A stretch of 20,847 bases of DNA from Promethearchaeia archaeon (GTDB lineage: Archaea; Asgardarchaeota; Lokiarchaeia; Sigyniarchaeales; SOKP01), in assembly GCA_029856155.1 (NCBI GenBank), contig JAHQWL010000077.1:1-20847 (forward strand), in the 5' to 3' direction. Of the stretch, positions 1 through 20,847 are shown piece by piece; positions within the stretch are counted from its first letter, which is position 1; the number at the start of each line of letters is the position of its first letter. The notes beneath the pieces were generated by a model, which made no database searches, was not told the origin of the DNA, and worked only from the letters and a program-made list of their open reading frames with translations. The translations under genes were made by a program, and so were the position numbers.

Positions 1-10
1 AATTATAGGT

Positions 11-1675
11 TTGAATTCAATAAAACAACTTAGAGAAGAGGGGAAAATAAAGGAAGCCTTACAAATTGTTTTAGAATTAGAACAAGGAGACAATCTTTCT
101 CTTAAAGAATTACTCTTATATAAACTTGTTAAAGCTAATCTATTACGTGAGTTAGGAAACTTCTTAGACGCAATTGAAATTGCTAAGGAAATTTTTCAAG
201 AATTTCAGAAACTAGGAGATTTAGTATCATCATTTGATGCATTACTCATTCAAGCTTATTCCTATATGATAACGGTCAATATAACTCAATGTGAAGATAT
301 AATTCCGCAAGCAGAAAATTTACTTAAAATAATTAAAGAAACATCTTCAATAGATCTAAGAGAAAGAGAATCTTTTTTCATAAGGATAAAAGCTAGCATT
401 TACTTTTTTAAGGGAGAAATTCAACAATCTTTAGAACTTAATAAAAGGGCTTATAAACTAGCCAAAGACACAGGCAATAAAGGATTGATTTCTACGAGTC
501 TTAATAATATTGCTGACAAATTTTATCATATGAAAGATTATGATAAAGCAATAAAATATGCAAAAGAAGCCTTTAAGGTTAAAAATAACCGATACTTGGC
601 AGTTGTGTTAGGTACCTTAATTGAAATTAATGTTAGTAAGGGAGATATTAAAGAAGCAAAAGTTTATCTAGATCAATTGCGTGAACACTCCGAAAAATTT
701 GATATTAAACCGCAAAAAATTTATTATCGTCATTCAGAGGCTTTGATATTAAAATCAAGTCTACGAGCAAGAGATCGTATTAAAGCGGAAGATATATTTA
801 AAGAGTTAGCTATGGACAATACAATACTTAGTGATATACGGATTCAGGCAATAATAGGCTTATGTGATTTATATCTCACTGAACTTCGGATAACTAATGA
901 TCTTGACATAATAAACGAGATACACCCACATATTCAAGAGTTGTTAAGTATTGCTGAAAAGCAACATTTATATTTATATTTAGCCGAAACTCACCTTCTG
1001 CAAGCAAAACTTTCATTATTAACTTTAGATTTAAAGGAAGCTAAACGATTTTTAGCTCAAGCTCAAAAAATAGCAGAATTATATGGTATAAAACGATTGG
1101 CAATGAGAATTTCATACGAGTATGATAAATTACTCAGACAAACCAAAATGTGGGAGAATTTGAAAGTTTCTGAAATGCCTTTATCTGAACGTTTGGAGCT
1201 TACTGGTTTGAACGAGCAAATGGAAAATATGGTAAAAAGAGGAATGATCGAAGTTCCAGAAATATCAAAAGAAGAGCCTGTTATGCTATTGATCTTAACG
1301 GAGGGTGGTACTCTTTTATTCTCTAAAAAATTTATGGAAGACTTTTCTTTTGAAGATGATATATTAGGGGGTTTTTTAACTTCGATAAATTATTTTATTA
1401 GTGAGGTATTTTCTGAAGGGCTTGATAGGGCAGTTTTTGGCCAGTATACGCTACTTATGATGCCAATTCAACCATTTTTAGCATGTTATATCTTTAAAGG
1501 AGACTCGTACTTTGCTCACCATAAGATTAAAAATTTTCTCGATTCCATACAGAAGGACACTTTTATTTGGAAATATTTGGAAGAAATTTTCCAAAAGAGT
1601 AAATCAGTTCAATTAAACGATATTCCATCACTTAAATCGCTAGTAACAGAGATTTTTGTTGAGAAAAAAAATTAG
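11..1675 (+). CDS. TPR-repeat protein with C-terminal longin-like domain (paralog 1; probably 5'-truncated by the window edge)
   Basis: TPR-like helices (e.g. SLNNIADKFYHMKDYDKAIKYAKEAF). C-terminal ~130 aa (from nt 1271) show a longin-type pattern: PVMLLILTEGGTLLFSKKF...DDILGGFLTSINYF. The frame is open from nt 2, and IIGLNSIKQLREEGKIKEAL aligns to LNQLTRAEELFNEGELEKAL of paralog 2, so the true start probably lies ~5 codons before the window. Confidence 0.85.
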   Translation: MNSIKQLREEGKIKEALQIVLELEQGDNLSLKELLLYKLVKANLLRELGNFLDAIEIAKEIFQEFQKLGDLVSSFDALLIQAYSYMITVNITQCEDIIPQAENLLKIIKETSSIDLRERESFFIRIKASIYFFKGEIQQSLELNKRAYKLAKDTGNKGLISTSLNNIADKFYHMKDYDKAIKYAKEAFKVKNNRYLAVVLGTLIEINVSKGDIKEAKVYLDQLREHSEKFDIKPQKIYYRHSEALILKSSLRARDRIKAEDIFKELAMDNTILSDIRIQAIIGLCDLYLTELRITNDLDIINEIHPHIQELLSIAEKQHLYLYLAETHLLQAKLSLLTLDLKEAKRFLAQAQKIAELYGIKRLAMRISYEYDKLLRQTKMWENLKVSEMPLSERLELTGLNEQMENMVKRGMIEVPEISKEEPVMLLILTEGGTLLFSKKFMEDFSFEDDILGGFLTSINYFISEVFSEGLDRAVFGQYTLLMMPIQPFLACYIFKGDSYFAHHKIKNFLDSIQKDTFIWKYLEEIFQKSKSVQLNDIPSLKSLVTEIFVEKKN

Positions 1676-1755
1676 TGAAAGTTTGTTTGCTATTTTATAC
1701 AGCCTTTCTTGTATTGATTTGGTCCAAAGGTACATTGAATTAGTAAGCACTTTTT

Positions 1756-1824
1756 TTACATTATATTTAAAACACCACTTAACTTATTATATTCATAGGT
1801 TTATAATCCAATTATCACAAATTT
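1756..1824 (+). promoter_or_regulatory. Duplicated upstream/promoter block of TPR-longin paralog 2 (candidate TATA TTTATAAT at 1800-1807)
   Basis: Aligns without gaps to 3816-3884, and both blocks end exactly at the ATG of a paralog. No obvious Shine-Dalgarno site, consistent with a leaderless transcript. Confidence 0.55.
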
Positions 1825-2394
1825 ATGTCTCATCCTGAGCTAAACCAACTAACAAGAGCGGAAGAACTTTTTAATGAAGGTGAGCTTGAAAAGGCTCTTG
1901 AAATATTAAATGATTGGAAACAATTTGAAGGGCTTAATCCTCAACAAAAAAGCTATTACCAATTTATTAAGGGGTTGATTCTGGCATATCAACACAAATT
2001 CGAAGAAGTCATTAGGTGGGGAGAACAAATATTTGAAGAAGGTCAAAAACTTAAGGAAAATCTCCAATCTTTCGATGGGTTATTTTTTATTATTTTTGGA
2101 TTTATAGAAGCCGAAAAAATTGACGAAGCATACAAATTACTTGAAAAAGCTAAAACTTCATTTAAACTTATTTCTAATGAACCTAAGAATGTTTTAATTC
2201 GAAGAAGAGTTCGTTTAGATTTGTTAAAAGCATGGATTAACTTTGAATTGGCTAATATAGATTTAGCAGAAAAGGGTTTAGAACGGATCTTTGATCTATA
2301 TCAAGAACTCCCTAATTCTTTCGAAATTGTTTGGCCTTATTTATTAAAAGGACTAATTGAATTTTATTTAAAAAAAATACGGAAATTTCGTTGA
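1825..2394 (+). CDS. N-terminal fragment of TPR-longin paralog 2
   Basis: Starts MSHPELNQLTRAEELF, near-identical to the start of 3885-5831. Confidence 0.6.
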   Translation: MSHPELNQLTRAEELFNEGELEKALEILNDWKQFEGLNPQQKSYYQFIKGLILAYQHKFEEVIRWGEQIFEEGQKLKENLQSFDGLFFIIFGFIEAEKIDEAYKLLEKAKTSFKLISNEPKNVLIRRRVRLDLLKAWINFELANIDLAEKGLERIFDLYQELPNSFEIVWPYLLKGLIEFYLKKIRKFR

Positions 2395-3773
2395 ACTATT
2401 TCAAGAAAGCATTATCAAACGCTAAGGAAATTAAATTTAACCATTACTGGATTGCTATATGTCACGGTTATTCTGCAGTTGTTTATTGTTCTATTGGAGA
2501 TTTAGATAATTGTTTAAAACATTATATGAAAGCTTTAGAAAAAATGAAAGGGTTTCATAGCTTTTATTTAGATGCAGTTTTCTTGAATAACATCGGATAT
2601 ATATATTGTGAAAAAGGTGAATATGACCGCGCTTTGAAAAATTTGGAGGAGTGTTTATTACTCAGTGAAAAAAAACAATCTATATCAAAAGCAACTCCAC
2701 TTACTAGTTTAATAGAAATTGCCCTTATAAAGGGAGATGTTGAACTTGCGAAAAAACATTTCCATCATTTGGAAAATATATATAACCAAAATAAAGAAGA
2801 ACGTATCGAACTAAATTATATTTACTCTAAAGCTTTAATATTAGAAAGAAGTTCGCGAATCCGAGATAAAGCTAAAGCTGAAAAATTATTTAAACAAGTT
2901 GTTCGAACTAAAACCATATATTTTAATCTAATTATAAGCGCATATATCCATCTTTGTGATTTACTTCTCTCAGAATATCGCATAAGTAATAATGATGAAG
3001 TCCTTGATGAAATCAATCAGAATATTACTCAATTAATAGCTATAGCTGAAAAATCTCATTCATACCTTGTTTTTTGTGAGACCTTCATTTTGCAAACTAA
3101 ATTGGCTTTATTAACTTTTAATATAAAAGTAGCCCGACGACTTTTAACTCAAGCTCAGAAAATAGCGGAATCATATGGCATAAAACGATTGGCGATGAAA
3201 ATCTCAAATGAACATGATAATTTATTAAAAGAATTGCATAACTGGGATTTATTGAATGAATCAAAAGCAAGTCTGGCGGAGCGCATTGAATTAGCCCGAT
3301 TAGATGATCAGATGACAACTATGTTAAAAAAACGGTCATTAGAAGTTCCAGAGATATCAAAAGAAGACCCTGTTATGCTATTAATCTTAACCGAGGGTGG
3401 TAATCTTTTATTCTCTAAAAAGTTTAAGGAGGATTTTTCTTTTGAAGATGATATTTTAGGAGGCTTCCTAACTACTGTAAATTACATAATTAGTGAAGTA
3501 TTTTCTGAAGGTCTTGATAGAGCTGTTTTCGGTCAATACACGCTTCTTATGATGCCCCTTCAACCATTTTTAGTATGTTATATCTTTAAAGGGGCTTCAT
3601 ATTATGCTTACCATAAGATTAAAAACTTTCTTAATTCCATTCAGAATGATAGTTTTATTTTGCAATCTTTACAGAATTTTTTACAAAAGAGTAAATCTAT
3701 TCAAATAAACGATATTCCATCGCTTGAATCCATAATAACAGAGATTTTTATTAAGAGAAATCTGGTCCAATAA
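2391..3773 (+). CDS. C-terminal fragment of TPR-longin paralog 2 (TPRs + longin-like domain)
   Basis: TPR (FLNNIGYIYCEKGEYDRALKNLEECL); longin-like domain from nt 3363, nearly identical to that of paralog 3. Confidence 0.65.
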   Translation: MNYFKKALSNAKEIKFNHYWIAICHGYSAVVYCSIGDLDNCLKHYMKALEKMKGFHSFYLDAVFLNNIGYIYCEKGEYDRALKNLEECLLLSEKKQSISKATPLTSLIEIALIKGDVELAKKHFHHLENIYNQNKEERIELNYIYSKALILERSSRIRDKAKAEKLFKQVVRTKTIYFNLIISAYIHLCDLLLSEYRISNNDEVLDEINQNITQLIAIAEKSHSYLVFCETFILQTKLALLTFNIKVARRLLTQAQKIAESYGIKRLAMKISNEHDNLLKELHNWDLLNESKASLAERIELARLDDQMTTMLKKRSLEVPEISKEDPVMLLILTEGGNLLFSKKFKEDFSFEDDILGGFLTTVNYIISEVFSEGLDRAVFGQYTLLMMPLQPFLVCYIFKGASYYAYHKIKNFLNSIQNDSFILQSLQNFLQKSKSIQINDIPSLESIITEIFIKRNLVQ

Positions 3774-3815
3774 TATATTAAATTAATAAAACGGAAAGTT
3801 AAAATTCGTAATCTA

Positions 3816-3884
3816 TTACACTACATTTAAAACACTAATTAGCTTATTATATTAATAAGTTTATAGTCCAAATCAAATAAGTAC
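3816..3884 (+). promoter_or_regulatory. Duplicated upstream/promoter block of TPR-longin paralog 3 (candidate TATA TTTATAGT at 3860-3867)
   Basis: Gap-free match to 1756-1824 with identical spacing to the ATG. Confidence 0.55.
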
Positions 3885-5831
3885 ATGTCCCATCCAGAGC
3901 TAAATCAACTAACGTTGGCAGAAGAACTTTTTGATACTGGCAAGCTTATTGAAGCTCTTGATATACTAAATGATGAGAGCCATTTTGAGGGGCTTAATCT
4001 TCAGCAAAAAAGCTATTTTCAGTTTCTTGAGGGATTAATTCTCTTTTATCTTAATAAAGGGGAAGATCTCATTAATTTAGGTGACACAATTTATAAAGAA
4101 GGTCAAAAATGTAATGATAATCTCCAATCTTGTGATGGATTAATTTTTATTATTACTGGATTAGTTATATCTGGTAAATTTGAGGAAGCGTTCAATTTTT
4201 TTGAAGAAATTGATTCAGTAATAAATTCTCTCTCAAATGTGTCTAAAGAAATTATAACTCAAAGAAAAGCTCGTTTAAGTGTAGCAAAAGCCTTTATTGG
4301 ATTGCGTGGTAAAGTAGATTTAGTTGAGAGTTCTTTAACGTGGATCTTAGATTCACAAGAAAAATTCGATAAATCATACGAAATCGTCTGGGCTAATCTT
4401 ATAATGGCGAGTTATTTACTTCGAGTAAAATCTAATTTTGATCTTTGTAGGGAGCATATCAAAAAAGCATTATCTCTTGCAAAGGAAATTAAATTTAATC
4501 ACCACTGGATTGCTACTTGTCAAATCTATCTTGGAGTATATTATTGGGCTATTGGCGAAATGGAGAAAAGCTTGAAATATAACCTAAAGGGTTTAGAATT
4601 ATTTAAAAAGATAAAGAGTAATTTTAATATTGTAATTCTATTAAATAATCTGGGGGGTTTATATGGTGACATGGGTAAATATGAACTTGCTGTGGAACAT
4701 TTAGAGGAGAGTATAAATCTTTTAGAACAACTTCCTCAAGGTTTTATTTCTATTGAAGGCGTTATTGTAAGTTTAATTACATTAGCCGTTGAACATGGGG
4801 ATAACGAGCGTGCTCAAAAATATTTTCATCGTTTGGAAGATATTTATAACCAGAAAAAAGGCGATGGAATTGAACTTGATTACAAATTCACTAAAGCCCT
4901 AATTTTAAAAACAAGTTCTCGAATCCGAGATAAAATAAAAGCAGAAGAATTATTCAAAGAAATTGTAAAAACTGAAACTACAGTTTTTGATGCTATTATA
5001 AAAGCTCATATCCATCTTTGTGACATACTTCTAATGGAATATCGTATTGATAATGATAGTGAGATTTTGGCCGAATTAAATTATTACATTGCCAAATTAT
5101 TAACTATCGCGAAGAAACAACATTCATATTTAGTTTTTTGTGAAACCTTCATACTTCAGGCTAAATTGGCTTTATTAAATTTTGATATAAAATCGGCTCG
5201 ATTGTTTTTTACTCAAGCACAGAAGATAGCAGAGTCTTATAGCATGAAACGCTTAGCAATGAAAATATCCTTTGAACATGATGAATTACTCAGACAAACC
5301 AAAATGTGGGAGAATTTGAAAATTTCTGAAGTGTCTTTATCTGAACGTTTGGAGCTTACTGGTTTGAACAAACAAATGGAAAATATGGTAAAAAGAGGGA
5401 TTATCGAAGTTCCAGAGATATCAAAAGAAGACCCTGTTATGCTATTAATCTTAACCGAGGGGGGTAATCTTTTATTCTCTAAAAAGTTTAAGGAGGATTT
5501 TTCTTTTGAAGATGATATTTTAGGAGGCTTCCTAACTACCGTAAATTATATAATTAGTGAAGTATTTTCTGAAGGTCTTGATAGGGCAGTTTTTGGCCAA
5601 TACACTCTTCTTATGATGGCTTTTGAACCATTTTTAATTTGTTATATCTTTAAGGGGCACTCTTATTTTGCCTATCATAAGATTAAAAATTTTCTTGATT
5701 CTGTTAAGAATGATAGTGTTATTTTGCAATCTTTACAGAATTTTTCACAAAAGAGTAAATCTATTCAAATAAACGATATTCCATCGCTGGAATCCATCGT
5801 GACAGAGATTTTTACTAAGAAAAATATTTAG
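3885..5831 (+). CDS. TPR-repeat protein with C-terminal longin-like domain (paralog 3, intact, 648 aa)
   Basis: Canonical TPRs (YLGVYYWAIGEMEKSLKYNLKGLEL; LLNNLGGLYGDMGKYELAVEHLEESINL); longin-like domain from nt 5427. Confidence 0.88.
   Translation: MSHPELNQLTLAEELFDTGKLIEALDILNDESHFEGLNLQQKSYFQFLEGLILFYLNKGEDLINLGDTIYKEGQKCNDNLQSCDGLIFIITGLVISGKFEEAFNFFEEIDSVINSLSNVSKEIITQRKARLSVAKAFIGLRGKVDLVESSLTWILDSQEKFDKSYEIVWANLIMASYLLRVKSNFDLCREHIKKALSLAKEIKFNHHWIATCQIYLGVYYWAIGEMEKSLKYNLKGLELFKKIKSNFNIVILLNNLGGLYGDMGKYELAVEHLEESINLLEQLPQGFISIEGVIVSLITLAVEHGDNERAQKYFHRLEDIYNQKKGDGIELDYKFTKALILKTSSRIRDKIKAEELFKEIVKTETTVFDAIIKAHIHLCDILLMEYRIDNDSEILAELNYYIAKLLTIAKKQHSYLVFCETFILQAKLALLNFDIKSARLFFTQAQKIAESYSMKRLAMKISFEHDELLRQTKMWENLKISEVSLSERLELTGLNKQMENMVKRGIIEVPEISKEDPVMLLILTEGGNLLFSKKFKEDFSFEDDILGGFLTTVNYIISEVFSEGLDRAVFGQYTLLMMAFEPFLICYIFKGHSYFAYHKIKNFLDSVKNDSVILQSLQNFSQKSKSIQINDIPSLESIVTEIFTKKNI
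5284..5584 (+). repeat. Near-identical DNA tracts shared with paralog 1 (1128-1242) and paralog 2 (3342-3520)
   Basis: Manual alignment: 5284-5398 vs 1128-1242 has 5 mismatches in 115 nt; 5406-5584 vs 3342-3520 has 3 mismatches in 179 nt. Confidence 0.85.
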
Positions 5832-5937
5832 TAGAATTGTATTATTAAAACTCTCCAAATCCCTAAAATTTTATATTAAACTAATCCTAATCTTACATTA
5901 GAAAAAAATTATAAATTGACTATAATTCAGAAACCTA

Positions 5938-6480
5938 ATGAAGAATTTTGAGGAATTTCGATTTAAGATAGTTGTTGTTGGAGATGGAGCAGTAGGTAAG
6001 ACCTCCTTAATTAAAAAATTCACGAAGGGTACGTTTGAAAAGGATTATGTAAAAACCATTGGAGCTCAATTTTCAAAATATAACAAGGAATTTAATGGAG
6101 ATATGGTTAGATTATTATTCTGGGATATAGCAGGTCAAGATGATTTCAATTTTCTACATCACCTGTTTTATAAAGAGGCTAAAGCAGCAATAATTGTATA
6201 TAGTCTTGAAGAAAATGAACTTGGTCAAAATAGCTTTACACATATAAAGAATTGGCATGAAGTAGTAGAAAAAAATTGCGGAAATATTCCCATTGTTTTA
6301 TTTGCTAATAAAGTTGATTTAGTGGATGAAAACAGTATAAATATATCAAAAATCCGAAAAGTTGTTAATGAACATAATTTTTTAAATTTTTTTTTTACGT
6401 CAGCAAAAACAGGCCAAGGAGTAGTTGAGGCATTCAATACAATAATTGAGCAATTATATTCAAAATTTAAAACTTTGTAA
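5938..6480 (+). CDS. Rab-like small GTPase (Ras superfamily)
   Basis: G1 GDGAVGKT, G2 KTIG, G3 WDIAGQ, G4 NKVD, G5 TSAK. RabF-like motifs IGAQF, RLLFW and FYKEA. No C-terminal prenylation cysteines. Confidence 0.95.
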   Translation: MKNFEEFRFKIVVVGDGAVGKTSLIKKFTKGTFEKDYVKTIGAQFSKYNKEFNGDMVRLLFWDIAGQDDFNFLHHLFYKEAKAAIIVYSLEENELGQNSFTHIKNWHEVVEKNCGNIPIVLFANKVDLVDENSINISKIRKVVNEHNFLNFFFTSAKTGQGVVEAFNTIIEQLYSKFKTL

Positions 6481-6592
6481 CAATGATTTTAGCCTCATTT
6501 CTTTATTAATAGGAAATAAGAATTCACTCTTTTCCTATAATTGATATAAAAAAAATATTGGTTTTTTTAAATCTATTTTTGAATTATCAATT

Positions 6593-7186
6593 GTGATTAT
6601 CGATCATTGTGATAAGACAATCAGTATAAAAATTGTGTATTTTGGTCCAGCTCTTTCGGGTAAGACTACATCAATAAAGGCTCTATTTTCTGATTTTGGA
6701 AAAGATGAAGAAGTATATAGTATCGAAAGTACTGTAGATAGGACCCTTTTTTTTGATTATGGAACAGTAACCTTTCAAAACCAAGAATGGGCTCTTAAAA
6801 TCCATATTTATACTACCACAGGGCAAGATTTCTATTTTATTACTCGACCTATCACTTTAAGAGCTGTAGACGGAGTGATATTCGTTATTGATTCTCAAGA
6901 AGATGTTTATGAGAGAAATTTGACTTCTTGGCGTGAATTAATCTCTTACTTTAATGAATCAATTGAGGATCTTCCAATAATCATCGCTTTTAACAAACAA
7001 GATTTAGAAGATAAATTTAACTCTATAGATTTCTTGAAAGAAATCGGGTATTATAACTATAAAAATATTGATACCAGATTTACGAGTGCCTTAAAAGGAG
7101 AAGGTGTTTTAGATTGTTTTGAAGATATTTTAAGATTAATATTAAAAAAATATTATAATCACAAACTAGTTTCTGTAATAAATTGA
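6593..7186 (+). CDS. mglA: MglA-family small GTPase
   Basis: KIVYFGPALSGKTT, the MglA signature DRTLFFDY with its intrinsic Arg, TTTGQ in place of DxxGQ (cf. MglA TVPGQ), NKQD, SALKGEGV. GTG start. Confidence 0.88.
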   Translation: MIIDHCDKTISIKIVYFGPALSGKTTSIKALFSDFGKDEEVYSIESTVDRTLFFDYGTVTFQNQEWALKIHIYTTTGQDFYFITRPITLRAVDGVIFVIDSQEDVYERNLTSWRELISYFNESIEDLPIIIAFNKQDLEDKFNSIDFLKEIGYYNYKNIDTRFTSALKGEGVLDCFEDILRLILKKYYNHKLVSVIN

Positions 7187-7363
7187 ATTATCAAAACCTT
7201 AGTAAAAGTATCTTTTTTAATTGTTTTGATTTAACAAATTTAAGTTCTTTTACTTTAAATCAGTGTTATTATTACGGTTAAATTTCAAAAATATTTACTA
7301 ATGTTAAATTAGACATAAATATATAAATGATTTTTTTTTTAACATTTAATGGGTTAAAAATAC

Positions 7364-9634
7364 TTGAAGATAAAGAGCTATATATTCATAATTTCAATTA
7401 TAGTGGGTTTTATATTTGGTATAGTTATAAGTATAGATTTTTCCCATGCCCAAGAAAATGGAGAATCTCTAATAATTTCTTCAAATTTTCAGATGATCGA
7501 ATTTTCAGAGGATCATGGGACGATAGAAAATTCAACATCAGTGAATATTGATCTTCTATCTCCAAATTGGATATTAACAGAAATAGAACTTAATTTTACT
7601 AGTATTAGGATGAATTCTGAAATAAAGATAATTGAAGAAGAAGCAAGTGGTTTCGAAACTTTAAGAGGTAATTCTAATGAAATTTTAGGGATGCAAATAA
7701 ATATTACAGAACCTACGATTATTTATTCGATAGATATATTTGGCTATAAAGCGATTAAAACTACTACCCCAACACCTGTATATGTCCGAATAGAGGGATG
7801 GGATTCTATTGATAGAAGACCAAATGGAGTAACTTATAGTGTTCCCTTCATACTAAATATGACAGAAGGAACCCCTCAATGGAATAAACAAACATTTCAA
7901 TTTCCAGTCTATTTATCTTCAGGATTATATTGTTTAGTGCTTGATGGAACTGGGATAAGTTGGAATGATAAATACTACTGGTATATCAATAATGATAATC
8001 CAAGATCACAATTATCTATGTGTTGGTATGATGATAACTTAGGTGAATGGCATAATAGGACAGGAGATGTGTTTCTCCATAAGATAAAACAAAGAGTTAA
8101 TCGATCATATTTTCCTTCTAAAATTAACATGACTGCCGAAATTGGCAGCAATTCCTATACTATTATAGATGGAATTGAATTAGGATCCGGAAAGCTTTCT
8201 ATAGAAAGTCTTGATTTCTATACGGGGGGATCTATGATAAATATTTTCATTAAAAATAATTCATCTATTACTTTAGAATTGAATTTTAATTATCATGTTT
8301 CTCTTAAGCATATGATTTTCTCAGAAGGATCCGTATTATTAAGGGAAAATTTGGAAAATGAATGGACAGTCAATCCTGAATTTATAAGAGTATATTCAAA
8401 TTACTCGATAAAATTTTATTATCCAAAAAGTTGGTATAATATTACAATCTATAGAAATGGACTTGATGTTACAAACGATGTAGATCTTAATAACACTGAC
8501 AACTTTATTTTTATTTCAAATAACACTTTAAAAGAGGGAGAAATCTGGTTAATATCTGCATATTCTCCTAACATTGATTTTACATTAAATATAGGAAAGA
8601 CGGGATATGAACCATTGCAAAATTTGAAATTCTCCGTTAATGCACCCGTTATTCAAGGTAAAATAACTTATATATTGATGGATTCCTTAGGTTTTGAAGA
8701 ATTTAAGGAAACAAAACAGGTTACTTCTCAAGAAACGTTATTTTGTTGTAATATATCTGCAAAGCCAGTTACGGGAATATATAAAGCTTACTTATTCTGG
8801 TATAATAACACTGATGGAGGTGTTAAAACTCAAGAATTTTTAATTAGTGTTCCTTTTACAATACCACTCGAAATGGTTTTAGATATTATTTTACTTGTGA
8901 CTATTATTTTAGGAGGGAGTATTTCGGGTTATGTCTTAGTAAAAAGAAAAAGAAGGATTAACGCCGAACGTCAACAAAAAATAATCAATAAATTCATAGA
9001 TGCCTTAAATCTACACTATTTTATTCTTTCTGATAAAAATTCTGGACTAACAGTTTATGAACAATTCTTTACAGGTAAATATGTAGATAGTTCTTTAATA
9101 TCTGGATTCTTACAGGCCGTACGAGCTTTTGGAATAGAATTAACACATGCTAACATAGAAACTCAAAGTGTCAAATTGGAATATCAGAATTCAAAGATTT
9201 TAATGTCAGATTATAAAGACTCTAGAATTATTCTGATTATGGAGGAAAATCCTTCTCAAGACTTTATAGATTCAATAAATGCTTTGTCATTTGATCTCGA
9301 AGAAAAATTTGGACACTTATTTGAAGATTTTGATGGAGATATTACTCAATTCTGTGAAATAAAAGGTTTACTCGATCTTCATCTTCACACTTCCTTAATC
9401 TACCCTTTAAAAGTCATAACACAAAATAAAAAAATTACTTCAGACGAACAAATAATTATAAATCGAGCCTTAAAAATAATGAAAGAAAAAAATACAGATC
9501 ATTTCTTTGTATCGTCCCTATATGATAAACAGAAAGAATTTCAATTAAATGATGCTGAAGCAATTCTAAATTTAATTGAAAAAAGAATATTTCAACCTAT
9601 AAATAAAGACTTTAACTTAATTAAAAAAAACTAG
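7364..9634 (+). CDS. Membrane receptor-like protein: N-terminal signal/anchor, beta-rich ectodomain, TM helix, cytoplasmic longin-like domain and possible winged-helix tail
   Basis: Hydrophobic N-terminus; more than a dozen N-x-S/T sequons before the TM; TM (VLDIILLVTIILGGSISGYVLV) followed by KRKRR; longin pattern LHYFILSDKNSGLTVYEQFF...DSSLISGFLQAVRAFG...FEDFDGDITQF. TTG start. Confidence 0.85.
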   Translation: MKIKSYIFIISIIVGFIFGIVISIDFSHAQENGESLIISSNFQMIEFSEDHGTIENSTSVNIDLLSPNWILTEIELNFTSIRMNSEIKIIEEEASGFETLRGNSNEILGMQINITEPTIIYSIDIFGYKAIKTTTPTPVYVRIEGWDSIDRRPNGVTYSVPFILNMTEGTPQWNKQTFQFPVYLSSGLYCLVLDGTGISWNDKYYWYINNDNPRSQLSMCWYDDNLGEWHNRTGDVFLHKIKQRVNRSYFPSKINMTAEIGSNSYTIIDGIELGSGKLSIESLDFYTGGSMINIFIKNNSSITLELNFNYHVSLKHMIFSEGSVLLRENLENEWTVNPEFIRVYSNYSIKFYYPKSWYNITIYRNGLDVTNDVDLNNTDNFIFISNNTLKEGEIWLISAYSPNIDFTLNIGKTGYEPLQNLKFSVNAPVIQGKITYILMDSLGFEEFKETKQVTSQETLFCCNISAKPVTGIYKAYLFWYNNTDGGVKTQEFLISVPFTIPLEMVLDIILLVTIILGGSISGYVLVKRKRRINAERQQKIINKFIDALNLHYFILSDKNSGLTVYEQFFTGKYVDSSLISGFLQAVRAFGIELTHANIETQSVKLEYQNSKILMSDYKDSRIILIMEENPSQDFIDSINALSFDLEEKFGHLFEDFDGDITQFCEIKGLLDLHLHTSLIYPLKVITQNKKITSDEQIIINRALKIMKEKNTDHFFVSSLYDKQKEFQLNDAEAILNLIEKRIFQPINKDFNLIKKN

Positions 9635-10832
9635 CTTCAGAAACAGGAGATTGAATCCTAATTTTCTGTTGACTATTATCTTCCAATACTGAAATTAATG
9701 CAGTAATATTTTGCTTTGATTTATAAAAGATTTCTTTCTCTTCACCCTTTTTCCAAGTATTAAAACCAGTTAATTGTGAAGCAGTTTCGAATAACCCTTC
9801 TTGCAACCCTGAAATCACCACAGTTACTCCTTTTAAATCATTTTTAGAAATGTTTTTTATTTTCATTATGTACTTCTCAATATCAGAATCAATGGATAAT
9901 ACTTTATAGATCTTCTGGAATTTTGAAATCCCATCAAATAAGGAAGATGCGACAGCAGAACTTTCCGAAAATAAATCTACACCAACTTTTTCCTCAGAAA
10001 TTGGTCCTGTAGAAATTGTTATTGGTATTTCAAGTTTTATTGGTTCTAATCCATACTCTGGTTTTTTCTTTCCAATGATTAGTAAACTCCACTTAGTATA
10101 CGCTCCGTACCTAAACCCAAATTGTTCTTTCTCAGAGGGTGACCATAAATAATTATGACTTGGTTCTGCAACTTCTGGAACCTTTAAAAGTAAAAAATCT
10201 TTCTCAAAATTCTGTGTTCGAACATCTCCTGCAATTGCAGGAGGAAGTTCCTCGACTTTACGACAATTCTGACCATATGCTTCACAATAACAAACCAAAT
10301 TTGCATTCTGAAGAAGTCTTATTTCTAATTGTTTAAGTTCATTTGAAGAATAACCGATTTTAATAGTTTCTCCTGGCTTAAAAATATCTTTTGTTAAAAG
10401 AATGTTTAAACCCGAAATTGAAAATGAGATTGGTTTTGGGGATTTTGCTTGAAATCCAGAATTTCTTGCTTTAATCTCAATATCATGAGTTTTATTAATT
10501 ACTAAATCATCTTCAGGATTAATTGGATTAGGCTGTCTTAAATTTAATTTTAGAGTATAATTTAGATTTCTATTCTTTATTGTAGGGACAAAGTTAGTTT
10601 TAATTAAGAGAGATTTTTCACGAACATATTCACCTGGTTCAAATTTGCCTTTACTAAATATTTCCTCTTTTGAAATTTGAAGTTCTTTAGCACAAGGAGG
10701 ATTAGTAATTAATTGAATTCCACTCCAAAAAATTTCAGCCTCTTTTTCAAAATTGTACTTTGTTCGAACGTTTAACTTATCCCCGATAAAGACAGAACCA
10801 TTATTTAAATCCTTTAACTCTAATTTTACCAA
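9621..10832 (-). CDS. Arrestin-fold (alpha-arrestin/Vps26-like) protein with extra C-terminal Ig-like domain
   Basis: N-domain pattern GKFEPGEY...NFVPT...LNYTLKLNL; C-domain pattern ILLTKDIFKPGETIKI...LEIRLLQ...LKVPEVAEPS...KWSLLI...IKLEIPITIST, resembling arrestin_N/arrestin_C consensus. Overlaps the convergent gene by 14 nt. Confidence 0.7.
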   Translation of the reverse strand: MVKLELKDLNNGSVFIGDKLNVRTKYNFEKEAEIFWSGIQLITNPPCAKELQISKEEIFSKGKFEPGEYVREKSLLIKTNFVPTIKNRNLNYTLKLNLRQPNPINPEDDLVINKTHDIEIKARNSGFQAKSPKPISFSISGLNILLTKDIFKPGETIKIGYSSNELKQLEIRLLQNANLVCYCEAYGQNCRKVEELPPAIAGDVRTQNFEKDFLLLKVPEVAEPSHNYLWSPSEKEQFGFRYGAYTKWSLLIIGKKKPEYGLEPIKLEIPITISTGPISEEKVGVDLFSESSAVASSLFDGISKFQKIYKVLSIDSDIEKYIMKIKNISKNDLKGVTVVISGLQEGLFETASQLTGFNTWKKGEEKEIFYKSKQNITALISVLEDNSQQKIRIQSPVSEASFF

Positions 10833-11065
10833 GACTAAACAGATTGATGATGTTTCATTCTATTAATTTTATAAAAAGATAGAATTTTATAAAAACTTTT
10901 TATTATTAGATAAGAAATATGGAAATAACCAATCTCTCTTTTTATAGATAATTCATTATTTAAGAATGTCAACTTTTTTATTTGAATTAAGAATCTAAAT
11001 AAAAAATAATTTGAATCACTTTTAATTATACCATTTAAGATTAAATATCATATTAGATTACAGTT

Positions 11066-11782
11066 ATGAATAACAGTTTGGATGAAAAAATCAAAGCAAT
11101 TCTGTTTGATTTAGATGGAACACTATTAGATATAGATTTAGATAAATTTATATCTAATTATTTAAAATTATTAGCCCAAAGTGTAGCCCATATCGTATCG
11201 TCAAGAAAATTTATTTCAAAAATACAAAAAGCATCTAGAGCTGTGGAAGAGAATAAGGGATACACCACCAATGAAGAAGTATATGCTAATGTATTTTTTC
11301 CATTGGAGGGGTATACTCGTGAAACAATTGAACCATTTTTTGATAAATTTTATGAACAAGATTTTTCCAAACTCCGTCAATACACTCGAAAGAAACCTGA
11401 AGCAAGATATGTTGTTCAAACTGCTTTCGATAAGGGTTATGATGTTGTTATTGCTACAACACCTATACTTCCGGCAACTGCAATCGAACAACGCTTAGAA
11501 TGGGCAGGTGTAGCCGATTTTCCTTACCGTCTAATTACCACGATCGAGAATAGTAATGCTACCAAATCTTTAACACACTTGCTTTATTACGAGCAAATCT
11601 TAGATAAAATTGGATACCCAGCGAATGCTTGTTTAATGGTAGGAGATGATGAAAAGGACATGATTGCTGCCCGTCTTGATATACAAACTTTTTTCATTGA
11701 AGGTAAAAAAACAGAATTTGCTAATCATATTCCAGAGCCCAAATATAGAGGGTCTTTAGCTGACTTAAAACCTTTACTTTAA
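11066..11782 (+). CDS. HAD-superfamily hydrolase (phosphatase)
   Basis: Motif I ILFDLDGTLL, motif II VIATT, motif IV MVGDDEKD. Confidence 0.92.
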   Translation: MNNSLDEKIKAILFDLDGTLLDIDLDKFISNYLKLLAQSVAHIVSSRKFISKIQKASRAVEENKGYTTNEEVYANVFFPLEGYTRETIEPFFDKFYEQDFSKLRQYTRKKPEARYVVQTAFDKGYDVVIATTPILPATAIEQRLEWAGVADFPYRLITTIENSNATKSLTHLLYYEQILDKIGYPANACLMVGDDEKDMIAARLDIQTFFIEGKKTEFANHIPEPKYRGSLADLKPLL

Positions 11783-11797
11783 TAATGTTGGGTTAGA

Positions 11798-11968
11798 TTA
11801 AGTTTTTTTCCATGTATAAGCTAACTTACTCATATTATAGATGGGTGGTGGAGGATCCTCAATTAACAATTTTCCAAGACATTTTGCACACAAATAAACT
11901 TCTTTGTTCTTATCCGTGAAAAAACACATGTACAAATTCTCTTGATGAAGGCATCCTTCGCACCTCAT
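11798..11968 (-). CDS. 56-aa CxxC...CxxC zinc-finger microprotein with PPPPIY motif (not in the ORF track)
   Basis: Manual translation: MRCEGCLHQENLYMCFFTDKNKEVYLCAKCLGKLLIEDPPPPIYNMSKLAYTWKKT*. Strong archaeal SD AGGTGA just upstream of the ATG. Fills an otherwise empty gap and is more GC-rich than the flanking intergenic DNA. Confidence 0.8.
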   Translation of the reverse strand: MRCEGCLHQENLYMCFFTDKNKEVYLCAKCLGKLLIEDPPPPIYNMSKLAYTWKKT

Positions 11969-12177
11969 AATTCACCTTACATTCTCTTACACAAGAATAA
12001 AAATATTATTATTAAATTCTCAATAATCAAATATTCTAAATTTTATATTAAATTTTGTTAATTAAAAGATAAGATTAAATACAAAATCGATTATACTTTT
12101 CATTAAAAAATAAAAAAAATTTTCATCTCTTCAACTTTTCCATTCATTTTACGACTTTTTTAAAAGGATGTTATCGA

Positions 12178-13026
12178 ATGCATGAACTTATATTTTTCAG
12201 TATGTTTTTATTAGTTTTGATAAGATTAATAGGATTTATTGTCTCTGTGAATTTTTATTATGAATCAAAATCTAATACATACATTTATTTCACTACTGGG
12301 TGGTTTTGTTGGGTTACAGCAGGAATTGTTGCCTTAATTTCTGCAATTACTAATAATCAAATACAAGAAAGCTTTTTTCTTTTAATGAATTATATTATCG
12401 GACCCATAGCAATATTTTTATTAGGATCTGGACTAAGCTCCTATTATATTAAAATTTCTTCCAATAAAATTAAATTACTCTCTGTGTTATTAATAGCTTT
12501 TCCAATAATTCTTAATTTTTCTCTGGGACTAGTTCCTGTTGCGTTATATGCCCGGATATCTCAGTTTCTTGGAATTATTACAATCTTCTTATTACCTTTT
12601 TTAAGGTATAACTCCTTTAAGAAAAGAATTGGGAAAAGCATTAAATGGTACTATCTAACTTGCTTTTCAATAATTCTCTATATACCTTTAGCAATTTTAA
12701 GTATGATAACTTCTATATACTCTGGTTCATTCCAGAGTCAAGATATTACCATAATCATTGGAGCTTATACTTCTATCATTATAATGACTATTTTAGTTAT
12801 AGCTTTTATAATTCATTTAGAATACACTATAACCAGTGAACAAGAGAAACAGTTGAAAGATAAGTATTCTCACGACTTAGGAAATATTATGCAGGTAATT
12901 TATAGTTCTGCTGATCTTTTTAAAAGAATTGGCAAGGAAGAGAATATTGAGAATGATAAATTGGATTTAATAGAAAAAAAATGTAAAGAAGCAGCTAAAT
13001 TAATAGACGAAATAAGAAACCTCTAA
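12178..13026 (+). CDS. 7TM membrane sensor with HisKA (DHp) domain but no HATPase domain
   Basis: Seven hydrophobic segments followed by the H-box YSHDLGNIMQVIYSSADL and a second DHp helix. The protein ends there and the next gene starts after a 26-nt gap. Confidence 0.82.
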   Translation: MHELIFFSMFLLVLIRLIGFIVSVNFYYESKSNTYIYFTTGWFCWVTAGIVALISAITNNQIQESFFLLMNYIIGPIAIFLLGSGLSSYYIKISSNKIKLLSVLLIAFPIILNFSLGLVPVALYARISQFLGIITIFLLPFLRYNSFKKRIGKSIKWYYLTCFSIILYIPLAILSMITSIYSGSFQSQDITIIIGAYTSIIIMTILVIAFIIHLEYTITSEQEKQLKDKYSHDLGNIMQVIYSSADLFKRIGKEENIENDKLDLIEKKCKEAAKLIDEIRNL

Positions 13027-13052
13027 ATAATTTATAAGATAAAAATCTATAG

Positions 13053-13424
13053 ATGATTATCATAGTCAATATCTTAATAGTTGATGATGATGTGGACATT
13101 GTTAACCTTTTCGAGCAATTCTTAAAGTTCAAAGGTCATACCATAGTTGCTAAAGCTTCTAATGGTGAGGAAGCGTTAGAAATTTATAAAAATTTTAAAA
13201 ACACTCCAGACATAATTATAATGGATCACAGAATGCCTTTGAAAAATGGATTGGAGACAACAAAAGAAATTTTAGCAATTAATCCTGATTGTAAGATTAT
13301 TTTTGTAAGTGCGGATTATAGTGTCAGAGAAAAGGCTTTAGAAATGGGAGTAATTGAATTTTTAGAAAAACCTATAGATTTTAGCACTTTATTTAATATA
13401 ATTGAGAAATACAATCATAATTAA
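13053..13424 (+). CDS. Stand-alone CheY-like response regulator receiver
   Basis: ILIVDDD acidic pocket, PDIIIMDHRMPLKNG (phosphoacceptor Asp), FVSA, FLEKP. Confidence 0.95.
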   Translation: MIIIVNILIVDDDVDIVNLFEQFLKFKGHTIVAKASNGEEALEIYKNFKNTPDIIIMDHRMPLKNGLETTKEILAINPDCKIIFVSADYSVREKALEMGVIEFLEKPIDFSTLFNIIEKYNHN

Positions 13425-13445
13425 CAAAAATTCTCTAAAAATTTG

Positions 13446-14033
13446 TTATTTACTATATCTTCTAATAATTTCATCATACCTAAAACAAGAAATTATGTGA
13501 TCATTAACCATCCCAACTGCCTGCATAAAAGCATAACAAATAGTAGGTCCAATAAACTTGAACCCTCTTTTTTTCAAATCCTTGCTCATTTGTTCTGATT
13601 CCTCAGTTTTAGAGGGTAATTCTGAAAGTTCTTTGAATTTATTATCAATTGTTTTATAATTAACAAATTTCCAGATGTATTTATCAAATGATCTGAACTC
13701 TTTTTGAACCTTTATTAAAGCTCTCGCATTTGCAATTACAGCTTCAATTTTCCCTCTATTTCTTATTATGCCTTCATTATTCATTAACTTCTCAATATTT
13801 AGCTCATTATATTTCGCAATTTTATTGTAATCAAAATTATCAAATGCATTTCTGAAATTCTCACGTTTCCGCAATATTGTATTCCAACTTAAACCCGCTT
13901 GAGCACCTTCCAATATTAAAAATTCAAAAAGAAGCCGATCATCATGAATAGGAGTGCCCCATTCAAGATCATGATAAGAAATCATTTGCTTGTCGTTTCC
14001 TACCCATGCACACCGGTTTACCATTCTAATCAA
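13446..14033 (-). CDS. tag: DNA-3-methyladenine glycosylase I (probable start ATG at 14024)
   Basis: RCAW, YHDLEWG, LFEFLILEGAQAGLSW, IIRNRGKI, GFKFIGPTICYAFMQAVGMVNDH...C. Confidence 0.97.
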   Translation of the reverse strand: MIRMVNRCAWVGNDKQMISYHDLEWGTPIHDDRLLFEFLILEGAQAGLSWNTILRKRENFRNAFDNFDYNKIAKYNELNIEKLMNNEGIIRNRGKIEAVIANARALIKVQKEFRSFDKYIWKFVNYKTIDNKFKELSELPSKTEESEQMSKDLKKRGFKFIGPTICYAFMQAVGMVNDHIISCFRYDEIIRRYSK

Positions 14034-14122
14034 GTCTTTATATTAAAATTAAGTATTTAATTATAAGAATTGAATAATTTCATTAGAATAAATAAAAATA
14101 AAAGATAAAAATAACTCCATTT

Positions 14123-15010
14123 TTATTGATAAGCTTTAGAGGCGTTTTTTGTAATTGCATCTAGCACTTTTGGCCAAACTTCTAATGGTAAACTATGGCC
14201 CATTCCTTTTATAAGGATTAATTCGGCTCCAAGTATTGTCTCTGCAGTATCTTTTCCCCCTTCACATGGAACTAGAGGATCAGCTTCTCCATGGATTACA
14301 AGTGTGGGGGCTCTTACAGATGTTAAAGCCTGCTTACGATTACCACTTGCTAATATTGCTGCTAATTGACGTGAATAGCCCGCTCGATAATTCGAACGAT
14401 CATATGAAGCCGTAACCAATCTACGTGCTCTATCCTCATCAAAAGGAATGCCTGTACCGTGAACTATACGCATACTGTTCACACCATACTCAATAATTGC
14501 TTCACGTCCTGTGGGTAAAGGTTGAATTAACACTTTCATTGCCTCTGGTGATGGACGGGGCAAATCGGGATTACCTGTACTGCTCATAATAGAAGTAAAA
14601 GATAAAACACGAGAAGGATGTCTATACGCAACAACCTGGGCAATCATTCCTCCCATCGATGCCCCACAGATATGAGCTTTATCAATATTAATTGCAGTTA
14701 AAAGTCCAACAGCATCATCAGCCATATCATTTAATGTATAAAACGCTTCAATTTTTTCTCCTTTTGATACTTTCATATATAATTTCATAAGATCTGGTTC
14801 ACCTGCTTCATCGAATTTAGTGGACAACCCAACATCTCGATTATCGAATCGGATCACGTAAAACCCGCGTTCTACAAGCTTATTGCAAAATTCTACATCC
14901 CAATTGATCATTTGTGCCCCAAGTCCCATAATTAATAATAATGGTTTTGACGAGGGTTCACCAAATGTATCATACTCAATTTCAATATTACTAACCTTAG
15001 CCTTAGACAT
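14123..15010 (-). CDS. Alpha/beta hydrolase (esterase family)
   Basis: LLIMGLG, FDNRDVGLS, nucleophile elbow GASMGG, acid HGEADPLVP, catalytic His in GMGH. Confidence 0.95.
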   Translation of the reverse strand: MSKAKVSNIEIEYDTFGEPSSKPLLLIMGLGAQMINWDVEFCNKLVERGFYVIRFDNRDVGLSTKFDEAGEPDLMKLYMKVSKGEKIEAFYTLNDMADDAVGLLTAINIDKAHICGASMGGMIAQVVAYRHPSRVLSFTSIMSSTGNPDLPRPSPEAMKVLIQPLPTGREAIIEYGVNSMRIVHGTGIPFDEDRARRLVTASYDRSNYRAGYSRQLAAILASGNRKQALTSVRAPTLVIHGEADPLVPCEGGKDTAETILGAELILIKGMGHSLPLEVWPKVLDAITKNASKAYQ

Positions 15011-15196
15011 TATCTTATTCCTCTTATTTTAAATATAATTTAATTTAGTATCTATATACTTTTATAAGTATTAAATTATATCAAATTTAATAGTTCTAAA
15101 CTTATTTATTTCTTTTTTTTAATTCTGATGATTCTATACTAATTTTGGAATTAAAAAAAGATATGAAGAAAATAATATTTATTATTATTTTAAAGA

Positions 15197-16105
15197 TTAA
15201 TCCGTATGTGCGGATATAATCAAATCAGCAAAAAGCTTCATGTCATTTAACAGCATATTTAATTTATCTTGGGATTCCCTATCCAATTCTCCTGATTTCA
15301 TTACCAACACAGAAATGATGTATTTAAAAATATGAAGCTCAATTTCCTTTCCATCAGCATCTCGACCACCAAACTTTGCAGAATCTGCCATAAAAATATT
15401 TTCCCGCACTGTATTACACGCATTAATAAAATCTCTTAAATCTCCCCTCAATGTTAATCCACTACTGACACCTTGAACATTATGAACGATGACATTACCT
15501 GAAATATCAGCGATAATGACTTTAGCTTTAATTTCATCAAGCTGCTTCTCAGCTTTTTCTACATGTGCTTTTAAATCAGCATATTCTGAAATTAAAACAT
15601 CTCTGAATACCTTTGCTAATTTGTCTTCCTCATAAATACTTGTGAGCATATAATCAAAATCATAATCTTTAAAAATATCTAGGAAAAGATTCTTTGCGTT
15701 TTTAACGTTTGTATCAAGTAGCTCTTTCTGAAAATTTTCAGTATCATACTTATGAAGGAACAAGAAAACCTTTGGTTTTTCATTCATCTTACGATAAATA
15801 TCCAATAGATTTATAAAATAATCCTTTGCTTCTTGAAATGTATTTGGGTCATGTAAATCGACTATAGGTATAAGAATATCTGTTCCACGAAAGACTTCTG
15901 GCTTTTCAGTATACTCTTTTCGAAATTCCTCTTGCCCTCCAAAATCAAAGATTCCAACTTGTAAACCAAGGAAGGGATGTCTTCTTGTTTCATAAAGAAT
16001 TGTTGGCGCAAGACCTTTTGTCTCTTCTGGCCGTTTTGCAGCAAAAGCAACAGAATAAACGCTTGTTTTTCCACATCCACTTAGTCCAACTAAACTAATT
16101 TTCAT
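15197..16105 (-). CDS. Rag/Gtr1-like GTPase with probable C-terminal roadblock domain
   Basis: GLSGCGKTS...F...ETKGLAPTI..E.....FLG......FDFGGQ; His-type G4 HKYD and G5 TSIY are Rag-family hallmarks. ~120-aa C-terminal domain starting KVIIADISGNVI. Confidence 0.88.
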   Translation of the reverse strand: MKISLVGLSGCGKTSVYSVAFAAKRPEETKGLAPTILYETRRHPFLGLQVGIFDFGGQEEFRKEYTEKPEVFRGTDILIPIVDLHDPNTFQEAKDYFINLLDIYRKMNEKPKVFLFLHKYDTENFQKELLDTNVKNAKNLFLDIFKDYDFDYMLTSIYEEDKLAKVFRDVLISEYADLKAHVEKAEKQLDEIKAKVIIADISGNVIVHNVQGVSSGLTLRGDLRDFINACNTVRENIFMADSAKFGGRDADGKEIELHIFKYIISVLVMKSGELDRESQDKLNMLLNDMKLFADLIISAHTD

Positions 16106-16183
16106 TTTTGACTTTCCTTTTTTTATTGGTTTTTATAATAATTTATTTCATTTAACTTTTTTAATAAAATTTGATTTAGATTG

Positions 16184-17671
16184 TTATTCTTTTGGTGCTA
16201 CTTTTAGCGTTCTAGAAAAGATTTTCCCAAACGCTTCTGTTGAAGCCTCAACTAATACATTAGCTACAACTGGTTCGCCAGGTTCTCCTTCCAAAGGATA
16301 ACCAATTTCGATTGTTTCAAATGGAAATAATTCTGTGATAGTTGTTATCCAGGGTTTTTTCTCAAAAAGTTCTTCAACGGTTACTATTCGAATTTTCATA
16401 TCTTCTAAAACATAACCTATAGTATTCGTCAATGAAATAGTTAGAATTTTCCCTTCTTCATTTAACTCTTTTGAAACACTCAAAAATTTTCTAGTTCCTA
16501 AAGGAGGTGTTACTTCAGCTTGTTCTGTTTCTGGCTTAGTTTCAATCCTTGGTTCTTCTTCAGGCGCATCTCTTACAATAAACACCTTTCGTTTTCGAAC
16601 AGTGTATTGAGATACTTTTTTGAGTTTTGCTAAAAACAATACCGCGTTCAAATTTATAGCATTGAAAGGCTCTATTTTGAGATACCCCTTTTCTGCTGCA
16701 TCTTCCATAATTTCAGCGCCAATACCGCTTCTAGCAAATACGGTATTTTTATTTGCTCCAGAGCCCACACTACCTACGCTAATGTCTGAATTTTCAGAGG
16801 TTAGATCTAAACAAAAATTACAACTCGATGATTTAAACTTATCTAATTGCTTAATTGTATATGATTTAAAAGGCTCTCCTTGTGGATCATAGTATAAGTG
16901 AAACTTTCCTTTGTTTATATCCATTTTTTGAACTTTTGACAAGTCAATCCCCTCGCTCTCAAAGAATGGATAAATAGCCTCAGGAGCAAATGAATCCATA
17001 CAGAATAATCCAATCTTTAAAACATGGCACCGCATAAAATATTTTAACATACCCGTTGGGCTATCAAACATTTTAGAAACAGCATCTATATTACATGGAG
17101 TACCCACAAATGCAATTGATCGAAAATCTTGACGTACAGCATCCATCAAAGCTTCAACTGTTTGAGAATGACTATAAATGGAACCCGAAGCTTTAATAGC
17201 ATCTTCTTTACTTGTAATGATTTGGGCTATTGGATGCCATGGTTTACTAGGATTTCTCATTGTCACAACAGCAGCGTCGATTAAATGCTCATCAAACAAG
17301 TAGCACAGTAAACTTGTTACTGTGCCACCATCCTGACCTCCAATCACTTCTGGGATGTTTGTATTTGCTACATAACCTGTTTTAAAATCTCCCATGAGTT
17401 GATAAGGATCGGTAATAGTTCTTGGACACTGATTATAACAGATACCACAACCTGTACATTTACCTATAAGCTTAGGTTGTCCCGCTAACTCATCCCAAAT
17501 TAAAACAGGGCACACTGCTGCGCACGTTCCGCATTCAGTGCATATTCCCGTTCGAACAATCTCTTTCATGAGCATTCCGAACGAATCTTTCTTCCCTTCA
17601 AGCTTCTTCTGAATATATTCAAACGAGTACTCGTAAGGCGTTTCAGTTTGATCAGTCTTATCTTCTGTCAT
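16184..17671 (-). CDS. frhB: FrhB/FdhB-family (coenzyme F420 hydrogenase/dehydrogenase beta subunit-like) Fe-S flavoprotein with N-terminal 2x[4Fe-4S] ferredoxin and a C-terminal Ig-like extension
   Basis: CTECGTCAAVCP, CTGCGICYNQCP, GQDGGTVT, VGTPC, IGLFC, SCNFCLD, DISVGS; then an acidic/Pro linker and a ~100-aa extra domain. Confidence 0.9.
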   Translation of the reverse strand: MTEDKTDQTETPYEYSFEYIQKKLEGKKDSFGMLMKEIVRTGICTECGTCAAVCPVLIWDELAGQPKLIGKCTGCGICYNQCPRTITDPYQLMGDFKTGYVANTNIPEVIGGQDGGTVTSLLCYLFDEHLIDAAVVTMRNPSKPWHPIAQIITSKEDAIKASGSIYSHSQTVEALMDAVRQDFRSIAFVGTPCNIDAVSKMFDSPTGMLKYFMRCHVLKIGLFCMDSFAPEAIYPFFESEGIDLSKVQKMDINKGKFHLYYDPQGEPFKSYTIKQLDKFKSSSCNFCLDLTSENSDISVGSVGSGANKNTVFARSGIGAEIMEDAAEKGYLKIEPFNAINLNAVLFLAKLKKVSQYTVRKRKVFIVRDAPEEEPRIETKPETEQAEVTPPLGTRKFLSVSKELNEEGKILTISLTNTIGYVLEDMKIRIVTVEELFEKKPWITTITELFPFETIEIGYPLEGEPGEPVVANVLVEASTEAFGKIFSRTLKVAPKE

Positions 17672-17930
17672 ATTAATCTGCTGTAATAATCTAGTATTTT
17701 ATCTAATTAAAAGATTGTAAAATCACTAAATTAAAATGGATTGTTAAAAAAAAACATTATTAAATTGAGGAAAATTATCATACCTCTTTTTGAAAAATAA
17801 GTCAATAATGAGTAGTTAATACTAAAATAGTATTTTAACATTCACGTCAAAAAAAAGATATATTTTTATATCTTAAGGGATGAATTAATATTTAATTTTC
17901 AAATCATAAATAAAGAGGGTTGAAAATAAT

Positions 17931-19580
17931 TTGAAGAGATATCGTTATGAAAAGTTAATGTTTTTGATATTAGTGATTTCCCTATTTTCTTTTGGAACTA
18001 AACCATATATACTTGATTCCGGCTCTAAAAATTTGATAATCGGTGAACCTAAAACAGCATTAAGTGCAAATTTAGCCGCATGGATTATTATAGCTGGTGA
18101 TAGATCAGACCATGATAAACTAAGTGTAATAAGAAGTGGATGTGATCAAGCTTATGAAGCATTAATGAATCGAGGATTTAGTGCTGCTGATATATACTAT
18201 TTAGATCCTGACTATACGGGTGTACCTTTATCTCCTTATCGAGATGGTAATACAGTCAATGCAAATATTCGATGGGCGATTGAAACATGGGCAGCTACTA
18301 AAGTAGATCATTCTCATGGTCTTGGTATTTATATGTTTGATCATGGAGGAGTAGGTCATATGTGTATTCCTGGTACAGATTTGACTGACACTGATTTAAA
18401 TACGTGGTTAAACACGTTAGAAACTAGTACAGGTTGTAATCGCTTTATTATTATCTATGAAGGTTGTCATGCAGGTTCATTTATTAATCCAGTTAGTAAA
18501 GATAATCGTATCATTTTAACTGCAACAGATATAGATCATGGATCATATACAAGTCCAACTTGGGAAGCGGCTACGTTCTCTGAGAAGTTTTTTTCATCAA
18601 TCACAGAGTGTAAAACAATTGGCGAGGCATTTGAAGAAGCTGAGGCATATGTTCATGCTGTGGGAGATGGTGATATTCAATTTCCTTGGATTGATGATAA
18701 TCATGATGAGATTGGTCATGAGGTAGATGCATTTGGAAATTTACCAAATGGTGGAGATGGAAACGACGCATTAAATTATTGGATAGGATCGGGAACTAAC
18801 TGTCCCCCAGTATTTAAACTATGGTTTCCATTAAGAGTTTTTATTATAAATTTTACATCTCTCATTCCGACATGGGCTGCAATTGATAGATTTCCCATGA
18901 TAGACAAAGTGTATGTTAGAATTACTCCACCAAATTGGATACCATCCGCAATTGAGACTGATAATGAAGGTTCGAAAATTGGTGCTCATACTGGCTTGAT
19001 GTTAGTAGAATTATTAGACCAAAATGGCGATGGCAATTATACCGGTAATCTCTATAATCCTAATCTTCCTGATTTCTGGGGTTCGGAAGGAGATTATAGA
19101 ATTAATATAATAACTACGAGTAAAAATGGTACTGTTGGTAATGCCGAATCTACTTATATTACGGTAAATGAGGATGGAAAAGCACCCCCCGATACTATAC
19201 TCCCTACAATTTCAATAACAAATCCAGCATCCAATGCACAATTAAGTGGAATTTTTAATATTACTGCTGAAGGAGATGATGATCAGGCTCTTGATAAAAT
19301 TCAAATTTTTGTAGATGGTGCAATGGTAAAAGAAGAAACAATGCCCCCATATTATCCATATCCAGAGGTGACTTATAGTTTAGACACAAGCCAATATTCA
19401 ATTGGAGTTCATAATATTACTGCGACTGCTATAGATAAAGAAAGCAATAAAAAATCGATTTCAATTTCAGTAAATCTCATAGTAGGGAGAGGAATACCAG
19501 GTTTTCAAGTTAATTTTTTGATTTTTGGTTCCATTCTTGGAATTATCATAATATATAGGGTAAAAATAAAAGTGAAGTAA
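17931..19580 (+). CDS. Secreted clan CD cysteine peptidase (C13 legumain/Gpi8-like) with Ig-like (Big) domain and PGF-type C-terminal sorting signal
   Basis: Signal peptide; WIIIAG; catalytic dyad motifs IYMFDHGG and IIYEGCHAGSF; Big-type domain DTILPTISITNP...IQIFVDG...HNITATAID; tail GIPGF + TM + basic residues. TTG start with GAGGG upstream. Confidence 0.85.
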   Translation: MKRYRYEKLMFLILVISLFSFGTKPYILDSGSKNLIIGEPKTALSANLAAWIIIAGDRSDHDKLSVIRSGCDQAYEALMNRGFSAADIYYLDPDYTGVPLSPYRDGNTVNANIRWAIETWAATKVDHSHGLGIYMFDHGGVGHMCIPGTDLTDTDLNTWLNTLETSTGCNRFIIIYEGCHAGSFINPVSKDNRIILTATDIDHGSYTSPTWEAATFSEKFFSSITECKTIGEAFEEAEAYVHAVGDGDIQFPWIDDNHDEIGHEVDAFGNLPNGGDGNDALNYWIGSGTNCPPVFKLWFPLRVFIINFTSLIPTWAAIDRFPMIDKVYVRITPPNWIPSAIETDNEGSKIGAHTGLMLVELLDQNGDGNYTGNLYNPNLPDFWGSEGDYRINIITTSKNGTVGNAESTYITVNEDGKAPPDTILPTISITNPASNAQLSGIFNITAEGDDDQALDKIQIFVDGAMVKEETMPPYYPYPEVTYSLDTSQYSIGVHNITATAIDKESNKKSISISVNLIVGRGIPGFQVNFLIFGSILGIIIIYRVKIKVK

Positions 19581-19620
19581 AACAAACTGATAGTAAATTT
19601 AAATAATTAAATATTCTACC

Positions 19621-19631
19621 TTTTTTTTTTT
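19621..19631 (+). terminator. T11 tract, candidate archaeal-type terminator of the peptidase gene
   Basis: Oligo-T run ~40 nt after the stop codon, in a convergent intergenic region. Confidence 0.45.
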
Positions 19632-19702
19632 AAAGTACCTCAAAAAAACTTAAGCCAAAATCAGATTTGTATTCTAAGAATTTATTAATTCATGAAGTTT
19701 GA

Positions 19703-20344
19703 TTAATACAGTATTTTTCCACTCTCGGTTAGTTTAAGTGCTAACGTTCCTTTTAAATCTGCTATTTTATTTGCGTTCTTTCTGATATCTTTTTCAATTT
19801 CTAATATATCATTTCTAGCATCATTGAGTTCTTTCTGCTCATTTTCATATTGAGATTTAATATCTTTGATTTTCTCATCTTTTTTTATTGCTTTAATAGC
19901 TTTAACAAATGCTTTTTGTTTTTTAGAAATACTAATTCTTTTTTTACCTAAGTCTATTTTCTCTTTGGCTAGATCTATTCGTCTTTCAGCTATTTTTCTT
20001 TCTTGTTGTGCAATTTCTTTATGTATCTTGGCGATTTCTCTCTGAATTTTTGCCATTTTTTCATGAAAAGATGTAAATTCTTGATCATGCTTTAAAGCTA
20101 CATCTGAGGCTTGTATTAGATGTTTTGATTTTAATTTATGTTCAACTAGTTTTTTATTTTGTTCGGCTAAATCCTCTCTGATTTTAGCAACCGATAATTT
20201 ACTCCGCATAAACTCTTCTCTTTTTTCTGCTTTCTTTAATTCTTCTTTTGCCATTCTTTTTAATTCATTCGCAAAAGATATTTCTTTTTTCCCAATAATT
20301 GAATTTTCAAAGGCTCTTAATTCAATATCTGATATATTTTCCAT
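19703..20344 (-). CDS. Lys/Glu-rich long coiled-coil protein, unknown function
   Basis: Heptad pattern throughout (MAKIQREIAKIHKEIAQQERKIAERRIDLAKEKIDLGKKRISI); no Pro. Confidence 0.8.
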   Translation of the reverse strand: MENISDIELRAFENSIIGKKEISFANELKRMAKEELKKAEKREEFMRSKLSVAKIREDLAEQNKKLVEHKLKSKHLIQASDVALKHDQEFTSFHEKMAKIQREIAKIHKEIAQQERKIAERRIDLAKEKIDLGKKRISISKKQKAFVKAIKAIKKDEKIKDIKSQYENEQKELNDARNDILEIEKDIRKNANKIADLKGTLALKLTESGKILY

Positions 20345-20425
20345 ATTAGTAAGTAAGGATACCTTATTATTTTAAGATTTTTTCAAACAGTTAAAATTAT
20401 ATTTTAAAGTAAAATACTAAGATTT

Positions 20426-20629
20426 ATGATTCCAAAAACAATAATTGAAGGATTAATTGAGAAAGATGTCTATATCTATATTAAAAACATAACCAAAGAA
20501 TTTACAGGAAAACTTGTTTCTATCACTCCATATATCGCTGCGGAGGACATCATAACTTTAGAAGATAAGACTAATAATATAGTATATATACCGATGTCTG
20601 AAATTACTGTAATTACTGAAAGAAGATAA
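20426..20629 (+). CDS. Small Sm/LSm-like fold protein
   Basis: IEGLIEKDVYIYIKNITKEFTGKLVSI resembles the Sm1 pattern; IVYIPMSEITVI resembles Sm2 but lacks RG. Confidence 0.55.
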   Translation: MIPKTIIEGLIEKDVYIYIKNITKEFTGKLVSITPYIAAEDIITLEDKTNNIVYIPMSEITVITERR

Positions 20630-20778
20630 AATTCCGACTATAAACATCATAGAAACAATCAATTCTTTTAAAATTGTGAAAAGTTAAAACATTAGAGAAA
20701 TGAAAAAGGTTTAGTAGAAAATGTCTATTTAGTCTATGTAAGATGTAAAATGGATAACGAAAAGGCTAAATGATGTTA

Positions 20779-20847
20779 TTAATTATTTTCTAATTCAAGT
20801 CTTTCTTCAATTTTCTTAATCGCATTTGAGGCATAAATTCGTACAAC
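20779..20847 (-). CDS. 3' end of a gene entering from the right edge, possibly a HEAT-repeat protein
   Basis: Translates as VVRIYASNAIKKIEERLELENN*; VR..A..AI.KI is HEAT-like. Confidence 0.45.
   Translation of the reverse strand, partial: VVRIYASNAIKKIEERLELENN

Follow-up and report, generated by a model that had tools for sequence, protein, structure and literature searches.

What is conserved as a unit at this locus is a cassette in which a single Rab-like GTPase gene comes after one, two, or three TPR-longin genes, and sequence comparisons indicate that the longin domain has evolved together with the neighbouring Rab, the TPR part being exchangeable. We consider it probable that the locus as a whole combines three modules of differing history, the core of which is a longin platform that controls or reads its cognate Rab. 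The window analysed here (20,847 nucleotides) is the whole of one contig, in a genome of 4.1 Mb in 104 contigs. Homologues carry Promethearchaeota or Lokiarchaeota labels, and near-identical DNA occurs in marine sediment and salt-marsh metagenomes. All seven genes named in the original prediction, which read them as one signalling pathway, are present in the places and orientations given (Table 1).

Table 1. Annotated features of the window, by nucleotide position.
Feature	Position	Strand	Remarks
TPR-longin 1	2..1675	+	562-aa subtype, ~5 codons short at contig edge; longin ~1270–1666
Promoter-like element of TPR-longin genes	1766..1824 (second copy 3826–3884)	+	Conserved; putative function
TPR-longin 2	1825..3773	+	Broken at A8 run 2370–2377; longin ~3365–3764
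TPR-longin 3	3885..5831	+	648 aa; TPR 1–490; longin ~515–645 (nt ~5427–5819)
Promoter-like element of cognate Rab genes (AAAATTTTATATT)	5862..5937	+	Conserved; putative function
Rab-like GTPase	5938..6480	+	180 aa; probable cognate partner of the longins
MglA-like GTPase	6593..7186	+	197 aa
Membrane protein (receptor-longin)	7364..9634	+	756 aa; N-terminal anchor, ectodomain, TM ~495–525, longin-like domain, probable winged helix
Arrestin/Vps26/Spo0M-fold protein	9621..10832	-	403 aa
Rag-like GTPase	15197..16105	-	302 aa
FrhB-like 4Fe-4S protein	16184..17671	-	495 aa; C-terminal Ig-like domain

Two of the three TPR-longin genes are incomplete in this assembly. Gene 1 is open at the contig start; its homologues (78–85% identity) begin ∼5 residues earlier, and the TTG at position 11 is therefore not its start. 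Gene 2 appears as two ORFs (1825–2394 and 2391–3773), split at a run of eight A residues. Contigs from three sequencing runs have nine A residues at this point, one of them being otherwise identical over 785 bases, and three full TPR-longins are thus the likely state of the locus. Gene 2 is probably intact (∼650 aa), with the frameshift an assembly error. A programmed frameshift or a pseudogene was considered and set aside, as the additional A found in contigs of three runs speaks rather for an assembly error or for strain variation.

The genome encodes ∼60 Rab-like genes and more than 20 longin-like ORFs, so that co-location of the two alone means little. Likewise, co-orientation does not imply a single transcript, since TPR-longin and Rab genes each have a separate conserved promoter-like element. 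The element common to the TPR-longin genes includes a TTTAAAA box ∼55 nt before the ATG. A scan for bacterial promoters and terminators gave matches at chance level.

Single-sequence Pfam searches and PDB sequence searches detected neither the longin nor the arrestin folds; their detection needed alignments (140 homologues for the TPR-longins) and structure models. The C-terminal domain of gene 3 (residues ∼515–645) models at pLDDT 84 as a five-strand meander with the order β-β-α-β-β-β-α-α(-α). Its best structural match is TRAPP Trs23 (Z 13.5, rmsd 2.5, 123 aligned), and CPLANE, BLOC-3, adaptin mu, and Mon1-Ccz1 also rank above roadblocks. The top Pfam family is Fuz_longin_1, matched by 14 of the 140 members (best E 2.7e-4). 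As modelled, the C-terminal domain of the TPR proteins is a longin, with one longin per chain behind the TPR repeats and an invariant glycine (Gly527) in the β1-β2 loop. TPR-only paralogues also exist. Four longin-like domains had been claimed for the locus: the three in the TPR-protein tails stand as modelled folds, and the fourth, in the membrane protein, is only likely, judging from a profile alignment described below.

The Rab-like GTPase (Pfam Ras, E 3.7e-42) shares the Ras-family fold and the G1–G5 motifs with eukaryotic Rab GTPases. All five motifs are intact and invariant, the catalytic Gln67 is kept, and Phe33, Tyr37, and Lys39 are invariant. Lys39 may occupy the position of the intrinsic arginine of MglA. 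The prenylated tail of eukaryotic Rabs, in contrast, has no counterpart here: the protein ends in FKTL at residue 180, and none of the 39 cognate Rabs has a prenylation cysteine or a hypervariable tail. Because a tail or cysteine for prenylation is lacking, we argue that this Rab is a soluble switch. The MglA-like GTPase, the second small GTPase claimed for the locus, likewise retains intact G1–G5 motifs.

TPR-longins are an expanded family, with 0 to 28 copies per genome within the genus and, phylum-wide, members in 102 of 251 genomes. Despite this broad range, the pairing with Rab is limited to certain lineages. Relatives of the window's genes fall into two sharp identity tiers. In the first, longins of at least 73% identity (30 copies in 18 genomes) occur with Rabs of at least 79% (16 copies in 16 genomes); in the second, at other loci, longins near 50% are accompanied by Rabs of 63–69%. 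Every one of the 16 first-tier Rabs lies downstream of a first-tier longin, 15 directly and one across a small gene. Conversely, the Rab is present in 16 of the 18 genomes that have this longin clade, and one of the two exceptions stops at a contig edge. In genome G035, which has the longin clade, the matching Rab was not found. TPR-longins and Rabs are also paired in a sister genus; in another class the pairing involves a different Rab, and at loci L086–L090 it is reversed (Rab ahead of TPR-longin). Of the distant TPR-longins, the majority lack a Rab in the 1.5 kb downstream, and one is found there in just two of 30 loci of other classes.

Comparison of pairwise identities for 62 TPR-longin genes and the 39 Rabs that they precede separates the two parts of the TPR-longin protein. 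Longin identity tracks Rab identity (Pearson 0.77), whereas identity in the TPR part (residues 1–330) does not (0.13); these genomes are related and carry tandem duplicates, hence the counts are not independent and the match of clades rests on a few ancestral events. The same split is seen in array genes at least 1.5 kb from the Rab, where the correlations are 0.74 for the longin and 0.06 for the TPR. Rab clade must change twice on the longin tree and nine times on the TPR tree. For example, the TPR clade of gene 3 mixes six Rab-A genes with six Rab-B genes, and a single TPR clade for the Rab-A genes is rejected (AU test, p 5e-34). The switch in ancestry falls at residues 490–510, which is the domain border. 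Synonymous depth is equal for longin and Rab (pS 0.41–0.43) and the TPR is older (pS 0.56–0.60); a pN of 0.10 in the longin points to purifying selection. Recent gene conversion was rejected as the source of longin likeness within arrays, as within-array pS equals between-genome pS. One array gene is an exception, belonging to the other longin clade although the Rab 5 kb downstream of it is of clade A.

Could the Rab simply hitch-hike at the end of a duplicating array, with the longin serving some other partner in dimerisation or docking? Adjacent sequences do share history under recombination, and physical linkage can by itself give neighbours a common past, but array genes 2–6 kb from the Rab still match it in the longin and not in the TPR, and the break in history coincides with the border between domains. 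Rab-like genes are common (again, ∼60 per genome), TPR-only paralogues exist, and the majority of distant TPR-longins lack a neighbouring Rab; yet the pairing recurs in reversed order and in a sister genus, and another class shows it with a different Rab. Each gene moreover keeps its own promoter-like element, and the complex model described next passed. We therefore regard linkage without partnership as an unlikely explanation, and prefer a functional pairing of longin and Rab.

A complex of two longin copies and the Rab was modelled together with three controls. The longin–Rab model scored 0.65 (best of the three controls, 0.01), runs agreed in at least 92% of contacts, and partner pLDDT was at least 82. 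Of solved pairs, 58 of 80 attained the score mark, as did 2 of 110 mismatched pairs; close cousins pass too, and the pass may reflect likeness to solved complexes (5LDD, 3CUE) and does not bear on specificity against the MglA-like GTPase. The predicted interface comprises residues 524–529 (the β1-β2 loop), α1, and a strand near 623–626 on the longin side, and β1, the end of switch I, and switch II on the Rab side. Most contacts come from one longin copy, the second contributing only two contact residues. Capture of Phe33 and Tyr37 as in Mon1-Ccz1 is not seen in the model, and the interface columns are conserved like the rest of the longin domain (0.57 and 0.57). Mon1-Ccz1 and TRAPP also bind their GTPases at the α1 surface (PMC5216073; PMC3747258). 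Together, gene order, co-evolution, and the predicted complex support a link between the longin and its cognate Rab. The original suggestion that the longins act on the neighbouring GTPases is to this extent partly supported, for the Rab-like GTPase only.

An arginine conserved in the longin raises a further reading, that the TPR-longins are GAPs of the FLCN/NPRL2/SMCR8 type and give the Rab an arginine finger. Arg567 is invariant in all 140 homologues and the Rab retains Gln67, as such a mechanism might lead one to expect; however, Arg567 is absent from the modelled contacts. Moreover, GAP longins are marked by a GP motif (PMC12290439), and this motif (before β2) occurs in 0 of the 140 homologues. 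We consider an arginine-finger GAP highly improbable.

In the mechanism that we favour, the first module would be the variable cassette itself. The longin would hold the Rab through the β1-β2 loop and helix α1, as in TRAPP and Mon1-Ccz1, and would thereby control or read its nucleotide state. Paralogues would trade TPR solenoids through recombination where the two domains meet, and several different inputs, presumably sensed by the TPR repeats, would converge on one soluble GTPase switch. Nucleotide exchange (GEF activity) is the commonest role of longin platforms, and it is our leading candidate here, with somewhat less than even confidence. The absence of Phe33/Tyr37 capture, the contacts from one longin, and the position of Lys39 in the Rab keep other modes open; a GTP-state effector or scaffold seems a lesser possibility, and a GAP-like role slightly less probable again. 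The output of the Rab is probably not vesicle traffic. It may instead run through winged-helix-TPR proteins, the genes of which repeatedly flank these Rabs. We conjecture, tentatively and with more doubt than confidence, that Lokiarchaeia have a modular sensory system built on GTPases, in which a repertoire of TPR sensors swapped onto a Rab-specific longin switches a soluble Rab whose effector is a neighbouring winged-helix-TPR transcription factor. If this is true, longin–Rab control worked in signal transduction first and came to membranes later.

The longin is similar in fold to TRAPP Bet5/Trs23, Mon1-Ccz1, HPS1-HPS4 (BLOC-3), and Fuzzy-Inturned (Z 12–13.5). Mon1 has small residues (G232, G250/T254) at its Rab contact (PMC5216073), and the longin is similar there, in residues that appear equivalent by position. 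However, the longin-dimer GEFs are tri-longin or multi-subunit, whereas here a single C-terminal longin sits behind an exchangeable TPR solenoid; mainly one longin copy is in contact, with strand pairing to Rab β1. The Rabs of TRAPP and Mon1-Ccz1 are prenylated, unlike the tail-less Rab of the window. As modelled, the longin would work like a platform for the Rab, and it is not a member of the TRAPP, Mon1-Ccz1, or GAP-longin families. Similarly, in MglA/MglB of Myxococcus and in SR-alpha SRX/SR-beta, a roadblock or longin binds the GTPase through its single-helix face (PMC3747258). Here, in contrast, no roadblock (MglB) gene lies beside the MglA-like gene, and the matched partner of the longin is the Rab-like GTPase.

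An older cluster, ordered FrhB-like > Rag-like > arrestin, includes the convergent minus-strand gene; this cluster would be the second module and is interrupted here by inserted genes. The protein models as two arrestin sandwiches (residues 1–277) followed by a third, Ig-like sandwich (305–397). Foldseek matches it to Vps26 proteins (E 3e-11 to 1e-9), VIA Z-scores are 14.7 for Spo0M (N-lobe), 13.5 for Vps26, and 13.0 for Rgp1, and Pfam Arrestin_C is found in 30 of 55 homologues, in agreement with the arrestin fold first proposed. The arrestin clan (Vps26, α-arrestins, Rgp1, Spo0M) has a prokaryotic member in Spo0M (PMC2515105), and Asgard genomes too are reported to carry arrestin domains. The two arrestin sandwiches are common to the clan and to this protein, which differs in having both lobes in one chain, a site of four invariant cysteines (47, 181, 183, 190), and a third Ig domain as in the FrhB-like protein. 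It also lacks a PPxY motif and is conserved behind a Rag-like GTPase. By profile, the third domain is related to the C-terminus of the FrhB-like protein (E 9e-4) and to a longin-like protein (C91:7099-8148); pairwise BLAST gave no significant match between the tails of the arrestin and the FrhB-like protein.

The arrestin gene is found in several families of the phylum. At 13 of 13 loci outside the family, it lies directly behind a Rag-like GTPase, usually after an FrhB-like gene; Rab, MglA, and TPR-longin genes were not seen in the examined flanks of these loci. The FrhB-like > Rag-like > arrestin order survives in some family members. In the window, the Rag-like and FrhB-like genes (15197–17671) are on the same strand as the arrestin gene, with five inserted genes between. 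The most likely partners of the arrestin, the Rag-like and FrhB-like proteins, are thus encoded outside the stretch that the original prediction covered.

The third module would consist of the MglA-like gene, placed tail-to-tail with the arrestin at the level of the family, and an insertion site between the two, here holding the receptor-longin. The GTPase has the motifs GPALSGKTT, DRTLFFD, TTTGQ, and NKQD and keeps the arginine before the G2 threonine (DRT), which we take to match the MglA consensus. A 125-aa gene usually found upstream of the MglA-like gene in relatives was rejected as an MglB, being helical and weakly PCI-like instead. In the receptor, two hydrophobic segments enclose an ectodomain of ∼460 aa. 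Its cytoplasmic part (from residue ∼550) aligns with the TPR-longin family (hhalign probability 65%, E 6e-5, 70 columns; HMM E 0.006), which makes a longin domain likely; the C-terminal winged helix has a weak match only. An Atlas search with the two parts of the receptor returned nothing at or above 0.9, and the receptor longin gave unnamed Asgard clusters only.

Synteny bears directly on the original reading, in which TPR sensors and a surface receptor use their longin domains to act on the two GTPases and the arrestin serves as an adaptor or effector. All of the folds that it invoked are verified or likely, and the full gene order is found again in genome G006 (locus L033) and probably in G009, but the seven genes are not conserved as a unit among relatives. 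The 17 same-genus loci with the arrestin have the MglA-like gene in 16 cases, the TPR-longin/Rab cassette in seven, and the receptor in one; wider searches found the receptor beside the arrestin in only three relatives. Elsewhere, a DUF285 membrane protein or a 270-aa gene takes the receptor's place, and receptor paralogues are mostly in clusters of their own away from these genes. The receptor is a sporadic insertion at this site. Tail-to-tail MglA-like and arrestin genes do occur in much of the family, a TPR-longin lies directly ahead of the MglA-like gene in G035, and with no MglB as neighbour, a longin could take the MglB role; nonetheless, the MglA-like gene is independent of the cassette and persists without the array. 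The arrestin, for its part, predates the arrangement and lies behind the Rag-like gene in all 13 distant loci. Rgp1 is among its top structural matches, and in Ric1-Rgp1 an arrestin fold binds Rab6 (PMC11618376); however, Rgp1 contacts the Rab6 tail, and the window's Rab has no such tail. The trafficking analogy, with a Rab at the membrane and the arrestin as a cargo adaptor, is likewise unsupported, the Rab having no C-terminal cysteine. A single pathway from these genes is quite improbable, and we prefer separate modules meeting at one site.

Asgard archaea are already known to have longins, longin fusions, GTPases, and arrestin domains. Asgard longins are expanded, with shuffled fusions tied to signal transduction (Liu et al., 10.1101/2020.10.19.343400), and Asgard genomes encode many Rab-, Rag-, and MglA-like GTPases, which are hard to match to their regulators from genome layout (Tran et al., PMC10933270). 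Here, in contrast, the match comes from gene order together with co-evolution. Our literature search brought up no publication describing TPR-longin fusions, nor one that pairs them with a Rab. New here are the domain-level co-evolution of longin and Rab with swapping of the TPR, as the sequence comparisons indicate it, the complex model with its controls, and the exclusion of the arrestin, receptor, and MglA-like genes from the unit.

With dozens of small GTPases and longins in Asgard genomes and their regulator pairs open (PMC10933270), the cassette names one pair. Its two co-evolving longin/Rab clades are a natural control for specificity, and the residues to mutate are indicated. The FrhB > Rag > arrestin cluster provides a second, older lead. 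The longin–Rab pair could reveal whether longins already controlled Rab-like GTPases before eukaryotes arose, and whether their first role was that of a GEF, a GAP, or an effector. The cassette would be a model for the ancestral chemistry, without proof that TRAPP or Mon1-Ccz1 descends from it, and a regulator–GTPase match of this testable kind is rare in the archaea closest to eukaryotes.

Possible covariation connects the longin domain of the third TPR-longin gene (5427-5819) with its cognate Rab-like GTPase (5938-6480). A basic Rab residue 8 accompanies longin Asp544 in two separate clades, and elsewhere a non-Asp residue is found with a non-basic one, although these are few events. Both residues fall within the predicted interface of the complex model. 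In another class, at two loci (L176 in genome G063 and L178 in G214), the genes downstream of a TPR-longin encode a response regulator and a Rab of a different kind (32% identity).

The TPR paralogues that lack a longin (see table) are a further sign of domain swapping. The C65 copy is 59% identical to gene 1 and ends in a short CxxC tail. Separately, window positions 2464 and 4581 are joined in contigs from two sequencing runs, with a side of only 30 bases; this junction could represent a recombinant of genes 2 and 3, or else a paralogue.

The cognate Rab subfamily has recurrent neighbours in an expanded family of ∼635 aa winged-helix-TPR proteins, which are candidate effectors or regulators of these Rabs. 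On contig C54 of the same genome (23541-35010), the gene order is winged-helix-TPR, Rab, a 130-aa PCI-like gene, and small membrane genes. Because the same order precedes the array in two relatives' loci (L031 and L039), C54 may continue into the window contig; no overlap between the two contigs was found.

Two genes precede the C75 copy of the MglA-like GTPase, one of them roadblock-like and the other 298 aa long; judged by eye only, this arrangement resembles the roadblock/DENN/GTPase operon that Liu et al. described (10.1101/2020.10.19.343400). Within the window, a multi-pass membrane protein ends in a HisKA-like helix, lacks an ATPase domain, and is followed by a stand-alone receiver domain. 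These genes vary in presence among relatives and are duplicated in some.

Coordinates of additional features in the window, the same genome (C contigs) and relatives' loci (L)
Feature	Location	Strand	Remarks
Winged-helix-TPR family	L036:5778-7691; C54:19919-21820; C54:28211-30127; C65:22595-24517; C102:2550-4445		
TPR paralogues without longin	C65:26981-28498; C102:109-1629		
Two additional MglA-like paralogues	C75:882-3403 region; C97:39130-39729		∼51% and ∼76% identical, respectively
Multi-pass membrane protein and receiver domain	window 12178-13424	+	
Peptidase C13 (legumain/caspase clan) protein with Big_7 Ig domain	window 17931-19580	+	secreted or anchored
FrhB-like > Rag-like > arrestin cluster	window 15197-17671 and 9621-10832	-	related loci L048-L053, L151-L161

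Several Asgard lineages retain the FrhB-like, Rag-like, arrestin order. Profile comparisons suggest that the FrhB-like protein, the arrestin and a longin-like protein, encoded at C91:7099-8148 in this genome, have a C-terminal Ig-like domain in common. In distant genomes, this longin-like protein is often encoded immediately upstream of the cluster, and at L048 it is fused to CBS domains. The Rag GTPase of this cluster is a possible route for redox or nutrient sensing.

Follow-up and report, generated by a model that had tools for sequence, protein, structure and literature searches.

A divergent arrestin-clan protein of Asgard archaea linked to a Rag-like GTPase and an FrhB-like protein

Arrestins and Vps26 serve as cargo adaptors in eukaryotes, and inventories of eukaryote-like proteins in Asgard archaea include both arrestin-domain proteins and Rag-like GTPases. 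For example, arrestin-domain 'eukaryotic signature proteins' were reported for Lokiarchaeote CR-4 (Zaremba-Niedzwiedzka 2017, as cited in 10.1101/2021.04.02.438162). The same clan takes in Spo0M together with arrestin-like proteins of prokaryotes (Alvarez 2008, PMC2515105). Eukaryotic alpha-arrestins are placed under nutrient and energy signalling through TORC1-Npr1 and AMPK/Snf1, and one of them, TXNIP, has functional ties with thioredoxin and redox homeostasis (PMC9105457). Rag-like GTPases and longin and roadblock proteins are likewise known in Asgards (PMC10933270; 10.1101/2020.10.19.343400), where a GTPase-roadblock architecture has been described (PMC10933270). Here, we describe an arrestin-fold gene from a Loki-type Asgard archaeon, found in a stretch of 20,847 nucleotides (contig JAHQWL010000077.1, hereafter the window). 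What accompanies it across Asgard lineages is a Rag-like GTPase together with an FrhB-like protein, and not the adjoining membrane protein. The operon and co-occurrence with the GTPase, a shared docking-type C-terminal domain (CTD) and a site of four cysteines together offer a concrete hypothesis for the role of an archaeal arrestin.

The gene product, P0001, is read from exactly the open reading frame that a sequence-only reading of this DNA had described, and orthologues begin with methionine at the position matching its TTG start (see the table). Its ~426 homologues, every one an Asgard 'hypothetical protein', fall into 41 clusters at 50% identity, and the alignment used here (n = 23) reaches down to 21% identity. 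The family is highly conserved among Lokiarchaeia-type genomes, with 73-93% identity within the window's own taxonomic family (f1), and P0001 is the sole arrestin-clan protein found in the host genome. The AF2 model (mean pLDDT 83.8) folds into three beta domains (residues 1-121, 135-273, 309-396); the last, behind a linker disordered over residues 281-305, is the extra Ig-like domain that the sequence-only reading had anticipated. The string IKLEIPITIST, noted in the same reading, occupies residues 265-275. The terminal FF noted there also exists, although in the 23-sequence alignment it occurs in close relatives alone.

Coordinates of the features in the window
Feature	Positions	Strand	Description
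P0001, whole gene	9621-10832	minus	ORF, TTG start, 403 aa; arrestin-clan protein with extra C-terminal domain
N-lobe, arrestin-N-like beta sandwich	10458-10832	minus	Residues 1-125; AF2 model, VIA-align, hhalign
Cys47	10692-10694	minus	R/N-P-C motif (NPPC) in loop after fourth N-lobe strand; invariant 23/23
C-lobe, arrestin-C-like beta sandwich	9999-10430	minus	Residues 135-278; Arrestin_C matches, PDB profile search
C181-x-C183-x6-C190 loop	10263-10292	minus	CYCEAYGQNC, residues 181-190; all three Cys invariant
Linker	9918-9998	minus	Disordered, acidic, residues 279-305; pLDDT <50; conserved [LFV]-F motif
Linker [LFV]-F motif	9963-9977	minus	DLFSE; coordinates checked
CTD of P0001	9639-9917	minus	Ig-like, residues 306-398; common to FrhB-like and longin-domain proteins
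RagL (P0163)	15197-16105	minus	Rag-like GTPase, 302 aa; Gtr1_RagA E 8.3e-24
FrhB-like protein (P0162)	16184-17671	minus	Fe-S/flavin protein, 495 aa; FrhB_FdhB_N, FrhB_FdhB_C and Fer4 domains
CTD of P0162	~16199-16504	minus	At C-terminus

Structure comparison places P0001 among arrestins. Foldseek returned Vps26C, Vps26A and Vps26B as the best matches to the model (E 2.6e-11 to 1e-8 over ~310 columns), followed by ARRD-6, beta-arrestin, TXNIP and Rgp1. With VIA-align, the N-lobe was closest to Spo0M (Z 14.7, rmsd 1.8 over 116 aa); Z was 13.3 for the ARRDC3 N-lobe and 12.9 for ARRD-6. Alignments to Vps26, ARRD-6 and arrestin spanned both lobes over 239-258 residues at Z 12-13.5 (Vps26, Z 13.5 over 239 residues), whereas non-arrestin two-domain matches had an rmsd of at least 13. 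A shape search of the ESM Atlas yielded the P0001 family and Arrestin_N/C, Spo0M and Vps26 clusters only, and all named rows belonged to the arrestin clan. Homology was also detectable in sequence. An hhalign comparison with 12 Asgard proteins above the Pfam Arrestin_N/C thresholds reached 95.5% probability and E 1.4e-8, its 243 collinear columns extending through both lobes (residues 4-271), and the P0001-family profile (A1) directly matched one Pfam-positive arrestin in genome G072 (E 3.9e-6). A PDB profile search placed Caenorhabditis elegans ARRD-6 on top, with the canonical C-lobe start aligned. These comparisons bear out the two-lobe fold first proposed from sequence and confirm P0001 as a real, very divergent arrestin-fold protein.

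Curated domain models miss this relationship. Pfam and NCBIfam scans of P0001 and its three parts gave no match above threshold: Arrestin_N (PF00339) did not match P0001, and the isolated C-lobe scored 13.1 bits with Arrestin_C (PF02752) against a cut-off of 27.7, over profile positions 9-134 of 137. Arrestin_C did match 10 of the 23 family members (best E 3.4e-5), and nine orthologues in whole-genome scans. At E <= 0.1, scans of the host genome with Arrestin_N, Arrestin_C and Spo0M (PF07070) returned nothing, while the Spo0M model found matches in control genomes. The Vps26 model (PF03643) matched neither P0001 nor the genome, a scan that is uninformative because the control genomes gave no match either. 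Since no Pfam arrestin model reaches its threshold, the family stays unannotated. With its two-lobe fold and detectable homology, P0001 belongs to the arrestin clan (Pfam CL0135, which comprises Arrestin_N, Arrestin_C, Vps26, Spo0M and Rgp1) as a cytosolic protein whose divergence keeps it below the Pfam gathering thresholds.

Each described relative shares part of this architecture. The Pfam-positive Asgard arrestins (~280-330 aa) have the same two lobes and come from the same phylum, but they pass Pfam thresholds and lack both the four cysteines and the CTD; they reside mainly in families without the P0001 family (48 of 76 versus 0 of 76 in f9), and a Rag-like operon is not reported for them. 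Spo0M, the best N-lobe match, is likewise prokaryotic and cytosolic, and Spo0M-type bacterial clusters are the nearest named Atlas clusters (TM 0.66 by target); it differs in lacking the four cysteines, the CTD and the GTPase linkage, and its Pfam model misses P0001. Vps26, which partners with Vps35 and Vps29, and Vps26C (cargo-selective subunits of retromer and retriever) resemble P0001 in their short inter-lobe loops and an N-lobe without helix, but share 10-14% identity with it and have no counterpart of the CTD. DSSP assigned no helix of at least four residues to either lobe of the AF2 model, which is also without beta-arrestin helix I. The alpha-arrestin ARRD-6 is the top PDB profile match; unlike alpha-arrestins, however, P0001 has in its 403-aa sequence no PPxY (PY) motif, the recruiter of Nedd4/Rsp5-type ligases (the only PP dipeptides are in NPPC and ELPPAIAG), and no long disordered C-tail, and it stays below the Pfam thresholds. 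Its C-lobe continues into the disordered linker and Ig-like domain, not into an arrestin C-tail, which in visual/beta-arrestins folds back and bears clathrin/AP2 motifs. A 56-aa zinc-finger ORF ~1 kb away that encodes PPPPIY was considered as a PY adaptor in trans, a role left unsupported by its conservation within the genus only and by the loss of PPxY from several copies.

The cysteine cluster that the sequence-only reading had flagged as possibly metal-binding is present and exceeds chance. C181, C183 and C190, together with C47, are invariant in 23 of 23 homologues at identities down to 21%. The CxCx6C loop is modelled at pLDDT ~63, and from strand order and topology C47 is predicted to face the C-lobe across the inter-lobe cleft. 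The four residues are a candidate metal or redox site, in which two cysteine loops facing each other across the cleft would probably hold Zn or Fe, or respond to redox state, and so clamp the lobes. TXNIP uses cysteines in redox chemistry; those of P0001 presumably sit at other positions.

Beyond the lobes, the acidic flexible linker carries a conserved hydrophobic-Phe motif (of 23 sequences, 21 have L, F or V at 287 and 19 have F at 288) and runs on into the CTD. By fold the CTD matches generic Ig-like domains (Z ~10, VIA-align), and a language-model feature search gave weak generic Ig-like neighbours (CARDB, Transglut_C) at uninformative scores below 0.8. Its homology to other domains emerges through profiles only: BLASTP of the window's two CTDs against each other was not significant (E 2.5), whereas hhalign of profiles A1 and A2 gave 95.5% probability and E 1.3e-8. 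Searched with the CTD profile A3, the host genome contains exactly three carriers, namely the arrestin, the FrhB-like protein (E 9.8e-21) and a longin-domain protein encoded outside the window. The longin fold of this third carrier is closest to FLCN (Z 10.4), Sec22 (Z 10.2) and GATOR1 (Z 9.8); the feature search placed it with unnamed Asgard clusters only. The FrhB-like and longin carriers are otherwise unrelated, and both are assigned to one conserved gene neighbourhood, in which they and the arrestin group around a single orthologous Rag-like GTPase. The CTD is most likely a docking or oligomerisation module common to the arrestin, longin and FrhB-like proteins.

That neighbourhood also holds RagL, which scores 84.7 bits with Gtr1_RagA against a curated cut-off of 22 and has orthologues 49-76% identical to it with an HK[YF]D motif. 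RagL carries HKxD and TSIY motifs, which we take to resemble those of RagA, and ~110 further conserved residues make up what, judged from the sequence, would be a roadblock-size C-terminal extension. The FrhB-like gene is the first of the conserved cluster. The order FrhB-CTD, RagL, arrestin-CTD, adjacent on the same strand, occurs in seven loci and at least five Asgard families, and RagL followed by the arrestin alone in two further loci; the nine loci come from families f1, f3, f4, f10, f20 and f21 and from metagenomes. Of 12 other loci examined, 9 have RagL as the arrestin's immediate upstream neighbour, and this adjacency is kept between lineages whose arrestins are just 24-35% identical. 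In the window, the RagL and FrhB-like genes lie 4.4-5.4 kb from the arrestin gene on the same strand. Here and in the rest of the genus, ~4.4 kb of unrelated genes intervene between arrestin and RagL, and the arrestin gene has its own AT-rich upstream region; co-transcription with RagL is therefore not required.

Phyletic distribution agrees with gene order. Of 30 families, 6 have full-length arrestin-CTD, and precisely these 6 have a high-scoring RagL orthologue; within f1, RagL is found in 51 of 56 arrestin-positive genomes and full-length RagL in none of 10 arrestin-null genomes, counts that ignore kinship and therefore overstate the support, related genomes not being independent. One family (f24) has retained FrhB-CTD and a RagL but has no arrestin-CTD, which makes the arrestin accessory to the module and not core. 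A complex prediction with arrestin, RagL, GTP and Zn returned a score of 0.00, which means 'no answer' and speaks neither for nor against binding.

Taken with the shared CTD, these linkages suggest that P0001 probably belongs, as its arrestin-clan member, to a Rag-like GTPase module that this domain holds together, with physical binding as the step that we infer. The arrestin might act as adaptor or effector, assembling via its CTD with or around RagL; the longin-CTD protein would likely regulate the GTPase, and the FrhB-like enzyme would likely provide redox or energy input. The eukaryotic Rag system offers a partial likeness. RagL passes the Gtr1_RagA cut-off and has an extension of a size that would suit a C-terminal roadblock-type dimerisation domain such as Rag/Gtr GTPases carry, and the best matches of the longin-CTD carrier include FLCN and GATOR1/SEA subunits, as in the FLCN-FNIP and GATOR1 regulators. 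By contrast with Rag-Ragulator, the Asgard module includes no TOR kinase, and its shared CTD is without eukaryotic counterpart; we know of no arrestin-fold or FrhB-type component in the eukaryotic system. It is a tentative and rather doubtful extension that the CTD assembles an arrestin adaptor, an FLCN/Nprl2-like longin regulator and an FrhB-type enzyme on RagL as a redox- or energy-sensing Rag module, in which we infer the direction of signalling, with the arrestin as output. Such a module would be a prokaryotic precursor of eukaryotic Rag-centred nutrient sensing that controls arrestin-type cargo adaptors, and the four-cysteine clamp would switch the conformation between the arrestin's lobes in response to redox state or metal. 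Because every component is a small soluble protein, the proposed assembly, its dependence on nucleotide and the candidate metal site lend themselves to direct tests.

The FrhB-like neighbour invites another reading, unlikely in our judgement, that P0001 is no cargo adaptor but serves an FrhB/Hdr-type oxidoreductase complex as an accessory subunit, perhaps one that carries metal, with the sandwiches as scaffold, the four cysteines as an Fe or Fe-S centre and RagL in enzyme assembly or regulation. The cluster opens with an FrhB-like Fe-S/flavin gene, P0001 has four invariant cysteines, and Hdr, Mvh and Frh genes adjoin in distant lineages: the arrestin lies directly upstream of HdrA-like, FlpD, FrhB, HdrC-like and HdrB-like genes in two loci (L006, L007), an HdrC/B-like gene adjoins in another (L008), and second FrhB paralogues stand alongside in three (L044, L048, L049). 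Yet f24 has dispensed with the arrestin while FrhB-CTD and RagL persist, and in f1 the arrestin no longer lies beside the FrhB gene but retains 73-93% identity. To our knowledge, C-x-C-x6-C plus one distant cysteine is no known Fe-S motif. Metallocentre assembly is a role of SIMIBI-class GTPases, and we know of no such role for Rag-type GTPases. A stand-alone Spo0M-type arrestin of unrelated function, found beside RagL and FrhB through inheritance of a gene order that has no functional meaning, is more improbable still. Spo0M is the best single-domain structural match, bacterial Arrestin_N/Spo0M clusters are the nearest named ones in the Atlas, and the operon is broken in the window's genus, but bare inheritance sits poorly with an adjacency that survives at 24-35% arrestin identity, with the occurrence of both genes in the same families and the lack of full-length RagL from arrestin-null f1 genomes, and with a CTD common to three proteins of the neighbourhood.

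The sequence-only reading had proposed a candidate cargo or receptor adaptor, and its tail-to-tail arrangement with the gene for a 756-aa membrane protein holds, with a 14-nt overlap of the 3' ends. The same convergent arrangement is seen at three other loci (L009, L015, L016), and cargo adaptation is what eukaryotic relatives do. The 756-aa gene, however, is missing at most loci of the window's genus, lies beside the arrestin in just 3 of 30 other f1 loci and is absent at all loci outside f1; this neighbour was rejected as a partner because the adjacency is not conserved. The supposed 7TM protein at 12178-13026 proved to be a multi-pass membrane protein ending in a histidine-kinase H-box segment, not a GPCR-like receptor. 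Its HisKA-like end is paired with a receiver gene on its 3' side and so marks it as part of a two-component system; elsewhere among the lineages it shows no linkage with the arrestin. An adaptor for the tail of either membrane protein is therefore very improbable. Least credible of all is that P0001 consists of three generic tandem Ig-like domains with no arrestin homology: the empty Pfam and NCBIfam scans would fit, and CBMs and GH2 Ig-like domains reach Z 10-12 against the N-lobe, but generic domains would not be expected to yield the collinear two-lobe hhalign match, the long two-lobe alignments that non-arrestin pairs fail to match, or Atlas rows named solely for the arrestin clan.

The arrestin-clan component of the Rag-like module that we favour may also be expressed. 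Stretches without RNA-contig cover carry no meaning, and RNA libraries may contain DNA; transcription is hinted at, and no more than weakly, by a 220-nt metatranscriptome contig identical to 10504-10723, inside the arrestin gene, and by short RNA-library contigs of relatives that fall within the arrestin, RagL and FrhB genes.

P0001, the 403-aa arrestin-CTD protein, is supported as an arrestin-fold protein by sequence and structural comparisons. The most direct test of arrestin homology was an hhalign comparison of the P0001 family alignment with Pfam-positive Asgard arrestins, ∼290-aa proteins from a phylum-wide Arrestin_C scan that reached the Pfam thresholds for Arrestin_N in 12 of 12 cases and for Arrestin_C in 11 of 12. 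This produced a match with 95.5% probability (E 1.4e-8) over 243 collinear columns, covering P0001 residues 4-271 and hence both lobes. The isolated middle domain of P0001 matches Pfam Arrestin_C below threshold (13.1 bits, E 0.13; profile positions 9-134 of 137), and 10 of 23 diverse family members match this model at E <= 1 (best E 3.4e-5). Against PDB sequences, the top match of the family profile was C. elegans ARRD-6 (E 0.006), whose alignment sits at the canonical C-lobe start. P0001 itself falls outside the curated Pfam arrestin, Vps26 and Spo0M families, with no match at threshold. It contains no PPxY motifs and, unlike visual and beta-arrestins, lacks their helix and tail. Because its genome holds no Pfam-detectable arrestin-clan gene (for the Vps26 model, the controls were silent too), the family has gone unannotated.

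An AF2 model built from 23 sequences (pLDDT 83.8, pTM 0.71) contains three beta domains (residues 1-121, 135-273 and 309-396) and a disordered segment (281-305). Vps26C, Vps26A and Vps26B lead a Foldseek search of the PDB (E 2.6e-11 to 1e-8), followed by ARRD-6, beta-arrestins, TXNIP and Rgp1. An independent structure scan recovered Spo0M (Z 14.7, N-lobe, rmsd 1.8), Vps26 (Z 13.5, 239 residues), the ARRDC3 N-lobe (Z 13.3), ARRD-6 (Z 12.9, 258 residues) and arrestin (∼Z 12); two-domain matches outside the arrestins had an rmsd of at least 13. A shape search of the ESM Atlas returned only P0001's own family and clusters with Arrestin_N/C, Spo0M or Vps26. The two strings quoted in the sequence-only reading are confirmed at residues 181-190 and 265-275, and the structure searches and hhalign back its arrestin-fold proposal over both lobes. 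The alternative of generic tandem Ig domains does not hold, because hhalign links both lobes to Pfam-positive arrestins.

A word-indexed search identified 426 homologues, all unnamed or annotated as 'hypothetical protein', in MAGs labelled Promethearchaeota, Loki-, Thor-, Hod-, Hermod- or Odin-. The best 120 listed are 73-93% identical to P0001 and all lack a precomputed Pfam domain. In an exhaustive search, the 50%-identity representatives formed 41 clusters and retained the three-domain ∼390-aa architecture down to 24% identity. The window has a G+C content of ∼29%. It encodes several Ras-, Arf- and Rag-like small GTPases along with TPR proteins and an FrhB-like protein, a gene content indicative of an Asgard archaeon.

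The 23-sequence alignment has only 13 invariant positions, and four of them are the cysteines C47, in an R/N-P-C motif, and C181, C183 and C190. All four are missing from the Pfam-positive Asgard arrestins in the hhalign alignment. C47 comes after strand four of the N-lobe and the C-x-C-x6-C loop after strand four of the C-lobe; this strand order would place both loops at the ends of the lobes closest to the inter-lobe linker. We take these positions to match the arrestin central crest on its finger-loop and C-loop side. On the most economical reading, the cysteines would clamp the lobes through a tetrathiolate site for Zn or Fe, or through a redox-sensitive one.

The third domain (CTD, residues 306-398) is a generic Ig-like sandwich that structurally resembles GH2 Ig-like domains (Z 10.3), archaeal pilin-like folds (Z 9.8) and FlaF/G (Z 8.9). 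When the P0001 family profile was run against its own genome, a second match fell within the FrhB-like ORF of the same window. A profile of four FrhB-like orthologues aligned to the P0001 third domain with 95.5% probability (E 1.3e-8, 79 columns); the two share an invariant Asn in K/L-N-x-S, an F-E motif and a conserved Glu. A domain-only profile found exactly three carriers in the 4.1-Mb genome: P0001, the FrhB-like protein and a 349-aa protein whose family has no Pfam match. The model of the latter (pLDDT 70.8) comprises a longin domain (beta-beta-alpha-beta-beta-beta-alpha), a helical hairpin, a disordered linker and the CTD. Its N-terminal domain best matches folliculin in the FLCN-FNIP2-Rag-Ragulator complex (Z 10.4, 143 residues), with Sec22, GATOR1 and SEA subunits and a Lokiarchaeal longin among the other best matches. 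The Z values are moderate, yet all listed matches of this domain are longin-type folds. The longin-CTD protein is a candidate regulator of the Rag-like GTPase. An ORF of 450 aa in another locus, L047, may represent a fourth CTD architecture.

Across deep divergence, genes for the FrhB-like protein (+CTD), the 302-aa GTPase and the arrestin (+CTD) keep this order on the same strand. All three are directly adjacent in L004, L005, L043, L044, L045, L046 and L049, and the GTPase and arrestin genes alone are adjacent in L047 and L048. The clustered loci cover six families (f1, the window's own, by one genus; f3, f4, f10, f20 and f21) and metagenomic contigs. Seven of these loci have a longin-CTD gene within 3-9 kb of the cluster; in L005 it immediately follows the arrestin gene. 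In the window, all three genes are on the minus strand with ∼4.4 kb of other genes between GTPase and arrestin; in a 60%-identical relative, this split is 5.6 kb. The GTPase matches Gtr1_RagA above threshold (84.7 bits), and its orthologues (49-76% identity) carry the motifs GxxGxGKT, DFGGQ, HK[YF]D and TSIY. With about a dozen strong Gtr1_RagA-type paralogues in the window's genome, chance alone would be expected to put one of them within 6 kb in ∼3% of cases for a single genome.

In a survey of 301 genomes of the phylum, full-length arrestin-CTD genes occur in f1, f3, f4, f10 (5/5), f20 and f21 (6/6), exactly the six families that contain a high-scoring GTPase orthologue. None were found in f7 (0/28), f9 (0/76) or f14 (0/19). 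Within f1, 58 of 68 genomes match at any score (55 full-length). The GTPase is present in 51 of 56 arrestin-positive f1 genomes; among the ten f1 genomes that lack any arrestin match, the GTPase is likewise unmatched in six and gives only matches truncated at the N-terminus in four. We consider this co-occurrence strong qualitative support and not a statistic, because related genomes are not independent. Family f24 has no arrestin-CTD gene in the survey; there, a more divergent GTPase copy (∼400 bits) sits next to FrhB-CTD on the opposite strand, which suggests that FrhB-CTD and the GTPase are the core pair. Separately, the Pfam-positive ∼290-aa arrestins show a complementary distribution, being common in f9 (48/76), where the Cys4+CTD family is found in 0/76. 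Nearly all Arrestin_C matches in the f1 genome scan are sub-threshold and fall on the Cys4+CTD family itself.

We propose that P0001 is an arrestin-clan scaffold to which a probable Cys4 lobe clamp, an acidic linker with a conserved [LFV]-F motif and the CTD were added. The best explanation for the CTD is a shared docking or oligomerisation module, through which the arrestin would be coupled, together with a longin-type putative GTPase regulator and an FrhB-type redox enzyme, to a Rag-like GTPase system. The main rival makes P0001 an accessory subunit in an FrhB/Hdr-type oxidoreductase, a reading supported by Hdr, Mvh and Frh genes that flank the arrestin-CTD gene in several distant loci. The sequence-only reading had instead seen P0001 as a candidate cargo or receptor adaptor, given its place tail-to-tail with the gene for the 756-aa membrane protein. 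Just 3 of 30 other f1 loci, and none outside f1, have these two genes side by side; the adaptor role is not supported and gives way to the better-supported link to the Rag-like GTPase module.

In eukaryotes, nutrient and energy signalling (TORC1-Npr1, Snf1/AMPK) has alpha-arrestins as outputs (PMC9105457), and Rags are regulated by the longin proteins FLCN and Nprl2/3 (for background, PMC10933270; 10.1101/2020.10.19.343400). The parallel with eukaryotic arrestin/longin-Rag signalling is suggestive, but no more than an analogy. Known Asgard features include arrestin-domain proteins, encoded by split N and C genes in Loki CR-4, and Rag-like GTPases that have longin or roadblock partners (10.1101/2021.04.02.438162; 10.1101/2025.11.06.686947; PMC10933270). 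A limited literature search found no description of the arrestin-CTD family, the shared domain or an arrestin-Rag-FrhB cluster. The Rag-module link is a testable hypothesis that bears on how the trafficking and nutrient-signalling modules of eukaryotes arose.

Features of the window and of compared loci (L), genomes (G) and contigs (C)
Feature	Location	Strand	Remarks
Arrestin-CTD gene (P0001)	9621-10832	-	TTG start, position shared by orthologues; CTD E 5e-33
Rag-like GTPase (RagL)	15197-16105	-	302 aa
FrhB-CTD		-	495 aa; CTD E 1e-20
Longin-CTD	L012:7099-8148 (contig C91, own genome)		349 aa; CTD E 1.3e-8
450-aa ORF	L047:4983-6335	-	Ends at contig edge; CTD near N-terminus (62-138), E 7.7e-16
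FrhB-CTD/RagL, f24	G211:C52:96208-97441; G253:C300:20186-21432
HAD-family hydrolase	11066-11782	+	Divergent from arrestin gene
56-aa ORF	11798-11968	-	Two CxxC pairs, PPPPIY motif
Multi-pass membrane protein and stand-alone receiver	12178-13424	+	Membrane protein ends in histidine-kinase H-box (SHDLGN) segment without ATPase domain
Ras/Rab-like GTPase, second small GTPase, 756-aa single-pass membrane protein	7364-9634; 5938-7186	+	Same-strand row
Arrestin-CTD/Hdr row	L006:8001-14535		Also in L007

In one distant lineage (L006 and L007), the arrestin-CTD gene lies 10 nt upstream of a row of HdrA-like, FlpD, FrhB, HdrC-like and HdrB-like genes, and in L008 an HdrC/B-like gene follows the arrestin-CTD homologue. 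The HAD gene is kept in 28 of 29 f1 genome-scan loci (L014-L042), a linkage far more stable than that of the arrestin and 756-aa genes; it was not found outside f1. The GTPase/GTPase/756-aa row is repeated in L009. A stand-alone receiver domain is encoded 26 nt downstream of the multi-pass membrane protein. The 56-aa ORF recurs beside the HAD gene in 13 congeneric loci, with 65-95% identity, and is therefore probably a real small gene; its PPxY is lost in several copies (e.g. P-YQIY, PSQIY).
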